Sequence record: PX969468.1 | From: a phage | Direction: 5' to 3' (one strand) | DNA: 64,000 bases | Shown here: positions 1 through 64,000 of the stretch, one piece after another | Numbering within the stretch: position 1 is the stretch's first letter | Layout of the letters: every line of letters starts with the position of its first letter | Notes under the pieces: generated by a model | What the model saw: only the letters and a program-made list of their open reading frames with translations | The model's database searches: none | What the model was told of the DNA's origin: nothing | Position numbers and translations under genes: made by a program

Positions 1-149
1 AGCTGTTGCAAAAGAAACCGTCCCTGGTTTCTTCTCTTTTGCAGATGAGCTTTGAGTTCGTAACACAACCTTATGAACAGGCTTTCCATCGTCCCATACA
101 ACGCAAGCTGTGTGTGTCAACGACTGGTCTATGGATAATAGACGCTCTC

Positions 150-485
150 TCATGCTTCCTCATCCTCCTCTCCTTCATCAGGAGCATAAGCCTTATCTTT
201 GAACAAGACGAGAGAGCAAAGCTTAACATCTGTTTCCACACTGGTGAACATGCATAACCGCTCGCCCTCAATCAGCTCACAATCCTCTTTTAAAACAGCA
301 GACCATACACGGTCATCTGCGTAATCATCCGTGTACAGGATGTATGAAATGGTGTCATCTTCATACAACCGCCACATACCTGTGGCAACAACGAATGTGT
401 TTTTTGTTTTAAGTGTCCCTGTTGTATGATCATCCTCAAAAACAGCTTCCATAATTGCGTTATCTACAGCATTTTTAGTCATCAA
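150..485 (-). CDS. hypothetical protein (acidic C-terminus)
   Basis: 111-codon ORF; its start overlaps the stop of the upstream exonuclease gene (operon-style ATGA overlap); no recognisable motif. Confidence 0.4.
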   Translation of the reverse strand: MMTKNAVDNAIMEAVFEDDHTTGTLKTKNTFVVATGMWRLYEDDTISYILYTDDYADDRVWSAVLKEDCELIEGERLCMFTSVETDVKLCSLVLFKDKAYAPDEGEEDEEA

Positions 486-1621
486 ATTGCTCCAACATTT
501 CTAAGAACATTAACAAGTTTTGTTTGATCATTGAATGTTCGCTTCATATACAAACAGTCAAAAATTATACTCATCCATTGACCTACGGAAATTCTGCGAT
601 CAATACCATTGAAGTCAGTATACTTAACAACACCTTTCGGGAACCACTTCTTGTACTGATCAATAATAGCCACCCACATCTCCTTTGGAGTGCTGCACTG
701 AGACAGTAGGTAGAATGCTGAGGCATCCCCGAACTTACCCTTACCGATAAGTCCTTGATACGGCTTGATATTGTCAGCAGAGTCACCACACAGCATTTGG
801 TATCCGAAGAACAGCATCCCGTAACCACCAACCTCTCCATTAGGCTTCATGAAGATGTTCCCCATACCGTTATCGATCAGCATAGGGGTTTCCCTTACAA
901 AATCTCCCTTATCGTTTCGCATGGGATCGAACACAAGCCCCGGTAGTGTTCTTTGGTCCTTATCAATAGAGATAATAAACTTGTTGAACTTACCTGTTTT
1001 TTGGTAGTGGTTCCAACCTTCAAATTGCTGGATAGCTAACCAGTCGTCAGCCTCGATACCGTTGATCACTTGAGCATTATACTGCTTTTGGAGATACTGT
1101 CTTGCATCTCCAAGCAGCAGTGGTCGAAGAGTATTGTTACGGTTGGCTTTATATCTTTCCGGCATGGGAAGATCTAGTCTGAAATTACCTGTGCCTCCAA
1201 GTACCCCTACGCACCGATCTTCCGGAATACCGAGATAATTAAGGACTGCATTAGCTTTACACTTAATTGTGTGCAAGCAGTTCTCTACAGGATCAGGGGT
1301 TTGGATATCCAAGACATCGAAATCTTCTCGTGTCCACGGAATAAACTCCTTGCCAGCCTTTTTACATGCAGCTTCACGGTTGGTATTCTCAGCTTTTAAC
1401 CAACCACCAACGGTGTTCTTCTGCCGCCCCCAGAACTCTGTTCGTGTTTTAAACATCTTCTTACGTCCGGAGGCTTTGTGTGTTACCTCAATTGTCCTTT
1501 TTTCACAACTTGCTGCAGCTTGATATGCAACCTGATCGAAGTCATAATAAACTATAGCGTCAGGTTCAAGAAGATCAGCCAGACAATCTATGGACTCAAT
1601 AAGTGGATATTCTCTACTCAA
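482..1621 (-). CDS. 5'-3' exonuclease / flap endonuclease-like nuclease
   Basis: 379 codons; G-I-E-A-D-D motif and acidic clusters typical of the 5'-3' exonuclease (FEN/RNase H-like) family. Confidence 0.55.
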   Translation of the reverse strand: MSREYPLIESIDCLADLLEPDAIVYYDFDQVAYQAAASCEKRTIEVTHKASGRKKMFKTRTEFWGRQKNTVGGWLKAENTNREAACKKAGKEFIPWTREDFDVLDIQTPDPVENCLHTIKCKANAVLNYLGIPEDRCVGVLGGTGNFRLDLPMPERYKANRNNTLRPLLLGDARQYLQKQYNAQVINGIEADDWLAIQQFEGWNHYQKTGKFNKFIISIDKDQRTLPGLVFDPMRNDKGDFVRETPMLIDNGMGNIFMKPNGEVGGYGMLFFGYQMLCGDSADNIKPYQGLIGKGKFGDASAFYLLSQCSTPKEMWVAIIDQYKKWFPKGVVKYTDFNGIDRRISVGQWMSIIFDCLYMKRTFNDQTKLVNVLRNVGAI

Positions 1622-1922
1622 AGACCCTCCTGTTAGTTATTCTGCAAGATGGTTGGATGCTGTAATGGAATGCATCATCACTCTCTGCAATAAGTGACTC
1701 AACATCCCAATACTTTTCAAAAAGGAACGGATTAGACCCCCAGTGGTGGGTTATTTTCATCAAGGAGTCTGGTATCATATAACCACAGATCTTAATTACA
1801 TCGCCAGGTTGAATTGTGTTTTCATGAAGGTTGCTTGCCTTCTTCAGAATCATACCTTTATGATTCTCGTTTGCATACAACTGGACAATATCTTTATCTT
1901 CAACAATAAAAATTTTAAGCAT
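1614..1922 (-). CDS. hypothetical protein
   Basis: 102-codon ORF co-oriented and tightly packed in the leftward operon; no motif recognised. Confidence 0.4.
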   Translation of the reverse strand: MLKIFIVEDKDIVQLYANENHKGMILKKASNLHENTIQPGDVIKICGYMIPDSLMKITHHWGSNPFLFEKYWDVESLIAESDDAFHYSIQPSCRITNRRVFE

Positions 1923-1981
1923 ATCTAGTTCTCCTAGTTTATAGATATCTGACCGATAATATCAGATTAATAACACTTTTG

Positions 1982-2275
1982 TCAAGACTTTTTAGTCTTT
2001 CTTGGAGAGCTTTTTGTTGATCTTTTCCTTTTGTGGTAGATTCCAAGTGCAGCGTTTTCTTGGGCGCACGTTTTAACAGTTCTCAGACAAGAACTTTCAG
2101 CTTTAGGCAGGTTTAACTCCCACCAACCAAGCCAGTAAAGTTCTGATTCAGACAACTGCTCAGATTCAGCCTTCCGATACAAGGCTTGCATACCTCTGAT
2201 GATATCGTCCAGAGGTGTATCGAATACAAAAGCTGTCTTATCGAATTTCTCTTTTACAGGTCTCTTAGCCATCAA
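1982..2275 (-). CDS. hypothetical protein with basic C-terminal tail
   Basis: 97 codons; C-terminus KRKRSTKSSPRKTKKS; overlaps next gene by 11 nt. Confidence 0.4.
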   Translation of the reverse strand: MMAKRPVKEKFDKTAFVFDTPLDDIIRGMQALYRKAESEQLSESELYWLGWWELNLPKAESSCLRTVKTCAQENAALGIYHKRKRSTKSSPRKTKKS

Positions 2276-2729
2276 GGTAACCCTCTATCCACGAAAAGTC
2301 AGTCTTCCATTCTGGAACTTTACTAAGCTCACGCCACTCTGCAAAGCAGTCTCTGTAATACGCCTCTGCCATACCTTTGGTGATCTTATTCACCTTAGCC
2401 AACTGATTAACTGCCTGAGCATACTTTCCACGGATATTTGCTAACCCAGGATGCACCGATGTGTGACAATCTGGGCACAACGCTATCAGTCCGACAAGCC
2501 GGATCACTCCATCTTCGAAAGTGTAAAGTTCATGACACTCCACTGGGTGTTTGCTGCCTTTACCGCCGCACACCTCACAGGTGTAGTTGGCTTCTCTATA
2601 GCACTTCTTGCGGATCTTATCCCACTCACTCTTCTTTACAGCGTTTCGGAGGTTATTATACCAAGCTGTTTCTGGGATCAGTTGCACAATAAGCCTGCGT
2701 TCAGACTTCATTAAACGTCCGTCTTCCAC
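2265..2729 (-). CDS. HNH-type zinc-finger nuclease-like protein
   Basis: 154 codons; CEVCGG...HPVECHE...CPDCH arrangement of Cys/His resembling HNH/Zn-ribbon nucleases. Confidence 0.45.
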   Translation of the reverse strand: MEDGRLMKSERRLIVQLIPETAWYNNLRNAVKKSEWDKIRKKCYREANYTCEVCGGKGSKHPVECHELYTFEDGVIRLVGLIALCPDCHTSVHPGLANIRGKYAQAVNQLAKVNKITKGMAEAYYRDCFAEWRELSKVPEWKTDFSWIEGYLDG

Positions 2730-2738
2730 GTATTCTCC

Positions 2739-2945
2739 TCATTCAAAGAAATGGGTGCGAGGACAAGATCCAGCCTCGCCTTGTTTCACAAGCTCGTAGA
2801 GCTCACCTTGACTTGTCTCATAAAGGCAAATACGTTTACCATTGTCCCGGTATACATCGACAAGATACGCTGTTTCACCTGCAAACACGACACCACAGGC
2901 CAGACATGCTGCCATGAACAAAATTGCCAACAGAAAATCTTTCAT
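2739..2945 (-). CDS. small exported protein, possible lipoprotein
   Basis: 68 codons; N-terminal hydrophobic signal-like segment LLAILFMAACLACG with Cys in lipobox-like context, short hydrophilic body with two further Cys. Confidence 0.4.
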   Translation of the reverse strand: MKDFLLAILFMAACLACGVVFAGETAYLVDVYRDNGKRICLYETSQGELYELVKQGEAGSCPRTHFFE

Positions 2946-3008
2946 GGTTAAACCCTCCTAAACATTTTATGAGGTAACAATACCACGTCCGTGTGGTTAT
3001 GTCAATGA

Positions 3009-3770
3009 TCAATCCTTAACACAAGGTCTTGGATAGCCTCTGGATAACTTCCACTCAGTTAGTGACATCTCTCCGTAGAGACAGTTTACTTCCCAAGACT
3101 TTCTTGCACAAACTGCCTCCCACCACGGATTTAGCCACTTCCTGTCGTTGAAGCACCTTAAGTTTCTTCCTTTGTTATCTCGTGCCCTCCAACAGGTATC
3201 TTTCTTAGACCAATCAATACCGGGCAGGATATTATTCTTGTGCGGGTTTGGAACTATCTTTAAAGCCTCTTCCGGGTTGGCTATCGACCATTCAATCCTA
3301 GATTTAGCCTCTTCGAAAGTGTCAAAATCTCCCAACCTAACATTTACCCTATTTATCCTTCTACTTGCCCTCCACTTACCCTCTCTTTTCAGCCATACCA
3401 CACCAGTCACTGTAGAGGTATTATTGCTTTGTACATTTTCCAAGGCTCTCTTACAGTAGTTATCCCATGGCTTCAACATTTGAAGGTTTTCTATCTTGTC
3501 TACAGGCACTCCGTTAGTAGAATTTTTCTTAGATACGATATGATCGATATGCCAAGTATCTGTGACACATCCGTAAAACATGTCAAAAATTTCCCTATGT
3601 CTGCCACGTTTAACATTTGTCAGCTTATTGTACACTTGGAAATATCCAGTCTTTTTGTTGTAGTGTCCAGCCCTATTTCCATTCCTACTGTAGCCAGGTT
3701 TCCAAAAGATTAGATCACCATCCTTGTACCAATAAGGGTAATGATCATTAAAAAAGAAATGTATCTTCAT
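3009..3770 (-). CDS. HNH homing endonuclease with AP2-like DNA-binding domain
   Basis: 253 codons; H-I-D-H...N HNH core followed by segment GVVWLKREGKWRASRRINRVNVRLGDFDTFEEA typical of AP2 domains fused to phage HNH endonucleases. Confidence 0.6.
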   Translation of the reverse strand: MKIHFFFNDHYPYWYKDGDLIFWKPGYSRNGNRAGHYNKKTGYFQVYNKLTNVKRGRHREIFDMFYGCVTDTWHIDHIVSKKNSTNGVPVDKIENLQMLKPWDNYCKRALENVQSNNTSTVTGVVWLKREGKWRASRRINRVNVRLGDFDTFEEAKSRIEWSIANPEEALKIVPNPHKNNILPGIDWSKKDTCWRARDNKGRNLRCFNDRKWLNPWWEAVCARKSWEVNCLYGEMSLTEWKLSRGYPRPCVKD

Positions 3771-3796
3771 ATCTCAACACACCTCTGGTGTAGAAA

Positions 3797-3820
3797 GGTA
3801 GGCGAGTGGCCTACCTTTTG
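3797..3820. terminator. hairpin GGTAGGC-loop-GCCTACC with flanking T/A runs downstream of endolysin gene
   Basis: 7-bp perfect stem read directly; T-run on one side. Confidence 0.35.
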
Positions 3821-3824
3821 ATCA

Positions 3825-4322
3825 TTAATCCAGAACAACACCTCCAAACTCTACAAATTTCTTAAGCAACTTGTCAATGGTTTTTGGATTTTGGTCGTAC
3901 TGGTTGTATGGGAACGAAGCCCAAATATTTGAGGTCTTACGTATAGCAGATTTAATATGACCGTTATCTATGTCTTCAAGTGCTTTACGTTCCCTGATCA
4001 ACTGGATTGCCCACTTATCCTGGCTATCTGGTCCAAAATCCGGCAACTTAAGCTGTTTTTTGTAGTGTTCCCAGTATTTGACAAGAAATTGATATTTACC
4101 GCAGGCTGTAGTTCTTTGCCCTTTTGAGTTAAACACTTTACCAGGGCGACCGTTTGCAAAAGGGTGTGTAGAAAAATCTGTAAAGATTTCAGGTTTTCCG
4201 TCCATCCCGTATGCTACAACATCGTATCCTCCACATTTGGTGGCAGGGTGGGTTGTTGTTCCCTCTGCCCAGCCAATAAGATCCAAGAAAGCTTTTCGTT
4301 GAATATTTTTATCAAGTTTCAT
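3825..4322 (-). CDS. endolysin, lambda R-type lytic transglycosylase
   Basis: 165 codons; N-terminal QRKAFLDLIGWAEGT and overall pattern recalled as resembling phage lambda R; no signal peptide. Confidence 0.6.
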   Translation of the reverse strand: MKLDKNIQRKAFLDLIGWAEGTTTHPATKCGGYDVVAYGMDGKPEIFTDFSTHPFANGRPGKVFNSKGQRTTACGKYQFLVKYWEHYKKQLKLPDFGPDSQDKWAIQLIRERKALEDIDNGHIKSAIRKTSNIWASFPYNQYDQNPKTIDKLLKKFVEFGGVVLD

Positions 4323-4464
4323 TTTTCATACTCTCCAGTTCACTCATAACGAGCCCCGATCAGCACCACTGTGTGGTGTGGCTAGGTTGCCCAGTTCATA
4401 CATCAGGGCATATGTAGGTGCAAATTGAAAACACTTATTCAATTGGCTACTAAACATACCTAAA

Positions 4465-5748
4465 TTATTCCAGCACCTCCCAAGTGTCTGGGTTAACATT
4501 TCGGACGCAGATACCGACAGGGAATTGGTAGTTATTGTCTTCTGTCCTTGCTTGATATTTGAAGGTGACAAACTTGCCGATCATTTCCTGCATTCTGTCA
4601 TAGCTACGCTCCTCGTGCGTACCTTTCATCTTCATTTTAACAACAATACCTTCCTTGTCAACACAGATAAGAACACCTTCATCATTCTTATCTTTCTCAA
4701 CGTCAATAACTTTCACCTCTGCGTCGTTGAACTTTTTCCATTTCAATGCTTCAGATGTTCGCTGACCGTACTCGTATTTACCGCAGAAATTACGCATGAT
4801 AGTACCTTCATATCCTTCGGACATGAATATACCAACAGATTCTTCGCAATGATCAACTGTGTACGCAAGCTCTGCGTCAACAACCTTGATATGGTCAAGC
4901 ATCAGAGTGGTAACGGTATCCTCTGCATCCATAAGATCCTTGCAGCGTCCAGACTCTGTTTCTGGATCCCACCACACCTTGTCGCTAGGAATATCAAAAA
5001 TGTGATACTCCAGATCGTAGCTACAGTACCCACCGTAACGCAAATCATCACGAACAGGCTCAACATCGACAGGAATATCTACCTTGTTGAAGTTTTTGTA
5101 TGTTGATAAGCCTGCCTTAATTGCGGCATGACGGCGTTTTTTATCTGCCTCATAGTCTTTATCGATCTCGGCCTGAATCTCTTCCTGTGTGCGCCACCGT
5201 TTAGCAAGAGACACTATTTTCTGCAAAGGAAGACCATGAATGTATAGTTCCCCATCAAGTTGTTTAATCCCAGTGGTAGAATGGAAAGAACGAAGTTGCT
5301 CTAAAAGCTTTCCTTGAATAGGGTAGGACTTATTACCACGGGAAATAAATTTAGGCTCACCGTTTTGGAAAACAACTAGTAGACGAAGGCCATCTAACTT
5401 ACGCAAGATCCAGCAAGGTAATTTAAGTGCCTTTCCACGCTTCAGGTAGTCATGCACCAGCATGGGTAAAAGGTCAACACCCTGCTCGCAATCTTCCATA
5501 TTTTCAACATACCCCAGACGGACTTGTTTTTCCCACTTACTGATCGCTTCCAGCTCAGCCTGTTGCTCAGCTGTAGTTTCATTGGCACGACCCACGTTCT
5601 TAGGTGTGCAGATCGTCTCTTTGTATTGCAGTTTACCATCAAGCTTGCCAAACTCTACGATAACCTTATCACCATCCGTGAATACTTTCCACTGTTGGTA
5701 GCTGCCATCTTTATTCAGTGCGTACAGTGTTGTTTTGATTTGATGCAT
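4465..5748 (-). CDS. ATP-dependent DNA ligase
   Basis: 427 codons; adenylation motif K-L-D-G (KxDG) in RKLDGLRLLVV plus downstream ligase-like motifs. Confidence 0.65.
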   Translation of the reverse strand: MHQIKTTLYALNKDGSYQQWKVFTDGDKVIVEFGKLDGKLQYKETICTPKNVGRANETTAEQQAELEAISKWEKQVRLGYVENMEDCEQGVDLLPMLVHDYLKRGKALKLPCWILRKLDGLRLLVVFQNGEPKFISRGNKSYPIQGKLLEQLRSFHSTTGIKQLDGELYIHGLPLQKIVSLAKRWRTQEEIQAEIDKDYEADKKRRHAAIKAGLSTYKNFNKVDIPVDVEPVRDDLRYGGYCSYDLEYHIFDIPSDKVWWDPETESGRCKDLMDAEDTVTTLMLDHIKVVDAELAYTVDHCEESVGIFMSEGYEGTIMRNFCGKYEYGQRTSEALKWKKFNDAEVKVIDVEKDKNDEGVLICVDKEGIVVKMKMKGTHEERSYDRMQEMIGKFVTFKYQARTEDNNYQFPVGICVRNVNPDTWEVLE

Positions 5749-6017
5749 TACTCGGCCTCTTCCTTAAAAATTTTAAACATCTCTTCTTTACTCATTACCA
5801 ACCAGTCTCCCATAAAGTCAACTAACCAATCTCCCTGGTACAAGACTAGGTTACCAAACGGCTCTACAAGCTCACACATGCGACGAAGATCTCTGGTCCG
5901 AACAGGTGACGATGTAAACACACCTGTATCAATCCACCGTTGCAGATCAGATACTGATGAAGAGCTTCCGTCAAACTGGTGTGCTTCTACAGGTTTAGCA
6001 AGATTAAATAACGGCAT
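5748..6017 (-). CDS. hypothetical protein
   Basis: 89-codon ORF tightly packed between neighbours. Confidence 0.35.
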   Translation of the reverse strand: MPLFNLAKPVEAHQFDGSSSSVSDLQRWIDTGVFTSSPVRTRDLRRMCELVEPFGNLVLYQGDWLVDFMGDWLVMSKEEMFKIFKEEAE

Positions 6018-6312
6018 TACAGTCCTCCTTATCTAATAGGTCTTTTATCGGGTAAACAAGCAGGTGTGGATCGTAATAATTTATAGTTTTATTCTGCCAC
6101 ACTATGAACTTAATTACAACTAAATTTACCACATCTTTATCTCCATGTAGTCCAACACACAGATTTGTCCATATTTTGTGGTTGAATACTTTGCTGTCGA
6201 TGTAGATCTTAGTGTCAAACTTATCCTCTATCCTGCCTATGAGTTTAACCAACTCTTTCATCTGATCCCCAAACACAGCATCGTTTTCAAGATCTCTAGA
6301 GTGCTTGTACAT
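6004..6312 (-). CDS. hypothetical protein
   Basis: 102-codon ORF; AGGTAG-type RBS upstream of start on minus strand. Confidence 0.4.
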   Translation of the reverse strand: MYKHSRDLENDAVFGDQMKELVKLIGRIEDKFDTKIYIDSKVFNHKIWTNLCVGLHGDKDVVNLVVIKFIVWQNKTINYYDPHLLVYPIKDLLDKEDCNAVI

Positions 6313-6339
6313 AACTTTCTACCTCACTTGCATACTTTC

Positions 6340-6370
6340 CTAAACAAGTAAAGCCGGGATCGCCCCGGCT
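6340..6370 (-). terminator. rho-independent terminator-like hairpin after the MazG-like gene
   Basis: stem GCCGGG/CCCGGC with 5-nt loop followed on the minus strand by T-rich tract. Confidence 0.4.
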
Positions 6371-6376
6371 ATGTTA

Positions 6377-7090
6377 TTAAATATATTCTGTTACATCCTT
6401 GAAGCTTGAAGGCTTCATAATCTTACCTTTACTGTCGAGGAATATGATAACTTTATTTCCGTTGTAGAATTCTTCTTTAGCAACAAAACCTTCATAGCGA
6501 CCATCAAAGCGTCGCTCAAGATCTTTAATCTCCAACTCGATGAGTTGTTCAACAGGCATATCTGCACTGGCACCGTGTGAATACCGCAGATGGTTGACGC
6601 GTGCAAACTTGCTGTCATTAGATTTTAGAACCTTCCGCATCATCCCGCACACATCACCGCGAAGCTGGAACAGCAAAGCTGTTGACAACTCTGCTAAGCG
6701 GTAAGCAGACGCTCTTTGCTTAGAGGTATTTTTCGCAGCGATCAGTGTATCATAAAATTCACCGATCTTAAACTTAAGACCTCGCGGATTATCAAACAGG
6801 TTTGACCACTTTTCATGGTTATCGTTAACAAGATAAGCGGCATAACTTGTGACAACATGAAGATCGCAGGCCTCTTTTAGGAGATGATCCCCACCATCAC
6901 CTTTCTCCAACTCTTCCAAAACCTCATTGAACTCTTCCTCAATGAAACTCAGCTGAAGTTCGAATGGTGTGTATGATTTTTTCACTTTAGCTGCTACACG
7001 GTTCCAGTTTTCCACCCAGTTGGCAGACCAAAGGTAGTTTTCAGGCTGGGACAGTTTTTCCAGGTTGTCGATCAGTTTAGTATTCAGCAT
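6377..7090 (-). CDS. MazG-like nucleotide pyrophosphohydrolase domain protein (tentative)
   Basis: 237 codons; segment EEEFNEVLEELEKGDGGDHLLKEACDLHVV matches the E-x2-E...E-x-x-D acidic helix pattern of MazG-type enzymes. Confidence 0.4.
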   Translation of the reverse strand: MLNTKLIDNLEKLSQPENYLWSANWVENWNRVAAKVKKSYTPFELQLSFIEEEFNEVLEELEKGDGGDHLLKEACDLHVVTSYAAYLVNDNHEKWSNLFDNPRGLKFKIGEFYDTLIAAKNTSKQRASAYRLAELSTALLFQLRGDVCGMMRKVLKSNDSKFARVNHLRYSHGASADMPVEQLIELEIKDLERRFDGRYEGFVAKEEFYNGNKVIIFLDSKGKIMKPSSFKDVTEYI

Positions 7091-7104
7091 TAAAAGGCCT
7101 CCGC

Positions 7105-7866
7105 TTACAGTTCCATAAAGTTTTCTACGATGTCAATAAATGTTTTATCAGAGAAAGCGTCAACCGCCCCGTTAAACCAAACTGGGATGCCGCGATCCTC
7201 ATATTGATAAAGGTCGCTACGTGAAATGCCGCTTCCATCTGCACTCTGCGAATCATACTTGTTTACAATCAGTAGTTTTGTGCCTTTACAAGTAGCAGGA
7301 AACAATTCCCAGTTAAAATTAATAACTGTGTTAGAACAACCCACCAGAATCACCATATCATTGCTGGTAAGAGATGTCAATAGGTCATACATGTCTGTAT
7401 ACTTAGGAGCAACCTCACCGAAGAACACCACATTGGGCTTAACCCAAGTATACTTGCCTGTATCTACCTCCGTGTATCCGATATTTTTAATTACATCATT
7501 ACCTTCAGCATCTTCGTAGGTGATTTCAGGCAAATACCCGTGGACATGTAAGATATCTTCATGTTTAACACCAGCACGCTCCAGCAAATCATCTATATTG
7601 GTTGTCAGGTTGATCACACGACCAGACCAACGTGAATACCACTCAGCGATCCGGAGATGTGCAAGGTTAGGATCAACACTGCCCAGAGCTACACGCCGTG
7701 CATTGTAAAAGTCATGCACCTTATAGTAGTTCTTGGCAAAGGTGTGGATGTTACACACCTCATCGATGCTGAAATTCTCCCACATTGCAGTTTGACCAGA
7801 ACGAAAAGTTGGGATCCCAGATTCTGCGCTCAAGCCAGCACCAGAAATAACAATAAGTCGTCGCAT
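7105..7866 (-). CDS. Sir2-family (sirtuin-like) NAD-dependent enzyme
   Basis: 253 codons; GAGLSAESGIPTFR, TTNIDDL, HVHG and VKPNVVFFGE motifs in canonical order; no Cys4 zinc ribbon evident. Confidence 0.65.
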   Translation of the reverse strand: MRRLIVISGAGLSAESGIPTFRSGQTAMWENFSIDEVCNIHTFAKNYYKVHDFYNARRVALGSVDPNLAHLRIAEWYSRWSGRVINLTTNIDDLLERAGVKHEDILHVHGYLPEITYEDAEGNDVIKNIGYTEVDTGKYTWVKPNVVFFGEVAPKYTDMYDLLTSLTSNDMVILVGCSNTVINFNWELFPATCKGTKLLIVNKYDSQSADGSGISRSDLYQYEDRGIPVWFNGAVDAFSDKTFIDIVENFMEL

Positions 7867-7874
7867 AAATGTCC

Positions 7875-8225
7875 TTAGTAGATGTTTTGGTTGATCTCTA
7901 TTCCAAACTTCTTGAATGAGTCAGCAGCAAGCATAAATTTACGAGCCGCTGATGGGTTAGAAGTATGCACGAAAATCTTCACGTTGTCAACTACAGGAGG
8001 CTTACCAAATACAAATTTTTCCTCCAACATAGATAGGCAATCGTACCCTTCAAATACCTCTCCAAGATCGTTGTCCATGTGCCACTCAGAAACGCGCCTG
8101 TAGAGCTTTCCCTTATCGTTAATAAAATCCATAAACTCAGAGGAATTCTTTAGCCAAATAGCATCGGGGATCCCATAATTTGACGGATCTCTCAAGTCAT
8201 CCAGCCACACGATCAACTTCTTCAT
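7875..8225 (-). CDS. hypothetical protein, possible receiver-like (flavodoxin-fold) domain
   Basis: 116 codons; alternating hydrophobic strand/acidic loop pattern (LIVWLDD...SEWHMDND...KIFVHTSNP); assignment is pattern-based only. Confidence 0.3.
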   Translation of the reverse strand: MKKLIVWLDDLRDPSNYGIPDAIWLKNSSEFMDFINDKGKLYRRVSEWHMDNDLGEVFEGYDCLSMLEEKFVFGKPPVVDNVKIFVHTSNPSAARKFMLAADSFKKFGIEINQNIY

Positions 8226-9157
8226 TGCATATAGTCCTCGTTGTGGAAATAGCAGTCAAGTATCTCACGGCGTTCCTGCTCTAGGAGGCAGTTCCACACA
8301 TCTTCTGTGTAATTGTTACGAATGAAGTTTACCATGCCGTAAAACTCTTCGTCAATACGTTTAAAGATATCATCATCCCAAATCTTCCAAGCTTTACCCC
8401 TCATTACGGCCTTCCGTGCCAAATAGTATGGAGACTTGATCTTCAGCTGCAGATCATAAGGGTAGTAAGGCTTACGAATCATATACCCTTCACCTCTTGT
8501 TTCTGCAGCTAATTCTTTTGCATAGCTGAACGGAATTTCACGCACAGTGTGAGGACGTTTTGCACCAAGGTATTTGGCAATCCCATCTAAAGCTGCTTCT
8601 GGTAGCATTATTCCAGAATCATTATATCTGCAACCTATCAAATATGCGCCATGATCTTCCTGAACAATATGCGGATCTGAAGGGTGACAAATTTCAAACA
8701 TGAATGTCATGTTTTCATGGCCCATAACCTTCTTGATAAGATCTAAATTACCACATTGCTCCTGGATGGTTTCCTTTGCAAGGTTACAATATGGAGAATC
8801 AAGAGACCCGGTTGTTGAAAACAATAGTTCACCTTTATGAGATGATACCACACCAAGGAATCCGTTCTTTTTCTCTACCGCCGTCACAAGTTTATTGTCA
8901 GGCAGGTTGGTGGAGTTTTCTCCCAAATTAAACACTTTTGTGAAGGGCCATGCCACAACATTTCCTTCATTACCGACAACAATGCCTCGGCACTCTAGTA
9001 AACGCGGAGACAAATGCCATAAATTGTTGTAGAATACTTTTCTGGCATATTTGTAGATCTTTAATCCAAGATCTGGGTAATATCTGCTGGTTACAAGACC
9101 TTTGTCAACCAGGTCGTCTGCATTAAAATACTTCATCATACATTCCTCATTTGTCAT
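8222..9157 (-). CDS. RNA ligase-type covalent nucleotidyltransferase
   Basis: 311 codons; motif I K-x-N-G (EKKNGF), motif IV-like GEGYMIRKP, motif V-like LKIKSPYY; distinct from the DNA ligase at 4465..5748. Confidence 0.55.
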   Translation of the reverse strand: MTNEECMMKYFNADDLVDKGLVTSRYYPDLGLKIYKYARKVFYNNLWHLSPRLLECRGIVVGNEGNVVAWPFTKVFNLGENSTNLPDNKLVTAVEKKNGFLGVVSSHKGELLFSTTGSLDSPYCNLAKETIQEQCGNLDLIKKVMGHENMTFMFEICHPSDPHIVQEDHGAYLIGCRYNDSGIMLPEAALDGIAKYLGAKRPHTVREIPFSYAKELAAETRGEGYMIRKPYYPYDLQLKIKSPYYLARKAVMRGKAWKIWDDDIFKRIDEEFYGMVNFIRNNYTEDVWNCLLEQERREILDCYFHNEDYMQ

Positions 9158-9200
9158 TTTGTCCCTTTATTCTGCCACACAAATAACCTGGTGTCAACAC

Positions 9201-9229
9201 TTGAAATTAACAAAACAGTTAGGTATACT
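9201..9229 (+). promoter_or_regulatory. sigma70-like promoter (TTGAAA-17-TATACT) for the kinase operon
   Basis: hexamers and 17-nt spacer read directly in the divergent intergenic region. Confidence 0.45.
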
Positions 9230-9257
9230 CTCATTAAAATTAAAACGGAGAGTTACT

Positions 9258-9668
9258 ATGTCTAAAATGCTATATATCGTGCGTGGTCTACCAGGGTCTG
9301 GCAAATCAACACTGGCAAATGCGCTATCTTTAGAAGGTCTGTATCCACATTTTGAGAACGATATGTTCTGGTACGACGATGACGGCAATTACAATTGGGA
9401 TGCAAGTAAAGTAACACTTGCAGCAAAATGGTGCAAAGATAACGTAGAAGATATGATGCGTATGGGCTACGACCGTATCGTGGTAAGTAATACGTTTACA
9501 AAAGAAAAATATGTGCAAGAATATATTGACATGGCGATCAGTCATGGATATAGTTATACCGTGATCGTGGTTGAAAACCGCCATGGTAATAAAAGCATTC
9601 ATGATGTTCCAGACAGGGTTGTGGATCGTATGGAACGCCAGCTTAAAAACTGCATTAAACTTAAATGA
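9258..9668 (+). CDS. P-loop kinase, polynucleotide kinase-like
   Basis: 136 codons; Walker A GLPGSGKST near N-terminus; GGAG RBS 7 nt upstream; the track ORF starts upstream but the Met at 9258 has the RBS. Confidence 0.55.
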   Translation: MSKMLYIVRGLPGSGKSTLANALSLEGLYPHFENDMFWYDDDGNYNWDASKVTLAAKWCKDNVEDMMRMGYDRIVVSNTFTKEKYVQEYIDMAISHGYSYTVIVVENRHGNKSIHDVPDRVVDRMERQLKNCIKLK

Positions 9669-9675
9669 GGAATGT

Positions 9676-10230
9676 ATGAAATACTTTGTAACAAGCGACA
9701 CACACTTTCTCCACCAGCGGGTAATGGAGTTCGACTCATGTCAAAAACACAGATCTCAGTATGATCACAATCTTGACAGTATGAATGCGGGAATCATCAC
9801 CAAGTGGAACTCTGTTGTGTCACCTGCAGACACTGTGTTTCACTTGGGGGATATTGCGTGCACTAATGATAAGAATATCAACAAATTGCTTCCAGATGTT
9901 CTAAATATGTTGAACGGACATATTATTCTTGTTCGTGGTAACCATGACACAAGGACGACTGTCAGAATTATGAAAGAGTTCGGTCATGAGGTTGTAGATT
10001 ATTACGAGCTTCGCCACAACAAGAATTTGATCTGTATGAGCCATTACCAGTTTGCAAAGTGGAACAGAAAGCCTCACGGATCAGTCCAACTGTTCGGTCA
10101 TGCTCACGGAACCACACAGCAGTTGTTTGGCAGGCAGTTTGATGTCGGTTGGGATGTGTGGGGGAGACTCTTACCATTAGAAGAGGCATACCGTATTGCA
10201 ATGAGTCTTGCTATTGACAGCGGGGAGTAA
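9676..10230 (+). CDS. calcineurin-like metallophosphoesterase
   Basis: 184 codons; SDTHF, GDI, GNHD and GHAH motifs in canonical order. Confidence 0.6.
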   Translation: MKYFVTSDTHFLHQRVMEFDSCQKHRSQYDHNLDSMNAGIITKWNSVVSPADTVFHLGDIACTNDKNINKLLPDVLNMLNGHIILVRGNHDTRTTVRIMKEFGHEVVDYYELRHNKNLICMSHYQFAKWNRKPHGSVQLFGHAHGTTQQLFGRQFDVGWDVWGRLLPLEEAYRIAMSLAIDSGE

Positions 10231-10277
10231 TCCCTGCTATTTTAAAGAAAATTGCCACACAAGGAGAATCAGGAGAT

Positions 10278-10628
10278 ATGAAAGATGAGGATAAGCTGCT
10301 ATATCTTAAAGTCCCCCTTGAAATACTGTCTATGTCAAAAGTTTTGAATGGCACAACTGGGGAGGTTGTTGTTCTTGACTTATATGACAAGATCGTATAC
10401 TGCTACCTGCACAACTGGTATAAGCTTGGAGAAAATTCACGCTTCACACCCAGCACCAGGAAAATTGCAGCAGATGTTGGGATAAAGAAAACAAAAGCAG
10501 CAGCGTGCGTTAAAACTTTAGAATGTGCAGGAGTGGTTGAAATATCCACACAAGGGAGAGGTAAAAGATGCACATTTTCCAAAGTTTTGCCACCAGAAGA
10601 AGTTATTCGAATGTCAACAACTGGTTAG
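10278..10628 (+). CDS. putative DNA-binding protein (winged-helix/HTH-like)
   Basis: 116 codons; segment TRKIAADVGIKKTKAAACVKTLECAGVVEI has helix-turn-helix character; GGAG RBS. Confidence 0.35.
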   Translation: MKDEDKLLYLKVPLEILSMSKVLNGTTGEVVVLDLYDKIVYCYLHNWYKLGENSRFTPSTRKIAADVGIKKTKAAACVKTLECAGVVEISTQGRGKRCTFSKVLPPEEVIRMSTTG

Positions 10629-10702
10629 ACCAGTAAAAACTTAAACATCTGTACTATAAGGATTTGTATGTTTTATGTTCACTCTGGAGCAGAAGTTAGT
10701 AA

Positions 10703-10783
10703 CTGTCCGTGATACGGACACTACTGTCCGTCACGCGGACACATCTGCCCGTAATACGGACACTAACTGTCCGTGATACGGAC
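10703..10783. repeat. four tandem 17-bp palindromic sites TGTCCGT-N3-ACGGACA spaced 21-22 bp apart
   Basis: copies at 10703, 10724, 10745, 10767; first and fourth are perfect palindromes, second and third have 1-2 substitutions. Confidence 0.85.
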
Positions 10784-10826
10784 ACATAAAGAATATAACT
10801 AAAATAACTAAATAATAAAAAATAAA

Positions 10827-10886
10827 AGATCTAGTACTTATGGTACTAAAGTACATATACTTAACTTATGTAGAATATACTAGATC
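10827..10886. repeat. AT-rich region with inverted repeat GATCTAGTA...TACTAGATC containing two GATC sites
   Basis: 9-bp arms about 40 bp apart read directly; internal GTAC-rich palindromic segments. Confidence 0.7.
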
Positions 10887-10919
10887 CTAAGTACCATGTT
10901 TTAAATTTATTACTTATTA

Positions 10920-11285
10920 TGGGTAGTGTCGGCCCTTCATTGGCACTCGCCTACGAGGGGCGAGATGCCGGGCCTCCATAGTGCACACAATAACAGAAGT
11001 GCATACATGCAGGACTGTTAACATGTGTGGGAACGAAGCGATAGCGCAGGCCAAAGGCCGAGCACTAATGTGGACCACCGACGAAAGCTTGCCAGCGCCG
11101 GAAGGAGTCGGTTGAGAGCCTCCCGCGCGAGTTCGGATAAAGTTTATGTGTGGAAACTGACAAGAAGGACCCTAAATCGCTCCACAGCTATATAAACTAT
11201 ACCAAGTAAGGCAATCGCACCAGTTTGATAGAAAAGCTCGTTACAAAGCGATACAGTGAGTTTTTCTATAACTTGAAGAGGAGGC
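10920..11285 (+). other. GC-rich structured noncoding segment (candidate ncRNA)
   Basis: no ORF of 60 codons or more on either strand across 10629..11289; nested complementary stems such as GGCCC...GGGCC, CGCC...GGCG, GGCC-AAA-GGCC, GGAG...CTCC. Confidence 0.3.
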
Positions 11286-11289
11286 TGCT

Positions 11290-11868
11290 ATGAGTTCACG
11301 CAAAGATGCCAGTGAAAAGATTGCAAAACGTTATCAGAATGAAGAACAGATGGAGAAAACTTTCAAGTGGAAGCCAGGTTTCCAGCGTAATCATTCTAAC
11401 GCTCGTGATCGTAAGCATCCTGATAAGTGGCTAACACCGCCAAATGATGGCATGCAGGTTGGTGATGAGAAGGAGCTATCACCTGGAAAAGATGGCAACT
11501 ACATTCGCACTAAGGACGCTAGTCCAAAGGATGACAGCTATCTTGTAGATAAGGTTCTTAATGGTATTGATGTAGATGTTGACACTACACGGAACTTTTT
11601 TCTTGGGTGGTATCGCACAGGTTTTTTCGACATCAAGGCCATTCGTCGTGTTTGTGATATTAAAAAGTCTGCATATGATGACGACTCGTTACATCGCACA
11701 CTGAGACAATATTCAGAAAGATATGGTCATCCGGTTATCACTCTTGACGATGTTAACGAAGTGATGTATCATGCAGAGGTTGTTGCAGGCAGATTTGGTG
11801 ATGCATATCTTGATATCCTTTCTGCAAACGATGAGGTAATGTTGAATAAGATTTACTACGAACGTTGA
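11290..11868 (+). CDS. hypothetical protein
   Basis: 192 codons; strong RBS GAGGAGG; N-terminal half charged/low complexity. Confidence 0.5.
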   Translation: MSSRKDASEKIAKRYQNEEQMEKTFKWKPGFQRNHSNARDRKHPDKWLTPPNDGMQVGDEKELSPGKDGNYIRTKDASPKDDSYLVDKVLNGIDVDVDTTRNFFLGWYRTGFFDIKAIRRVCDIKKSAYDDDSLHRTLRQYSERYGHPVITLDDVNEVMYHAEVVAGRFGDAYLDILSANDEVMLNKIYYER

Positions 11869-11878
11869 GGAGAGCTTA

Positions 11879-12067
11879 ATGAACAATCCGGTAGCAAAGA
11901 ATTGTAATAAGTTCAACAAGTCTGCAATTCACACTGACAGGAAAAAGAGCTGGTCACCGGACATTGACGAGGAGCTGGAGAATTACTTTGAAGATCTGGT
12001 TACCAATGCAGGCGAGGTTGCGATTAAAGAATACGCAGACAGGAGGGATAAGGCCGGAATCTGTTGA
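11879..12067 (+). CDS. hypothetical small protein
   Basis: 62 codons; RBS GAGGAG upstream. Confidence 0.4.
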   Translation: MNNPVAKNCNKFNKSAIHTDRKKSWSPDIDEELENYFEDLVTNAGEVAIKEYADRRDKAGIC

Positions 12068-12092
12068 CAAAAATAATGTTACCTGATAAGAT
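12064..12092 (+). promoter_or_regulatory. sigma70-like promoter TTGACA-17-TAAGAT with TG extension
   Basis: read directly; precedes 12144 gene. Confidence 0.5.
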
Positions 12093-12143
12093 CTGCAATA
12101 TGATGTGATACAATTTTAACTTACGAGGTCTACAGGTAATGCT

Positions 12144-12386
12144 ATGTTTAAGGTTAAGCTCGTTTTCCGTTCCATGAATGAGGATTATTTAGAAGATGAA
12201 GGTGAATTTCGTGCACTAGATGATGCAATAGATTTTGCCAACGACTTAGCTTGTATGAATACGGGTTATGGTTTATGTTGTTGGGATGGTGGTGTTCAGA
12301 TTGGTGATAGCAAGATCTTCTACTTCTACCCTGAGCCCGATAACAAACAAATTAAGTATGTTTTATTTATTTGTGCTTTACAATGA
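12144..12386 (+). CDS. hypothetical small protein
   Basis: 80 codons; weak RBS. Confidence 0.35.
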   Translation: MFKVKLVFRSMNEDYLEDEGEFRALDDAIDFANDLACMNTGYGLCCWDGGVQIGDSKIFYFYPEPDNKQIKYVLFICALQ

Positions 12387-12674
12387 GGTTGTTTTCGTGT
12401 ATCATGATGAATATCCAATTTAAAGATGAGTTTGATGGCTTTATCTCCGGATGCTTTGAAACAGGGTTCGGAGAAGGCTGAGTTACCCTTAGAGGGCTTG
12501 ATAGTGCACCACACTTAAAATGGTAGGGGCAGCCAGCACATGACGATGTGACCCCAGCCAACCTGTAATAAGGTCGAGCCAGAGCGCGGTAATGGGTATC
12601 TGGTAACCCACTCGTTGGGTCTTGTTGGTCCAGGACGCTGGGCAAGTCGCAGGGAACACCACCCTGCGGCGAAC
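12387..12674 (+). other. GC-rich noncoding segment with a 26-codon mini-ORF and stable stems (candidate leader or sRNA)
   Basis: overlapping ORFs on both strands indicate absence of stops rather than coding; lies between a gene end and a consensus promoter. Confidence 0.25.
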
Positions 12675-12703
12675 TTGACAATCAGTATTTGCCGTGATAA
12701 AAT
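12675..12703 (+). promoter_or_regulatory. sigma70-like promoter TTGACA-17-TAAAAT with TG extension
   Basis: perfect -35, 17-nt spacer, near-consensus -10; 29 nt upstream of GGAGG RBS and ATG at 12732. Confidence 0.6.
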
Positions 12704-12731
12704 CCACCTATCACGTGATAATGGAGGAAAC

Positions 12732-13070
12732 ATGGCGGATACAACTAAAAAGCGTCGCCGTAGAGGCAGACCTCTGAAAGAGGAGTCCAACGCCATTCAG
12801 CTAGAGAAGAACATTCTTGATATGAAGGAATCTTTTATAGCGATGGTTCCAGAAGCTCACAAAGTTTTAAGAGAGCTGATGTTGGATCCGAAAACCAAGC
12901 AAAATATTCGTCAAAGCATTGCAGAGTATGTCCTTGATAAGGCAGACCGAATGCAGGAAGAATATGATGAGATGTTTGGTGAAGAGGAAGAGGTGGTAGT
13001 AGAAGAGGCTGAAAAACCAGCACCTTTTATGCCATTTACCACAGAGATACAGCCTGTTGGCAATAGTTAA
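12732..13070 (+). CDS. small AT-hook-like DNA-binding protein with acidic C-terminal tail
   Basis: 112 codons from the Met with GGAGG RBS; KKRRRRGRPLKEE (RGRP core) near N-terminus; C-terminus EEYDEMFGEEEEVVVEEAEK. Confidence 0.5.
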   Translation: MADTTKKRRRRGRPLKEESNAIQLEKNILDMKESFIAMVPEAHKVLRELMLDPKTKQNIRQSIAEYVLDKADRMQEEYDEMFGEEEEVVVEEAEKPAPFMPFTTEIQPVGNS

Positions 13071-13079
13071 AATATTTTC

Positions 13080-13108
13080 TTGACAAACTTTGCTTAACAG
13101 TGTAATAT
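13080..13108 (+). promoter_or_regulatory. sigma70-like promoter TTGACA-17-TAATAT upstream of tRNA cluster
   Basis: read directly; first tRNA begins about 60 nt downstream. Confidence 0.55.
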
Positions 13109-13166
13109 TATAAACATGGTCTCCCACCTTTTCTGGCGGCTCAGGTGTAAAAGAAAGCCACCCAGT

Positions 13167-13241
13167 GCCCTGTTAGCTTAGTGGATAAAGCAGCGGCCTT
13201 CTAAGCCGTTGACACTGGTTCGAGTCCAGTACGGGGTGCCA
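13167..13241 (+). tRNA. tRNA-Arg (anticodon TCT)
   Basis: hand-folded cloverleaf: acceptor GCCCTGT/ACGGGGT (two G-U), D-arm GCTT/AAGC, anticodon loop CTTCTAA, T-arm ACTGG-TTCGAGT-CCAGT, encoded CCA. Confidence 0.6.
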
Positions 13242-13245
13242 AATT

Positions 13246-13332
13246 GGGGAGTTATCCCGTAGAGGTAGCGGTGTAGACTGTAAATCTATTGTCATTGCGA
13301 CTCGGGTGGTTCGACTCCACCACTCCCCACCA
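13246..13332 (+). tRNA. tRNA-Tyr (anticodon GTA), long variable arm
   Basis: acceptor GGGGAGT/ACTCCCC, anticodon stem GTAGA/TCTAT with loop CTGTAAA, T-arm GGTGG-TTCGACT-CCACC, encoded CCA. Confidence 0.6.
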
Positions 13333-13446
13333 AATTTATATTTTTAAATGCATAAATCATACAGATAATGACATTGATATTTATCGTCGTTTATACTAGT
13401 CACTAACTGCTCGAAAATCAGTGTCATTATCAGTGTAATTTATAAA

Positions 13447-13537
13447 GGAGGGTAGGGAGCAATGGTGCTCAAGCGGTCTTGAAAACCGTCCCGTTGAGGA
13501 TGACTCGATGATGGTTCGATTCCATTACTCTCCGCCA
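13447..13537 (+). tRNA. tRNA-Ser (anticodon TGA), long variable arm
   Basis: acceptor GGAGGGT/ACTCTCC, anticodon stem-loop GCGGT-CTTGAAA-ACCGT, T-loop TTCGATT, encoded CCA. Confidence 0.55.
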
Positions 13538-13635
13538 CATTGTTGACCTTGTAATTAAGCGAAAGCCGGAAGCAGAACCGGATTATCAAATGTTACAGTC
13601 GTCATCGCCGACTAGCCACATGGTCAACATATTGC

Positions 13636-13735
13636 GCTAGGTAAGCCCTTTGGCAAGGGCGAGGATTTTTAATCCTGAAAATAGACGAGGTAGTCGTTGA
13701 ATACATAGGTGGTTCGATTCCATCACCTAGCACCT
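13636..13735 (+). pseudogene. atypical tRNA-like element (Lys-TTT-like 5' half, ~30-nt insert, no encoded CCA)
   Basis: perfect 7-bp acceptor GCTAGGT/ACCTAGC, D-arm GCCC/GGGC, anticodon-like loop TTTTTAA, T-arm GGTGG-TTCGATT-CCATC, but about 30 nt between anticodon arm and T-arm and CCT instead of CCA. Confidence 0.3.
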
Positions 13736-13738
13736 TTT

Positions 13739-13814
13739 GCTGATGTAGCACAATTGGCAGTGCAATTGATTTGTAATCAATAGGTTGCAGGTTCAAGTCC
13801 TGCCATCAGCACCA
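13739..13814 (+). tRNA. tRNA-Thr (anticodon TGT)
   Basis: perfect acceptor GCTGATG/CATCAGC, D-arm GCAC/GTGC, anticodon stem ATTGA/TCAAT loop TTTGTAA, T-arm GCAGG-TTCAAGT-CCTGC, encoded CCA. Confidence 0.7.
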
Positions 13815-13815
13815 T

Positions 13816-13890
13816 GGCCCTGTAGCTGGAAGGTTCAAGCAAGCGACTCATAATCGCCAGACGGTGGTTCAATTCCACCCAGGGCCACCA
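13816..13890 (+). tRNA. tRNA-Met or Ile2 (anticodon CAT)
   Basis: perfect acceptor GGCCCTG/CAGGGCC, anticodon loop CTCATAA, T-arm GGTGG-TTCAATT-CCACC, encoded CCA. Confidence 0.6.
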
Positions 13891-13901
13891 AATAATAAAT
13901 A

Positions 13902-13978
13902 CTCCGCGTAGCTCAGCTTGGTAGAGCGCCTGATTTGGGATCAGGAGGTCGAGTGTTCGAATCACTCCGTGGAGACCA
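13902..13978 (+). tRNA. tRNA-Pro (anticodon TGG)
   Basis: acceptor CTCCGCG/CGTGGAG, canonical D-arm GCTC-AGCTTGGTA-GAGC, anticodon stem CCTGA/TCAGG loop TTTGGGA, T-arm GAGTG-TTCGAAT-CACTC, encoded CCA. Confidence 0.7.
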
Positions 13979-14024
13979 CCTTTAGTTATACTTTAAATAT
14001 ATACACACAAAAGGAACCTTTAAA

Positions 14025-14294
14025 ATGTATACACTTAAAATTGTAGAACGTGTAAATCCAACCCATACTTTAGATCTTCGTGACGATTTCAACCCTCTTG
14101 CTGTAAATCTTCGAGAGTCGTATCATGAACTAAGCTGCGATGCAGTTGTGGTCTTCTTTGAAGACAACTCTGAAGGGGCAGTAGCTTGTGTTGTTGATAG
14201 CGAGCAGAAGTTTTATATTTACAGAGATGTGGATGCTTACTTGATGAATGAGAATGCGGTTACTGTCAGAATCATCCACCGAGTGCCTCGATAA
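14025..14294 (+). CDS. hypothetical protein
   Basis: 89 codons; followed by terminator. Confidence 0.45.
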   Translation: MYTLKIVERVNPTHTLDLRDDFNPLAVNLRESYHELSCDAVVVFFEDNSEGAVACVVDSEQKFYIYRDVDAYLMNENAVTVRIIHRVPR

Positions 14295-14347
14295 GTATTA
14301 GTCTCCTTTTAGTTAGTTTCGATCTATTTAGGTTACTCAATTTTAAC

Positions 14348-14383
14348 CCGCCCCGTTAGCTGTATAGCTGCGGGGTTTTTTCG
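14348..14383 (+). terminator. rho-independent terminator
   Basis: stem CCCCG/CGGGG enclosing a palindromic loop, followed by TTTTTT. Confidence 0.55.
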
Positions 14384-14399
14384 TTTCTGGAGCCTTAAA

Positions 14400-14798
14400 A
14401 TGATTTCAGTCTTAACATTGATGAGTAAATACAGAGGGATCATAAAAGGTTTAGTTTTTGCAGCGGCTATAGGCATGGCTTATCTTGGGGCCGTGTATTG
14501 GTTTAACTCTAAGCTCAATGATGCTTATCAGGAAGGTGTGTCAGCAACAGAGTTAAAGTGGGAACGGATCCTTGACCAACAACAAAAGCAGGCCGACAAA
14601 ATTAAAATGGGCCACGCAGAGGAGGTTAAAAACCTTGAAAAATCTCTTTCTGATCTACAGGATAAATTAAATATGGCTGAGAAGGCAGGTAAAGAAAAGC
14701 AGATTATCTACCTCCAATCTCCTGAAGGTAAGAAGTCAACACTTCCTGATCAGCTAATAGATATTTATAATGAGAGTATCAATCAGGAGGTTCGATGA
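14400..14798 (+). CDS. i-spanin (Rz-like inner-membrane spanin)
   Basis: 132 codons; N-terminal TM segment GLVFAAAIGMAYLGAVYWF then coiled-coil-like periplasmic domain; stop overlaps start of next gene. Confidence 0.6.
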   Translation: MISVLTLMSKYRGIIKGLVFAAAIGMAYLGAVYWFNSKLNDAYQEGVSATELKWERILDQQQKQADKIKMGHAEEVKNLEKSLSDLQDKLNMAEKAGKEKQIIYLQSPEGKKSTLPDQLIDIYNESINQEVR

Positions 14799-15082
14799 GA
14801 GTTACTGCACTGGTTGTTTTGTGCTTGTTATTGTGTGGGTGTGCAACCAGCGTTGAGAGAGAATACAAGATTGACCCTCCGGATGTAGGAAGGTTGATTG
14901 TTAAACCTCCCGAGGGTGCTATGAAACCACCTGCTAAAGCTATCCCTTTGAAGAAAGGTGCGCCAGATGCGGTGAATTCTGGCATTATGAGGGATAATAA
15001 CCTGTCTTGTAGTAATGATAGAGCTAAATTGATCATTTTGCAAGACTATATAAGAACACTGTTTCCAAAGGAGAGAGGTTAA
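14795..15082 (+). CDS. o-spanin (Rz1-like outer-membrane lipoprotein)
   Basis: 95 codons; signal peptide with lipobox L-C-G-C, proline-rich mature part. Confidence 0.6.
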   Translation: MRVTALVVLCLLLCGCATSVEREYKIDPPDVGRLIVKPPEGAMKPPAKAIPLKKGAPDAVNSGIMRDNNLSCSNDRAKLIILQDYIRTLFPKERG

Positions 15083-15507
15083 TGTCTAAGATTTACGGAC
15101 CGTGTTCTGAAAAGCAGAAGATGATCCTAGAGAACGATGCAGATATTTTGGTGATCGGAGGTGCAGCTGGGTCTGGAAAGTCGTTCCTCTTGCAGCTAAT
15201 GCCACTTAAAATTATTGATGACCCACACAGCTCTGTGGTTATGTTCCGAAGAACAACTCCACAGTTGGAAGGTGAGGGTGGGCTATGGCCTAAAGCAGTA
15301 GCTATTTACAGTGATCTGCCTGAAAACATTAAACCAAAGTTCAGAGAGAAGGATCATAAGTTTATTTTTCCACGGTTTGATCCGAGCACTGGCAAGTGGG
15401 ACAGGAGCAAAAAAGGGGCCGTTGTAAAATACTGCCACATGGAGTATGTCCAAGATAAGCTTAACCATCAAGGCCTTGAGTACACCATGGTTTGCTTCGA
15501 TGAGGGT
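15082..15507 (+). CDS. terminase large subunit, exon 1 (ATPase domain)
   Basis: Walker A GGAAGSGKS and Walker B VCFDEG; reading frame stops at TAA immediately after DEG. Confidence 0.65.
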
Positions 15508-16390
15508 TAATTTGTAGCTCTCGTAAAACCTCCCTAATTGCGGGGAAATCTTTATTATTGACACCACCAACCTGTTATGGTAACATGATAGAGGCTTCGA
15601 AGAGAGATCGAAGGTATGGTAACAGTGTGTTGATTTAGATAATCCGCAGCGAAGCATCCGAGAGGATGAACGTTCAACGACTAGTCGAAAGACGTAGAAT
15701 CAAGCGATTCGAAACGGGAGGGTGAATGTGTAATACTAAAAAATGTATGGATTGCCAAAGAGTTCTACCTCTTGATGATTTCTTTTTATCATCTAAGAGC
15801 CAGGATGGATACTCAGGTACATGCAAGGAATGCTATATGTACTACAGGAAGAATGGATCTCGTAGAAACAAAAATATGGTTAAGAGAGATGATGCAGCAT
15901 CTTTTATTCAAGACTTACTGAAGAAAGGTGAGCTTTTTGAATGTAAATCTTGTCATGAAAGTATGCTTGCTGATAGTTTTTACACAAAACGCGACTATGG
16001 TAAAGTGTATCTAGTCACGAACAGGTGTAAGATGTGTGAAAAGTTTTATCAGATTGAGAAGAAATTTCACATAACAAAAGATGAATACTATCGTCTACTC
16101 TCAGATCAAGATCATAAGTGTGCAATCTGTAGAATATCTCTTGATGAGTATAAGACTCAAGGATATAGAGATTTCTTTTGTGTTGATCATGACCATAAAA
16201 CTGGTGCTGTAAGAGGGTTGCTTTGTGATAAATGCAACAGGGCTTTAGGTTTCTTCCAAGAGGATGAGGAAACCATTCTTAGAGCGGCAGAGTATTTACA
16301 CATTCATAAGATATAGTCTGGTCTGCATGGAGACATGCAGCTGCCTGAAAATGGCGGGGCAAGACTAGCGACCTTGCCCGAACATAAACG
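15508..16390 (+). mobile_element. group I-like intron carrying an HNH endonuclease gene, inserted in the terminase large-subunit gene
   Basis: P/Q/R-like core elements AATTGCGGGGA (15536..15546), AATCCGCAGC (15641..15650), GTTCAACGACTAG (15672..15684); possible guide GCTCTC (15517..15522) pairing with exon end GAGGGT; ends in G; 3' boundary could be 16387 or 16390. Confidence 0.55.
15726..16316 (+). CDS. HNH homing endonuclease (intron-encoded)
   Basis: 196 codons; GGGAGGG RBS; several CxxC pairs and HNH core CVDHDHKTGAVRGLLCDKCNRALG. Confidence 0.7.
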   Translation: MCNTKKCMDCQRVLPLDDFFLSSKSQDGYSGTCKECYMYYRKNGSRRNKNMVKRDDAASFIQDLLKKGELFECKSCHESMLADSFYTKRDYGKVYLVTNRCKMCEKFYQIEKKFHITKDEYYRLLSDQDHKCAICRISLDEYKTQGYRDFFCVDHDHKTGAVRGLLCDKCNRALGFFQEDEETILRAAEYLHIHKI

Positions 16391-17512
16391 ACGCAATTCG
16401 AATGGGAGCAGATAGACTATTTGATGTCTCGTCTGCGATCTCAGTCAAAGTATCCATCAAGAATGGTTATCAGCTGTAACCCCGACTCAGAACACATGCT
16501 TGCCAAACTGGTTAGGTGGTGGTTGGACGATGAAGGGTATCCAGATCCGGAGAAATGCGGTAAGAAAAGATATTTTATCCGACGCGACGGGGAATTTATC
16601 TGGGGAGATTCTAAAGAAGAGTTGATAGAGAAATACACCACGGTTAACGGACTTGGCGTAGAGATCAAGCCAAGACCGTTGTCATTCTCGTTCATAGGCG
16701 CAACAATATTCGATAATCCTGTCTGTTTGAGAGACAACCCAGAATACCTTGCTTTCCTCGAAGGTCTACCAGAGCTGGAAAAAGCTCAGCTTCTCCATGG
16801 TAACTGGTTTGCAAAGCCTGAGGGTGCAAACTATTTTCAAAGATCTTTCCTTCGTGATGCCGATAGAGTACCTCTTGGGTCAGTATCTTGCAGGGCATGG
16901 GATAAGGCAGGAACCGAGAGAACTTCCGGTAATAAATTTCCTGACTTTACTGCCAGTATTAAGGTAAGTAAAGATAGCGACGGATTTTATTACCTGTCCG
17001 GTGATTATTGTCCTGAGAACGTGGATGACGGGAGGTATTCCACAGGTCTGGAAGGCAAGTTCTGTAAAAAGGCTGGTGAACGAGATGTGATCATCAGGAA
17101 ACAGGCGCAGTTCGATGGTGATGATTGCATAATCGTCTTCTCTGTGGACCCAGGGCAGGCAGGTAAGAGTGAGTTCTTAACCTCCTCCAGATCCTTGCTT
17201 GCCGAAGGGTTCAGGGTTGAAGAAGACCCAATGCCTTCCAACAAGTCTAAACTGACAAGGTTCTCACCTTTTGCCAATCTTGCCCAACAAGGAATGGTGA
17301 GGATTGTAAAATCCAGTTTCCATCCTGATACTCTGGAAGCATTTCTGACTGAACTTGAAAAATTCAACGGGGAAAGATCAACATTTAACAGAAAAGACGA
17401 CTGGGCCGACTGCGTAGCTTCTGCGATTAATTTCCTGGAGAAAGAGGAGGTAGCACTTCCTTGTGTGATTCCATCAATCTCATCACCTTCTATGTTCAAG
17501 CGTTTTATCTAA
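16391..17512 (+). CDS. terminase large subunit, exon 2 (nuclease domain)
   Basis: in-frame continuation TQFEWEQIDYLMSRLRS without convincing start/RBS; joins exon 1 as ...VCFDEG|TQFEW... Confidence 0.55.
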   Translation, partial: TQFEWEQIDYLMSRLRSQSKYPSRMVISCNPDSEHMLAKLVRWWLDDEGYPDPEKCGKKRYFIRRDGEFIWGDSKEELIEKYTTVNGLGVEIKPRPLSFSFIGATIFDNPVCLRDNPEYLAFLEGLPELEKAQLLHGNWFAKPEGANYFQRSFLRDADRVPLGSVSCRAWDKAGTERTSGNKFPDFTASIKVSKDSDGFYYLSGDYCPENVDDGRYSTGLEGKFCKKAGERDVIIRKQAQFDGDDCIIVFSVDPGQAGKSEFLTSSRSLLAEGFRVEEDPMPSNKSKLTRFSPFANLAQQGMVRIVKSSFHPDTLEAFLTELEKFNGERSTFNRKDDWADCVASAINFLEKEEVALPCVIPSISSPSMFKRFI

Positions 17513-17523
17513 GTGTTGCCAAT

Positions 17524-17552
17524 CTTAATTAGATGTGGTACAATAAAGTAAT
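17524..17552 (+). promoter_or_regulatory. sigma70-like promoter TTGCCA-17-TACAAT with TG extension
   Basis: read directly upstream of portal gene. Confidence 0.45.
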
Positions 17553-17570
17553 TGGAGATACTAGCCCTCT

Positions 17571-17596
17571 GACGAGGGCTATTTTGTTATACTGTT
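17571..17596 (+). terminator. terminator-like hairpin AGCCCTC-TGAC-GAGGGCT + ATTTTGTT in portal leader
   Basis: perfect 7-bp stem and T-rich tail, located between the promoter-like site and the portal start. Confidence 0.45.
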
Positions 17597-17612
17597 TTGA
17601 GGGGTAAAGCTT

Positions 17613-19169
17613 GTGTCCAAAAAGAACCGCAGGAAACACAACGCCACAGCCAAAACTGTGAATAAATCTGGGAACGCAGGCGCACCAACTCATAATGTTC
17701 GTATGAGTGAGATCGGTTCTGGCGCACTTTCCCAAATTATGGCAGAATCGCAATCTATGATGGTTGAGGAATTGCGTTGGCCTCAGCTGATTGCCACAGT
17801 GGAGACTATGAAATGTGATTCCACAGTTGCTACTGCCTTAGATACAAAATATGTTTTCATCACGAAAGCATTCAATGATTTTAAGATCCTTTATAATGTT
17901 AAAAGTGAAGACTCTAAGAAAGCTGCCGAGCTTATAGAGTATTCTTTGCGTAATTTGGCAAACCAACAAACTCTTCGAGATATTGCAAGAAGCGCAGCTA
18001 CCTTTAACGAGTATGGTTTTTCACTGTTTGAGAAAGTATACCGCAGAGAGAAAGAAGGTAAATACGCCGGGATGCTTCTTATTGATAAAATTGCATTCCG
18101 ACCTCAGGCCAGTTTGTCCAGATCAGAGCCGTTTGTCTTTGACAAGAATAGTAGAACACTGACAGGTATTTATCAATCACCTAATGCATTTCTAAACACG
18201 CAGAATGCACGCTGGGCTGGTCCTCTTGCTGCAATGCCTTCAAAAGGCTTTAATGAGCCTGAAATTTTCATCCCTGCTAAAAAGCTTATGCTCATGACTC
18301 TGTCAGGAACAGAATCTAACCCTGCAGGTGTGTCACCAATGATAGGTTGCTACAGATCTTTCCGTGAGAAAGTCTTGATTGAAAACCTTGAGGTAGTTGG
18401 CTGCTCCAAAGACCTTGGTGGTGTGCTTGAGCTGAAAATTCCTTCCAATATTCTGAACAAGGCCAGCATTGACCCGAATTCAATGGAAGGGAGAATGGTT
18501 GCAGATCTTATGCTTGACGCAGCAAATGCCCATAGTGGGGAGCAAAGTTTCTTTATACTTCCGTCTGATAGAGATAAGTCTGGTAAAGAGCTTTACTCCA
18601 TGACCCTGAAGGGGGTTGATGGTATGGGCAAGCAGTATTCGACTAAAGATTTGATTGATGCCCGTAAGAAGGCGATTCTTGACCGTTTCGGTGCTGGCTT
18701 TATTAACCTCGGTAACGATAACGTTGGATCCTTCTCTCTGTCTGAGTCAAAACAGTCTATCCATGGTCATTTTGTTCAGCGTGATATAGATATTATCACT
18801 GAAGCCTTCAATAAGGATCTTATTCCACAGCTTCTGGCATTGAATGGTATCATCCTTGAAGATGATGATATGCCTAAACTGAAACCTGGTCTGATTGAAG
18901 AGGTGGACATGGAGAGCTTCTCCAAATTTGTCCAGAGGATCGGTGCTGTAGGTTACTTGCCAAAAACTCCTGCAGTAATTAATAAGATTCTTGAAGTAGG
19001 CGGGTTTGATGAAAGATTTGACGAGGACATGGATCAGGAAGAGCTGATGAAGCTCTTGGGCCAGGATATCAGTAGGGCTGGTGATGGAATGGCTGCAGGA
19101 TCCACTGGTAACGGCACTTCTAAGATGTCATCAACCAGAGATAATTCCATATCCAACATGGAAAATTAA
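17613..19169 (+). CDS. portal protein (probable)
   Basis: 518 codons, GTG start with GAGGGG RBS; position directly after terminase; size in portal range. Confidence 0.55.
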   Translation: MSKKNRRKHNATAKTVNKSGNAGAPTHNVRMSEIGSGALSQIMAESQSMMVEELRWPQLIATVETMKCDSTVATALDTKYVFITKAFNDFKILYNVKSEDSKKAAELIEYSLRNLANQQTLRDIARSAATFNEYGFSLFEKVYRREKEGKYAGMLLIDKIAFRPQASLSRSEPFVFDKNSRTLTGIYQSPNAFLNTQNARWAGPLAAMPSKGFNEPEIFIPAKKLMLMTLSGTESNPAGVSPMIGCYRSFREKVLIENLEVVGCSKDLGGVLELKIPSNILNKASIDPNSMEGRMVADLMLDAANAHSGEQSFFILPSDRDKSGKELYSMTLKGVDGMGKQYSTKDLIDARKKAILDRFGAGFINLGNDNVGSFSLSESKQSIHGHFVQRDIDIITEAFNKDLIPQLLALNGIILEDDDMPKLKPGLIEEVDMESFSKFVQRIGAVGYLPKTPAVINKILEVGGFDERFDEDMDQEELMKLLGQDISRAGDGMAAGSTGNGTSKMSSTRDNSISNMEN

Positions 19170-19188
19170 AAATTATCAACACAGGGGG

Positions 19189-19217
19189 TTGCAAAACCTC
19201 CTTTGGCGTGATAAAAT
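19189..19217 (+). promoter_or_regulatory. sigma70-like promoter TTGCAA-17-TAAAAT with TG extension
   Basis: read directly. Confidence 0.5.
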
Positions 19218-19236
19218 AATCCACATGGGGAATAAG

Positions 19237-19656
19237 ATGCCACAGGAAGAAATGATTTCCTACGAAATCATCTACGAGCCTGACACTAAAGATGCTCACG
19301 GTGAGTGGATGAGTAAAGACACCATCAAAAAGGCTAAAGATAACTGGGACGCAGCATACGCCGCAGGCCTAGTTTCTGAAAACCTTTTTCACTTGACCTC
19401 TACAGATGCTTTCACTATTGAAAAGACGTGGATTCAAGAAGAGTTTGATGTTGTAGTAATTGGCACTGAGCAGGTCATCAAGGCTGGCTCTTGGGTTGCT
19501 AAAGTTAAATACAATAATCCTGAACTATGGGAAGCTAAGAAGGCTGGCATTGTTGGTGGCCTAAGCATTCAGGCAACAGGTAATGTTGATGAAGAAACTG
19601 GTGAAATTACCAACGTAAACTTCGGGATCAGTGTTGTAGAAGAGGGCAATGAATAA
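19237..19656 (+). CDS. head morphogenesis protein, possible prohead protease-like
   Basis: 139 codons from Met with GGGGA RBS (track ORF begins inside portal); position between portal and scaffold; weak GLSIQ motif. Confidence 0.3.
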   Translation: MPQEEMISYEIIYEPDTKDAHGEWMSKDTIKKAKDNWDAAYAAGLVSENLFHLTSTDAFTIEKTWIQEEFDVVVIGTEQVIKAGSWVAKVKYNNPELWEAKKAGIVGGLSIQATGNVDEETGEITNVNFGISVVEEGNE

Positions 19657-20633
19657 TGTCTGAAAAAACGATTACTATTAAAGAGAAGGGGATTGCCCTG
19701 TGCCATAAGGCGCAAGGCTATAGCGCTAACAACAGACCTGTATCTCTTTTGATGAAGAGTGATCTTAAGCCTGAGCAGTTAACAGACGACATTGTTAAGG
19801 CACTTCGCCAAGTTACTGTGGAGCTTAGTTTTGAAGAATACCTGCGTCGTTTCTTCGATATGTGGTATGATGATGCTAAAGCACTTGCACACATGCTTGG
19901 TTTTGAGATTGAAGAGGAGGCTTGGGCTAAAGAGCATCCTGATTGGGAATGGGCGCAAGCTGACGCAGAGTCTTGTATTGCATGGCTGGAAGAGCGTTGT
20001 GATAACGTGACCATTCATAAAGCTGCAAAAGAAGGCAAACAGCTTAGTGTGGTAGATCAATACAGCCTGTTAAAAACACAACAGATTTTTGAACAAGTAA
20101 CCGCTGATCTCTTCGATAAAGAAGGGAACCTGATCAAGGCGGTACAGGAACCTGCTGAGGTGGATAAAACTACCGAGGTGGATGATGTTGCAAAATCCGC
20201 AAATACCGAGGAGAATCCGGTGGACGTAACCAAAACTAAAGAGTATCTGGATCTGCTGAAGCAAGTAGAAGAGCTGAAAGCAACCCAGAGTAAAGCTGAA
20301 GAAATCATCAAGGCCCAGGTTGAAGTTGAAAAAGCTAAAATGCTGACTAAGGCTCAAGCTTTAAGCTTTGTTGGTGAAGAAGATCACGCAACCCTGGTTG
20401 ACTTCATGCTGGAAAAAGCTAACGAACCTATCGTAGCTATGCTGGAGAAAGCTCAAGCAAAAATTGAAGAGCTGGAAGCAGAGGTGCATAAAACTAAAGA
20501 AGAGTTTGCCACCACTGAACATGGTAATGATGGCGAACCTGTTGTGGATGATATTGCAAAATCCGCAGAAGAAATTCTTGCTGAAAACGTTGCAAAAGCA
20601 CTTGCTCGTGCACGTGCAGAATCTGCCAAATAA
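19656..20633 (+). CDS. scaffolding protein (probable)
   Basis: 325 codons; highly charged, alanine/glutamate/lysine-rich, coiled-coil-like; immediately upstream of decoration and capsid genes. Confidence 0.5.
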   Translation: MSEKTITIKEKGIALCHKAQGYSANNRPVSLLMKSDLKPEQLTDDIVKALRQVTVELSFEEYLRRFFDMWYDDAKALAHMLGFEIEEEAWAKEHPDWEWAQADAESCIAWLEERCDNVTIHKAAKEGKQLSVVDQYSLLKTQQIFEQVTADLFDKEGNLIKAVQEPAEVDKTTEVDDVAKSANTEENPVDVTKTKEYLDLLKQVEELKATQSKAEEIIKAQVEVEKAKMLTKAQALSFVGEEDHATLVDFMLEKANEPIVAMLEKAQAKIEELEAEVHKTKEEFATTEHGNDGEPVVDDIAKSAEEILAENVAKALARARAESAK

Positions 20634-20653
20634 GACATTAACGGGGGAAATAA

Positions 20654-21043
20654 ATGATTACCGCTCAATATTCTGATATCGTGCTCGGCAAAGTTGATTC
20701 TAGCGATGCTGGCTACAATTTTAAAGAGATGGAAATTACACTGACAGAGCACCATCATGCTGGTACTGTTGTAACAAAAACTGGCACTATCGCTAACGAT
20801 GATGGCTCAGACGTTTATGGTGTTCTCGTAGACCGAGCTCTGGTAAAAGATGCAGGAAAAGTTCATCTCGCTGAGCCTCTGCAAACAGGTCAGAAATATA
20901 AACTGGTTGTTGCAGTTCACGGTGTTACCTTTGCAAAAGATAAGCTGCTGGGGTCTAACGGTGAAGCAGCTAAGCAGGCTGTTCTTGAAAAGCTGGAAGC
21001 TCTGGGTAACAAAGTTCACGTCCAGACTCTTGGTGAAGAGTAA
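20654..21043 (+). CDS. head decoration-like protein
   Basis: 129 codons; position immediately before the major capsid gene as in lambda D-E arrangement. Confidence 0.4.
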   Translation: MITAQYSDIVLGKVDSSDAGYNFKEMEITLTEHHHAGTVVTKTGTIANDDGSDVYGVLVDRALVKDAGKVHLAEPLQTGQKYKLVVAVHGVTFAKDKLLGSNGEAAKQAVLEKLEALGNKVHVQTLGEE

Positions 21044-21091
21044 GCCCTAAATTGTTCGGGAAAATATTTAAGTTTTACTTTGGAGAAATAA

Positions 21092-22102
21092 ATGATTACT
21101 CGTAAAGATGAATTTGGCATTGTCGATTTAGGTGCTACTCTGGACCTTGTTCCGCGTCAATTTCGCCTGATTACCGGTATGGATCTGTTCGAAACTCGTC
21201 TCGGCACCTCAACAATTGCTCAGATTGAACGTGTTGATGAAGTTGTAACCGACATTCCGGCACGCCGTCGTGGTGGTGAGCGTAACTACGTGGGTAGTGA
21301 ACGTGCTCAGGTTAAAAACCTGAACATCCCGTTCTTCCCTCTGGACAAAGGCATCACCGCAGCAGATGTTCAGAACTTCCGTCGTTACTTCACCCCTGAT
21401 GCTCCGAAAACTGTTCAGGACGTAGTAACCCGCGTTGTTCGCCGTATCCGTGTTTCTCATGAAGCACTGCGTGAGAAAGCACTGTTCCAGGCTATTCTGG
21501 GTAAATCCTATGCGCCTGGTGACACAACCTGTCAGTATGACTACTACACTCTGTGGGGTGTGTCTCAGAAGTCTGTTGAGATTGACCCTGCAAAAGCAGA
21601 TCAGGATCCGATGGAGGTTCTGGAAGAAGCTCGTCTGCACATCGCGCTGCAAGCTGGCGATAACGCAGCTGGCTATCGTATTGTAGCCCTGTGCTCACCA
21701 GAGTTCTTCAGTGCTATTACCCATCACCCTCTGGTAGAACTGGCATACACCTATTACGGCTCTGCTCAGGAACCTCTGCGTCGCCGTCTGGGTGCTGGCG
21801 GTCAAGACAGCGTATACCGTGTGTTTGAGCATAAAGGTATCACCTTTATCGAAGATATCTCTGGCAATATTCCTAAGAAAGAAGCTCGCATTCTGCCGAT
21901 GGGTATTGATCAGATGTTCCAGCTGCACTTTGCTCCGGCAGACGATGTTAACGAAGCAAACACCCCAGCACAGGAACTGTACATGTGGTATAAACACTCT
22001 GCATACCTGCGTGAAGAGAAGATTGAATCTGAAACTTCTATGCTGGCAGTTAACACCCGTCCAGAGCTGGTTGTTAAAGTAACTCTGAAAAACGGTGACT
22101 AA
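21092..22102 (+). CDS. major capsid protein (probable)
   Basis: 336 codons; follows scaffold and decoration genes; strong terminator follows. Confidence 0.6.
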   Translation: MITRKDEFGIVDLGATLDLVPRQFRLITGMDLFETRLGTSTIAQIERVDEVVTDIPARRRGGERNYVGSERAQVKNLNIPFFPLDKGITAADVQNFRRYFTPDAPKTVQDVVTRVVRRIRVSHEALREKALFQAILGKSYAPGDTTCQYDYYTLWGVSQKSVEIDPAKADQDPMEVLEEARLHIALQAGDNAAGYRIVALCSPEFFSAITHHPLVELAYTYYGSAQEPLRRRLGAGGQDSVYRVFEHKGITFIEDISGNIPKKEARILPMGIDQMFQLHFAPADDVNEANTPAQELYMWYKHSAYLREEKIESETSMLAVNTRPELVVKVTLKNGD

Positions 22103-22126
22103 TCACTAAGGTGATTCATCCCATAC

Positions 22127-22155
22127 GGGGAGGGGGTTCTCCCCTCCCCTTTTTA
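22127..22155 (+). terminator. strong rho-independent terminator after capsid gene
   Basis: stem GGGGAGGGGG/CCCCTCCCC with 4-nt loop then TTTTT. Confidence 0.7.
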
Positions 22156-22182
22156 TTTATTAGGGTTTAACAGGAGTGTCCC

Positions 22183-23010
22183 GTGAAGAGAGCCGTATAT
22201 CCAGTTGAGTATGATCCTCTATTAAGAGTTTTCAACAATCAGTTAAGTTTTTATCAATTTTTAGCACAATATAACCCAGAAATCAATGTTGGTTTATCAG
22301 CCCTGCTGCCACCAACAGAATTCGTTATTGGCAGTGTTCACTATCCATGCAGAACGATTGTAGACTTCTTCGAGAAGATTGCAAAACATACAGGCCTGCC
22401 AATTGATACTGGTATTTCAACTATCCGTATGGGTGTTATTCTTCTGTTCTTCACAGAAAACCTTGATGAAAGCACTTTAACACTGCAAAGCGGGGATGTC
22501 AATATCACACTCACTCCGTCAGTGTTTAAAGAGGTAGATGCTGCTTTCCAAGTTTCCGTGGCAGAGGGCCATTTATGGGACCCTGTAGGGATGCCTAAAA
22601 AAGTGACCATAAACGATGAGCAATGCAACATTGTTTATGAAGAAGATACCCAAACTTTCACCATTGAGTGGCCTAAGAAACGTTCTCAGGTTGTAAATCT
22701 TGGACTGGTCTCTACGATAGCTCCACCTCCTGAACCAGAGCCGGAGCCGCCTGTAGGTCCTACTGAACCTAGTGGTGACGGTGAAGTTACTGTAGCAGAT
22801 CCGCAAGATGTGACTGTATCATCTTCCTCATTTGTAGCCATTGAGAATAAGGATGAAATCCTTAAACAGGCCGCAGCTCTTAACAACGAAGATGACAAAA
22901 GTGGTTCAAAAGATGCACTCCAAACCTTCGCTAAAGAGTACGGTGTTACCTTAAGTAAGGCAAAAACTTTCCAAAATATGATGAAAGATTTTGAGGCTGC
23001 ACTGGCATAA
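22183..23010 (+). CDS. structural protein with Pro/Glu-rich linker
   Basis: 275 codons; GTG start with AGGAG RBS; PPPEPEPEPPVGPTEP linker. Confidence 0.45.
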   Translation: MKRAVYPVEYDPLLRVFNNQLSFYQFLAQYNPEINVGLSALLPPTEFVIGSVHYPCRTIVDFFEKIAKHTGLPIDTGISTIRMGVILLFFTENLDESTLTLQSGDVNITLTPSVFKEVDAAFQVSVAEGHLWDPVGMPKKVTINDEQCNIVYEEDTQTFTIEWPKKRSQVVNLGLVSTIAPPPEPEPEPPVGPTEPSGDGEVTVADPQDVTVSSSSFVAIENKDEILKQAAALNNEDDKSGSKDALQTFAKEYGVTLSKAKTFQNMMKDFEAALA

Positions 23011-23019
23011 TTTTGTTAA

Positions 23020-23056
23020 GGCCCCTTCCAAATCAGGAATGGGGCTTTATTTTTAC
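23020..23056 (+). terminator. terminator-like hairpin
   Basis: stem GCCCC/GGGGC with long loop followed by TTTATTTTT. Confidence 0.4.
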
Positions 23057-23069
23057 GAGGTATTTTCAA

Positions 23070-23690
23070 ATGGCATGGTATGAAGATGAAGAGATTATCC
23101 CGTCACCGCCTAACCATGATGGTGTAGTCGATACCCCAGAAGAGCCACCAAAAGAAGATCCTGTACCTCCAGAACCTGATCCAGACCAACCTCTTATTAA
23201 TATTATGAGGTTGTTGCTCGGCAATGTTGATGAGGAAACTCTCCCTGATGAGGTAATTAAAACATTCCTTGACATGGAGAAGTTGAAACTAAATTATCCG
23301 GCAGATCCTGATAAGCTACCTCTACTTAAATACAATGTGCTTGTGCAACTTGTGCGGTGGCTGATGATGCAGGAAGTGTCCAGCGGTAATGCAAGTATAA
23401 CTTCCCGTCTGGAAAAAATAGGTGATGAGACTATAGAGATTCGTGGTGGGTCTTCCTACGCTCAATGGAAAGATTTCCTTGATTGGCTGCTGGCACACCC
23501 CGACTATGTAGATTCTGAGCTAGATGCTTACAGCAGAATGATTATCATTGGTGGTGTTCGTGTAGATGAAGGAATTCGGGTTAAATTTAATGAAAACAGC
23601 AACGGGCCGTTCGATGTCCAGGGTATTACACCTATCAGTGGTCTAAATAACCAACCTCCTCGCCACCCAAGACGCAAACGCAGTTTTTAA
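23070..23690 (+). CDS. hypothetical structural protein
   Basis: 206 codons from Met after the terminator (track ORF extends upstream through it). Confidence 0.45.
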   Translation: MAWYEDEEIIPSPPNHDGVVDTPEEPPKEDPVPPEPDPDQPLINIMRLLLGNVDEETLPDEVIKTFLDMEKLKLNYPADPDKLPLLKYNVLVQLVRWLMMQEVSSGNASITSRLEKIGDETIEIRGGSSYAQWKDFLDWLLAHPDYVDSELDAYSRMIIIGGVRVDEGIRVKFNENSNGPFDVQGITPISGLNNQPPRHPRRKRSF

Positions 23691-23696
23691 AAATTG

Positions 23697-23725
23697 TTGC
23701 TTTTGATGTATCTTTGTGGTAAAAT
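23697..23725 (+). promoter_or_regulatory. sigma70-like promoter TTGCTT-17-TAAAAT with TGG extension
   Basis: read directly. Confidence 0.45.
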
Positions 23726-23743
23726 ACATTAGTGAGGGATATA

Positions 23744-24202
23744 ATGCTAAAGGTTAAATGTCAAACAAGGTTCAACCTAAAGCGTTTAGATCGCTTCTAC
23801 AAAGAACTTGTGAGACTTGAAAGTAAAACAATAACCTACGGCTTTTATGACGAACCTCACCCGTCAGGCTTAAATATGGCAACATTGGCAGCCATTCACA
23901 ACTTCGGTTGGAACGGGCTGCCTGTTCGCAATTTCATGGAGACAGCCTTTGCATTTCACAGCACTCAACTACAGACCTTGACAGAAAAATTGTTGAGAGC
24001 TATGGCTAGAGGATCAAGTGCAGAGGCTATTCTTAAGCAGATGGGGGACACAGGGGCCAAAGCTATCCAGTTTGTTATTGAGGCTGGTCAGTTTAGTAAC
24101 CCTACTGTTAGTGAGCAGTGGGCACAAGAAAAGGGCTTCAACGAGGCTATGCGGCATTACGATGTGCTGCTTGAATCTGCAACCTTTAAAATTGGACAGT
24201 AA
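23744..24202 (+). CDS. head-tail joining / neck protein (tentative)
   Basis: 152 codons from Met with GAGGG RBS; position between head and tail genes. Confidence 0.35.
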   Translation: MLKVKCQTRFNLKRLDRFYKELVRLESKTITYGFYDEPHPSGLNMATLAAIHNFGWNGLPVRNFMETAFAFHSTQLQTLTEKLLRAMARGSSAEAILKQMGDTGAKAIQFVIEAGQFSNPTVSEQWAQEKGFNEAMRHYDVLLESATFKIGQ

Positions 24203-24217
24203 AAATAAGGGGGTTGA

Positions 24218-24643
24218 GTGGCAGCAGGTTATAAGCTGATAGGAAAGAACAGGCTAATACCTCGTAAAACATTCAAAGGTCGCCACAGAGTGTATAACAA
24301 AACAGTTGGTGGTCCTTTTGCTAACGAGGGGTTAGAACTTAAGTATGAAGAGTTTGATGTCTTAGAGTGTGTTGTGCAGCCGTTGACAGGAAGGGCAGCC
24401 AAAGATTACTCCTCTCAAATAAACCCTGAAGGTGACAGACAGTACGAGGCTTTTACAGTTTACTCCTCAACCAAGTTGTATAGTCCGGATGAAGGAACAT
24501 ATGCAATGGCTGACCAAATTCAGCTGCCCGACATCCGTGGTGACTTGAAATGGTTTACTGTTTTAAAATGCGATGCATATGTTACCTCTGGTGGTGGGAG
24601 ATATAGATTTTTTGTGGTAGAAGAGCCTGAAGGAGAAAACTGA
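24218..24643 (+). CDS. hypothetical structural protein
   Basis: 141 codons; GTG start. Confidence 0.4.
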   Translation: MAAGYKLIGKNRLIPRKTFKGRHRVYNKTVGGPFANEGLELKYEEFDVLECVVQPLTGRAAKDYSSQINPEGDRQYEAFTVYSSTKLYSPDEGTYAMADQIQLPDIRGDLKWFTVLKCDAYVTSGGGRYRFFVVEEPEGEN

Positions 24644-25194
24644 TGGAAGCTTTCGAAAAAGTTTTTTCTGATCTTGAAACAACCATTGCTAAGCTCGTCA
24701 AGGTTGCCACAGGAAGAACTGTAGTTCTGGCAGAAAGCTCTACCATACCTAAGCCGGAAGGTGAGTTTGTACTTTTACAAACCTTGGCGATCAATCCAAC
24801 CACTTGGGAAGATAATGAGTTTCAAGACGCGGAGGGTAATGCCTACGTCACCCACAGTTACACTGTTACTTATCTGTTAACAGCTTATCGTGGCAGGGCA
24901 TATGCTGCACTTAGCAGAGTATTGCAAGCAATAAACCTTCCGATGTTTTATGACAAGTATTTCCCTCTGGGATCGTGCTTTGCCTACTCTAACAATTCAA
25001 CAATCTCACCTCAAAGAGTGCCGTTGAATAAGCAGACGTATGAAAATAGAGCCACTGTGATGCTGACATTTAACGTAAGGTTTGTTGAAACAGACATTGG
25101 GGCTTTTGAGGATCTTGAGGGAATTAAGGCTGAAATAACCACACACTTCCCTTCACCCAATTCTGGTAAAGCGGTTACAGACAGTGGTCAGTAA
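24643..25194 (+). CDS. hypothetical structural protein
   Basis: 183 codons; start overlaps upstream stop. Confidence 0.4.
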   Translation: MEAFEKVFSDLETTIAKLVKVATGRTVVLAESSTIPKPEGEFVLLQTLAINPTTWEDNEFQDAEGNAYVTHSYTVTYLLTAYRGRAYAALSRVLQAINLPMFYDKYFPLGSCFAYSNNSTISPQRVPLNKQTYENRATVMLTFNVRFVETDIGAFEDLEGIKAEITTHFPSPNSGKAVTDSGQ

Positions 25195-25266
25195 TCGTTA
25201 TAATTGTGTAGTGTAATGATTACACTGCGTGTTTGATATCCGTGCACAGATATTAAGAGGAAACAA

Positions 25267-26643
25267 ATGCCATATTTAGATAAAGTGGTAGATGTTACAG
25301 TTAACCTCGGAACCCAGCCTATTGACACTGTAGGTTTCGAAACTCCCCTGTTCATCGCTATCCACAACAACTTTACTGAGCGAGCTCGCGTATATGCAGA
25401 GCTGGATCAGATGGTGGAAGATGGTTTCGCACAAGGCTCTGCAGCGTATGAGTTTGCAGCAAAAGCTTTTGGTGGTGTATTCCCTCCACAATACGTTATG
25501 ATCGGTAGACAGGCCAAAGAAAAGACCACTGTAGATTTTAAAGGTATTGCTGCCGCAGCTGATACCGATGTCGTAATGACTATTGCAAAAGGTAGCTACA
25601 ATACCTCTTTGATAGTCCCTATCTCTGGTGGAACAGCTGCAACTCAGATTGCAGAATCAATGAAGACTAAAATCGAAGCAGATGATAACTTGGACGATAT
25701 CACTGTAGAGGCTGCTGATGGTGTTATCACCATCACTGGTGACTGTACTGTTGGTTACCATACTGGTAACTATACAATCAAAAATATCGCCAATGCTGAA
25801 AAACCTTCTACAGTAGTTGATAAGATCAATGCTGAGCGTGACAATTGGTACTTCCTGTGCCATGAAGACCACACCGACATTGAAGCATGTGCTAAGTGGG
25901 CTCAGGCTAACTACAAGCTGCATGTCTACTCTACGGCAGAAGATGTGACTGGTAAAGATAATAACATCGCCACCAAACTGAAAGCTGCACAATATGACAG
26001 TGTCGGCATGTACGATCCTCGCGCAGATAAGGACTTCCCAGAGGGTGGTATCGTAGGCGCTATGGCATCCAACGATCCGTCTTACGGTGACAGCTTGCAT
26101 TTAAAACAGATGCCGGGTGTGATTGCACCATCTATGACTTTAACTCAGCGTATGGCGATTTGGGAAAACCACGTTAACTTCTACAGAATGATTAACGGTG
26201 TTGGTGCTTTCTGGGAAGGCAAGTGTGCTTCAGGTCAGTATGCAGACGCTATTCGTTTTGCACACTGGATCAAGTTCAGATCTGAAGAATCTATGTTTGG
26301 GTACATGCATCGTCGCTCCAACATGGGTTTAAGCATGAAGATGTCTGATGATGATCTTCCGGTTATCAAGTCTGTCCTGATGAACAACCCAATCAACACT
26401 GGCATTAAGAATGGTGCGATCCTGACAGGTTTTGACGAAGACAACAATGTGTTCTACGACCCGATCATCACAGTTCCTAAACGTGCAGAGATTCCAACCA
26501 ATCAGTTGGCTGCTCGTGTTCTGGAAGGTGTGAAAGTAGAACTGGTGTATAACAACGCCCTGCACTTCGTTCGTATCCGGATCAACGTCCTTCTGGACAA
26601 AGTTGGTTCTAAATCCACCAATGCTGTTGCAATGACTGAATAA
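25267..26643 (+). CDS. major tail protein, sheath-like (tentative)
   Basis: 458 codons; first gene of the tail block, followed by a 157-codon tube-sized gene, chaperone pair and tape measure. Confidence 0.4.
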   Translation: MPYLDKVVDVTVNLGTQPIDTVGFETPLFIAIHNNFTERARVYAELDQMVEDGFAQGSAAYEFAAKAFGGVFPPQYVMIGRQAKEKTTVDFKGIAAAADTDVVMTIAKGSYNTSLIVPISGGTAATQIAESMKTKIEADDNLDDITVEAADGVITITGDCTVGYHTGNYTIKNIANAEKPSTVVDKINAERDNWYFLCHEDHTDIEACAKWAQANYKLHVYSTAEDVTGKDNNIATKLKAAQYDSVGMYDPRADKDFPEGGIVGAMASNDPSYGDSLHLKQMPGVIAPSMTLTQRMAIWENHVNFYRMINGVGAFWEGKCASGQYADAIRFAHWIKFRSEESMFGYMHRRSNMGLSMKMSDDDLPVIKSVLMNNPINTGIKNGAILTGFDEDNNVFYDPIITVPKRAEIPTNQLAARVLEGVKVELVYNNALHFVRIRINVLLDKVGSKSTNAVAMTE

Positions 26644-26653
26644 GGAAGACTAG

Positions 26654-27127
26654 ATGGAAACTCAAATTTTAACTCCTTATGCTTATGATCCTAAAAAGGT
26701 CAAACTGTATCTGATGCAGCAGCGTGTCACTGGCTTCGCTGCTGACACCAAGATCGTTGTTTCAAGAAACGAAGACAACATCTACCCTCACGTTGGTGTG
26801 GATGGCGAAATGTCTGCTGCCCTGTCTCGTAACCAATCTGGTGTTATGACTGTATCTTTGCAGAACACTTCTGTATGGAACGCTTACCTTTCTGACTGGC
26901 AGAAACAGGCATCGATTACTGGCCTGGTATTCTTCCCGGTTCTGCTGGAAGGTAGCCAGGGCCCTGGTATTTCCACAATTGGTTGGATCCAGAAACAGCC
27001 TGACCTGACTTACGGAACCGAAGTAGGTCAGCTGGACTGGGATATCGGTATTCTGGATGCATGGCTCAACCGTGATAACATCACTGGTGCTCTTACTGGC
27101 CTCGCAGGTCTTGCAGGTATTATCTAA
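26654..27127 (+). CDS. tail tube-like protein (tentative)
   Basis: 157 codons; position between putative sheath and chaperone genes. Confidence 0.4.
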   Translation: METQILTPYAYDPKKVKLYLMQQRVTGFAADTKIVVSRNEDNIYPHVGVDGEMSAALSRNQSGVMTVSLQNTSVWNAYLSDWQKQASITGLVFFPVLLEGSQGPGISTIGWIQKQPDLTYGTEVGQLDWDIGILDAWLNRDNITGALTGLAGLAGII

Positions 27128-27145
27128 GGGCACACTTTAGCATAA

Positions 27146-27175
27146 GCCTCACCTTCGGGTGGGGCTTTTTGCTTT
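27146..27175 (+). terminator. rho-independent terminator
   Basis: stem GCCTCACC/GGTGGGGC with TTCG loop and TTTTT. Confidence 0.6.
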
Positions 27176-27217
27176 TATGGTTTTGACACACGTTCTTGAA
27201 TTGCTTGAAAGGTTAAA

Positions 27218-27246
27218 TTGACAATGCACCATAATCATGGTAAAAT
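27218..27246 (+). promoter_or_regulatory. sigma70-like promoter TTGACA-17-TAAAAT with TGG extension
   Basis: read directly. Confidence 0.6.
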
Positions 27247-27289
27247 ACACAAATATGGTGCACAACATGACTAATAAGGATGCTATAAA

Positions 27290-27763
27290 ATGGCTATAAA
27301 CTTTAGACCTACAACAGAGATTGATTTAGCAGGGCACAACTTTGTGATCACCCACTGGGGACCGATGAAAGCAATGAAAAACATGCCTAAAATCGGTAAG
27401 ATTGTGGCTGTCCCGCTAGGTGCTATCGGTGGATCTATTATCTCAGGCGGTCAGAACATGGCAGAGGTCCTTCCTACAGCTCTGGCTTACCTGTTCCAAG
27501 AACTTGATGATAACTCTATTGAAGAGCTATTTAAAATCTTGTTCGAAGATATTACCGTAGATGGTGTGGATAAGCTTAACCCGGATGTTGTGTTTGCAGG
27601 GCATCTGCTGGAGATGATTAAGCTGGCAGGTAAGGTTCTGGAGGTTAACTACGGCTGTTTTTTCACACAAGACGGTTTAGGAAGCCTTCTGGAGATGTTA
27701 CAGCAGATGGGTATGATTCAGCAGGTGAACAACCTGGATCAGACTCCGGAAGAGCAGGAATAA
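27290..27763 (+). CDS. tail assembly chaperone (G-like)
   Basis: 157 codons directly upstream of tape measure gene. Confidence 0.5.
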   Translation: MAINFRPTTEIDLAGHNFVITHWGPMKAMKNMPKIGKIVAVPLGAIGGSIISGGQNMAEVLPTALAYLFQELDDNSIEELFKILFEDITVDGVDKLNPDVVFAGHLLEMIKLAGKVLEVNYGCFFTQDGLGSLLEMLQQMGMIQQVNNLDQTPEEQE

Positions 27764-27774
27764 GCAAGGTTGTT

Positions 27775-28023
27775 GTGAGGGCCAGTGAGTGGGCAGCCAA
27801 GAACAGTTCACTCAACTGGTTCGACTTTCTTTGGTGCAGGGTGCTCAAGAATTTCAAAGGGGAAAATTTTGAATCGCTAAATCTTGCAGATATGGCGTAT
27901 TTCCTGAAGCTCTGTGAGTATCTTGATATCGAAGAATTCCTAGATACCGTCCAAAACAGGGAAATGGAGCGGGAGCAGAAGGCTGCCGCAGCTGCTGCGA
28001 AAGCTAAGCGCAGGAGAGGATAA
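27775..28023 (+). CDS. possible chaperone frameshift extension (T-like) or small independent gene
   Basis: ORF in the -1 frame relative to 27290..27763 and open across that gene's stop; no slippery heptamer identified. Confidence 0.3.
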   Translation: MRASEWAAKNSSLNWFDFLWCRVLKNFKGENFESLNLADMAYFLKLCEYLDIEEFLDTVQNREMEREQKAAAAAAKAKRRRG

Positions 28024-28028
28024 TCTAA

Positions 28029-28064
28029 GGGCCGGATTCCTTTTCTGGGATCTGGCCCTTTTTA
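28029..28064 (+). terminator. terminator-like hairpin
   Basis: stem GGGCCGG/CTGGCCC followed by TTTTTATT. Confidence 0.45.
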
Positions 28065-28077
28065 TTATGAGGAAACC

Positions 28078-30411
28078 ATGGCTACAAACAAAATAGTTGC
28101 CACAACAGTCAACAAGATTGGCTTTGAGATAGAGAACTCCTCCTACAAAAAAGCTGTAGAGAAAATTCGCAGTATTGGGAGGGAGTTCAGGAAACTGGGC
28201 GAGGATTTTAACTCAGCCAACCCCATGAGTAGATGGCAGGCGGTAGCTGTTAAAACCCAGCAGACAATGCAGAGGGTTGCCAGACAGCAATCTCAGGCAA
28301 ATGCTAAACTGCACAGAGAGAGCGTAGCACAGGCCAAGAAAGAGGCTGCAGTAAGGGCTGCAATAGAACGTAGGGAGAATGCGAGACGTAAACAAGCTGT
28401 AGGTAATCTTACCGCTAAAAATCCAGAAATGGCTAGGATGCGTAAGTTCTACCAGCAGCAAGCTAAAGAGGCCAAAAAGGCTGCCAAATCTGCACCAGTG
28501 TCTTACGGCGGTTATAAGCCACCTAAGGCAAGAGTTCTGGCTAATGCTAAAGCTTTCAAATATATCCCCGGTAACCCTAATATGGGTGGTGTGGCTTCCG
28601 ACCCTAATCTTGTGAAAGCTCAGACAGCTGCTATGAATCGTTATCATAGACAGCTAAGAAGGGACGGTAAAGCTGGTATGGATAATAGGCTTATGTCGGA
28701 TCGTGAGGCAAGAAGAACCCACCTCTACAACTCCGCGATAAGACTTTCTGCCAAGTATGGTGCCGGATTCCGTGGAAGCTTGCCAGGATACTCAGAGTTA
28801 GAGTCCAGGTTTGCTCGCGGGGAGATGAAAAAGTCAACCTTTAACGCCCACCTGTCAGCGCTGCAGTCTGGATTTAAAAGTGCCACCAGCCAAACGCTTA
28901 CACTAGGCGATGCCATGAGAGACTTACGTAGATCTGTTATTAATGCAACAGCTGCGTATACAGCTTTTTCTGGATTTGCTGCGGTTAACAGATCCGGTCA
29001 CATGATGGAGGGGGCAAGTGCTGCTCTTACTGCTGTTACTGGAGATCCAAACAAAGCCAACAGTGAGGTTGCGTTTGTCCAGCAAGAGGCTATGCGTCTT
29101 GGTTTTGATCTCAAATCTGGTCTTCAAGGTTACGCCCAAATGTCGGTAAACGCCAAAAACCAGATGACAAACCAGGAAGTGCATGAGCTGTTTTCTGCAT
29201 ATTCCCAGTATGCTGCTGCTTATGGTGCTGATGAGGTAAAATACCAGCGCGGTATTATGGCAATCCAACAGATGCTCGGTAAGGGACAAGTAATGTCCGA
29301 AGAGCTGAAGCAACAACTCGCTGAAGCATTGCCTGGTGCATATGAACCTTTTATCAAGGCCACCAAAGAGGCTTTTGGTCTTTCTGAACTCTCCATGGAT
29401 CAGTTCATGGACATGATGAAGAAAGGTGAGGTTAAAACAGCCAAGATCATGAAGTATGTAGCTAAGTACATGAACGAGGCATCTGCAGCTGGTTATGAAA
29501 GAATGCAGAAGTCTAACGTGCTGGCAGAAAACAGACTGAAAACCTTCATCGAACTGACTCGTCAGAAACTGTTCACCCGTTGGTCTGACGAACTAACAGA
29601 GTTCTATTATACACTAATCCGCACTGGTGAGACTCTGCAATTTGTGTGGGATGCCTCTGGTGATTTTGTTAGCGGGTTTGTGAGAGGCCTTAACTGGGTA
29701 GTTGGTGAACTAAACAATACTATAGTTAAGATCCGCATGTTTTTCCTTGAATGGGGTATTAAATGGGGATTCATAACAGCTAAGACGAAGGAATATTCTG
29801 AAGAGCTTCATGACACCTTTAGCTATGCTAAATGGGCAGGGTTTGCTGCTGCCATCATGCTGGTCGTCAACGCCCTAACAAAAGGTTTTGTCATGGCATC
29901 TATGCTTGTAAAAACCTTTAAATTCCTTAATTCTCTAAGAGGTGCAGCTGGAGCAGCAGGTGCAGCTACTGCAGAAGGATCTGGTGGTGGCGCGGCAGGA
30001 AAAGGTGGAGGTGGCCTCAAGACACCTGGTGGTAAAGTTGGTCTGCTTGGCAAGCTGGGCATTATCGGTACAATATTAAGCGCCGGGGAATTATTTAATG
30101 ACCGTTTCAACCCGCTGAGTGAAAGAAATCAGCAACTGGATACTATCAGCGATATGATTCGCAAAGATATCATATCGGGAGGTAACGGGTTTGTTAATCC
30201 TTTGGACACCTTGCCGGGTGGGACTCTTCCGTTGCCAGGTGGTCCTGGTTTTGCTTCTCAATTAAGAACTATGGAAATGCTACCTTTAGAGATCAGTGAT
30301 GGGAAAATCACGCTTTCCATAGATGAGGGCGAGTTTAGCAAAATACTTGATGCAAAACTTGAGTGGGAGAACAGTAAAGATATCAACTTCATGTCTACCG
30401 ACCTTTGGTAG
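28078..30411 (+). CDS. tail tape measure protein
   Basis: 777 codons; long helical, A/K/Q-rich sequence with Gly-rich segment and hydrophobic stretch; position after chaperone pair. Confidence 0.7.
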   Translation: MATNKIVATTVNKIGFEIENSSYKKAVEKIRSIGREFRKLGEDFNSANPMSRWQAVAVKTQQTMQRVARQQSQANAKLHRESVAQAKKEAAVRAAIERRENARRKQAVGNLTAKNPEMARMRKFYQQQAKEAKKAAKSAPVSYGGYKPPKARVLANAKAFKYIPGNPNMGGVASDPNLVKAQTAAMNRYHRQLRRDGKAGMDNRLMSDREARRTHLYNSAIRLSAKYGAGFRGSLPGYSELESRFARGEMKKSTFNAHLSALQSGFKSATSQTLTLGDAMRDLRRSVINATAAYTAFSGFAAVNRSGHMMEGASAALTAVTGDPNKANSEVAFVQQEAMRLGFDLKSGLQGYAQMSVNAKNQMTNQEVHELFSAYSQYAAAYGADEVKYQRGIMAIQQMLGKGQVMSEELKQQLAEALPGAYEPFIKATKEAFGLSELSMDQFMDMMKKGEVKTAKIMKYVAKYMNEASAAGYERMQKSNVLAENRLKTFIELTRQKLFTRWSDELTEFYYTLIRTGETLQFVWDASGDFVSGFVRGLNWVVGELNNTIVKIRMFFLEWGIKWGFITAKTKEYSEELHDTFSYAKWAGFAAAIMLVVNALTKGFVMASMLVKTFKFLNSLRGAAGAAGAATAEGSGGGAAGKGGGGLKTPGGKVGLLGKLGIIGTILSAGELFNDRFNPLSERNQQLDTISDMIRKDIISGGNGFVNPLDTLPGGTLPLPGGPGFASQLRTMEMLPLEISDGKITLSIDEGEFSKILDAKLEWENSKDINFMSTDLW

Positions 30412-30422
30412 TAAACTGTGTA

Positions 30423-30446
30423 GGGGGCTCTGGCCCCCTTTATTTT
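30423..30446 (+). terminator. rho-independent terminator
   Basis: stem GGGGGC/GCCCCC, 4-nt loop, TTTATTTT. Confidence 0.6.
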
Positions 30447-30453
30447 ATCAGTG

Positions 30454-30482
30454 TTGTAAAAACGGCTATTTTATGATACAAT
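30454..30482 (+). promoter_or_regulatory. sigma70-like promoter TTGTAA-17-TACAAT with TG extension
   Basis: read directly. Confidence 0.45.
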
Positions 30483-30515
30483 ATTTAGATGGTATCGGAG
30501 TGTCCTGGAGAGGTT

Positions 30516-31400
30516 ATGCAAAGTAATATAGTTGATGAAAAAGACCTGTACAAGCCTCAAGAGGTTAAATCTCCAAAGGCTGAAAAGGCAGAGCAGCAAA
30601 CCGAAAGCGATGTAAAGTACACTATGTTTGTCAGCGGTCTTAACTATGGCGGTCGCAACATAGAAATGAAGGGTAAAAACTTTACTAACGATCTTGCCAT
30701 TATCTTCGATCAGGTTGAGAATTACTCTTTCAAACATTCTGTTGATAAGACGGGGTTTGCGGTGGAAGATAAATCTACCCTGTCAGACCACGCTGTAATT
30801 AAAGATGGTGTATTTTCTTTTACCGGTAGGGTAAATACATCTCCACATATAATCTATGAGCAAAACTACATCGATAGGAATACTGACTCTAAAAACCCTG
30901 CAGCATCTATGCGACCAAGTGCTGCACTGGAGGCTTTGACTGAGATCATTAACAAGCGACAGTTGGTTTCTTTGGTTACCGAGGAGAGACTTCTTGAGAA
31001 CTACATCATAACCAGCCTTTCTGCCAGCAAGTCTGTTGGTGAAGGTGCTGCAATGGTTTTTGATGTAGAACTTACAGAGTTCCGCACATTCTACTTGAAC
31101 AAAGTTGTTAATGCAACTGTATACAGCAATCCTAAGAAAGTAGGCAAGACCCAACAAAAAGGTGCTGTCAACGACTGTAAGAATGGTAGTAACGTAGGTA
31201 ACAAGAGGGACACAGGAGCATTCGCAGACACCGCATCCACAAATGCTGCAGAGGAGTGGCAGCCATATAAATCTATGATGTGGACAGATGAAAACGGTGT
31301 TACCCAATCGGCTGCGGATTGGTATTACCAGGAATATGGAAGACCTTCTACCATAGTCCCATCTGAGCAGGGAAACTACGACAAAGTTAACGGGAAATAA
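30516..31400 (+). CDS. hypothetical tail/baseplate protein
   Basis: 294 codons from Met with GGAGAGG RBS; track ORF starts within the promoter. Confidence 0.4.
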   Translation: MQSNIVDEKDLYKPQEVKSPKAEKAEQQTESDVKYTMFVSGLNYGGRNIEMKGKNFTNDLAIIFDQVENYSFKHSVDKTGFAVEDKSTLSDHAVIKDGVFSFTGRVNTSPHIIYEQNYIDRNTDSKNPAASMRPSAALEALTEIINKRQLVSLVTEERLLENYIITSLSASKSVGEGAAMVFDVELTEFRTFYLNKVVNATVYSNPKKVGKTQQKGAVNDCKNGSNVGNKRDTGAFADTASTNAAEEWQPYKSMMWTDENGVTQSAADWYYQEYGRPSTIVPSEQGNYDKVNGK

Positions 31401-31412
31401 GGGGAGCGTATA

Positions 31413-31793
31413 ATGGAGCTTAAAGATTGGTGCATAATCACCTTTGTGTGGGACATTGACGGCTTTCCTGATCAAACCATGCGTGTTGTTTTAGACAATG
31501 AAACGTATGAAATGCGTATGCAATGGAATGAGAGGGATGAGTCCTGGTGGTTATCTCTTGGTCCAGTAGGTGACAGCCCTTTAGTAACCAGAAAAGTAAC
31601 AGCTTGTCAAGATATTTTAGACGGACTGCATTACAGAGATGATTTACCAAAAGGTAGACTGATGGCGCTGTCGTTTAAAGACGATCAATATTGGGGTAGG
31701 GTTGGAAGATATAACCTTGGGGCGAGATCTGAGCTACAGCTTGTATACGGCACCCCGGTTGATCTTTACAAGGAACAGCAAGGGTTAGAATAA
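31413..31793 (+). CDS. hypothetical baseplate protein
   Basis: 126 codons. Confidence 0.4.
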   Translation: MELKDWCIITFVWDIDGFPDQTMRVVLDNETYEMRMQWNERDESWWLSLGPVGDSPLVTRKVTACQDILDGLHYRDDLPKGRLMALSFKDDQYWGRVGRYNLGARSELQLVYGTPVDLYKEQQGLE

Positions 31794-32797
31794 TGGCAGA
31801 GTACAGACGTAGAACATGGCGATTATTGTTTGGTCGTCCGGTAGAGCATGGGGGTAAATCAAAAACCAATATCCCAAAATCTGTTGAAAAGAAAGGGGAT
31901 AGTGATTCCGGAGTTTATGAAGTTAGCTCAGACACTGGTGCTGCCAATATAGAGTTTGACATACAAAAGGACAATACCAAAGAGCCGAACAAAGGTTATG
32001 TGACAGTTTACAACCTGTCTGACGATACAGTTAACTATCTGGATATGCATCAGGCTGATGCCCTTGCAGTTATGTTTGAAGCTGGCTATGATAATGAGAA
32101 CCAGTTGATATTCTCCGGAACTGTGGAGTTTGTTGAAGACAGGTGGGAAGGTCCGACCAGAAAAACTAAGTTCATCTTTGGGGATGGTACTGAGAACATC
32201 ATTAAGTGCCAAAGCACAAGATCTTATCAGAAAGGCACACCTCTGAACTCTGTGCTTAATGACCTACTGAAGGATATGAACTTGCCAAAAGGTAGGGTTG
32301 TGGGTTTTGGAAACCAGACCCTGCAATACTCTATGGCTTTCTCTGGAAACACTGCAGAGAACCTCCGCAGGTTTGCAAGACTGACCAATTCAACATTTAG
32401 CGTTCAGGATGGAGCTTTGTATTGGACCAAGGTTGGAAAAAGGTTCAAAGACTCTGTGTTTGAAATAAGTGCAGAGTCTGGGATGCACGGATCGCCTACC
32501 CCTAAAAACCCAGAACCTGCTAAAAAACGAAAAGCTAAAGCTGCTGCCAAAGGTGGTTCGACATCTAAAAAGAAAAAGAAAAACCCGAGAGAGGATGTTG
32601 GTCTTACTGTAACCACATGCCTTAACGGAGCTATCCTCCCAGAGTCCACTATTTATCTTAAAAGCAAGCAATATACAGGCTTCTATAAGGTGATCACGGT
32701 GCATCATAAGGGCACCATAGAAGGCGGTGATTACACTACAGAGCTTGGCCTTGGGGAAACAGTGGGTGGAGTTGTTGACAAAACTGAGGAGGTATAA
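31793..32797 (+). CDS. baseplate hub-like protein (tentative)
   Basis: 334 codons; located immediately upstream of spike-like and gp25-like genes; Lys-rich internal segment. Confidence 0.3.
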   Translation: MAEYRRRTWRLLFGRPVEHGGKSKTNIPKSVEKKGDSDSGVYEVSSDTGAANIEFDIQKDNTKEPNKGYVTVYNLSDDTVNYLDMHQADALAVMFEAGYDNENQLIFSGTVEFVEDRWEGPTRKTKFIFGDGTENIIKCQSTRSYQKGTPLNSVLNDLLKDMNLPKGRVVGFGNQTLQYSMAFSGNTAENLRRFARLTNSTFSVQDGALYWTKVGKRFKDSVFEISAESGMHGSPTPKNPEPAKKRKAKAAAKGGSTSKKKKKNPREDVGLTVTTCLNGAILPESTIYLKSKQYTGFYKVITVHHKGTIEGGDYTTELGLGETVGGVVDKTEEV

Positions 32798-33474
32798 TGG
32801 CAATAAATAGGAAAGATGCTGCTGTAAGATCCTTTATAGAAAAAATAATGAGGGACTACCACACCAGCATCAGGGCCAGAGTTGTCAGTGTTGACTACAG
32901 TATTCCTTCTGCAGCCGTGCAGCCAATAGCTGAAACCACGTTTGATGACGGAGATGTGGAGAGATACCCTCTTATCTATGACGTTCCAATTCAGGTGATG
33001 TCTGCAAACAGCGGAAAGGCAAGGTTAACACTTCCTATTAAGGCTGGAGATGTTGTAGGATTGCAGTTTTCAGAGAGAAATGAAAACAATAACGACGATC
33101 AACAAACTCACGGCCTGTTTCCAGGGTGGGCAATCACCTCTGTTCATTCAGACTCAAACGCCTTACAGATCGATCCTGATAATGTAGAGTTATGGAATGA
33201 TAGGGTTTATTTTAAACTGACACCTTCTGGCGATTTTGAGCTTCAAACACCTGGTGGGACATTACGGTGCGACAGCAGCGGGGAGTTTTCTTTCACTAAC
33301 GGGGCTGCCAATTTGCGAGCTGCTGTGGATGGGAATATCAGAATGAATGGTGCTACAATAGACCCATCTGGTAGAATTATAACTGCTGCTGGCGTGGATT
33401 TGGATTCATTCTATGCAGAATATAAAGGTCATACCCACTCTTGCCCTGATGGCGAGACAAGTGGACCGCACTAA
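32797..33474 (+). CDS. baseplate central spike protein (gpV/gp45-like)
   Basis: 225 codons; C-terminal tip YKGHTHSCPDGETSGPH (His-x-His ... Pro-x-Gly) reminiscent of metal-binding spike apex of P2 V-type proteins. Confidence 0.45.
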   Translation: MAINRKDAAVRSFIEKIMRDYHTSIRARVVSVDYSIPSAAVQPIAETTFDDGDVERYPLIYDVPIQVMSANSGKARLTLPIKAGDVVGLQFSERNENNNDDQQTHGLFPGWAITSVHSDSNALQIDPDNVELWNDRVYFKLTPSGDFELQTPGGTLRCDSSGEFSFTNGAANLRAAVDGNIRMNGATIDPSGRIITAAGVDLDSFYAEYKGHTHSCPDGETSGPH

Positions 33475-33486
33475 TAGAGGGCTTTC

Positions 33487-34203
33487 ATGGCTACGCTTTA
33501 TAGTGATATATTGATGGACCCACAGACAGGCGATTTGGCGATAGACAAAGGTCTTGAGTTGATAGATTCAAACCAGGTAAGTCTGCGCCAGCGCTTGTGG
33601 ATGAGGTTTAATACGTGGAAGGGGAGCTGGTACTTTGACGAACTGTTTGGCTTCCCTTATATGGACTTTCTCAGTAAGAAGGTCATGAAGACTGTTCTTG
33701 ATAACAAGATTATGGAAGTGGCAAGACAAGAGCCGGATGTGCTAAACATCATAAACTTCCAGTCTACCATGGACCGAAGATCGAGAACATACCAAGCGTT
33801 CTTTGAGGTTGTTACCAAAGAGAACGAGATTGTAAGGCTGGCTTTCGTAGGTCTTGATCAGTTCACCTACCCACAACCTGATTCTGGGACAACCTCTCTC
33901 TGTGATGATGAGGGTTGGATTAAGTGGGCTAATAAACTGTACTACCTGATCAACTTCAGATTACCTAGAACCGGAGATGCTACATGGTGGAACCAGTATG
34001 CTGGTCCTGAGATGGAAAACCCGATCCCTGTAGGCTCTCTGTTGACTCAGGATAAAGATCTGCTGATGACTGAGGCAGAACAAACCATTAACCGCAATAC
34101 CTGGACACTTGCTCCAGATGAGCGCGAATACTCTGGTGTTATTGCTACCTCCAATGATGAGGCTATTGCCAACCAGTCTGGTCGTGCTATTGATGTTAAC
34201 TAA
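33487..34203 (+). CDS. baseplate wedge protein with gp25/GpW-like N-terminal domain
   Basis: 238 codons; N-terminal LYSDILMDPQTGDL...LRQRLWMRFNTWKGSWYFDELFGFPY resembles the gp25/W family pattern. Confidence 0.45.
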   Translation: MATLYSDILMDPQTGDLAIDKGLELIDSNQVSLRQRLWMRFNTWKGSWYFDELFGFPYMDFLSKKVMKTVLDNKIMEVARQEPDVLNIINFQSTMDRRSRTYQAFFEVVTKENEIVRLAFVGLDQFTYPQPDSGTTSLCDDEGWIKWANKLYYLINFRLPRTGDATWWNQYAGPEMENPIPVGSLLTQDKDLLMTEAEQTINRNTWTLAPDEREYSGVIATSNDEAIANQSGRAIDVN

Positions 34204-34212
34204 GGAGAAATC

Positions 34213-34881
34213 ATGGCTGTAGCTTATCCTACAATACCAATTCCAGATCTTGAAGATGCAGAAACAGTCCTGAGTGATGACTTCTTGGTTGTCAACCAGA
34301 CTGATGGGACAAGAAAGGCTAAGATTGACGATGTTGTCAACGATCTTAGCATTACTAAGATAGTCTATTTCACAGATGGTGGCTATCTTAAGAGCAAGAA
34401 GGACTTTGCTTATGACCCAGAGACTAAGCGCTACTACACGTGGAACGGGGATTATCCTAAAATAATCCTCCCAGACTCCACTGTAGAGGGTGCTGGGGGT
34501 GTGTCTGCAAATGCATGGTCTGTTTTTGGTGAGCTTGCTGCAACTTCTTATGGCAGAATAGTTGATTACGGATCTATCGGCGGTCAGCTTGATATGGATC
34601 TTGAAGTTGCGGATACCTTTAAGGTTCGACTAACTTCAAATACCACAATCTCTTTTGAAAATCAAACAGAAGGTCTTGAAGGTGTGGCGAGAACTATAAC
34701 CGTATGCATTACTCAGACCTCTGGCGGCAACAAAGTCTACTGGCCTGATAATGTTAAATGGGCCTACGGAAGAGATCCTATCCTAACATTTACAGCTGGT
34801 GCAACAGATATTTTCAAGTTGGAAACCTACGACAACGGGTTAACTTGGTACGGGGCACTGATCATCGCAGGAGCTATCTAA
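34213..34881 (+). CDS. tail fibre/spike-like protein with conserved N-terminal anchor domain
   Basis: 222 codons; N-terminal ~100 residues align with the N-terminus of the 37516..41316 protein. Confidence 0.45.
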   Translation: MAVAYPTIPIPDLEDAETVLSDDFLVVNQTDGTRKAKIDDVVNDLSITKIVYFTDGGYLKSKKDFAYDPETKRYYTWNGDYPKIILPDSTVEGAGGVSANAWSVFGELAATSYGRIVDYGSIGGQLDMDLEVADTFKVRLTSNTTISFENQTEGLEGVARTITVCITQTSGGNKVYWPDNVKWAYGRDPILTFTAGATDIFKLETYDNGLTWYGALIIAGAI

Positions 34882-34882
34882 G

Positions 34883-37480
34883 ATGCGTATTCAACACAAC
34901 ATTGATAACGTATTTCAGATGATTGAGGGGCACAGGAAGTGCCTCGATAACAACACAGGTATTACCAACACCTCTACACAAAATAGGCTAGTAAACCCTG
35001 ATGGTCTTATAGCTGCAGGGTGGGCAGGTAATAAGATAAATAATGATTGGGCAATGCATGAGTCCCAAGCTGTGTTGATTCTGGGATACATTGAAGCATA
35101 CAGGGCATCGAAAAGCGATTTCTATCTGGATAGGGCAAAAGATGCTTGGGAAGCTTACAATAGTCATCTTCTGGGTGCATATGCTGTAGAAAGTAAAATG
35201 CAAAGATTGTCCCACTACCCTCTATCCACAGACGGGGTTCCATCACATGGTGGGTTTAAAGATGTGGTGGTGTCTTTTACCAATGGTAGAGGAAAAATCC
35301 CAACTGGATCTCCGACATGGGGGGAATACCTGGACAAGGCATTCCAAGCGTATAACGGTGTGTTAGGAAGAAACACTGTAGACTCTGATGTTTACGGTGG
35401 CACAGATGCTAACCCAGATTGGACAACATCCGGATTAAGTTGGTGGGTTGAGTGGTACATAGCATGGGATGGTAACCGCTATTGGGCTAACGGTAGCATA
35501 GCCGACAGTGGTCATACGTCTGTAGAGTTCGGCACAATCCAATTACAAGATAAGGGTGTTACAGGCAGCCACAAGGTGACCTATTGTGTAAGATTACCTC
35601 AAGAGCAGGGTGGATCGGTGATACCTGCAGGATCCCCTGTAATTGTAAATCCTATAAACGTGGTTGCAGATAATCAGGCCCCAGAGCTGGACGGGGAAGA
35701 AATGTGGTGTGACGCTTGTTATCAACTCTACACCTTGACAGGTGAGGAAAAGTATTACACCGCGTTTAAACAGTCTTACAACAAGTTGCTTAATTTCAGT
35801 GATATAAACGCCTACGACAAGCTGTTTAGAAAGACCACGTTGATTAAGGCACCGTTCACGGATGGTACTTGTCTTGTTGCAGGAACAGTTCCTGTCATGA
35901 GCAGGGACAGTGACGGGTATATCAATTTTAGAATGAACGCACGCCAGCCTTGCGAAATAATTCAAAAAGGGACTACATACAAAATAGGCAGAGATGCTGA
36001 AATTGTTATGAATTTCGGAGGAGAAGGGGTTCTGTTCCAGCCGCATTTCATCCTTAACGATGGCAACAATAACAAAAAACAGTACAGGATAGGGGTTCCT
36101 TTTGGAGGGGCAGAGGTAACAGAAGTAGTTGCCAAGGTCACTGATTTCGTAGAGGTAGTTGGTAAAGACGGTAATCCGTATCTCTTACCTAAAGAGGAAA
36201 ACATTGCCGTAAGCGGTGGTGCTAGTGTCAGTATGCAGTATGATACCGACATTTACAACCACTCTGACAACTTCACCCGTTGTAATATAGCAAGAGGCAA
36301 AGTAACTTTCAATTTTGGAAGAGAGATTTCTTTAAACTCAGTAACTTATCGATCAGATGATGAGATGGTAAGGGTCAAATTTCTTGACAAAGACAGGTGG
36401 TTATGGTATGCTGATCTATATGCCACTAATGGACAATGGATAACAGAAACTCTTACTCTAGGAGATTTCAAACTAGATCCGACACAACCTCATCACACCG
36501 AAGAAGAGATTAAACCTTTCTTTGCTAATCCTAAGGGGCTCACCTCTGTAGATTTCAGCCTAAGCGACAGACAGATAGGTAATGGCTTGTTTGATCTGTA
36601 TTGCGTCAACACACTGCCGCAATTTTATATTGCAGATAGAGATGCTTATCTAATCTGGTTTAGCGTATGGATGGCAAGCAAGACAGAATCAACCGCTAAG
36701 GTTGGCGATTGCTATGTCAGAAACTACAAGCAAGGTGCATACAGGCACACACCGGGTGTGTTCCCTGCCGGAAAGGTGATAGATAAGGAAAACTATCTCT
36801 TAGAGGAAAGGCCAAATTGGCCCTACCCTGGCATGCAATACCCAGCAGTCTACTGCATGGGTGCAGAAAACATAGATCGCCATAGATTGTCAAATACAAT
36901 AGGCTTTCTGTATGACGCTCAAGTCTGGTATAATAATACATTTAAGACAGAGGGTCCAGTTGCCTCACGTTATGTATGGCAAAGAGGTAATGAAGGGTTG
37001 ACTGGTTGGTGGGAGATGGTAGATAACTCTAAGCTCCAGTCAAGATCTTTTGTTGCTGCGTGCCGCACAATATATGAGCTCAAGAAACATAAAGAACCTG
37101 TTGATGAAAGACTATTCCTGTTCTGCCAGAAATGGGCATGGTTCCTCAACAGATTCCAGTCATCTCATTCAGGAAATCTGCCTACAGACTTTAACACCTC
37201 TGGGGGATATTCTTATCAGGACAGAGGAGACAGGATGTGGGTGGTAGGTGAATGGCTTGCAGGTTGCTGCTGGCTAGGTCTGTGCGGGTATTCAGAGACA
37301 ATACCTCAAATAGATATTGTTGTGGAAGCCTGTGTGAAGCTACTGCAAAAGCACCACTTCATTAATGGGGATAATATTTTAAACGGCTGCTGGGCAGTTT
37401 CTGACCCGGTTGGCTATCACTCTGGCGAAATCCTTCGCGGTCTAGGTCTTTATGCTCAATACCGTGGATTGTACCTTTAA
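34883..37480 (+). CDS. large tail-associated protein, possible glycan-degrading enzyme
   Basis: 865 codons; co-located with fibre genes; Trp/Tyr/Asp/Asn-rich composition typical of carbohydrate-active structural proteins; no catalytic motif confirmed. Confidence 0.3.
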   Translation: MRIQHNIDNVFQMIEGHRKCLDNNTGITNTSTQNRLVNPDGLIAAGWAGNKINNDWAMHESQAVLILGYIEAYRASKSDFYLDRAKDAWEAYNSHLLGAYAVESKMQRLSHYPLSTDGVPSHGGFKDVVVSFTNGRGKIPTGSPTWGEYLDKAFQAYNGVLGRNTVDSDVYGGTDANPDWTTSGLSWWVEWYIAWDGNRYWANGSIADSGHTSVEFGTIQLQDKGVTGSHKVTYCVRLPQEQGGSVIPAGSPVIVNPINVVADNQAPELDGEEMWCDACYQLYTLTGEEKYYTAFKQSYNKLLNFSDINAYDKLFRKTTLIKAPFTDGTCLVAGTVPVMSRDSDGYINFRMNARQPCEIIQKGTTYKIGRDAEIVMNFGGEGVLFQPHFILNDGNNNKKQYRIGVPFGGAEVTEVVAKVTDFVEVVGKDGNPYLLPKEENIAVSGGASVSMQYDTDIYNHSDNFTRCNIARGKVTFNFGREISLNSVTYRSDDEMVRVKFLDKDRWLWYADLYATNGQWITETLTLGDFKLDPTQPHHTEEEIKPFFANPKGLTSVDFSLSDRQIGNGLFDLYCVNTLPQFYIADRDAYLIWFSVWMASKTESTAKVGDCYVRNYKQGAYRHTPGVFPAGKVIDKENYLLEERPNWPYPGMQYPAVYCMGAENIDRHRLSNTIGFLYDAQVWYNNTFKTEGPVASRYVWQRGNEGLTGWWEMVDNSKLQSRSFVAACRTIYELKKHKEPVDERLFLFCQKWAWFLNRFQSSHSGNLPTDFNTSGGYSYQDRGDRMWVVGEWLAGCCWLGLCGYSETIPQIDIVVEACVKLLQKHHFINGDNILNGCWAVSDPVGYHSGEILRGLGLYAQYRGLYL

Positions 37481-37515
37481 CATAGGGGGCTGTTTGCCCC
37501 CTTTCAGGAGAAAGA

Positions 37516-40500
37516 ATGGCTGATATTAAAGTTGTCAGAATTGAATCTCTTCCTGCCACTACCGCAGTGACAGAGGATGATTACCTGGTTGTTCAACAAC
37601 CAGACCTGACTCGTCGTGTAAAAATTGGCGATGTTGTCCATGTTGATGGGACTGTTTCTCATGTAATCTCCTTTAAGGAAGGTGGTAAGTTAAACGGCCC
37701 AATGGATTTTGCCTACTTCGAAGAGGAAGACCTCTACCTGCGTTGGAAAGGCGAATTTCCACACACTGTTCCTGCACTGTCTTCACCGTACTCCGATGGT
37801 GGGATTACTGACGCTGCATGGATGGTATATACAGATCCGTCCTTAAGGGAGGAGCTGGAATCTACCATTGGCGCATCTATGATCATGACAGCCGAAGGGC
37901 AGTCTGTCCAGGATGTAATGGATGTTACTGTTCAGACAGCTAACGATGCTAAAGCCCTTGCACAGCGTGTAGATTTTGGTACAGTGCACACTGTAGGCGA
38001 TGTTATTCACCTTGATAACTTTGTTGGCCCTGCAGTTATTGAAGAGGGAAGAACTACCAACTACCCTTCTGTAGCAGCTGGTGAAAAATTTCTGAATGGT
38101 GTGGTATCTCGTCGTGATACTACAACTGTTGATGGTATTTTCCGTGGCGCTACTTCAGGAGCCATGTATACCATTGCAGTAACCAACGGTGTGGCAACAA
38201 CAAAAAGAATAGCACTTCGTGATGAATTTAAACGCCTAGAGGCAAATACCCCAACAAGAACAGTTATCCGTGCTGGAGATGACTTAAACACGGCAGGGTA
38301 CTTGCAGCTTGACGCAACAGGCCGTTGGGGCATGTGGAACCAACAAACAGCCTCGTGGCAACCTCTTGCTATAGAGCAAGGCGGTACAGGTGCCAGGGAT
38401 GCCGCAGGTGCACGCATTAACTTGGGGGCTTTCTATAAGCAACGTGCAGCCCTTGAGCCAAATTTCAATATCAATAACTTGACTGGTAATCAGGATGGTG
38501 TATACTACCAACCGATGACTGCTTATGCAACCGAGGCAAATGGTTACCCTGCAGGTTCTGGTGCTGGTCACTTGATTGTTTGGCAGAACAATGCTAACGG
38601 CGGTACAGGTTGTCGTCAGGAATACTATCCATTCTCTAACGTAGATGTTTGGTATTTGAGAACCTATCAGGCCAACACAAACCAGTGGACTGCATGGCAG
38701 CCGATGGTCAGACCTCGTAACGATGATACCTTTAGATCGCACATCGGTCTTGGGCCTAGAAATACCCCTACCTTCGGGCACCTTTACCTGTCTCAAAGTT
38801 CTGCTGATGTTAAGTCGGCATCAGGTATTGTTAACGGGGACAAATACAGTGCTGACGGTGTCCTTGAGCACGGGTATAGGATCTACTCTGAAGTAAGAAA
38901 CGACAATAAGGCTTGGTTGACAATCCACCTACACAAAGGTGCAAAAGGATCTGAAACTCATAGATATTTGGGTTTCCGCGAAGACGGTGTATTAGACTGC
39001 CCTAAATACATGCAGGTTGGGGATCTTACTGGTCAGCTGACAAACTGGGGACTTGGAGAGTGGATCCGTAGTTCAGGGGCAGAAAGAGGCTTCTGGGGGT
39101 CTAAGAAAGCCGCCAAGATGGTTGTCTGGGATGGTGGGATGGACGAATCCGGTAACGGCACTCTGGAATGGGGTGTTTATAACAACCGGAAGGCCAAGTG
39201 GGAACCTTTACCTCAAGCCGCAGGCGGCACTGGGGCTACAACTTTAGCAGATGCTCAGAATCTGTTCAAAGTTCCTATAGCAGCAGGTGTAAAAGACTTC
39301 TTGACACTGCCAAGAACCGCAGGGATGGAAGATGGGAAATACTACCCAATTATCGTTAGAACAGATCCGTATTACGCCCCTTCGACAGGTACAGATATTA
39401 CCATAGTCACCAGGTCTTCATCTGGAAATGACCCTATGAACTGTGCCACCCTGCAGTGTCACTATAGAACTGGTGGCTGGACGGACAGGGGAGACTCTTT
39501 CTACGGGGTAGTAAATTTCTACCAGAATGAAAAAGCACTTCTTGGGATGGTTGCTCCAACAAGGGGTAAACAAGAGTATGTTGCTTTCTATGTAGAGGCT
39601 CGTGCTTTCCCTGTCAGCATATACGCAAGTAGAAATGTTGTCGAAGTGTTTACCAGAGAGCAAGATTACCAGGTCGGGGCTGTAACAGACAATCAGGATG
39701 GGGTTAAGTTCGTTGCACCTCTTCAGTCAGCAGATTTGAATCTTGCTATTCTTGGAGATAACAACACCAATACCAGACCTATTGTTGACTTCAAAGGTAC
39801 TTCAGGGTTCTACACTGGTGGCGGCACACAGTGGCACTATATAGGCACTGCTGAGCGCTATGCTGTGATGAGCAAAATGAATATGCCAAAAGTCGAGCTA
39901 TGGGCAGACGGCCTTGACTATTTGTGCTACGGCAGTCCTAGAAAGGCGTTATTCTCTAATGCAGGATTCCAGTGTGCATCCGATGGGACAGAGGATCTGA
40001 CTAACGGTACGTTTACCTCTAAATGCGGTAATGGTGCTGGTCTCAAAGGTCAGGCAGAGTTCAGATCTACTCCAGAGGCTGGTCAAGTTATTGTTCGTGA
40101 TGTTGTAGGTTCTGCTCACAGATTCTACAACTTCAACAAAGATGGCACTTTCTCAGCTCCTGGTGGTTTTGTATGCCACACAGGTGCAGACTGGAACAAC
40201 CAGTTCGGGAATAACAACCCTTCTAAAATAATGGCTGGTAACGTCAACGGACCTGAAGGTTCCATGGTTGTAGCAGGGTTGTCGGTTGGTTTTTCTGGAA
40301 ACTACGCTTTCCAGATGGCAGGTCGTTTAGACCAGCTGTACACTCGTTCCATAGAGCAGGGAAACCACAGAGCGTGGAACAAAGTTATTCAGCACCGTGG
40401 TCAAGGGTTGGGAACTAATGACCTTAACGACTACAAAGGAGATAGAGAGGGTTTTTATCATCAGGAGGCCAATGCTCAAGCCGCACTTGATAGAAACTAC

Positions 40501-41316
40501 CCATGCTCTCAGGCAGGTACTCTCCTTGTCTATAGAAACTATGTCAACGTTCCAGAGAGTTGCGTACAGGAATATACAACATATCTTGGAGAAAAATTCC
40601 TGCGTTATGGAACAACGATAGGTGGTGTTTTCACATGGGGCCATTGGCAGCAGCTTGGCGGTAAGGGTATCACTTTAAAAACTCAAGGGTCCAATCTTGA
40701 ACCTGAGTTCACAATACACACAGGTGGTGGTACTGATGTTACCAACACTTCGAACATGCCTTCTAATACAGGCAGGTTGTACTATTGGGGTGATGGCGCT
40801 GATAGGAAGAATGTGTTTGAGTTTCAGATAAGTGATAACTCAACAGCCGCCAGCTGGGTATTCCACTGCGGAGCTAAGGCAGATGAGGCTAAATCAAGAT
40901 ATTTTGCTGTCAACGGCACGGTAGAATGTACCACTGTTAGCCAAAGTTCCGATAGAGACCTGAAGGATAATATAGAGGTCATACCTAACGCTCTGGAAGC
41001 AATTAGAAAGATGAAAGGCTATACCTACACCTTGAAAGAGAATGGTATGCCTTATGCAGGCGTGATTGCTCAAGAGGTTATGGAAGCATTGCCAGAGGCA
41101 GTAGGATCTTTCGTGAAAAGGAAGGAAATAGAAGGTCCTACTCAAGACGGTATTCCTCTGATGACCGAGGAAAGGTTCTATAACGTTGACTACGCAGCTG
41201 TAACAGGCTTGCTTGTCCAGGTTTGCAGGGAACAGGACGATAAAATAACCGCCCTTGAGGAGCAGGTTAAAAAATTGACAGAGGTTGTTACTGGATTGCA
41301 AGAGAAACTGAAGTAA
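37516..41316 (+). CDS. long tail fibre with C-terminal intramolecular chaperone (peptidase S74-like) domain
   Basis: 1266 codons; C-terminal ...SQSSDRDLKDNIEVIPNALEAIRKMKGYTYTLKENG... followed by coiled coil, matching self-cleaving chaperone domains of phage fibres. Confidence 0.6.
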   Translation: MADIKVVRIESLPATTAVTEDDYLVVQQPDLTRRVKIGDVVHVDGTVSHVISFKEGGKLNGPMDFAYFEEEDLYLRWKGEFPHTVPALSSPYSDGGITDAAWMVYTDPSLREELESTIGASMIMTAEGQSVQDVMDVTVQTANDAKALAQRVDFGTVHTVGDVIHLDNFVGPAVIEEGRTTNYPSVAAGEKFLNGVVSRRDTTTVDGIFRGATSGAMYTIAVTNGVATTKRIALRDEFKRLEANTPTRTVIRAGDDLNTAGYLQLDATGRWGMWNQQTASWQPLAIEQGGTGARDAAGARINLGAFYKQRAALEPNFNINNLTGNQDGVYYQPMTAYATEANGYPAGSGAGHLIVWQNNANGGTGCRQEYYPFSNVDVWYLRTYQANTNQWTAWQPMVRPRNDDTFRSHIGLGPRNTPTFGHLYLSQSSADVKSASGIVNGDKYSADGVLEHGYRIYSEVRNDNKAWLTIHLHKGAKGSETHRYLGFREDGVLDCPKYMQVGDLTGQLTNWGLGEWIRSSGAERGFWGSKKAAKMVVWDGGMDESGNGTLEWGVYNNRKAKWEPLPQAAGGTGATTLADAQNLFKVPIAAGVKDFLTLPRTAGMEDGKYYPIIVRTDPYYAPSTGTDITIVTRSSSGNDPMNCATLQCHYRTGGWTDRGDSFYGVVNFYQNEKALLGMVAPTRGKQEYVAFYVEARAFPVSIYASRNVVEVFTREQDYQVGAVTDNQDGVKFVAPLQSADLNLAILGDNNTNTRPIVDFKGTSGFYTGGGTQWHYIGTAERYAVMSKMNMPKVELWADGLDYLCYGSPRKALFSNAGFQCASDGTEDLTNGTFTSKCGNGAGLKGQAEFRSTPEAGQVIVRDVVGSAHRFYNFNKDGTFSAPGGFVCHTGADWNNQFGNNNPSKIMAGNVNGPEGSMVVAGLSVGFSGNYAFQMAGRLDQLYTRSIEQGNHRAWNKVIQHRGQGLGTNDLNDYKGDREGFYHQEANAQAALDRNYPCSQAGTLLVYRNYVNVPESCVQEYTTYLGEKFLRYGTTIGGVFTWGHWQQLGGKGITLKTQGSNLEPEFTIHTGGGTDVTNTSNMPSNTGRLYYWGDGADRKNVFEFQISDNSTAASWVFHCGAKADEAKSRYFAVNGTVECTTVSQSSDRDLKDNIEVIPNALEAIRKMKGYTYTLKENGMPYAGVIAQEVMEALPEAVGSFVKRKEIEGPTQDGIPLMTEERFYNVDYAAVTGLLVQVCREQDDKITALEEQVKKLTEVVTGLQEKLK

Positions 41317-41323
41317 CTGTTCT

Positions 41324-41350
41324 GCCCTCGCTTCGGCGGGGGCTTTTTGT
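41324..41350 (+). terminator. rho-independent terminator
   Basis: stem GCCCTCGC/GCGGGGGC with TTCG loop and TTTTT. Confidence 0.6.
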
Positions 41351-41355
41351 TTGTA

Positions 41356-41384
41356 TTGCGTATTAACTCAAAATCTGGTAAAAT
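41356..41384 (+). promoter_or_regulatory. sigma70-like promoter TTGCGT-17-TAAAAT with TGG extension
   Basis: read directly. Confidence 0.5.
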
Positions 41385-41415
41385 AGCTATCATGATTGTT
41401 TAACCTGGAGGCACA

Positions 41416-42006
41416 ATGTTTTTATGGGAAAGGCCTAGATACCTTCCAGATATTAGATTGGAGCTGCTGGCAGATATTGTTACGTTTAAAAGTCCGTTTA
41501 CAGGTAAAACGCAAAAAGTGACCTATGCCACACCTAACTGGAAAGGCACTTTGACGGTTTCCAATATCAGCGAGTCACAGCTGCTAGAGCTTAAGAGCTT
41601 TGTTGATCAGGTGTATAAAGATGGGAACATTTTTCTTATTAAAACGTACGGTCACTCAGTAACAGCTAATGAGCCAATCGCCCTTGGGCCTACTGGTAAC
41701 GACGATTTTTTGAAGACGGTCGGATGGGAGCCAAACAGAGACATAGCCAGAGCTGGGGATAAAATATCTGTCAATGATGAATTGAAAGTGGTAACAGCTC
41801 CAGTGCGCAGCGATGGTGTTGGGTCTGCTGTCATAAGCATATCCCCAAGACTTAGAAAACCTATTGCCGCAGGGGACACTATGAAGATAATAACTCAATC
41901 CCCAAAGGGTAGGTTTCATATCAGAGATATTTATAAAATTAAGCAAAAAGTCGATGCTATGCAAAAAGGTGATAATATAGTTATCAACTTCTTTGAGGAT
42001 TTCTAA
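41416..42006 (+). CDS. tail tip/baseplate assembly protein (tentative)
   Basis: 196 codons; GGAGG RBS; first of three small genes preceding the J-like gene. Confidence 0.35.
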   Translation: MFLWERPRYLPDIRLELLADIVTFKSPFTGKTQKVTYATPNWKGTLTVSNISESQLLELKSFVDQVYKDGNIFLIKTYGHSVTANEPIALGPTGNDDFLKTVGWEPNRDIARAGDKISVNDELKVVTAPVRSDGVGSAVISISPRLRKPIAAGDTMKIITQSPKGRFHIRDIYKIKQKVDAMQKGDNIVINFFEDF

Positions 42007-42007
42007 G

Positions 42008-42559
42008 ATGATTAGAGCGCCATTAGATAATTTATTTCTTGAAAAGCTGGAGCTTGATAGTGTTGAGATCTTAATTGCTGCAAAGCTAGAGCTACCAACA
42101 GGTACTGTCAGGGTGTGCTCAGGAACTGGTGTTGTGGTGATTGAGGGGCAACATTTTATAGGGATAGGTGGATCAGCAACATTGACCGCTGTGTCTGAGA
42201 AAGATGCCACCAACTTCGGGTCTGTGGTAGCAACATTGAACGGGTTTGATCCAAAGTATGTAGGTGATCTGCTGAAGACGGAGTATTCGGGTTGTCGTGC
42301 CACGTTGTATATCACAGCTATGGAGAATGGTTTACCTGTTACAACCAATGGCTTGTTTGACGGCCTTATAACAGACATGGCTATTCAGACAGGGGAGAAT
42401 AGTGCTTTGTCCATATCCATATCTTCCATCTTCAACAGCTGGTTAAGAGGTTTTCCTTATCGGTACACAGAGGAGAGCCATAGCTCAAGAAACGATAATG
42501 ACAGATTTTTTAAATATGTGGATCAGGTGGCAAGCCGCCCGATCATTTGGGAGGTTTAA
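42008..42559 (+). CDS. tail tip/baseplate assembly protein (tentative)
   Basis: 183 codons from ATG just after upstream stop. Confidence 0.35.
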   Translation: MIRAPLDNLFLEKLELDSVEILIAAKLELPTGTVRVCSGTGVVVIEGQHFIGIGGSATLTAVSEKDATNFGSVVATLNGFDPKYVGDLLKTEYSGCRATLYITAMENGLPVTTNGLFDGLITDMAIQTGENSALSISISSIFNSWLRGFPYRYTEESHSSRNDNDRFFKYVDQVASRPIIWEV

Positions 42560-42984
42560 TGAGCACACACCCTCGTTTAGTGGACTGGCAAGAAAGATTG
42601 TGGAAAGTGTTTGACGAAGAAGCCACCGTCCCGTTTGAATGGGGATTCCACGATTGCTGCACTTTTGCGGCTAAGTGTGTTGATGCCCAATACGGAACAG
42701 ATTTTCTTTCTAACTTTGAAGGAACGTATAAAACAGAGTTGGAAAGCAAGAGATGGTGCATGCTTCGTTTCAAAACCACACATCTGCCTACTATTTTTGA
42801 TCTCTTTTTGACTCGATTGGATACTCCTAAACAGGTTCAGCGTGGTGATATTGTTATTTTCGAAGGTCTGAACGGGCTCACCGCTGGTGTGTTCTGGAAC
42901 AACCAGATTTGGGCGAAAGGTGATAAAGGGATCTTTATGTTCGACATGAAAGATTCTATCGTTGTTGATGTCTGGAGGTATTAA
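42559..42984 (+). CDS. tail assembly protein with Cys-containing FHDCCTF motif (tentative)
   Basis: 141 codons from Met with GGAGG RBS; motif WGFHDCCTFAAKC; position immediately before J-like gene. Confidence 0.35.
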   Translation: MSTHPRLVDWQERLWKVFDEEATVPFEWGFHDCCTFAAKCVDAQYGTDFLSNFEGTYKTELESKRWCMLRFKTTHLPTIFDLFLTRLDTPKQVQRGDIVIFEGLNGLTAGVFWNNQIWAKGDKGIFMFDMKDSIVVDVWRY

Positions 42985-45900
42985 TGCCAATTGCAATGAT
43001 TGATAACATCGTTGCTTCTGCAAGATCTTCGAGCTATGACTGGAACGCATCCAAGGCAGCTCTGGCTGACAGCCTGAACACTGTTACCACCAGAACCCTT
43101 GATAAGATTTTCGAAGGCAACAAATCTTACAGAAGTCAACAAGATAGACAAAAACTTCTCAGATCTTCTGCTGCACCTTGCTCTGTAGTATATGGGAAGA
43201 CACGTACATCTGGATTGCTTGCGTTTTTAGAGCAGGACAGGGACAGAACCCTTCATTGTGCTATTGTTCTTGCCAATCATCCCTTGGAAGGTATAGAAGA
43301 TATACTTATCGACGGTAATCCTATTTCCTCGTATGGGGATTTGGTATCGTGGGAGTTGCATAACGACAGGAAAACCTCTGATCCTTTCATGGGCACACAC
43401 TGCCCTTCGTGGTCACCAGACATGATAGGTAGAGGGATCAGTTGGCTACGTGCCAGCTTTAAGTTTGACCCTAACAAGTTTCCTTTTGGGTTGCCAAACG
43501 TTACACTTGTCAAGGTTGGTAAAAAATGTTATGATCCTCGTATCAGTAAAGAGGTGTATACCAACAACGCTGCCTTGGTGATTCTGGACTATCTAAGAAC
43601 GTACCTTAAATGTCCTGACGAAACCATCAACTGGGAGTCCTTCAAGGAAGCTGCCAACATATGCGACGAGGCTGTAAAAAACGCGGACGGAACCAGTGAG
43701 CGCCGTTACACCATTAATGGTGAGTTCGACATGGACGAAGCACCAGCAAGTATTATGGCAGAAATGCTGAAGGCTTGTGGTGCAGATCTTAGCTATGTAG
43801 CTGGCAAATACGGTCTGCTGGTAGGTGCATACTATGGCCCGGCAACAATGACACTGAGTGAGGACTGTGTTTGCGGTGAGGTTAAGATCTATCCTGAAGC
43901 CTCCTTCGACAAAAGATCAAACACAATAACTGGGAGATTCACCAGTCCAACCAAAGGGTATTCTGAAACAGACTTCCCATCGGTGTTCGTACCTGAATGG
44001 GTAGAGAAGGACGGAGAAAGAAAGATAATTGATATAGATTATCGTTTTGTTACCAGTCCTTATCAGGCTCAGCGTGTTTCCGCAATATTCTTAAGACGTG
44101 CCAGAGCTGGCAGGATTATTGAAGTAACCTGCAATATGCGGGGTTTTAAATTTAAGCCTGGGCGTTACGTTACGATGGACCTCCCAAGTATTGGTATAGT
44201 GGGCCAAGAAATGAGGGTTCTTGAATGGGAGTTCACCAAAAAGGGCGGTGTCAAGGTAAAACTCCGTCAAGATGCTAAAGAGTGGAATGATGCCACAGGG
44301 CAACTTCCGGATTCTGGAGATGTGGATATTCCGATATCCCCGTCCGGTGTAGCTCAACCGCAAAACTTCAGATACTCTGTTCTTCAAGCTGGGGAAGTAA
44401 CTCATGGTGTTTTGGCTTGGGACAACGTTGGAACTTATGCTCAAAATATTGTGCAGGTAAGAAAGAACGGAGAGATTATTTGGACAGCGCAAACAGTCGA
44501 GCAGTTTGTCCGCGTAGAAGGATTGACCAAAGGGTCATATACAGCAACCGTGGTTGCAACATCTTATAAGGGTGGTGTATCTCCAGAAGCCTACTGCGAG
44601 TTCAACATTCAAGCACCTGAAGCTCCTGTTTCTGTAGAAGTTAAGCAGGGATACTTTGCTATCACCTTGATTCCGCACAGCAGGGACTTAGCAAGTGTAA
44701 GCACCCAGTATGATTTTTGGACATCTGGTATGACAAGGTTGCCTGACACAAGTGATGCAACCGTTACTTCAAAAGCCACCCGTATGGGTGTTGGTTCAAC
44801 TTGGACATCTGAAGGTCTGCAGAACGATAAGATTTATTATTGGTATATTCGAACCACAAACGCTTTTGGTAGTTCTCAGTTTGTAGAATGCGCTGCACGC
44901 TGCTACACCTCTATTGAAGATTTGATGCCTCAGATAGATGCTGAATTTAAAAAGACAGAAACTTATAAAGAGTTGATGAGCACTTTAGATTCCTCTATCG
45001 AGGAGGTTGAAAATCGTGTCATAGAGCTTAACAAGTACATGGACGGAAGGGTAGATGAGGCATTCCAACAACTTGGAGATAGGATAGGTGCGGTAGTTAC
45101 AGAGACAACTCAGAAGTTTGAGGATGTCAATGGAAATATCACAGCTCTGGATAGGAAACTTGTTGCTGCACAGAACAAGTTCACCAACGATCTGAACACT
45201 GAAAGTGGAAGACTGGCATCCCTGATCGAGACAACCAATAAAGCAACCACTGATCTTCTGAACAAAAAGACAGAGGCTTTAGACGAGAAATTGGTTGCAG
45301 CCAAAGGGGAGTTGGTAGAACAAATAAGTGGTGTGGAGAGCGGATACCTTGCCGGAGATAAAACTCTAGATGGCAAGATCAATACCCAGAGAACGGAACT
45401 TGATGCAAGCATCTTAAGCACCAACCAGGCGACAGTGGATCTTCTCAACAGGACATCTGAAACTCTGGATCAAAAGATCAGTCAGACAAACGCGACGGTA
45501 TCTAAGAACTATACCACCCTTGATGGTAAGATAACTACCGCAAAAACTGATCTCAATACCTTGATTGCCAATACCAACAAGGCCACCACAGATTTGTTGA
45601 ATCAGAAAACCTCTGCACTGTCGGAGCAGATAACTTCTGCACGTGGGGAAATTTCTACCAACAAACAGGCGATTAAGGATTTAGATGGGAAGCTGACCTC
45701 CACAAAAACAGCACTGGACGCTACAATCTCCGATACCAACAAAGCAACCGTGGATCTTATTAACGGCACAGCGTCAGCTATTCGTCAAGAACTTGCTGTT
45801 GCTAAGCAGGAGATCATTGATGATGTCGGTGATGTGTCAGAGCTTAGAGCTGCAGTAGCTACAACATCTAAGGCTGTGACAGACTTAGAGGGCAAAGTAA

Positions 45901-46823
45901 ATGCTCAATGGGGCACAAAAATACAGGTAGACTCCGCAGGGAATAAGTATGTGGCAGGTATCCAGTTAGGCATGGAAGGCTCTGGAGGCCAAGTTCAGTC
46001 ATATTTCATGGTTAGCGCAAACAACTTTGCGGTATACAACCCAGGCAATGGAACAGCAACCCTTGCTTTCGCAATCAAGAACAACCAAGCGTTCTTGAAA
46101 GACGCTTTTATAGAGAACGGCACGATCTCTTCTGCCAAGATCGCGCAAGAAATTTCGTCAAACAACTACGATGGCAATGGGTACCACAAATACGGTTGGT
46201 ATATTAACAAGAACGGGCACGCCCAGTTTATGGATGTGTGGGTGAAAGGTAACATCAACGCTAGTGCAGGTAACTTCACAGGGGCAGTTAACGCTACCAG
46301 TGGCACCTTCCGTGGAGATGTTTATGCCAACAATGGTAGCTTTAGAGGAACCATAGATGCAACAGGAGGTACATTCCGTGGACGTGTAGAAGCTTCCGTT
46401 ATCCGTGCTAACCAGTTCGAAGGTGCGATTGTTGCACACAGGACTTACGGAGATTGTGCTCCAGTATACAACTCCCAGCAAAGGGTTTGCCGTTGGAGGT
46501 GGAGATATGTAGATAACGTTTCAGGTCAGGGTAAGAACGTAACATTCTTCTTTAAACTGAATGGTACTCTTGCCAGCTCCCAGCTTAACGTTTGGATAGC
46601 CGGACATCAAATCCTTGCAGGCAAGAAGTACGGAAACGACAACAACGGCATGTGTGCGGTAGGGATAACAGGTCTTGGTGAACAAACTATAGACATTATC
46701 GTCGAGATTTACACACCATGGTCAACGTCAAGTGTGACAGGGGTTACAATATCTTGTCCAACCGTAATAGTTAGTCGTTCAAACTCTAGCCTCCAGGGAC
46801 CTTGGAACGAGTCTCATGACTAA
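42984..46823 (+). CDS. lambda J-like tail tip / host-specificity protein with internal tandem repeat region
   Basis: 1279 codons; segments QAPEAPVSVEVKQGYFAITLIPH and YVAGIQLGMEGSGGQVQSYFMVSANNFAVYNPGNG resemble conserved blocks of lambda J as recalled; central ~240-residue region of imperfect repeats (TNKATTDLLN...). Confidence 0.6.
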   Translation: MPIAMIDNIVASARSSSYDWNASKAALADSLNTVTTRTLDKIFEGNKSYRSQQDRQKLLRSSAAPCSVVYGKTRTSGLLAFLEQDRDRTLHCAIVLANHPLEGIEDILIDGNPISSYGDLVSWELHNDRKTSDPFMGTHCPSWSPDMIGRGISWLRASFKFDPNKFPFGLPNVTLVKVGKKCYDPRISKEVYTNNAALVILDYLRTYLKCPDETINWESFKEAANICDEAVKNADGTSERRYTINGEFDMDEAPASIMAEMLKACGADLSYVAGKYGLLVGAYYGPATMTLSEDCVCGEVKIYPEASFDKRSNTITGRFTSPTKGYSETDFPSVFVPEWVEKDGERKIIDIDYRFVTSPYQAQRVSAIFLRRARAGRIIEVTCNMRGFKFKPGRYVTMDLPSIGIVGQEMRVLEWEFTKKGGVKVKLRQDAKEWNDATGQLPDSGDVDIPISPSGVAQPQNFRYSVLQAGEVTHGVLAWDNVGTYAQNIVQVRKNGEIIWTAQTVEQFVRVEGLTKGSYTATVVATSYKGGVSPEAYCEFNIQAPEAPVSVEVKQGYFAITLIPHSRDLASVSTQYDFWTSGMTRLPDTSDATVTSKATRMGVGSTWTSEGLQNDKIYYWYIRTTNAFGSSQFVECAARCYTSIEDLMPQIDAEFKKTETYKELMSTLDSSIEEVENRVIELNKYMDGRVDEAFQQLGDRIGAVVTETTQKFEDVNGNITALDRKLVAAQNKFTNDLNTESGRLASLIETTNKATTDLLNKKTEALDEKLVAAKGELVEQISGVESGYLAGDKTLDGKINTQRTELDASILSTNQATVDLLNRTSETLDQKISQTNATVSKNYTTLDGKITTAKTDLNTLIANTNKATTDLLNQKTSALSEQITSARGEISTNKQAIKDLDGKLTSTKTALDATISDTNKATVDLINGTASAIRQELAVAKQEIIDDVGDVSELRAAVATTSKAVTDLEGKVNAQWGTKIQVDSAGNKYVAGIQLGMEGSGGQVQSYFMVSANNFAVYNPGNGTATLAFAIKNNQAFLKDAFIENGTISSAKIAQEISSNNYDGNGYHKYGWYINKNGHAQFMDVWVKGNINASAGNFTGAVNATSGTFRGDVYANNGSFRGTIDATGGTFRGRVEASVIRANQFEGAIVAHRTYGDCAPVYNSQQRVCRWRWRYVDNVSGQGKNVTFFFKLNGTLASSQLNVWIAGHQILAGKKYGNDNNGMCAVGITGLGEQTIDIIVEIYTPWSTSSVTGVTISCPTVIVSRSNSSLQGPWNESHD

Positions 46824-46830
46824 CAGTAAA

Positions 46831-46858
46831 GCCCCGCTTCGGCGGGGTTTATTTTTAT
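46831..46858 (+). terminator. rho-independent terminator
   Basis: stem CCCCGC/GCGGGG with TTCG loop then TTTATTTTTAT. Confidence 0.65.
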
Positions 46859-46865
46859 GCTCGGA

Positions 46866-46894
46866 TTGACTATTGTTACAAAATTTGGTAAAAT
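46866..46894 (+). promoter_or_regulatory. sigma70-like promoter TTGACT-17-TAAAAT with TGG extension
   Basis: read directly. Confidence 0.55.
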
Positions 46895-46927
46895 ACCTTG
46901 TAGAGATTTTCATACCGGAGGAGTGAC

Positions 46928-48418
46928 GTGGCTAAGTATGGATTGACAGAGGCTGGTTTCGTTATACCAACCCTAAATGACCTAATCGTTGAAACTAAGC
47001 AAAGCCTGATCCGTGCTTTTGGCGAAAACTTCAACGTACAGAGTAACTCCGTTGCAGATAAGCTGACCACTATCTTCAACGAGCGAGAGTATCAACTTAT
47101 TCTTATGGCAGCATCTGTATACGCATCGCAGACGCTGTATGGGGCAGAAGGTATTTACCTGGATGAGCTTCTTGGAAGACAGGGTATTTACCGAAGAGGC
47201 CGTTCTAAATCATCAGGTACCTGCCAGTTGACAATCAACACAACTGTGCCGTACAATATGATTTATGATTCCAAAACTTATACGCTGGACAGTGGCAACT
47301 TTGTTCTTAGCAACGATGTGCAGGTGGCGGGAAATCTTATTGCTCACAGAATAAACGCTCCAGACCTAAGAATTGGGAAATACAACTTTCAAATTACCAA
47401 CCAGACAGACGGAAGTATCAAAACAAAAAGTTTGGTTTTAACAGATAAGGCTCTGGACTCTTCTGATTTGCCAAGCTTTTACGGCGAGATTAAGCAATTC
47501 ATTGTCGATAATACAACCCTGCTGAATGATGATTTAATTCAGATAGATATGTTGACAGGGACGTTGTGGATAGGGTACAATTCGAATCTTGATCAGGTTG
47601 GACTTAATAGCAGGGTAGATTTCAGAGTATCCCCGATTGTAGGGGAAAGAACTATCACCCTAGATGTTATCGCTAACGAGGCTGGTGAGCTGTCAAGAGA
47701 GGCAGAAACCGTGACAACAATGTCACCTACTCCCAGCGGATTTATCAAGCTTACCAACCGAGAAAGATTCAATGAGGGTAGGGATGTTGAGAAAGACTCT
47801 GAGTATCGCTTAAGAGCTTCCAGCACTAAACAGCTGACATCTAAAGCTACCCGTCCTGCAATCCTTAGCGCTGTAAGCGAGGTGAAAGGTGTTGAAAAAG
47901 TAAGAGTGTTCTCTAACAACACCGATAAAACGGATGTGAAAGGTATACCACCTTATAAGTTTCAAGTGGTGGTGTTTGGTGGTGCAACAGAGGATATCTG
48001 TCAGGCGCTGTATCAAACCATAGCTTGCACAAACAGAACTTATGGGAATATCTTCTACGATATTACCACATCAGACGGTCAGACTGAAAGGATTTATTAC
48101 TCCAAGGCAAATACCTACCGCCTAGATGTAAGAATTACCTACTCAGGTGCTGCGCTTTCCACAACCGAAAAAGATGCCATTGTAGAGGCTCTTTTGCAGG
48201 TTGTTAACGGACTGGATGTTGCAGATACGTTGTACAATATCCAATTGGTTGGTGCTGCATCGGCTGCTGTGTCAATAGGCAGATTTAACAGACTTGTAAT
48301 TCAAGTCAAACCTGTGGGGGCCTCTGATGAAGCTTACACTACAAACGATATTGTTGCAAACATGACTGAGGTGTTTGACCTAGACGAAAGTAATATAACT
48401 TTCCAACAAACTATTTAA
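46928..48418 (+). CDS. baseplate/tail structural protein
   Basis: 496 codons; GTG start with GGAGG RBS. Confidence 0.4.
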   Translation: MAKYGLTEAGFVIPTLNDLIVETKQSLIRAFGENFNVQSNSVADKLTTIFNEREYQLILMAASVYASQTLYGAEGIYLDELLGRQGIYRRGRSKSSGTCQLTINTTVPYNMIYDSKTYTLDSGNFVLSNDVQVAGNLIAHRINAPDLRIGKYNFQITNQTDGSIKTKSLVLTDKALDSSDLPSFYGEIKQFIVDNTTLLNDDLIQIDMLTGTLWIGYNSNLDQVGLNSRVDFRVSPIVGERTITLDVIANEAGELSREAETVTTMSPTPSGFIKLTNRERFNEGRDVEKDSEYRLRASSTKQLTSKATRPAILSAVSEVKGVEKVRVFSNNTDKTDVKGIPPYKFQVVVFGGATEDICQALYQTIACTNRTYGNIFYDITTSDGQTERIYYSKANTYRLDVRITYSGAALSTTEKDAIVEALLQVVNGLDVADTLYNIQLVGAASAAVSIGRFNRLVIQVKPVGASDEAYTTNDIVANMTEVFDLDESNITFQQTI

Positions 48419-48429
48419 GGCGGTGAGAT

Positions 48430-49116
48430 ATGGCAGAGATTAAGTCGGATGTCAACCACATCCACACTCTGCCAGATTTTGTTCAGGGAGGTCTTGATTA
48501 CCTGCCTGGGGATTTTCTGGCTGAGAAGGTTAATTTAGTCACATTCTTAACCGTGTACCTTAAAAGGTTGGAGAATGTTGATAAAATACTGGTAGGCTTG
48601 GCTGAAGGAAGATTGCTTAACAATGCCAGCGGGAGATACCTTGACGAAGTTGGTAATCAACTTGGTATCCTTAGGAATGGTCTTTCAGACGCGGATTTTC
48701 GTGCTACGCTGATTATTCAGCAGGCAGCATCATCAAGAGGTGGTACTCGCGAAGATGTCATCTCCACCTTACGACAGTTGTTCGGAAGAGATAATTTCGA
48801 TACGTGGAAAGGTGACAATTTCAGGTTTGACATAAACATTAGAAAAACTTGCTTTGACATATTGCAGTCTATCGACCAGATCTTAGATATGCTGCCATTG
48901 CCTTGTCATTTGCGTCTTACGGAATCGCAAGGGCAAGCTTTTGGTTTTGAAGGGGACTCTGCAGCTCTCGGCTTCGGATCAGTGTGGGAAGAAAACCAGT
49001 TCGGGGTTGGTGGGTTGGCTACTTTGTTATATGTTCCTGACGTAAGACCTGATTGGGACACCACAACTATTTATTGTGAAAGTATTACAGTAAACGCAAC
49101 TAGACAGGAGGGTTAA
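48430..49116 (+). CDS. baseplate/tail structural protein
   Basis: 228 codons. Confidence 0.4.
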   Translation: MAEIKSDVNHIHTLPDFVQGGLDYLPGDFLAEKVNLVTFLTVYLKRLENVDKILVGLAEGRLLNNASGRYLDEVGNQLGILRNGLSDADFRATLIIQQAASSRGGTREDVISTLRQLFGRDNFDTWKGDNFRFDINIRKTCFDILQSIDQILDMLPLPCHLRLTESQGQAFGFEGDSAALGFGSVWEENQFGVGGLATLLYVPDVRPDWDTTTIYCESITVNATRQEG

Positions 49117-51188
49117 TGGCAATAGCTGTTTTTAAACCTTACCGTGATTACTCTACAATGGCTGCACGGTTTCATTACCGCACAGTTCAAGATACTGCAG
49201 TTCCAGGTAGGGATTATGATCATGTTGAGGGTGATATAACTATTCCGGTTGGGGCAACCAGTATTGAGATTCCTGTAGAAATTGTTGACAAATTGCCAAA
49301 CAGGTTGCCAAGAAGCTTCTTTATGGAGTTTTCATCAAACTCCCAAGGGGTTATGATTGGAACACAAAGAGCGAAATGTACAATAGTTTCAGATGAGAAT
49401 CTTGACAGAATATCTTGGGATACCGTTGAGGAGAGAATGTTTCACCCAAGATACTGGGTTACAACCACACAGCAGACTGAAAGCACCTGTATTGTTGCGG
49501 ATAATAACTGCTGTATTAACCGTTTAGTGTCAAGAACATATGGAGGCATGGCTGGGTGCATTTGGGAAACAGTTGACAAGTATGACCATTTCGGTATTGG
49601 ATTTGATGATCACTACGAGATGAGAAACACCAAGCTTTGGTTCAGAATGTCAATAACCAATGCCAGCAACTTTTCCACCCCTGAAAAGATGATTATGACT
49701 GTAGACCTTGTTGATGGTACAATCATCTATGTTCCTTTAGCTCAATATGCTGTCAGCATCTCAGAGGATAAGAATGTTGCAGAAATTCATATTGATTTCG
49801 AGGACTGCGTCGGGATGGACCAGAACAACAACATGATGGGTGTTGATCCTCGGCAGGTGAGAAGGATTCTAATACCACTTATGCCTAAAGATTGGGTAGG
49901 TAATAGCACAGACCCGAGAACGGAAAATGTAGAGTGTGAGCTGCGTCTAGATCTGCTTCAGCCGGACACAGGCTGGAAAATGATGCAACTTAACAATATC
50001 CAGGTGAAAGAGCACGACGTCGGGATCTGCACAGCATATGACGATATGTGGAACGTATCCCCTTTAAGGGTGTTGAGCAATATCAAGCGCCTTGGCTATA
50101 CCGGAACCATAAATCATTATGTTGGTATGAGTCATTATTATGACTACACATGGTCAGGAACCCAATGGTCTATAAACAAAACAGGGGCTCTAAACGCTGC
50201 AGCTTATAAATGGCATGATGATTTTATGTACAATGCCAAACGACATGACTTCGACGTTATGCAGTCTGTAAGCTTTGAGCTTTATAGCGATGCCTGCCCG
50301 TTGGAATGGACCCAGAGAGACTGGAACGATAACTATGCTAAAACAGGCTATACGCCTTGTAGTTACCTCCTGTCTCCAACCATTGAAGAGGGTATGAATT
50401 TCCTTACTGCGGTATTTAAGAATTTTGCATCAGCCGCTATGAGAAACAACCTGCCAGTGATTATGCAGATTGGTGAACCGTGGTGGTGGTTCAATACCGA
50501 TACTCGTAAGCCTTGTATTTATGACTACCCTACAAAGCAGGCGTTTTATGATGAGACTGGTGAATATGCACTAGACATTGGGACTATTGACGATCCTAAA
50601 ACTGGCGGTGTTTATGACAAGTATGTAGCATTTTGTCGTGGTAAGCTTGGCGCTCGTATTGCAGCCATTTCAAAGGCAATAAAAGCACACGCTGCATCGG
50701 CTCAGATGACAGCTTTACTGTTTTTCCCCACTATTATGGAAACCGAGCTTACGCAAAAACTGAACCTTGCTGACCAATATAAAAAGGAAGCAGGTGCTCT
50801 TGATTTCTTCTGCACTGAGTGCTACGATTGGGTGATGCAGGGAGGTATTGAAAAGGCAAAAGAGTCTGTAAACATACCTATCGTTAAGTTAGGTTGGAAA
50901 CCGTCTGAAATACAATACCTTGCAGGGTTCGTTCCTAGCAAAGAGCTTGCTCCGGTATATGGCTACGACCCAACCAGGAATTACCAAGAATTTTTATGGA
51001 GATGTATTTGCGGAAACATGGCAACCATAGAGTATAGATACCCTGAGGTAAAACAGTATGTGTGGGCATACCCGCAAGTAATGTCTGACAGCATCACTGT
51101 TACCGCTAGAGATTCTACCGTGCTTCATATGGGGCAGGTTGCTCTGAAAGGGTATGTAGAAGATGTTGTCCCGCCAGACTTCTCATAA
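49116..51188 (+). CDS. tail-associated protein, N-terminal Calx-beta-like segment (tentative)
   Basis: 690 codons; N-terminal DYDHVEGDITIPVGATSIEIPVEIVD pattern; Trp-rich C-terminal region. Confidence 0.3.
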   Translation: MAIAVFKPYRDYSTMAARFHYRTVQDTAVPGRDYDHVEGDITIPVGATSIEIPVEIVDKLPNRLPRSFFMEFSSNSQGVMIGTQRAKCTIVSDENLDRISWDTVEERMFHPRYWVTTTQQTESTCIVADNNCCINRLVSRTYGGMAGCIWETVDKYDHFGIGFDDHYEMRNTKLWFRMSITNASNFSTPEKMIMTVDLVDGTIIYVPLAQYAVSISEDKNVAEIHIDFEDCVGMDQNNNMMGVDPRQVRRILIPLMPKDWVGNSTDPRTENVECELRLDLLQPDTGWKMMQLNNIQVKEHDVGICTAYDDMWNVSPLRVLSNIKRLGYTGTINHYVGMSHYYDYTWSGTQWSINKTGALNAAAYKWHDDFMYNAKRHDFDVMQSVSFELYSDACPLEWTQRDWNDNYAKTGYTPCSYLLSPTIEEGMNFLTAVFKNFASAAMRNNLPVIMQIGEPWWWFNTDTRKPCIYDYPTKQAFYDETGEYALDIGTIDDPKTGGVYDKYVAFCRGKLGARIAAISKAIKAHAASAQMTALLFFPTIMETELTQKLNLADQYKKEAGALDFFCTECYDWVMQGGIEKAKESVNIPIVKLGWKPSEIQYLAGFVPSKELAPVYGYDPTRNYQEFLWRCICGNMATIEYRYPEVKQYVWAYPQVMSDSITVTARDSTVLHMGQVALKGYVEDVVPPDFS

Positions 51189-51200
51189 TCAGGAGATAAA

Positions 51201-52241
51201 ATGTCAAAACCTAGTTTTCCATTAGAGATTTGGGCAGAGGAGGATCAGGTTCTGCCTAACACCCACAGACAGAACAGGCTACGCCCGATTGATGATTTGT
51301 GGAGAAAAGGTTGGGATCTTGGTCAAAAGCCCTCATGTGAAGAACTTAACTATATTTTCAATATGCTCGGAACTTGGGCAAAATACATTGCTGACGAGCA
51401 GATCCCCGCTCAAGAAGGCCGTTATCTGGTACGCGATAATAACTTGAGTGATCTTTTGAACATCCCTGTTGCCCGTAGAAACCTTGGGATTATTACTAAG
51501 GAAGAGGCAGACGCCAGGTATGTAAAAGTTACAGGTGATACAATGACAGGCCCATTGGGTTTGCAACGTATCAACTTTAAAGCTGCCGAGACAGACAGGG
51601 CTTGGATAGAGACAACTATTGGCCCAGATAAGACAACTCTCGACTTTGGGTTAAGTGATAATATTGGGTCGTTTGATGATGGTGGTACATCTACAGTAGA
51701 TGCGTTTCGTTGGAGATTTCAGCCAACTCAGCCGGATATCAATCCGGAGTTCACTTTGATGTACCTTAACGCGATCACGGCTAACCGTGCGCTGTTGAAA
51801 GTGGTAGGCAATGTTGAAGTTGTCGATAACATGAGGTGCAATAACCTTACTATTAGCAATACAGCAACATTCACCAACTGTAATGTGGCTAGTCAGTTGA
51901 CGGCTGGGTCAGTGTATGTTAATGGTGGTACAAGTTGTGACAGTATGGTTGTAAGAAGTCAGCACTGTGTTGTCGGTAACAGAAATGTGGTGCGCTCTGT
52001 AAATGGAGTGACGGCTAACGGTAACGGTGATGTAACAATCACTATCCCGCAGACAGGTGTGCAAGACATCAGAATCGGTGCAAGACTTGTTGACGGCGTT
52101 TCCGAATCTCCAATTCGCAACGGCTACGTTGTCACAGGCTGGCATTTCGGTGACAAAAAAGAGATGCGTGGTTCAACCTACTGGGCAGGACCTTTACAAA
52201 AACTTGTAAATGGTCAATGGATCACTGTTAATTATGCATAG
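51201..52241 (+). CDS. tail fibre protein (paralogue A)
   Basis: 346 codons; paralogous to 53256..54299 (shared PL-IWA N-terminus, FRWRFQP core, C-terminal VNGQWITVNYA). Confidence 0.55.
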   Translation: MSKPSFPLEIWAEEDQVLPNTHRQNRLRPIDDLWRKGWDLGQKPSCEELNYIFNMLGTWAKYIADEQIPAQEGRYLVRDNNLSDLLNIPVARRNLGIITKEEADARYVKVTGDTMTGPLGLQRINFKAAETDRAWIETTIGPDKTTLDFGLSDNIGSFDDGGTSTVDAFRWRFQPTQPDINPEFTLMYLNAITANRALLKVVGNVEVVDNMRCNNLTISNTATFTNCNVASQLTAGSVYVNGGTSCDSMVVRSQHCVVGNRNVVRSVNGVTANGNGDVTITIPQTGVQDIRIGARLVDGVSESPIRNGYVVTGWHFGDKKEMRGSTYWAGPLQKLVNGQWITVNYA

Positions 52242-52255
52242 ATCGGAGGACTAGC

Positions 52256-52840
52256 ATGAAAATACTTCAAGAGTTTAAACTTTACCAACCGGGATCTGGC
52301 GAATACCACGCCAACAAGGAAACCAAAGAGCTGACCCCTCAAGAGGTTGAGGATTACACCGCATACACTGGGTATTTTTTACGTAATGATGATGGCGATT
52401 GGTATGTGCAGTCACGAACATTACGACAAGAAAATCCGGGTTGTATCTTCCTACTTGTTGACGAGAAGGGAATTCTTAAGACATCTACAGAAGAGCCTGA
52501 TGCCTTATGGCCTGCTCCAGGTCTTCGTGTGGTTATCGCCAAAAAAGAAGAGGTACCAGAAAACATTATGCTTCACCACGACGCTTTGCGTTTAGTTGGT
52601 GATGAATTTGTCACAGATAATGAATTCTTTGTTCAACAGGCAGAGGGTGTCATAGAGACAGAACTTGCTTGGGCTACTGCTAGAATTGGTGCCTATCAAG
52701 ACATGATTGACCTTGAATATGATCTTACTGATGACCAGAAACGTAACATCAGAGATTTGAAAATGTACAGGGTAAAACTTCTTGAAATAGATACATCTAA
52801 AGCCCCTGACATTTTCTTCCCGGAGCGACCTACCCTCTAA
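52256..52840 (+). CDS. tail fibre assembly chaperone (Tfa-like)
   Basis: 194 codons immediately downstream of fibre gene; C-terminal LTDDQKRNIRDLKMYRVKLLEID pattern. Confidence 0.45.
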   Translation: MKILQEFKLYQPGSGEYHANKETKELTPQEVEDYTAYTGYFLRNDDGDWYVQSRTLRQENPGCIFLLVDEKGILKTSTEEPDALWPAPGLRVVIAKKEEVPENIMLHHDALRLVGDEFVTDNEFFVQQAEGVIETELAWATARIGAYQDMIDLEYDLTDDQKRNIRDLKMYRVKLLEIDTSKAPDIFFPERPTL

Positions 52841-52851
52841 GAGGAGGTGTT

Positions 52852-53166
52852 GTGGAGTTGGATTTGGCGGCATTGTACGGTATCTGCATGGGTACCGTTG
52901 TCCCGATCTGTGTATGGGCTTTCAACCAGTGGCACACCAAATGGAAAGGCATTTCCAAGAGGTTGGATGAACTGGAGAAAGACCTCATCTTAGTGAAAAA
53001 CAGTATGGTTACAAAAGATAAACTTGATTCCGTTATCGAGACCCGGTTAAGCAAGCTAGAGGCCGATATTAACGACCTTAAGCAGGATGTCAGGACAGAT
53101 GTCTCCGGCATCCGAGCTGATGTACAAAAGATTTTGCACATGCTTGTAGAGCATAGTAAAAGGTAA
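52852..53166 (+). CDS. small membrane protein, TM helix + coiled coil (holin-like candidate)
   Basis: 104 codons; GTG start 4 nt after GAGGAGG; N-terminal hydrophobic helix LAALYGICMGTVVPICVWAF then charged helical tail. Confidence 0.35.
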   Translation: MELDLAALYGICMGTVVPICVWAFNQWHTKWKGISKRLDELEKDLILVKNSMVTKDKLDSVIETRLSKLEADINDLKQDVRTDVSGIRADVQKILHMLVEHSKR

Positions 53167-53196
53167 ACAAAGGTCAGGACGGAAAGGACTCCGTTC

Positions 53197-53225
53197 TTGC
53201 ATTTTGTTTCCTAAAGTGTTAAAAT
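53197..53225 (+). promoter_or_regulatory. sigma70-like promoter TTGCAT-17-TAAAAT with TG extension
   Basis: read directly; preceded by a short hairpin. Confidence 0.45.
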
Positions 53226-53255
53226 AGTCCTAAGGAATTTTCTCAGGAGAACGTG

Positions 53256-54299
53256 ATGACTAAACCAGTTATCCCTCTTGATATTTGGGCCAATCAGGAT
53301 GTTGTGCTTGAAAATACGGGAGAATTGAATAAGTCTCAACCAAAAAAAGAAGAGAGATTGAAAGGTTGGGATATGACACAAAGAGTGGCATGTGAAGTTG
53401 TTAACTTTGAACTTCACATGCTTTCTGCGTGGTTAAAGCATTTAACAGAAGATGTTGTCCCAGGATGGGATAATAGATTCTTAAGGGTCACTAATAATCT
53501 AGCAGACGTTCCAGACAAAGCTGCTGCACGTCAAGTTCTCAATGTATACTCGCCTGAAGAAATGGACGATCTGTATGTTGACAAGTCTGGAGACATAATG
53601 ACTCAGACTCAAACTTTAGGCCTTCAAAGAATCGAGTTTGCATCTGCGTCAACAGACAATGCGGCAATATATACCACCATAACCTCAGACAAGACGATGA
53701 TGGATTTCTGGATTATGGACAACATCGGTGGTGCTGACGGCACAGATCTTGATGATCCTTCTCACCAAATAGACGGGTTCCGTTGGAGATTTCAGCCTTC
53801 TGGTGGGCAGCCTGTGTTTTCGGCTATGAAGCTCAATGCTATAACTGCCAACCGTGCAAGACTGGCTATTCAAGGAAATCTTGAATGCAACGATGCAAAA
53901 AGTTCCTCTGCAAATGCCAATGCAGTTACTATACCAAGAGCCACTGTTAATGGTCAACAATCCTGTGGAAGCGCTCAAATAGGTGGAAGAGTTGATTGTA
54001 ACGATGAAACCGTCAGGGGCCAATATGCAACAGTTGGTGGAAGAAACGTGGTCCGTAGGGTAAATGGTAACAGCGCAGACGGTAGTGGTAACCTTACTAT
54101 TCCTATGCCTAGTAGGGGTGTTGAAGATGTAAGGATAGCAAACCGTTTCAGAACCACCTACAGAGAATCAAGAGTATACCCTGGGCATGTAATGTGCTCC
54201 GGCAATTACGCCTATAAACACCCGTATCAGGGCGACTATTGGACTGGAGCCATTCAAAAATTTGTAAATGGTCAATGGATCACTATATCTTATGCTTAA
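53256..54299 (+). CDS. tail fibre protein (paralogue B)
   Basis: 347 codons from ATG with CAGGAGA RBS; paralogous to 51201..52241. Confidence 0.55.
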   Translation: MTKPVIPLDIWANQDVVLENTGELNKSQPKKEERLKGWDMTQRVACEVVNFELHMLSAWLKHLTEDVVPGWDNRFLRVTNNLADVPDKAAARQVLNVYSPEEMDDLYVDKSGDIMTQTQTLGLQRIEFASASTDNAAIYTTITSDKTMMDFWIMDNIGGADGTDLDDPSHQIDGFRWRFQPSGGQPVFSAMKLNAITANRARLAIQGNLECNDAKSSSANANAVTIPRATVNGQQSCGSAQIGGRVDCNDETVRGQYATVGGRNVVRRVNGNSADGSGNLTIPMPSRGVEDVRIANRFRTTYRESRVYPGHVMCSGNYAYKHPYQGDYWTGAIQKFVNGQWITISYA

Positions 54300-54310
54300 A
54301 AAGAGGGTAA

Positions 54311-54577
54311 ATGAAATTAACTCAGTTTTTATGGGGGTTGGTTGCAGCATCTGATGACCCTACGAAAGTGTCCCAATCTAAGCTATGGTCAAACATAGGC
54401 ATGGCAGTGATGACTGGGGTGTTTATTCATATGGGGTACAATGATACGCTTCCTGAATGGTATGCGTGGATATATGCACCTTCAGTAGCCTGCCCCCAGC
54501 TTATTAGCAAATTCATCTCGCTCCGGTGGGGTTGCCAGCACCCTGACCACGTTAAAAACGAAGAGCAAAAAGCTTAA
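54311..54577 (+). CDS. small hydrophobic protein (membrane protein or fibre accessory)
   Basis: 88 codons; hydrophobic segments FLWGLVAA and IGMAVMTGVFIHMGY. Confidence 0.35.
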   Translation: MKLTQFLWGLVAASDDPTKVSQSKLWSNIGMAVMTGVFIHMGYNDTLPEWYAWIYAPSVACPQLISKFISLRWGCQHPDHVKNEEQKA

Positions 54578-54586
54578 GGAGAAATC

Positions 54587-56332
54587 ATGGCGCAAGACAT
54601 GACAAGCTTCGAGCAGGCGGTAGATCAAGTAATTGTTGATTCTGAACGTTTGCACTTGATTGTCAACGGTAACGCTGTGGATGAAGTTGTCGTAGAGGAT
54701 GGGACCACCATCCCTACGGTACGAAAAGCCATGCTTGACACCCTTTATTTTAAAACGCCACCAATCCCTTGGGCGTATGGTGCATCCACAACAGTTTTTA
54801 ACCAGTTGTATGAGTTTAAAGGGGATACAGGCACTCAGTGGTGGTATGCCCCAGCAGCATCAAAATCTAACCCGGTTAGGATGCCAGCAGATCCTTCACA
54901 ATCTCCGAACTGGAGATTATATACCGATTCTGCAGTAATGGCAAAATACTACGCAAAACTTAACAGTCCAAGGTTCGAAGGTGACCCGAGAGCACCTACA
55001 CCTCCAATGGACGATAAGTCCGAGTCTATAGCAAACACAGAGTTTGTTGTTGACTATGTGGATAGTATATTCAAAGCCATGGAGGGGATGAAAGTAACTG
55101 TAGGGTCTTTGGTAGTAAAAGGTCTTACAGAACTGGCTAACACCATAGTTGGTGGCACCCTTACCATACACGGGCCTGTTAATGGAGCGGATTCTACTGC
55201 ACGCTTCAGGAACCTAATCCTTACTGCAAATACTTCTACACTAACTTTTGCGTGGAGCGATCCTAAGCATGCCGACTGGAGAAGCACAGAGCTGCAACCT
55301 CATGAAGTATCCACCCACAGAGTTATAGCCGACACTATAACCTCTGGGAAACCAGTGGCTAATAACAACGATGTGCATTTTGACGGTCTAGGTAATAACT
55401 TTTTTGACTACGTGTACATTCGTGGTAATGCCATGAAGGCAGCAACCGAACCGACATTGCAGGTCGATGGGACCACTAGGGTTAAGAACCTTGAGGTGAC
55501 AGGTACCGTTACAGGGATAACCTACTCTGTCGATGGCACCATGATCTACCCTAGCTATATTGAAAGCACGGGTGACGCATTAATAAATGGTGATTTGGAG
55601 GTTGGCGGGTCTGTAGTTATTCGAGGTACGGCCTCTATCCAAAACATAGCTCTGAATACTCTCAGAGTCAATGAGCGTGCAACTTTTGAAGGAGAAGGGC
55701 TTACAGCCAACAAAGGTGTAATTACCGAGCTGACAACCACCACTTTAACTGCAACAACTGCAAACTCTGAAAACTGCAACGTTACCAGAAACTTGCAGGT
55801 AAATGGGGATGTTAGTTTAAACGCAGCAGGTACGGGCACCACCTACCTTCACAACCTTGAAATATCCGGCACAGTGACTGGTTGGCTGCCAGACTTCTCT
55901 AATGTCAACTTTGTCTGTAATGGTATTAACTCTAGTGGTAAGATAACCACCTCTCAAGAAATTGAGGCTGGTAAAACCATCACTGCCCCTACTTTCCACG
56001 CAGGGAAGGTAGATTTCGATTTAGAGGAGGTTGACGCGTCCAGTGGGACATGGACACCTAACGGGCAGGCCAGTATGTATGTTGTCCACGCTAAAGGGGA
56101 TTTTACAATAGGCCAATGGCCTGGAACATCGGCTGAAGATAAACCTTACCCGTTTACTGCAATCATCTATGTCATTCAAGATGCCGTAGGCCACAACGTG
56201 ACTTTGCACGATAAATATGCCATACTGTCGGCTACCCCTGTTATTAACAACAAAGCCAACAGCGTCACCTTGCTACAATTGACATATTGTGGTGTTGGTG
56301 ATATCGTAGATGTGGTTATTGCACAACGTTAA
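54587..56332 (+). CDS. tail fibre protein
   Basis: 581 codons; motif KLNSPRFEGDPRAPTPP resembling the conserved tail-fibre motif; Gly/Thr/Asn-rich repeats. Confidence 0.55.
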   Translation: MAQDMTSFEQAVDQVIVDSERLHLIVNGNAVDEVVVEDGTTIPTVRKAMLDTLYFKTPPIPWAYGASTTVFNQLYEFKGDTGTQWWYAPAASKSNPVRMPADPSQSPNWRLYTDSAVMAKYYAKLNSPRFEGDPRAPTPPMDDKSESIANTEFVVDYVDSIFKAMEGMKVTVGSLVVKGLTELANTIVGGTLTIHGPVNGADSTARFRNLILTANTSTLTFAWSDPKHADWRSTELQPHEVSTHRVIADTITSGKPVANNNDVHFDGLGNNFFDYVYIRGNAMKAATEPTLQVDGTTRVKNLEVTGTVTGITYSVDGTMIYPSYIESTGDALINGDLEVGGSVVIRGTASIQNIALNTLRVNERATFEGEGLTANKGVITELTTTTLTATTANSENCNVTRNLQVNGDVSLNAAGTGTTYLHNLEISGTVTGWLPDFSNVNFVCNGINSSGKITTSQEIEAGKTITAPTFHAGKVDFDLEEVDASSGTWTPNGQASMYVVHAKGDFTIGQWPGTSAEDKPYPFTAIIYVIQDAVGHNVTLHDKYAILSATPVINNKANSVTLLQLTYCGVGDIVDVVIAQR

Positions 56333-56340
56333 TATATCTG

Positions 56341-56367
56341 ACCGCTCCTGACGGGGCGGTTTTCTTA
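56341..56367 (+). terminator. terminator-like hairpin
   Basis: stem CCGCTCC/GGGGCGG, loop TGAC, then TTTTCTT. Confidence 0.45.
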
Positions 56368-56380
56368 TCTGGAGAACACA

Positions 56381-59300
56381 ATGCTTCCAATCCCTTTGCT
56401 AAAACTTGGTCGTCATTTCCTCGATAAGAGGGGTGGAGTTAAGGAACTTGCTGTTCTGTCATACCCAATAGACAACAGTGACGGTACAAGCACTACAGTG
56501 CCATATGTAAATAGCTTAGCCATACTTTTTGACGACGGTCAACTCAATATTACAGGTTACAACAGGTTCGGGGAGTGCAGGACTGGAGATCTTGACACGA
56601 TAAACTACCCAAATGAGGCTGCCTGGAACGTTGATCATGTGTGGAGAGCAGACCGTGCGTTTGTGATCCGAACTTTTGATAATCAGTTTTTCTACATCGG
56701 CTGCACTGCAGGGCTTATTGGATCTGATGCTGCAGGTGGTAATGATGTTTGTGTAAGGGAGTGGACACCTCTTCCTGAACAGATTGTTAAAGGGTTGCAC
56801 CTTGACACCCACCCGGAGCGCCTTGTTGAGGTGATGGGTGGTATTAACAACACTGTCTGGGTTATTGCAGAGGCAGAAGGCACAGGCATACTGAATCTGT
56901 ATGGGTCTGGTAACAACACCTACGGATCTTTGCATGTAGATAAAAATCAGCATGCAACCCCTGTAAAGATCGGTGAGACATCGGAAAATCCTGAAACAGG
57001 CCCTTGGAAAAACCCAAGCATTAACTGCGAGGTGCATGACAACTCTGTTATTTTCGGTGGTCCTAGAGGTTTCTGGATTGCTGGATACGACTTTCTGAGA
57101 AATAACAGTAGAAACGACCTTGTTTGGCCTCCTGTGCAGATTACTCGTAACGATTTGAGAGGCATTCCTGCAGATGAGGAGTGGAAAGGGTTTATGTGTG
57201 GTCCTAACGGGGCAATAATTGCCACACAGAGGATGCACAAACCTAATGACCAGCAGCTTGTTAACGTATTCTACGGGCAAGACGTCTGGGGAGATGACAC
57301 ATGGCGTTCCTTAAATATCACCTACACCCATGAGGTGATAATGGCTCGTGGATACGGCACAAGTGGCATTTTCTTCAATAATGGCACTAAGCAGTATCGT
57401 GGGTTCTCTCGCAACTTGTGTAATGATATTGGTGCACAATCTGCAAACAATAGCCCTAGGGCCAATTTTATCCACTATCAAGCTCTTGCTACAGCTAAAT
57501 ATGTTGAGCAACGCCTGCCAGTTAGCTGGACAGAGAGTGTTTATTTCCAAGGCATCCACAGAGAAGGTTTCTTAGGGACCTTTACTGTTGTTAATGGTAA
57601 ACTTTGGTGGTCAGGCATCCCGAGGGGAAGTTTTGCAGGATCTAACAACCTGTTTGGCGGCAGACTTAATAGTCAGGGGTTCACAGAGGTTCCTGAGAAT
57701 TGGTATAAAAATGTCCCAGTAGACAGTTGGGGTGTTGATGATATTTTCGATGTTAACGGTGTTAGCAGCGTTAGCAATATCTACATTGGTGACACGGTCA
57801 AGATGAAACTGAAGCCTCAGCCAGAGGGGGCTACGTTCATTATTGACAAAATTGAACTGGTAAATGCTGCAGGCACGGTTGTTACAGATGCAAATTACCA
57901 ATTCTCCACCAACTGGAACCACGGTGGGGCCAACGAAGTTGTTGTTACCCAATATAACAGAAATGTTAACAGACGTGGACTGTACTCTGTAAAAATAACC
58001 TATCATGACAAACATGGCACAGGCAGAACCCACACAACAAGGACTTTGAACTGGAACACTATCGTCCCAGCGTACCCGTCTGATGGTAAATGGCATACTG
58101 TCGGTAGAAACAAACAGTTCCATGTCAACGATACTGTATACTTTGGGTTGAATGCCGCCCAGCCTGCAGTAGAAGGGGATACATCGTATATGGTCAGACT
58201 CCATAGAATGGATGCTGGATCAGTAACTTATGATGTTACTCAAGAGATTTATAATCAGCGACGAAATACCTATGATAACTTGGTGCAGACACAGGCCTTA
58301 TGGGAGTTCAACCCAAACGGCAGAGGTGGTAAAATGTTGCAGGTCAATGAACAAAACTGGACATCGTTGACTGTTCACGAACACCAAAACCCTTGGCCTG
58401 ATCCTGGAAAACCTAACTCTGGTGCTCGTACACTGAAAATTGTCAGCCATGATGTAGGGTATTTCGGAATACGCTGGGAAGCTACAGTAAGATATGCTGA
58501 TGGGACAACAAACAACATAGGGATCACTCTTGGTGGCACTAGTGAGGATAACTCACTGAAAATTGCCTACACCCCTAGAGGCATCTCTATTGACAATATG
58601 GATGTTGTTCGCAACGGTTACGGCGATGTGAATGTCAAAGTTACTCTTGGCGAACATCTTGGTGGGGAAAGGATCATCATGTATGCCTTTGATCATGACC
58701 CTCGCACCAATGGAACCTATGCAGACCAAGCATGGAGTTACCTGATAAGCGCACCTGAGCCAAATACTAAAGAATTCTACTATGGTATGAAGCGAGATGT
58801 GTGCAAGAAAACAGGAACACATGACTGGATTGCTATCTGCGTTAAAGATGAGCGCACAGCTTGGGATGAGCCTGTTAACAGATGGTTCATAGGTATTCCT
58901 ACCAGAAGTGATAAGTATGTCGCAGAGTATATTGTATGCATGGGCGGTACCAACCTGAACATGTGTTGGAACGAAGATGTAAACAAATACTCTGATTATG
59001 ACTATATGAGGGATTACTCTTGCAATCTGTGGTTTAACCAAACTACAGGTTACCCTCCGCGTCAGGCAAGGGTAAATCCTGCAATCTTTACAGATACTCA
59101 GGTTTTCTTGACAAAACAGGCCAACGAGGTTCAGACCTTCAAGAATAAATACGATCCTAACAAGTGGTTCTACAACTGTTACGGCGCATTTTTCTGGGGC
59201 CCTGGTGAGTTACCTGGTGGAGGATCTTGCTTGAATGAGGCAACTTACGCCAGTGACTACATCATGGGGCAGGTCAAGAAGTATAAGATAATTCCCGGTC

Positions 59301-62008
59301 CTGAAACTCTGGGTAATGCCGTTGACCCTTATATCATCATGACTGCACTGAGATCCAACATGGACGGGACATCCATGTCTATGCAAATTCCGGTAACAAA
59401 CGGGTACAAACGTGTTGTGATGATCATTAAGTGCGACTTAATAGGTAAACAAGTTCTTGCAGAAAACGGGACATCCACACATCCTTTTGAGGTTGCTCTG
59501 CACTATCAGTTTGCTGACTCACCTTTTGCAGGCGATAAGAGAATATCTGATACAGATGCACAGCGTTGTAAGAAAGTATTGTTGGGTGCAGGTTGGTGGT
59601 GGTATGAGTTTGATTTAACAGACAAATTCACCGACACGTCTAAAGTTGTAACAGGACTTCGTCTAGACCTTGGTGAGAACATGCACAAAGCTGTTTGTGA
59701 TGGCACCTATGGTGACCCTACAATATACCTAAAATATATTTCTTTTGAGCATCCGGAAGATGTTGTCTACGGTCCAAAACTGAGATTGTTTGGCAGTTGG
59801 ATTGCAAAAGATAGGGTAGGGATGGGTAAGAAGGTGAGAGGGTTCTTGGTTGATGCAGGAACAGAAGACATGCTGGTTAATGCAGTATGGCCTGAATTAC
59901 CCGGGACTCAGTGGAACAACTCAGCCAAATCTATAAACTGGTTTAACATTCATAGAGCCATGTGGACCACCAACTGCTACTTGTGGAGAGAGCTTAACGA
60001 TCAGGCCTTTGGCTTCAGCGATGGTAGAAGGATGGCGATCATTTGCTGGACAACACTGCAAAGATGTTATGACCATGACTACGAGATTGGGGGCAGGGCA
60101 TGGAAAAATATCAGGGACAGAATCATAACCAATTTTGCAGACGACAACGGTGGTGGAGCACATAACTTTGGCACAAGCCGACTCATCCATTTGAACGGAT
60201 CCTCAGCCTACAAGAAAGAAGGTTACTCTGGGTCTATGATCGAGTGGGGTCTGGTGAAAGATGCTCGCGTATTGATGGGCCAGCAACTTGCTGCCGCAAT
60301 AGGTCCCAGCGCAGTGCAGTCGGTTAAACCAGCGTGGTTCGATATTCCAATATGGTCATCTGGAACACCAGGAACTGCTGCAATCAATCCTACTACCGGG
60401 GATCTGGAAATCTCTTGGGAGGACTTGAAGCAGGTTGGGGGCTGGGATAAGACAGGGTACCAGGTGCAATGGTGGAGGTCTGACGGATCGTTAGCTGCTG
60501 ATGAGTTTGTTAAGGACAACTTCTACACCATGCCCTCTGCAAAAGCACAACAACTGTTCGGTCAGTCTACCCCGTCAACGATCACCATGTCCATGTGCTG
60601 TAAAGACAACAGGACTGGAGCTTTGGGCCCAAGGGTTGCTAAAGTTTTCTCAGGTATCAAATGGAATCTTCCTGTTCAAAGTGTTGCATGGAAGCAAATA
60701 GGCGATAACAAGCTGCTAGTTACCCCAGCTTGTCAGTTCAACGCAACTCTTAACGTTGATCCTGCTGTTGCGGCAAACTCAGCTAAAGCTTCTGACTTCT
60801 CTGTGTCTAACACTGCCATGGCAGATGTGAGGAAGATTGACACGCTGAACGCCAGAATTACCTGTAAAAACACTTATGGCACATTTCAGATCATCAACAA
60901 CTTCACAGACGCGGATTCTAAGGTAGTGAGGACAGCAAGCCAGACTCTGAGTTTAGGAACTCTGGCCTATGCGGCCCTGATCACTGAACAGTCAGCAACA
61001 CTCCAAGGGGGTGGTGTAGGCAAGTCCATTACAACACCTGTGTGGAAGCCAAATGAGTGGGTTGTGTTTGATTTGACCGTGGACTTCTCCAGCGATAATA
61101 ACTGGACATGGGTAAGGAATTGCTTGTCACAACTGATGGGTGGTCCAAGCTCCGTTAGTGATAGCCACTACTCCACTGACCCGAGTGTGTTTCAGGTGGG
61201 TAAAACTCACCCGGAGACTGGAGCAACGTTGCCTGACAGGAAGTATGCTTTGGTTTGCATCTCTTACGGGAAGGCAGATGTCACCTTCTCAGGGACACAC
61301 ACTTATAACGGAACCTACAACTTCTCAAGGAAGTATAGTCTCAAAGCAGGGAACATTATAGACGAGGTTGGTGTGCTGTATAATCCTGGCAACGGCATAG
61401 GGATTGTGGGCGGTAAACTGCAGATGCAGGAACCTTCTATTACCCCTTCCAACGTATCCGGGATTAGAAAGACTTGGGAAAGTAGTAATACCAACATTGC
61501 AACAGTGGATGCCACCACAGGGCTGGTAACATTTAAAGCTACTGGGAATGTCACCATAAAGTTTGTAGTTACAGATGATGCAGGCCGCAAAACGTCTTCA
61601 ACATCGTTTACTGTCAGACAGATGGCACCTCAGTGGTTTATTTGGGAAGGAAATCCTCTTGACGGGGCTTACCCTAGACCTGCAGGAACGTCCAATATGA
61701 GGGTCTTTACCGGTCCGGTCATGAACAATCCGACCACAACCACCAACCCTACATTTTTTGGTGCTTACATACCTGAAATTATTGGCCTACCAAGGAACCA
61801 GATACAACTGCTTTTCGGAGCAGGTGTTGATGGTCTAGCCACTTTTGGGTACAGTGACAACATTGATGCAGCCAGAAGCTCGGGTTGGATTGGATTTAAG
61901 TTTCAGTGGAACCCTGGTGGTAGAACATTAGGTGTTGCAAGCATAGGTGTTATGCTACCTGGTGACCAGCAATACCATCTCGAAGCTTATACAAACTTCC
62001 CTAGTTAA
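56381..62008 (+). CDS. very large virion-associated protein (putative receptor-binding/tail protein) with Ig-like domain
   Basis: 1875 codons, uninterrupted; N-terminal repeats with YGSGNNTYGSLHVD-type motifs (propeller-like, tentative); C-terminal segment SITPSNVSGIRKTWESSNTNIATVDATTGLVTFKATGNVTIKFVVTDDAGRKTSSTSFTV typical of bacterial Ig-like domains. Confidence 0.5.
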   Translation: MLPIPLLKLGRHFLDKRGGVKELAVLSYPIDNSDGTSTTVPYVNSLAILFDDGQLNITGYNRFGECRTGDLDTINYPNEAAWNVDHVWRADRAFVIRTFDNQFFYIGCTAGLIGSDAAGGNDVCVREWTPLPEQIVKGLHLDTHPERLVEVMGGINNTVWVIAEAEGTGILNLYGSGNNTYGSLHVDKNQHATPVKIGETSENPETGPWKNPSINCEVHDNSVIFGGPRGFWIAGYDFLRNNSRNDLVWPPVQITRNDLRGIPADEEWKGFMCGPNGAIIATQRMHKPNDQQLVNVFYGQDVWGDDTWRSLNITYTHEVIMARGYGTSGIFFNNGTKQYRGFSRNLCNDIGAQSANNSPRANFIHYQALATAKYVEQRLPVSWTESVYFQGIHREGFLGTFTVVNGKLWWSGIPRGSFAGSNNLFGGRLNSQGFTEVPENWYKNVPVDSWGVDDIFDVNGVSSVSNIYIGDTVKMKLKPQPEGATFIIDKIELVNAAGTVVTDANYQFSTNWNHGGANEVVVTQYNRNVNRRGLYSVKITYHDKHGTGRTHTTRTLNWNTIVPAYPSDGKWHTVGRNKQFHVNDTVYFGLNAAQPAVEGDTSYMVRLHRMDAGSVTYDVTQEIYNQRRNTYDNLVQTQALWEFNPNGRGGKMLQVNEQNWTSLTVHEHQNPWPDPGKPNSGARTLKIVSHDVGYFGIRWEATVRYADGTTNNIGITLGGTSEDNSLKIAYTPRGISIDNMDVVRNGYGDVNVKVTLGEHLGGERIIMYAFDHDPRTNGTYADQAWSYLISAPEPNTKEFYYGMKRDVCKKTGTHDWIAICVKDERTAWDEPVNRWFIGIPTRSDKYVAEYIVCMGGTNLNMCWNEDVNKYSDYDYMRDYSCNLWFNQTTGYPPRQARVNPAIFTDTQVFLTKQANEVQTFKNKYDPNKWFYNCYGAFFWGPGELPGGGSCLNEATYASDYIMGQVKKYKIIPGPETLGNAVDPYIIMTALRSNMDGTSMSMQIPVTNGYKRVVMIIKCDLIGKQVLAENGTSTHPFEVALHYQFADSPFAGDKRISDTDAQRCKKVLLGAGWWWYEFDLTDKFTDTSKVVTGLRLDLGENMHKAVCDGTYGDPTIYLKYISFEHPEDVVYGPKLRLFGSWIAKDRVGMGKKVRGFLVDAGTEDMLVNAVWPELPGTQWNNSAKSINWFNIHRAMWTTNCYLWRELNDQAFGFSDGRRMAIICWTTLQRCYDHDYEIGGRAWKNIRDRIITNFADDNGGGAHNFGTSRLIHLNGSSAYKKEGYSGSMIEWGLVKDARVLMGQQLAAAIGPSAVQSVKPAWFDIPIWSSGTPGTAAINPTTGDLEISWEDLKQVGGWDKTGYQVQWWRSDGSLAADEFVKDNFYTMPSAKAQQLFGQSTPSTITMSMCCKDNRTGALGPRVAKVFSGIKWNLPVQSVAWKQIGDNKLLVTPACQFNATLNVDPAVAANSAKASDFSVSNTAMADVRKIDTLNARITCKNTYGTFQIINNFTDADSKVVRTASQTLSLGTLAYAALITEQSATLQGGGVGKSITTPVWKPNEWVVFDLTVDFSSDNNWTWVRNCLSQLMGGPSSVSDSHYSTDPSVFQVGKTHPETGATLPDRKYALVCISYGKADVTFSGTHTYNGTYNFSRKYSLKAGNIIDEVGVLYNPGNGIGIVGGKLQMQEPSITPSNVSGIRKTWESSNTNIATVDATTGLVTFKATGNVTIKFVVTDDAGRKTSSTSFTVRQMAPQWFIWEGNPLDGAYPRPAGTSNMRVFTGPVMNNPTTTTNPTFFGAYIPEIIGLPRNQIQLLFGAGVDGLATFGYSDNIDAARSSGWIGFKFQWNPGGRTLGVASIGVMLPGDQQYHLEAYTNFPS

Positions 62009-62018
62009 CAGGAGGCAA

Positions 62019-62050
62019 ATAAAAAGGGGGCCAGACGGCCCCTTTCTTTT
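62019..62050. terminator. bidirectional rho-independent terminator between convergent genes
   Basis: stem GGGGCC/GGCCCC, loop AGAC, A-run upstream and T-run downstream. Confidence 0.65.
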
Positions 62051-62055
62051 TATAA

Positions 62056-62256
62056 TTAGTAATATTCCCAACACGACCCATCTTCAGACGGCTGGACACG
62101 CTTACCTTCATGATCGACATAGGTGTAACCACAGCCTTCACAGATAACAGGGGCCGCATAACCTTCCTTCCACTGGTCCTCTGTGATCAGTCCTTTCAGA
62201 TCTCCGCAGTCACGACCAAACAACTCTTCAGAACAATCTTTGCAAAAATCAGCCAT
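62056..62256 (-). CDS. small Cys-rich zinc-ribbon-like protein
   Basis: 66 codons; CKDC...CEGCG pairs. Confidence 0.4.
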   Translation of the reverse strand: MADFCKDCSEELFGRDCGDLKGLITEDQWKEGYAAPVICEGCGYTYVDHEGKRVQPSEDGSCWEYY

Positions 62257-62259
62257 TTC

Positions 62260-62706
62260 TCAGTCCTCGCATTTAACAAATTTTTCTACAGATCCACCAA
62301 GCACAGCTTGTTGTTTAATGGCACTTTCTTCATCATAGTGGGTAGATTTATGTTCCGTACCTCCAAACTTACCTGTGTGGAAGGTGTGCACCCAAATCTC
62401 TTTAGGAAGGGATTTATTCTCTTCCTCCACCAACTCCCACATACCCCACAAGTGATCTGTGATATCTCTGATGAAATATCCCTCACCGAGGTTTGTATTC
62501 ACACTATAAGCTGATTCGTGATCTCCGCAAATATAACGGAAGGCAGTGTACTCTTTACCTGGTGTGAAGTGAGTGTCCATTAGTATAGCTGTTAAAGAAT
62601 AAGGGTCTCGAAAGCCTAAGAACTTTAGTTTAACAATTTCGACATTTACATCCGCAAGATTATCCATGACGATCTCCTCTGTTCGGTTGGTGAGATAATC
62701 ATACAT
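62260..62706 (-). CDS. hypothetical protein
   Basis: 148 codons; His-rich motifs GDHES and HTFHTG; function not assignable. Confidence 0.4.
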   Translation of the reverse strand: MYDYLTNRTEEIVMDNLADVNVEIVKLKFLGFRDPYSLTAILMDTHFTPGKEYTAFRYICGDHESAYSVNTNLGEGYFIRDITDHLWGMWELVEEENKSLPKEIWVHTFHTGKFGGTEHKSTHYDEESAIKQQAVLGGSVEKFVKCED

Positions 62707-62831
62707 AGATCTGGTGTTGGTGTCAAGTTTAATTTTAAGCGATTCTGGGGAGGTATTTTGTTCAGGAGGGTAATCACACAGGGTAGGGCAATTTATGAAG
62801 GCACAGGCCTCGTTTGAGGCCTTAAAATAGG

Positions 62832-63212
62832 TTATGACGCTTTGACGTAGCGCTCTGACAAAGCTGGGAAGCCAAAAGCAGTACCTATACTACCGTATGC
62901 TACCCACCAGTGAAGTTCATCGTGACACCATTTTCCGATCAGGAAGGTGCTGGGGTAGCGGGTCAGTATTTTGGCATAAGCTTTAGGGTCTGCATCCTCT
63001 GGGATAATGATACTTGGAACATCTTTGTTATGACCACAGCAGCAGTTTAGAGTTTTCAATCCTGCCGCCCATAGACTCATGATAGGCTTAGCCATGCACT
63101 TATCAAGGCACACACGTTTTTTGCCGTCACGGAGCTTTTTAGGCACATCAACGATAACATTTTGATGCTTGGCACCTTTCACTTTCCAATTATAGGATTT
63201 ACACTTGCACAT
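62832..63212 (-). CDS. hypothetical Cys-rich protein
   Basis: 126 codons; CKCK, CLDKC and NCCCGHN clusters suggest metal binding. Confidence 0.4.
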   Translation of the reverse strand: MCKCKSYNWKVKGAKHQNVIVDVPKKLRDGKKRVCLDKCMAKPIMSLWAAGLKTLNCCCGHNKDVPSIIIPEDADPKAYAKILTRYPSTFLIGKWCHDELHWWVAYGSIGTAFGFPALSERYVKAS

Positions 63213-63409
63213 TTAATCAGTCTCCATCTAGAAAGCAATACTTTACTTAAAATCTTTGTCACCTATTACGATTGCACGAATCCACTCATTGTGATGTTCA
63301 ATGGCGGTAAGATGTAACATAATGCAGTGATTGTCATTACCAAACACGGTGCGGTAAGCTTTAGCAGCACCATGATATAACTTCCACATCAGGTAATGAT
63401 ATCTTCGCC

Positions 63410-63889
63410 TCATGGCTCTTTCTCCGGTTCAGGATCTGGGTAATCTTCAATAATAAAGGGCCATCCGTTCCGCTTAGCCTCAGACTTGTACTCAATCTCC
63501 TTCATTGCAAACTCTAACTGATTTTTAGCCGGAATACATGCCGGAGAATCATCCACCCAGATGTCAGGGTAGATATCGAACTGCGCCAGGTAGGCTGCCT
63601 TCTGCACACCGCCTGTATAGAACACACCTACGTCCAACTCTTTGCGCCAATACTCAATGTCCACGTTGTCTTGAGTGATGAATCGGAAAGTCACAAGGTA
63701 TACTGTCCACCCTTCCTTTTTCAAGTCCCTAATCAGACGGGAGAAGATGAAAGGACTCGCATTAAATGTTCCATCAAAGTCAATGGCAATGATGTGTGTG
63801 CCGTGGCGAGTCTCGTATGGATTGCTTGTGGTAAGATTACTGTAGTTAAAAGGAACTTCTTCCCCGCAGTAGCTGTAGTCCATATTCAC
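63410..63889 (-). CDS. HAD-superfamily phosphatase-like protein (possible nucleotidase)
   Basis: 159 codons; motif I IAIDFDGTF (DxDGT). Confidence 0.45.
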   Translation of the reverse strand: MNMDYSYCGEEVPFNYSNLTTSNPYETRHGTHIIAIDFDGTFNASPFIFSRLIRDLKKEGWTVYLVTFRFITQDNVDIEYWRKELDVGVFYTGGVQKAAYLAQFDIYPDIWVDDSPACIPAKNQLEFAMKEIEYKSEAKRNGWPFIIEDYPDPEPEKEP

Positions 63890-64000
63890 ACCTTCTCGTT
63901 GATAAATTTACGGGCGGTTTGGTGAGTTGTTTCTGCTGTCTTCAGAATGATATTAATTTTATTGTCAAGATCATTCATCTCTGCAGTTAATTCAGGAATC

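Follow-up and report, generated by a model that had tools for sequence, protein, structure and literature searches.

Why should a phage carry two short tail fibre genes in close succession, with a promoter between them? The earlier note on this DNA, a window of 64,000 nucleotides, had taken them for alternative receptor-binding tips. By its sequence the window is that of a Vequintavirus, an rV5-like E. coli phage, and the region its short-tail-fibre locus: rV5-like genomes match the locus at 96-98% nucleotide identity, and their curated annotation there reads 'short tail fiber x2, tail fiber chaperone'. Of the E. coli phages with a broad host range, those like rV5 are among the most commonly isolated, and they serve in typing and biocontrol. 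That the locus holds two paralogues, a chaperone and a promoter is already known for the genus. In rV5, Kropinski et al. (2013, PMC3606486) reported gp33 and gp30 as paralogues of 42.3% identity, gp32 as Tfa, gp31 as a protein with one TMD and the promoter between the fibres as P030, and the BASEL paper (Maffei et al. 2021, PMC8594841, S5D Fig) described a pair of paralogous short tail fibres related to Mu GpS, with a single chaperone related to GpU. The rV5 series gp33/gp32/gp31/P030/gp30/gp29 corresponds to our locus gene for gene, with no substantive difference, the window being another Vequintavirus isolate. Our additions concern the cassette origin of the small genes, the ancestral standing of the first copy, the retention of both copies and the shared class of the promoter. 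We think it probable, taking the reading as a whole, that the locus encodes two co-retained fibres with fixed tips (here STF-A and STF-B), of which STF-B is derived, with one Tfa, a late P030 and cassette genes that are a separate matter.

Table 1. Genes and elements of the short-tail-fibre locus and its transcriptional surroundings (window coordinates).
Feature	Position	Strand	Basis or description
Upstream late promoter (rV5 P036 equivalent)	46866..46895	+	TTGACT-N14-TGG-TAAAATA; motif search, aligned promoters; P036 in PMC3606486 Table S4
STF-A, 346 aa, rV5 gp33 orthologue	51201..52241	+	Mu GpS-like short tail fibre; PHROG 4465 2e-171
Tfa chaperone, 194 aa, rV5 gp32 orthologue	52256..52840	+	Caudo_TAP PF02413 8e-12; PHROG 136 2e-36
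104-aa membrane protein, GTG start, rV5 gp31 orthologue	52852..53166	+	PHROG 5345 1e-48
Terminator-like hairpin, non-canonical	53176..53197	+	terminator scan
Predicted late promoter, rV5 P030 equivalent	53197..53226	+	motif, sister-lineage conservation, PMC3606486 Table S4
STF-B, 347 aa, rV5 gp30 orthologue	53256..54299	+	PHROG 4465 2e-165; synteny
88-aa protein, rV5 gp29 orthologue	54311..54577	+	PHROG 1322 3e-32
gp28-like fibre, 581 aa	54587..56332	+	PHROG 4549; homologue of phiTE_241 long tail fibre
Rho-independent terminator, rV5 t028 equivalent	56340..56361	+	scan; dG -15.3; t028 in PMC3606486 Table S4

The five open reading frames first proposed were all recovered in place, on the + strand (Table 1). 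For STF-B the open reading frame list opens at GTG 53253; we took ATG 53256 as the start because AGGAG (53245-49) lies 6 nt 5' of it and because relatives annotate 347 aa. The gp28-like fibre is 40-44% identical to outgroup fibres, and the Pfam families Phage_phiTE_241_N/C are recorded on its sister-lineage orthologue.

STF-A and STF-B align over their full length (43% identity, E 3e-94), bearing out the proposed paralogy, and the alignment shows the FRWRFQP core and the C-terminal VNGQWITxxYA to be common to both. The divergence that had been placed in the middle is real but falls in three blocks, at approximately residues 51-100, 215-250 and 281-320 of STF-A; residues 101-200, 251-280 and the C-terminal 20 are conserved, and the shaft contains indels. 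PHROG 4465 (a 342-position profile) is matched at full length by both proteins, over residues 1-346 and 1-347. At the N-terminus, both proteins match chain 9cuy_c, the short tail fibre of phiTE, STF-A over residues 1-108 (1.5e-19) and STF-B over 1-83 (1.9e-8). At the other end, residues 440-501 of the Mu fibre 5yvq_A match STF-A residues 286-343 in a sequence search (5.3e-6); the PDB sequence search gave no direct match of 5yvq to STF-B. The monomer structure models used in Foldseek were poor (pLDDT 63 for STF-A and 60 for STF-B), and the only significant match for either of these low-confidence models was again 5yvq_A (1.1e-6 and 3.2e-6). The claim of two paralogous fibres with different tips is supported.

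We take STF-A to be the ancestral copy, in the ancestral slot and with the docking domain and tip typical of the family, and STF-B to be a derived extra copy, whose N-terminal docking domain is altered and whose tip loop is a different one, just as invariant. By synteny, the outgroups have a single fibre in the same slot as STF-A, which stands directly 3' of the wedge genes (gp36/gp35-like) and is followed by Tfa; STF-B lies within a cassette of membrane-protein genes, without a Tfa to itself. Identity to the outgroup fibres is 42-48% overall for STF-A and 38-40% for STF-B, and over the N-terminal 70 residues 59-66% and 41-47%, respectively. Of the 31 positions conserved in the family within residues 1-65, 1 is lost in STF-A and about 14 in STF-B; many invariant N-terminal residues are still present in STF-B, and the PIDDLW segment of its docking domain varies between STF-B lineages. 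A tree placed the two copies together with 54% bootstrap, and so does not firmly support an origin of STF-B by duplication within the lineage. The 13-residue tip loop reads TGWHFGDKKEMRG in STF-A and CSGNYAYKHPYQG in STF-B. Compared with the sister lineage, the tips carry 4/56 and 5/55 differences, against 13-23% divergence overall, and the STF-A tip type is that found in Av-05, Seunavirus and phi92-like phages.

Both fibres are intact in about 115 genomes and under strong purifying selection. At least 80% of the locus is carried by 114 of the 117 records, and the weakest records listed are short and fragmentary (3-6 kb). Identity reaches 95% or more for STF-A in 116 records and 90% or more for STF-B in 117, with pN/pS values of 0.031 and 0.067 and no stop codons in either (the 88-aa gene gives 0.008). 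Inactivation of one paralogue, which the earlier note had named as an observation that would speak against it, was looked for across the records and not found.

Where these fibres would sit can be judged from relatives of solved structure. In phiTE, short-fibre residues 3-92 are seen bound to a wedge subunit present once per wedge (PDB 9cuy/9mjn; PMC11972413), and phi92 gp147, a homologue, is 'fibre III', pointing downward (PMC13450770). By homology to both, the present fibres would be trimers docked on the baseplate wedge by their N-terminal ~90 residues, pointing toward the cell and acting in the last, irreversible stage of adsorption, at the LPS core. Phage LL12 requires waaC, waaF and waaG (PMC7229145), and the same LPS-core requirement holds for all BASEL Vequintavirinae (PMC8594841); the K-12 genetics of these two studies shows Glc I as the one requirement in the LPS core and reveals no second specificity. 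For engineering host range and predicting resistance, it matters which of the two fibres carries out the irreversible step on the LPS core; the STF-A tip type is shared with relatives that have one fibre and require the same LPS sugar, and the STF-B tip loop differs. As to the virion, the text of PMC3606486 gives gp30, gp32 and gp33 as detected in rV5; its deposited mass-spectrometry table of 19 proteins does not contain these three, and its Table S3 marks mass-spectrometric evidence for gp34 and not for gp30 or gp33.

We infer that both fibres are incorporated together, recognise distinct receptors and share a chaperone. They would be made at the same time, and the virion would carry two fixed receptor specificities at once rather than regulated alternatives. 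More tentatively, and as a possibility to which we give less than even weight, STF-B may be more than a spare copy and, through its remodelled N-terminal attachment domain, occupy a second, undescribed position on the baseplate or on a neighbouring fibre, giving two full sets of downward short fibres with two fixed LPS-core specificities; this arrangement would have arisen when a promoter and a fibre gene, as one unit, took the place of a membrane-protein gene kept in every other sampled genus of the subfamily.

In the solved relatives each wedge provides a single subunit for short-fibre docking, a point against our best explanation, under which two fibre types would have to be accommodated.

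The single docking subunit, together with the overall preservation of the N-terminal docking domain in both fibres, would fit mosaic virions, in which STF-A and STF-B compete for the same six wedge sites and give variable, bet-hedging mixtures rather than a fixed 6+6. We regard this as unlikely, since STF-B has replaced about 14 family-conserved docking residues and its PIDDLW segment is variable, which would be unexpected if the site were the same. The derived N-terminal domain could instead mean that STF-B is no baseplate short fibre at all, and is attached as a branch or distal adhesin to another fibre, for example the gp28-like or the gp27-like one encoded just 3' of it in the same P030 unit. 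That STF-B is probably co-transcribed with the gene of the gp28-like long fibre would suit such an arrangement, as would the contact between long and short fibres hypothesised in the phiTE study from predictions and low-pass filtered maps (PMC11972413); however, the STF-B N-terminus still matches the phiTE docking domain and retains many of the invariant residues, and we consider this attachment highly doubtful.

The small genes bear on the expectation of a dedicated accessory factor for each fibre. A cassette of three membrane-protein genes (104/157/88 aa) comes after the one fibre-plus-Tfa pair of Avunavirus, Seunavirus, Mydovirus and Certrevirus, and the 104- and 88-aa genes here are orthologous to its genes 1 and 3. 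The 104-aa protein, present in 224 phage records, shares 33% identity (E 1e-20 to 1e-22) with its 104-aa counterparts in Av-05, GAP31, NINP13076 and Mydo. The 88-aa protein is 50-58% identical to its outgroup counterparts and was found in 369 phage records, among them phages of the phi92 and phAPEC8 types that have no second fibre, and so is not an accessory specific to STF-B. From their distribution, we regard neither protein as a fibre-specific accessory, and with the cassette present in single-fibre relatives and one Tfa only, the idea of a dedicated factor for each fibre is not supported. Their descriptions are also to be adjusted: the 104-aa protein, called a small TM/coiled-coil protein, does have one N-terminal hydrophobic segment by hydropathy, but its coiled-coil family matches are weak, and the 88-aa protein, called hydrophobic, is moderately so, with no 19-residue window above Kyte-Doolittle 1.4. 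In Vequintavirus, the promoter and STF-B stand where relatives have the 157-aa gene, and together they would have replaced this middle cassette gene in the Vequintavirus ancestor. Viewed as a moron, STF-B has its own promoter and lies between cassette genes 1 and 3, but it replaces the 157-aa gene; in the scan STF-B is not directly followed by a terminator, the first one lying 3' of the gp28-like gene.

The promoter proposed ahead of the second fibre looks real. Its -35 element TTGCAT (53197-53202) is separated by 17 nt from a -10 element TAAAAT (53220-53225, then A) with a TGn extension (TGT, 53217-53219); a generic promoter scan missed it because the -35 matches 3/6. The motif TGNTAAAATA has 8 copies in the window against 0.99 expected, a count reached in 0/100 shuffles. 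Six copies lie in + strand intergenic gaps of the structural module, all with a TTG at 17-nt spacing, defining a six-site class TTGnnn-N14-TGnTAAAATA. A P030 equivalent was found approximately 40 nt 5' of the STF-B start in 11/11 related loci checked, and in the sister lineage it is kept element by element although the flanking intergenic sequence has diverged. The late promoters of rV5 (TggTAaAAtA) were predicted by MEME, and P030 and P036 are both in Table S4 of that study (PMC3606486). We assign the predicted P030 to this rV5 late-promoter class, with an extended -10, sigma-70-like form. That it shares its motif class with the other late promoters speaks for equally late timing; the amounts produced could differ.

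The P036-equivalent operon consists of the wedge gp36-like, gp35-like and gp34-like genes, STF-A, Tfa and the 104-aa gene. The hairpin that follows lies just 5' of the P030 -35 element and touches it, with its T-run displaced by TGCA and a core dG of -10.9 kcal/mol, where the clear terminators of the window range from -15 to -21; the sister lineage retains a hairpin, with a different stem (-6.0). P030 likely re-initiates transcription after this weak hairpin for STF-B, the 88-aa gene and the long-fibre gene; the gp28-like gene is probably co-transcribed from the predicted P030, and the terminator beyond it is likely the end of the P030 transcription unit.

These observations speak against the model of the earlier note, in which alternative tips have their own accessories (Tfa and the 104-aa protein for one, the 88-aa protein for the other) and are differentially expressed from separate promoters. 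The model accounts for the small gene after each fibre and for the promoter between the two groups. However, the 104- and 88-aa genes occur, with the 157-aa gene between them, in one-fibre phages, and the model is therefore already contradicted by the synteny of the cassette; the 88-aa protein is in 369 records against 117 with STF-B; and the P030 motif is that of five other structural-module promoters, leaving the suggestion of differential expression without support. We consider the model very improbable.

The Tfa-like chaperone described after the first fibre was confirmed by its Pfam and PHROG matches (Table 1). No second Tfa copy was found by tblastn in the 64-kb window, and the 88-aa protein, encoded by the gene after STF-B, showed no Tfa similarity. 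Most likely a single Tfa is shared, serving both fibres through their common C-terminal YW.G..QK.VNGQWIT segment. That single chaperone and the common conserved blocks might also suggest co-assembly of STF-A and STF-B as heterotrimers into one kind of fibre, which is scarcely credible given 43% identity, shaft indels, single-copy relatives that must form homotrimers, and tips that diverged in the same loop and would be asymmetric.

The locus can be compared with several known systems. The short tail fibre gp12 of T4 offers a functional analogy, being attached to the baseplate, binding the LPS core and effecting irreversible adsorption, but its chaperone system is gp57A, not Tfa. HHpred similarity to gp12 (1PDI) was given for the rV5 fibres with probabilities of 98% and 97.7% (PMC3606486); no T4 gp12 chain was among our PDB phmmer matches at E<=1 or the Foldseek top 50 from the poor models. 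The likeness to Mu GpS/GpU (PDB 5yvq) is by sequence for the STF-A tip and, in the predicted structures, by fold for both models, with a Caudo_TAP chaperone gene directly downstream of STF-A; in Mu, the chaperone remains on the tip of the mature fibre (PMC9608196). Mu differs in that inversion of its G segment switches S/U and S'/U', whereas here both fibres have the same orientation and there is one chaperone. An invertible switch of the Mu G-segment or P1 C-segment kind was looked for and not found: both fibres are on the + strand, no invertase or recombinase is annotated in the locus, and the only inverted repeats at the locus are weak (14-24 nt, 71-86% complementarity), none being significant.

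The STF-A side resembles phi92 gp147 and Justusliebigvirus PHB05, where a fibre is followed by Tfa and then a small TM/coiled-coil protein. The phi92 fibre docks on the wedge and points downward, and its tip is 54% identical to that of STF-A over the last 65 residues (61% in BLASTP of STF-A 287-343); overall it is ~23% identical to STF-B. These phages differ in having a single fibre copy and, in the locus fetched, no 157-aa gene annotated in the interval from the fibre to the next tailspike. The phiTE fibre differs from those here, with 554 aa, a coiled-coil shaft, Ig-like distal domains, flagellotropism and one copy, but the gene order there is like that of the relatives (fibre, Tfa, three small membrane-protein genes, long fibre) and its C-terminus has the ..PIQK.VNG.W.. 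ending seen here.

The fibres, chaperone and promoter of this locus are already published, and the feature is a known one for the genus; the observation itself is confirmed. Around 110 complete genomes of rV5-like myophages (Vequintavirus) are 96-98% identical to this region of the window over 8 kb, and every ORF claimed in the earlier note is present where that note placed it. Kropinski et al. reported rV5 gp33 and gp30 as paralogues (42.3% identity), and describe gp32 as a tail fibre assembly protein and gp31 as a membrane protein with one transmembrane domain (PMC3606486). Maffei et al. named the pair as paralogous short tail fibres with a single chaperone, related to GpS and GpU of Mu (PMC8594841). 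The curated order in the BASEL genome EmilHeitz is short tail fiber, tail fiber chaperone, hypothetical, short tail fiber, hypothetical, with lateral tail fibre genes flanking the short-fibre locus.

Features of the short-fibre locus, its late promoters and the membrane-protein cassette (gp names follow rV5 numbering; L-numbers are related loci taken for comparison)
Feature	Position	Strand	Remark
gp33 equivalent (STF-A, first fibre)	51201-52241		
gp32 equivalent (Tfa, chaperone)	52256-52840		
gp31 equivalent (104-aa)	52852-53166		orthologue of first cassette gene
P030, promoter before STF-B	53197-53226	+	TTGCAT, 14 nt, TGT, TAAAATA
gp30 equivalent (STF-B, second fibre)	53256-54299		
gp29 equivalent (88-aa)	54311-54577		orthologue of third cassette gene
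TTGnnn-N14-TGnTAAAATA family	TGN starts 19209, 23717, 27238, 41376, 46886, 53217	+	extended -10
Cassette in L004	6638-7701		
Cassette in L005	6650-7719		
Cassette in L007	6536-7609		
Cassette in L008	6686-7755		
Cassette in L017	5099-6176		

The 346-aa fibre (STF-A) and the 347-aa fibre (STF-B) are paralogues whose alignment runs from one end to the other (43% identity, E 3e-94), and each matches PHROG 4465 over its whole length. The alignment contains the shared N-terminus, the FRWRFQP motif and the C-terminal VNGQWITxxYA that the earlier note had pointed to, and the gene after the first fibre is indeed a Tfa (Caudo_TAP 8e-12, PHROG 136 2e-36). The two proteins had also been said to diverge in the middle; they do diverge, but in three blocks (~51-100, 215-250 with indels, and 281-320) and not in a single middle region. 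At the N-terminus, the first ~100 residues of both match the short-fibre chain in the virion structure of phiTE (1.5e-19 for STF-A, 1.9e-8 for STF-B), where a trimeric joint made of fibre residues 3-92 is bound to the wedge subunit present once per wedge (PMC11972413). A full-length homologue of the fibres, phi92 gp147, was named the downward-pointing 'fibre III' in 2026 (PMC13450770). At the other end, the Mu fibre tip 5yvq matches the last 60 residues of STF-A (5e-6) and was the sole significant Foldseek match for both fibre models, which were poor AlphaFold2 monomers of low confidence (pLDDT 63 and 60) used for this family check only. No T4 gp12 chain was among the PDB sequence hits of the two fibres at E ≤1 or among their top 50 Foldseek hits. 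Switching of the fibres by an invertible segment was rejected after an inverted-repeat search.

The genes that follow the fibres are best viewed from relatives with a single short fibre. In Av-05, GAP31, NINP13076, Mydo and phiTE the fibre and Tfa are followed by a 104-aa gene, a 152-157-aa multipass membrane-protein gene, an 86-91-aa gene and then the next fibre; across Vequintavirinae these three genes for small membrane proteins (about 104, 157 and 88 aa) form a conserved cassette that separates the short-fibre/Tfa pair from the long-fibre gene. Against these outgroup orthologues, the window's 104-aa protein is 33% identical (E 1e-20 to 1e-22) and its 88-aa protein 50-58% identical (E 1e-30 to 1e-32). 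The earlier note had assigned each fibre a dedicated accessory, a reading that fails because both orthologues are present in single-fibre phages; on orthology, neither the 104-aa nor the 88-aa gene is a fibre accessory, which is one point that we add to the published picture. Its description of a small TM/coiled-coil protein after Tfa fits the 104-aa product (one N-terminal hydrophobic segment, weak coiled-coil-type matches), while the 88-aa protein, which it called hydrophobic, is so only to a moderate degree. The 104-aa protein occurs in 224 records (117 at ≥95% identity, 107 at <60%), and the 88-aa protein, whose gene is the most constrained of the locus (pN/pS 0.008), in 369 phage records including phi92-like, phAPEC8-like, Aeromonas and Pseudomonas phages. 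The 157-aa gene had no match in the window; it is found in 107 phage records, of which only 16 are labelled Escherichia, whereas 97 of the 117 Vequintavirus-locus records bear that label, and none of 30 rows sampled across its ranking was a Vequintavirus. Together, the orthology of the outer genes and the distribution of the 157-aa gene indicate that, in the ancestor of Vequintavirus, the promoter and STF-B replaced the cassette's middle gene. The first two cassette genes overlap in Av-05, GAP31 and NINP13076, with no space for a promoter, and thus the promoter appears to have arrived together with the fibre. Pfam, NCBIfam and PHROG gave no functional family for the 104-, 157- or 88-aa proteins. 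A lysis role for the small proteins (holin or spanin) was considered and not adopted; basic residues after the transmembrane segment of the 104-aa protein suggest a cytoplasmic C-terminal domain, where an i-spanin would be expected to have a periplasmic one, the 88-aa protein is only moderately hydrophobic, and the cassette genes carry no lysis annotation in curated relatives.

The 89-nt gap before STF-B holds a hairpin (53176-53197) and then the promoter, P030, which belongs to a recurrent motif family. The window contains 8 copies of the sequence TGNTAAAATA, where 0.99 would be expected (at least 8 in 0/100 shuffles); six of these, on the + strand, fall between genes of the structural module, with TTG at the identical 17-nt spacing in 6/6, and several of the six are directly 3' of a rho-independent terminator. 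In the sister lineage, whose fibre proteins diverge by 13-23%, the gap has diverged, yet TTGCAT, the spacing, TGn and TAAAATAG are kept, and the motif lies ~40 nt 5' of the start codon in 11/11 related loci checked. Upstream of late genes Kropinski et al. reported the MEME motif TggTAaAAtA, and they listed P030 in exactly the same sequence context in their Table S4; they did not find T4-type late factors encoded in rV5 (PMC3606486). The hairpin is weaker (-10.9 kcal/mol) than the window's clear terminators (-15 to -21) and is without an adjacent T-run; one is also found in the sister lineage, with a different stem (-6.0). Of the earlier interpretation, then, the paralogous tips and the promoter hold, whereas the dedicated accessories do not, and neither does differential expression of the two fibres, which finds no support given that P030 is in the same motif class as the other structural-module promoters.

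The second point that we add is an asymmetry between the copies, read from alignment with the outgroups. STF-A sits in the ancestral slot and is 42-48% identical to outgroup fibres overall (38-40% for STF-B), figures that become 59-66% and 41-47%, respectively, over the N-terminal 70 residues. Of the 90 columns that 22 outgroup sequences conserve, 79 are kept in STF-A and 66 in STF-B; within residues 1-65 a single conserved position is changed in STF-A, against ~14 in STF-B. The invariant PIDDLW has become PKKEERL in STF-B, and this segment differs even among STF-B lineages; many of the N-terminal changes are common to an STF-B relative 77% identical to it. The tip of STF-A belongs to the same type as those of Av-05, NINP13076 and phi92-like phages (54-57% identical over 65 residues) and has in common with them a TGW.FG.KKE.RG loop, which reads TGWHFGDKKEMRG in STF-A versus CSGNYAYKHPYQG at the same place in STF-B.

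Both copies are maintained, to judge by conservation, and this is the third addition. The locus is complete in 114/117 records, the weakest rows listed being short fragmentary records of 3-6 kb; STF-A is ≥95% identical in 116 records and STF-B ≥90% in 117. Compared with close relatives, the locus genes have no stop codons, and pN/pS is 0.031 for STF-A, 0.067 for STF-B, 0.048 for Tfa and 0.042 for the 104-aa gene (computed against these closer relatives, synonymous sites being saturated in dN/dS against the sister lineage). Between window and sister lineage the tip is the best-conserved part of each fibre, with 4/56 differences in STF-A and 5/55 in STF-B. Third codon positions are near saturation between the paralogues, and the duplication is therefore old. 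Two short patches escape saturation, 51697-51724 versus 53770-53797 (FRWRFQP, 89% nucleotide identity) and 52178-52240 versus 54236-54298 (C-terminus, 79%, with 23 consecutive identical nt at the 3' ends); these could reflect micro gene conversion or nucleotide-level constraint. Relatives were drawn from GenBank phage records and Logan/ENA contigs, and an IMG/VR scan for STF-B relatives gave 4 loci only. A neighbour-joining tree (200 bootstraps) gave 54% for monophyly of STF-A and STF-B, which does not decide between duplication within the lineage and import of STF-B.

We propose two homotrimeric Mu-like short fibres that would be made late and together and would both be carried on the virion. 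P030 would restore transcription of STF-B, gp29 and the gp28-like long fibre, up to a terminator at 56340-56361. The single Tfa, gp32, probably folds both fibres via the C-terminal segment that they share, as the module encodes no second Tfa; in Mu, the chaperone remains on the fibre tip (PMC9608196). STF-A would have a receptor specificity in common with the single-fibre relatives, probably inner/outer LPS core around Glc I, and STF-B a second, fixed one. Maffei et al. noted no notable allelic variation and found that no tested member succeeds on waaC or waaG mutants (PMC8594841), and LL12 genetics indicated the first outer-core glucose (PMC7229145). Solved relatives have one short-fibre site per wedge (PMC11972413 for phiTE). 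STF-B might accordingly use a new baseplate site, or both fibre types might compete for the same wedge sites; the altered docking domain of STF-B favours a new site over shared ones. Literature searches found neither experiments separating the two fibres nor an rV5-type baseplate structure. The presence of both fibres in the virion is putative, the rV5 text and table being at odds. The text names gp30, gp32 and gp33 among proteins that proteomic analysis of total phage detected; on length and molecular weight all three are absent from the deposited MS table of 19 proteins, and Table S3 sets its 'MS evidence' flag on gp34, not on them, so the main text disagrees with Additional files 3 and 5 (PMC3606486).

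Directly upstream of STF-A lies a 690-aa gp34-like gene (window 49116-51188), confined to Vequintavirus and Av-05 among the loci compared, whose product joins Calx-beta to two domains, NCTSP_N and TIM-barrel_NCTSP, of the N4 gp65-type non-contractile sheath/receptor-binding protein (E 7e-80). It is similar to a protein described for Vequintavirus in a 2026 preprint, an N4 Gp65-related NGR-polysaccharide binder with phi92 gp142 as example. In the FV3 RefSeq (L003 6889-7167) the 104-aa orthologue is annotated 12 codons shorter, from an internal ATG; the GTG start is favoured by a strong GAGGAGG upstream and by outgroup orthologues whose length is exactly 104 aa and whose alignment starts at residue 1. 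Over the locus, 16 to 21 'Campylobacter phage' records (MG0656xx; stated host Campylobacter jejuni) share 95-98% identity with E. coli rV5-like phages, and this host label looks doubtful. Finally, in the sister lineage, L013 (9124-13044) has three ORFs, 475, 183 and at least 1209 aa long, instead of the giant gp27-like fibre gene (~1876 aa), by comparison with L014 and L016 (9124-13044), a split that fits the allelic variability reported for large lateral fibres.

Follow-up and report, generated by a model that had tools for sequence, protein, structure and literature searches.

The closest described relatives of the gene analysed in this work are gene 27 of phage rV5, whose product gp27 (ABI79098) has 1878 aa and 208 kDa, and its orthologs bas59_0040 and bas54_0041, which carry the BASEL label 'lateral tail fiber protein with intimin domain'. 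Positional homologs are found in other phages: the 'tail protein' gp231 of Phapecoctavirus (890 aa), the Seunavirus proteins 4MG_038, EspYZU15_31 and PVP-SE1 gp40 (around 570-600 aa), and gp152 of phi92 (202 aa). In each case the gene closes the tail operon, immediately behind a terminator and the gene of a fibre that has a conserved head, and the protein starts with the residues M-x-P-I-P, as does the one described below. All contain Big_2 domains, and all but phi92 gp152 have an RCC1-like domain. A better-known precedent for fibre proteins that are assembled on one another is provided by T4-type phages, in which distal parts and tip adhesins dock on the end of another fibre: gp36 and gp37 on gp35, and the gp38-type adhesins in T2, T6 and S16.

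The window, that is, the whole stretch of 64,000 nucleotides that was analysed (PX969468.1), belongs to a Vequintavirus (an rV5-like myovirus). The features relevant to this study are:

54587..56332, + strand: upstream partner gene, ortholog of rV5 gp28 and bas54_0040, its product is a lateral tail fibre (581 aa, phiTE_241 family)
56015..56329, + strand: C-terminal 'head' of that fibre, about 105 aa (aa 477-581), proposed socket
56340..56367, + strand: intrinsic terminator, hairpin (56340-56361) and T-run (rV5 t028), between the fibre gene (stop at 56332) and the giant ORF
56371..56374, + strand: ribosome-binding site GGAG, separated from the ATG by 6 nt
56381..62008, + strand: giant ORF, ATG start, 1875 aa plus stop, without internal stop
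56381..56410, + strand: N-terminal peptide MLPIPLLKLG (M-[LFY]-P-I-P motif), proposed docking peptide
56438..57715, + strand: RCC1-like (beta-propeller-type) domain, aa ~20-445, where conservation of the protein is highest
57716..58930, + strand: beta-sandwich (Ig-like) region, aa 446-850
58931..60385, + strand: conserved core, a sequence orphan, aa 851-1335
60386..61390, + strand: further beta-sandwich modules, aa 1336-1670
61424..61579, + strand: Big_2 bacterial Ig-like domain (PF02368), aa 1682-1733, Pfam E 4e-8, 33.5 bits (cut-off 22.8)
61631..62005, + strand: C-terminal cassette of about 125 aa (aa 1751-1875), subject to exchange by recombination and a candidate for determining specificity
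62024..62045 (+) and 62042-62027 (-), both strands: bidirectional intrinsic terminator that closes the late operon (rV5 t026/t027)

The giant ORF is the gp27 gene already catalogued in E. coli rV5-like phages, and is thus not a new gene. Its product shows 92-98% amino-acid identity to the annotated orthologs over the full length, and PHROG 15684 (phrog_15684) aligns residues 1-1874 with profile positions 1-1877 (E = 0, 4422 bits). The genomic position is that of the gp27 family, after a gp28-type fibre and between t028 and the bidirectional terminator, and the orthologs in rV5 and the BASEL phages are flanked by the same terminators and neighbouring genes. The window copy differs from that of rV5 in carrying a cassette of the ...AYTNFPS type instead of the ...AYATFSR type, and otherwise in nothing of substance. 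Neither paralogs of the protein within the 64-kb window nor internal sequence repeats were found.

As described from the sequence alone, the gene is a single uninterrupted frame of 5.6 kb. It lies on the late strand and closes the tail-fibre cluster. An assembly or annotation artefact that joins several genes was considered as an explanation, and the region is indeed annotated as two or more ORFs in some database genomes (nomine, magaca, Alma, APECc02, ime). However, an open frame of 1875 codons cannot be due to chance, about 110 independent phage genomes carry it intact, and dN/dS ratios of 0.03-0.12 in every segment indicate strong purifying selection along the whole length; an assembly fusion is therefore excluded. 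Distant homologs with 40-58% identity also retain the full-length architecture. The artefact explanation, against which the sequence-only reading had proposed a check, is already refuted by these comparative data and keeps practically no probability.

The protein begins with the M-x-P-I-P peptide, a start common to positional homologs of four other lineages; in phi92 gp152 the propeller has been lost and the peptide has been kept. Within the window, the giant ORF is the only real ORF that starts in this manner. The domain that follows was tested with the profiles Pfam RCC1 (PF00415), RCC1_2 and WD40_RLD (PF25390). The window protein's own sequence scores below the curated values: 13.7-16.2 bits with RCC1_2 (cut-off 22), and 17.6 bits with WD40_RLD on aa 46-190 (cut-off 150; E 0.0025). 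Alignment of aa 1-440 with gp231 of the Phapecoctavirus ukendt using hhalign gave a Prob of 99.7% (E 1.7e-25), and ukendt gp231 itself reaches 23.9 bits with RCC1 (cut-off 21.7) and an E of 9e-11 with WD40_RLD. The Seunavirus homologs 4MG_038 (36.9 bits) and EspYZU15_31 (28.4 bits) are likewise above the Pfam RCC1 cut-off and also match WD40_RLD. At the level of sequence, homology to proteins that pass the Pfam RCC1 threshold identifies residues 1-440 as an RCC1-like domain. The repeat motifs on which a propeller-like N-terminus had previously been proposed, FGECRTGD and YGSGNNTYGSLHVD, are present at aa 64-71 and 174-187; the RCC1 flavour was correctly perceived, and its extent, put at about 250 residues, was underestimated, as the domain reaches about aa 440. 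The gene after phiTE_241, phiTE_242, was also considered as a propeller-only homolog because of a likeness detected by eye, and was discarded (hhalign Prob 0.4%).

Structure prediction in segments, another check proposed in the sequence-only reading, gave poor models. AF2 was run in two halves, with alignments of 6-7 sequences, and the mean pLDDT was 42.8 for aa 1-850 and 49.5 for aa 835-1875. The models show globular beta-sandwich beads, and the credible parts are some of these beads and the Big_2 domain (pLDDT ~88-91), not the second half of the propeller nor the helical part of the core. With regard to a closed seven-bladed propeller fold in the RCC1-like part, pLDDT lay at 55-75 across aa 20-220 and under 40 across aa 215-449. 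In the region that follows (aa 446-850), beta-strand modules are predicted at 449-559 and 737-838 (pLDDT 50-72), with poor models elsewhere; Pfam gave no match there, and Foldseek detected just generic Ig-like strings. When Foldseek was run against PDB and BFVD, it returned the protein's own orthologs, generic Ig-like or cadherin-like strings (S-layer, cadherin, Hoc, pb4) and a weak match to the RCC1-like domain RLD3 of HERC1 (E 6e-3), and none of these matches pointed to a functional fold. When the sequences in PDB were searched with the full-length protein as well as with N-terminal and core profiles, the only match was one of ~48 aa between Big_2 and intimin/Sap, and no homolog of the giant protein was found among solved phage structures in PDB.

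The conserved core is predicted by AF2 to consist of a beta-sandwich (~966-1124) followed by a helical segment (~1125-1332) rich in invariant polar and aromatic residues. Two allele types exist at 951-1150, and the invariant residues include ED (1162-3), NWFNxHRAMW (1186-95), EIGG (1235-8) and EGYxGSMIEWG (1280-90). Exhaustive HMMER searches with aa 835-1440 against 1.84 billion representatives detected no homolog outside the protein's own family. Comparison of the core with PDB sequences and Pfam gave no match, PHROGs returned its own family alone, and further homolog searches with sub-alignments of the core and the N-terminus added nothing beyond fragments. The positional homologs lack the ~1200 residues between propeller and Big_2, made of the Ig-like arm and the orphan core; this stretch is specific to the Vequintavirus-type protein.

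Toward the C-terminus, segment 1451-1600 is swapped for an unrelated module in distant homologs. The C-terminal Ig-like domain of Big_2 type that had been recognised from the letters alone is confirmed by the Pfam score. Two alleles of the cassette that ends the protein were found, ...AYTNFPS in the window, Bas59 and Bas54, and ...AYATFSR in rV5 and YN3, with a dN of 0.27 and saturated dS; the remainder of the gene is 92-100% identical. Altogether, the protein shows a gradient from a conserved N-terminus to a variable, mosaic C-terminus.

The gene upstream encodes a fibre that matches chain g of PDB entries 9CUY and 9MJN, a 'Putative tail fiber protein' of the phiTE baseplate, with an E of 5.9e-77; the alignment spans residues 8-325 in the N-terminal part plus the C-terminal head, and orthologs of the fibre carry PF26208 and PF26209 (Phage_phiTE_241_N/C). 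The head is the sole part conserved with Phapecoctavirus gp232 (51% identity), where the shaft is made of Tail_spike_N and collagen, and it is also found in phi92 gp151, Seunavirus and phiTE_241. A fibre with this head, a terminator, a ribosome-binding site and an M-x-P-I-P protein follow one another in Vequintavirus, Seunavirus, Phapecoctavirus and phi92 alike, although the fibre shaft has been replaced and so has the bulk of the downstream protein (567, 890, 202 or 1875 aa). The head is also borne by fibres of Klebsiella Mydovirus DP and of jumbo phages that have no partner encoded downstream; hence, the head is not merely a socket. In a cryo-EM study of Bas54, unassigned density was observed on the C-terminal head of a Vequintavirus fibre, and its authors interpreted this as an adaptor for a tip adhesin (PMC12143355). 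We infer that the fibre in question (RBPseg 'RBP65/TC8'), whose architecture matches, is the gp28 ortholog.

The junction between the two genes is itself conserved. An equivalent hairpin, directly followed by ribosome-binding site and ATG, is found in Phapecoctavirus, two Seunavirus phages and phi92, and a terminator is annotated at the equivalent junction in phiTE. In rV5, both flanking terminators are annotated (t028 and t026/t027), and genes beyond the bidirectional terminator run on the minus strand. The GGAG-type ribosome-binding site, the preceding terminator and the strong bidirectional terminator had all been read correctly from the sequence. The terminator at 56340-56367 is probably leaky, and may thus attenuate expression of the giant gene. 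A sigma-70-like site at 56279-56307 was considered as a dedicated promoter for the giant gene and rejected, as it is located upstream of the terminator.

Phenotypic evidence is available for Bas54, whose ortholog is 94% identical to the giant protein. In the HIDEN-SEQ preprint, insertions in bas54_0041 were recovered at 281 of the 336 TA sites, and the gene is non-essential on K-12; only 1 of the 123 TA sites of bas54_0040, the upstream fibre, carried an insertion, and that gene is essential (10.1101/2025.11.20.689424). On a uropathogenic isolate, bas54_0041 insertions were depleted ~4.7-fold (mean count 30.9 to 5.8, log2FC -2.23, adjusted p printed as 0.00000), the strain in which depletion occurred being uncertain as the CFE303 and CFE311 sheets of the supplement contain an identical command line (sample 311) and identical numbers (10.1101/2025.11.20.689424).

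Presence of the protein in the virion is weakly documented. Virion mass spectrometry, which had been proposed as a check, exists for rV5, and the published table does list gp27; the entry consists of three non-tryptic or semi-tryptic peptides with poor ranks and 3.1% coverage, comparable to the entry for rIIA, and gp27 was not counted by the authors. We rejected this entry as proof of gp27 in the virion because it is too weak. The rV5 bands of 288 and 174 kDa in SDS-PAGE were also considered as gp27, and do not match 208 kDa.

On balance, we consider it probable, with considerable room for doubt, that the giant protein belongs to the lateral tail-fibre apparatus and serves there as an accessory determinant of host range, without enzymatic activity as far as can be detected. 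The order of its parts is M-x-P-I-P peptide, RCC1-like propeller, several Ig-like beta-sandwiches, conserved family-specific core, further beta-sandwiches, one Big_2 domain and swappable cassette. In the mechanism that we propose, the N-terminal peptide, perhaps together with the propeller, would plug into the conserved head at the C-terminus of the upstream fibre, so that the essential gp28-type fibre, homologous to the baseplate-bound phiTE_241 fibre, would bear the giant protein at its distal end as an extension that is optional. On particular natural E. coli strains, the long Ig-like arm and the cassette might bind glycans or proteins of the cell surface, and binding would extend or improve adsorption on such strains, the protein being dispensable on K-12. 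Leakiness of the intergenic terminator would keep the giant protein less strongly expressed than the trimeric fibre. The docking on the gp28 head is suggested by conservation of the gene pair and is a more tentative proposal, somewhat less likely to be right than wrong. The earlier proposal of a giant receptor-binding virion protein fares well in its receptor-binding part, which agrees with the position at the end of the fibre cluster, the conserved N-terminus and variable C-terminus, the swapped cassette and the Bas54 transposon data; the virion part has the slender documentation described above.

Comparison with the known systems delimits this proposal. The logic suggested here is that of T4-type fibres, where an essential proximal fibre bears a separately encoded, exchangeable distal recognition module. 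However, the giant protein has no sequence or fold relation to them and no trimeric fibre motifs, and docking is deduced only from gene-pair conservation. The recognisable trimerisation and fibre modules of classical trimeric tail fibres and tailspikes were likewise not found: Pfam and PHROG scans of the whole protein and its segments detected no beta-helix, coiled coil, collagen, Peptidase_S74 chaperone or known baseplate adaptor. With intimin and invasin, the protein shares one Big_2-type Ig-like domain of about 50 aa, but it has no beta-barrel, LysM or C-type lectin domain; the NCBIfam model intimin_all gives 22.1 bits (cut-off 1400), in a match of 39 aa of one Ig-like domain. The 'intimin domain' label comes from Big_2 and describes a domain, not family membership.

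Other functions can be envisaged for a protein with this architecture. Two that had been put forward earlier, envelope penetration and a fused multi-domain depolymerase, receive no backing from Pfam, NCBIfam, PHROGs, PDB sequences or exhaustive HMMER, which detected neither a lytic or membrane-active domain nor a catalytic one. Even so, it is conceivable that the conserved core is an enzyme which escapes every profile. The protein might then be a virion-borne depolymerase, deacetylase or other glycan-processing enzyme, with a catalytic core (aa ~850-1335) and Ig-like domains acting as carbohydrate-binding accessories. The many invariant acidic, histidine and aromatic residues of the core would fit such a role, which is compatible with location on a fibre; the rough model sets a beta-sandwich before a helical domain, as in some glycan-active enzymes, and glycan-hydrolysing domains are known from Vequintavirus fibres (PMC8594841). 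We regard this explanation as unlikely: Pfam, NCBIfam, the PHROG functional families, PDB sequences and the 1.84e9 representatives searched outside the family gave no match, and with a pLDDT of 24-35 in the helical stretch no fold can be assigned.

A role as decoration or whisker on capsid, neck or tail, with Ig-like domains that let it stick weakly and non-specifically to mucus, debris or cell surfaces, would bring the protein close to Hoc of T4-like phages. Both have strings of Ig-like domains, are dispensable in the laboratory and are presumed to bind carbohydrates weakly (Fraser et al. 2006, cited in PMC7344957). A Hoc protein is among the Foldseek matches, phrog_215 ('structural protein with Ig domain') belongs to the head and packaging category, and phi92 gp151, the counterpart of the upstream fibre, which has not been located, was likened by others to a 'head spike' protein (PMC13450770). 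Hoc, however, is a capsid protein of ~40 kDa encoded among head genes, whereas the giant protein is five times larger, belongs to the fibre cluster and has an RCC1-like domain and an orphan core. Its gene lies at the end of that cluster, paired with a fibre whose homolog binds the phiTE baseplate, and both the cassette-type C-terminus and the strain-specific depletion of insertions point to specific host recognition, which makes a Hoc-like role a slightly poorer candidate still. The thin proteomic support would, in turn, be explained if the protein were a late product outside the virion, either released at lysis or acting inside the cell as a decoy or in superinfection exclusion or counter-defence; as is also seen with anti-defence genes, it can be dispensed with on K-12 and gains importance, conditionally, on a clinical isolate. 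But the make-up of the protein, 208 kDa of consecutive domains of extracellular type (RCC1-like, Ig-like, Big_2), the late-operon position, the conserved pairing with a tail fibre and an N-terminal peptide common to homologs of very different size make this possibility highly improbable. An accessory host-range protein of the fibre apparatus is thus the reading that we prefer.

A broader speculation, which we hold to be doubtful, is that a plug-and-socket system operates in at least four genera of large enterobacterial myoviruses. In such a system, the M-x-P-I-P peptide of ~10 residues would dock separately encoded, freely exchangeable distal modules of 202-1976 aa on the conserved C-terminal head of a phiTE_241-type baseplate fibre, a conserved leaky terminator would set stoichiometry, and the Vequintavirus module would be a monomeric 208-kDa arm whose core of ~480 residues represents a new sequence-orphan fold for glycan binding or processing.

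The contribution of this analysis is an architecture and a docking hypothesis for gp27, together with the recognition of a core without detectable relatives. The rV5-like phages are broad-host-range E. coli phages employed in typing and in therapy cocktails. If gp27 is indeed an optional, strain-specific distal module on gp28, it would help to read both their host range and the unassigned cryo-EM density, and a defined docking peptide with its socket, if real, would offer a simple handle to swap receptor-binding modules.

In the sequence-only reading, the gene that closes the late operon was described as a single uninterrupted ORF with a GGAG-type ribosome binding site, a terminator on each side, two quoted peptide motifs and a Big_2-type domain. 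This description is right on every checkable point. Translation starts at an ATG with GGAG 6 nt 5' of it, both motifs are found in the product, and Pfam Big_2 is significant at residues 1682-1733. The local features are the following:

54587-56332, + strand: upstream fibre gene (581 aa, rV5 gp28 ortholog), whose stop is only 48 nt from the giant ORF
56279-56307, + strand: sigma-70-like site with a good match (TTGACA, 17 nt, TATCGT, extended -10 TG), within the fibre gene 3' end and 5' of the terminator
56340-56361: GC-rich hairpin, then a T-run
56381-62008, + strand: giant ORF, 1875 codons plus stop
62024-62045: strong bidirectional terminator past the stop, beyond which the genes lie on the opposite strand

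The window DNA matches more than 100 genomes of Vequintavirus, rV5-like myoviruses, over its full length at 90-95% identity, Escherichia phage EduardKellenberger (Bas59) being the closest. The giant ORF corresponds to rV5 gp27, an ortholog described in the rV5 paper as a "CHP" with Big_2 (1878 aa, 208 kDa; PMC3606486 Table S3) and carrying the note "cell wall surface anchor" in the rV5 GenBank record; its flanking terminators are annotated in rV5 as t028 and t026/t027. Orthologs such as bas59_0040 and bas54_0041 are labelled "lateral tail fiber protein with intimin domain" in BASEL, and the protein falls in PHROG 15684, function unknown there. Because rV5, BASEL and PHROG entries exist, the family is already catalogued; the protein itself has been characterised by no one.

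Could the ORF be an assembly fusion, a possibility raised for checking? This is excluded, and the gene is real and under selection: about 110 phage records have it as one frame, every segment gives a pairwise dN/dS of 0.03-0.12 with each of four orthologs, and the full-length layout persists in metagenomic homologs that are 40-58% identical. Sequence comparison identifies the gene as a recombination mosaic, since synonymous divergence differs about tenfold along it (window against Bas54, rV5, Bas59 and YN3; against Bas54, dS is 1.64 at residues 1-450 and 0.18 at 1441-1670) and a terminal cassette of about 125 residues is swapped independently of the remaining gene. The cassette occurs as two divergent alleles (dN 0.27, dS saturated), and residues 951-1150 show two allele types among distant homologs.

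Several database records deserve comment. In the genomes nomine, magaca, Alma, APECc02, ime and V18 the gene is annotated in pieces, as at least two ORFs or as fragments (829, 396 and 293 aa), which could reflect sequencing frameshifts or real disruption or loss in laboratory passage; real disruption would fit its dispensability on K-12. The gene and its neighbour are also carried by 15-20 records named 'Campylobacter phage', host C. jejuni (e.g., MG065644, MG065646, MG065654, MG065655, MG065662 and MG065682), at 93-99% amino acid identity to E. coli rV5-like and Phapecoctavirus phages, and these host labels look doubtful. Part of the N-terminal domain also turns up, 100% identical over 318 aa, in a fragment named 'hypothetical protein, partial [Eggerthella lenta]' (955-bp contig), and a full-length homolog with 76% identity is filed under Escherichia coli (124-kb contig). 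These two are probably phage sequence inside bacterial assemblies.

Residues 1-450 are the most conserved part of the protein (70-84% identity to the distant group). In the window protein alone, Pfam RCC1 matches were sub-threshold only. A profile of this region, however, aligned through residues 1-440 with residues 1-407 of gp231, a Phapecoctavirus "tail protein" (99.7% probability), and gp231 and the Seunavirus homologs pass the Pfam RCC1 cut-off and match the RCC1-like-domain model. On account of this profile match and of the relatives that pass, we accept by homology an RCC1-like domain of about 420 residues, whose closed propeller fold is putative; Foldseek with a low-confidence model gave a weak match to an RCC1-like domain of HERC1. 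Two AlphaFold runs were poor (pLDDT 43 and 50). Their better-predicted middle and C-terminal stretches are beta-sandwich beads throughout, and Foldseek matched only strings of Ig-like or cadherin-like domains (S-layer Sap, protocadherins, Hoc, T5-like pb4). The "intimin" label rests on one Ig-like domain of about 50 residues, to which the likeness to intimin is confined. A conserved core spans residues ~850-1335; it consists of a beta-sandwich and then a helical stretch, and many of its Trp, Glu, Asp and His residues are invariant. HMMER with a profile of residues 835-1440 detected no relatives outside the family among 1.84 billion cluster representatives, and the core had no match in PDB sequences, Pfam, NCBIfam or PHROGs.

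The upstream fibre is homologous to phiTE_241, a 793-aa "Putative tail fiber protein" (E 6e-77) that forms part of the structural models of the phiTE baseplate and virion (PDB 9CUY and 9MJN), with an alignment that spans the N-terminal region and the C-terminal head. The Phapecoctavirus counterpart of the upstream fibre shares just the final ~105 residues, the head, at 51% identity, and has a P22-like N-domain with collagen repeats in place of the shaft. The same head ends phi92 gp151 and Seunavirus fibres. The gene after the fibre closes the operon in Vequintavirus, Phapecoctavirus, phi92 and two Seunavirus phages, and it encodes a protein of 202 to 1875 residues that begins M-[LFY]-P-I-P. 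This peptide is retained in phi92 gp152 despite loss of the entire propeller; gp152 is otherwise the Seunavirus protein, with 54% identity over two Big_2 domains. For the phiTE gene beside phiTE_241, homology was not demonstrated.

In five lineages the junction between the two genes consists of a terminator hairpin followed directly by RBS and ATG, and a terminator is annotated there in phiTE too. The junctions, and a fibre with the head but no such downstream gene, are located as follows:

Window: junction, 56333-56380
L003, L004 and L007 (comparison phage loci): junctions, 8950-9003, 6948-7003 and 6286-6336
L009 and L014 (comparison phage loci): junctions, 4332-4386 and 15076-15089
L008 (Klebsiella phage DP, Mydovirus): head-bearing fibre alone, 4489-6249

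The arrangement leaves no space for a promoter, so the second gene must depend on read-through for its expression, which suggests conserved attenuation.

A tip more conserved than its shaft, inherited together with a conserved peptide on an otherwise varying neighbour, is how a socket and a plug would look. Independently, cryo-EM of Bas54 shows unassigned density on the C-terminal head of a Vequintavirus fibre, which its authors read as an adaptor for a tip adhesin (PMC12143355). The matching architecture of that fibre makes the gp28 ortholog a candidate for it. However, the head occurs in 373 records, versus 207 for the M-x-P-I-P/RCC1 protein, and it closes fibres of Klebsiella Mydovirus and of jumbo phages (Sharanji, fHe-Yen9-04, Erwinia phages) where no such gene follows. 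Hence the head must have a function of its own, which counts against strict dependence on the partner. Specific docking of the giant protein on the gp28 head is a tentative proposal, less likely than not.

In the rV5 virion mass spectrometry table, locus 27 has three non- or semi-tryptic peptides (3.1% coverage), an entry comparable to that of rIIA and not claimed by the authors. We treat it as insufficient proof, and the protein is a putative virion component. The HIDEN-SEQ transposon study of Bas54 (10.1101/2025.11.20.689424) names bas54_0041, 94% identical to the window protein and with the same C-terminal allele, among insertion-tolerant tail-fibre genes. It was hit at 281 of 336 TA sites ("Non-essential"), and the upstream fibre gene bas54_0040 at 1 of 123 ("Essential"). 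In a uropathogenic isolate, resampling gave a fall in the bas54_0041 mean from 30.9 to 5.8 (log2FC -2.23, adjusted p printed as 0.00000). Nothing else supports a host-specific role as strongly as these transposon data.

Data S6 (K-12 vs CFE303) and S7 (K-12 vs CFE311) of Supplement file 9 (Extended Data Table 8) of that study show the same TRANSIT command naming a '311' sample and identical bas54_0041 values. One sheet may be a duplicate, and the isolate is probably CFE311. On K-12, all genes from bas54_0032 to bas54_0040 are called essential, among them the two short-tail-fibre paralogs with the small ORFs that separate them; insertions are freely tolerated in the giant gene after them.

We lean towards an accessory host-range protein. 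Receptor binding, as the sequence-only reading had proposed, is reasonable, whereas its depolymerase and penetration functions are unsupported. The core might be an unrecognised enzyme, which would be compatible with an accessory adhesin, but no finding speaks for this. Hoc-like decoration would agree with the Ig-like beads and with laboratory dispensability; gene position, pairing with a baseplate fibre and the strain-specific phenotype do not fit. A role outside the virion is unlikely given the domain set.

The sequence comparisons show identity, selection, domain content, mosaicism and the conserved gene pair, and published data show dispensability and strain-specific depletion. For virion location, docking partner, ligand and stoichiometry, we infer the following scheme as the most likely. 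The head of the essential gp28 fibre would hold the giant protein through the latter's N-terminal peptide, perhaps together with the propeller, making it an optional distal adhesin of one of the lateral fibre sets. From there it would extend as a long chain of Ig-like beads, with the exchangeable recognition cassette at the end. The terminator ahead of the gene would probably reduce its expression relative to the trimeric fibre. Such a protein would improve infection of particular natural hosts and be irrelevant on K-12. The giant ORF was observed correctly, and it is a known gene; worth pursuing are the pairing of peptide and head across genera, the conserved, putatively attenuating terminator, and a core of about 480 residues without detectable relatives.
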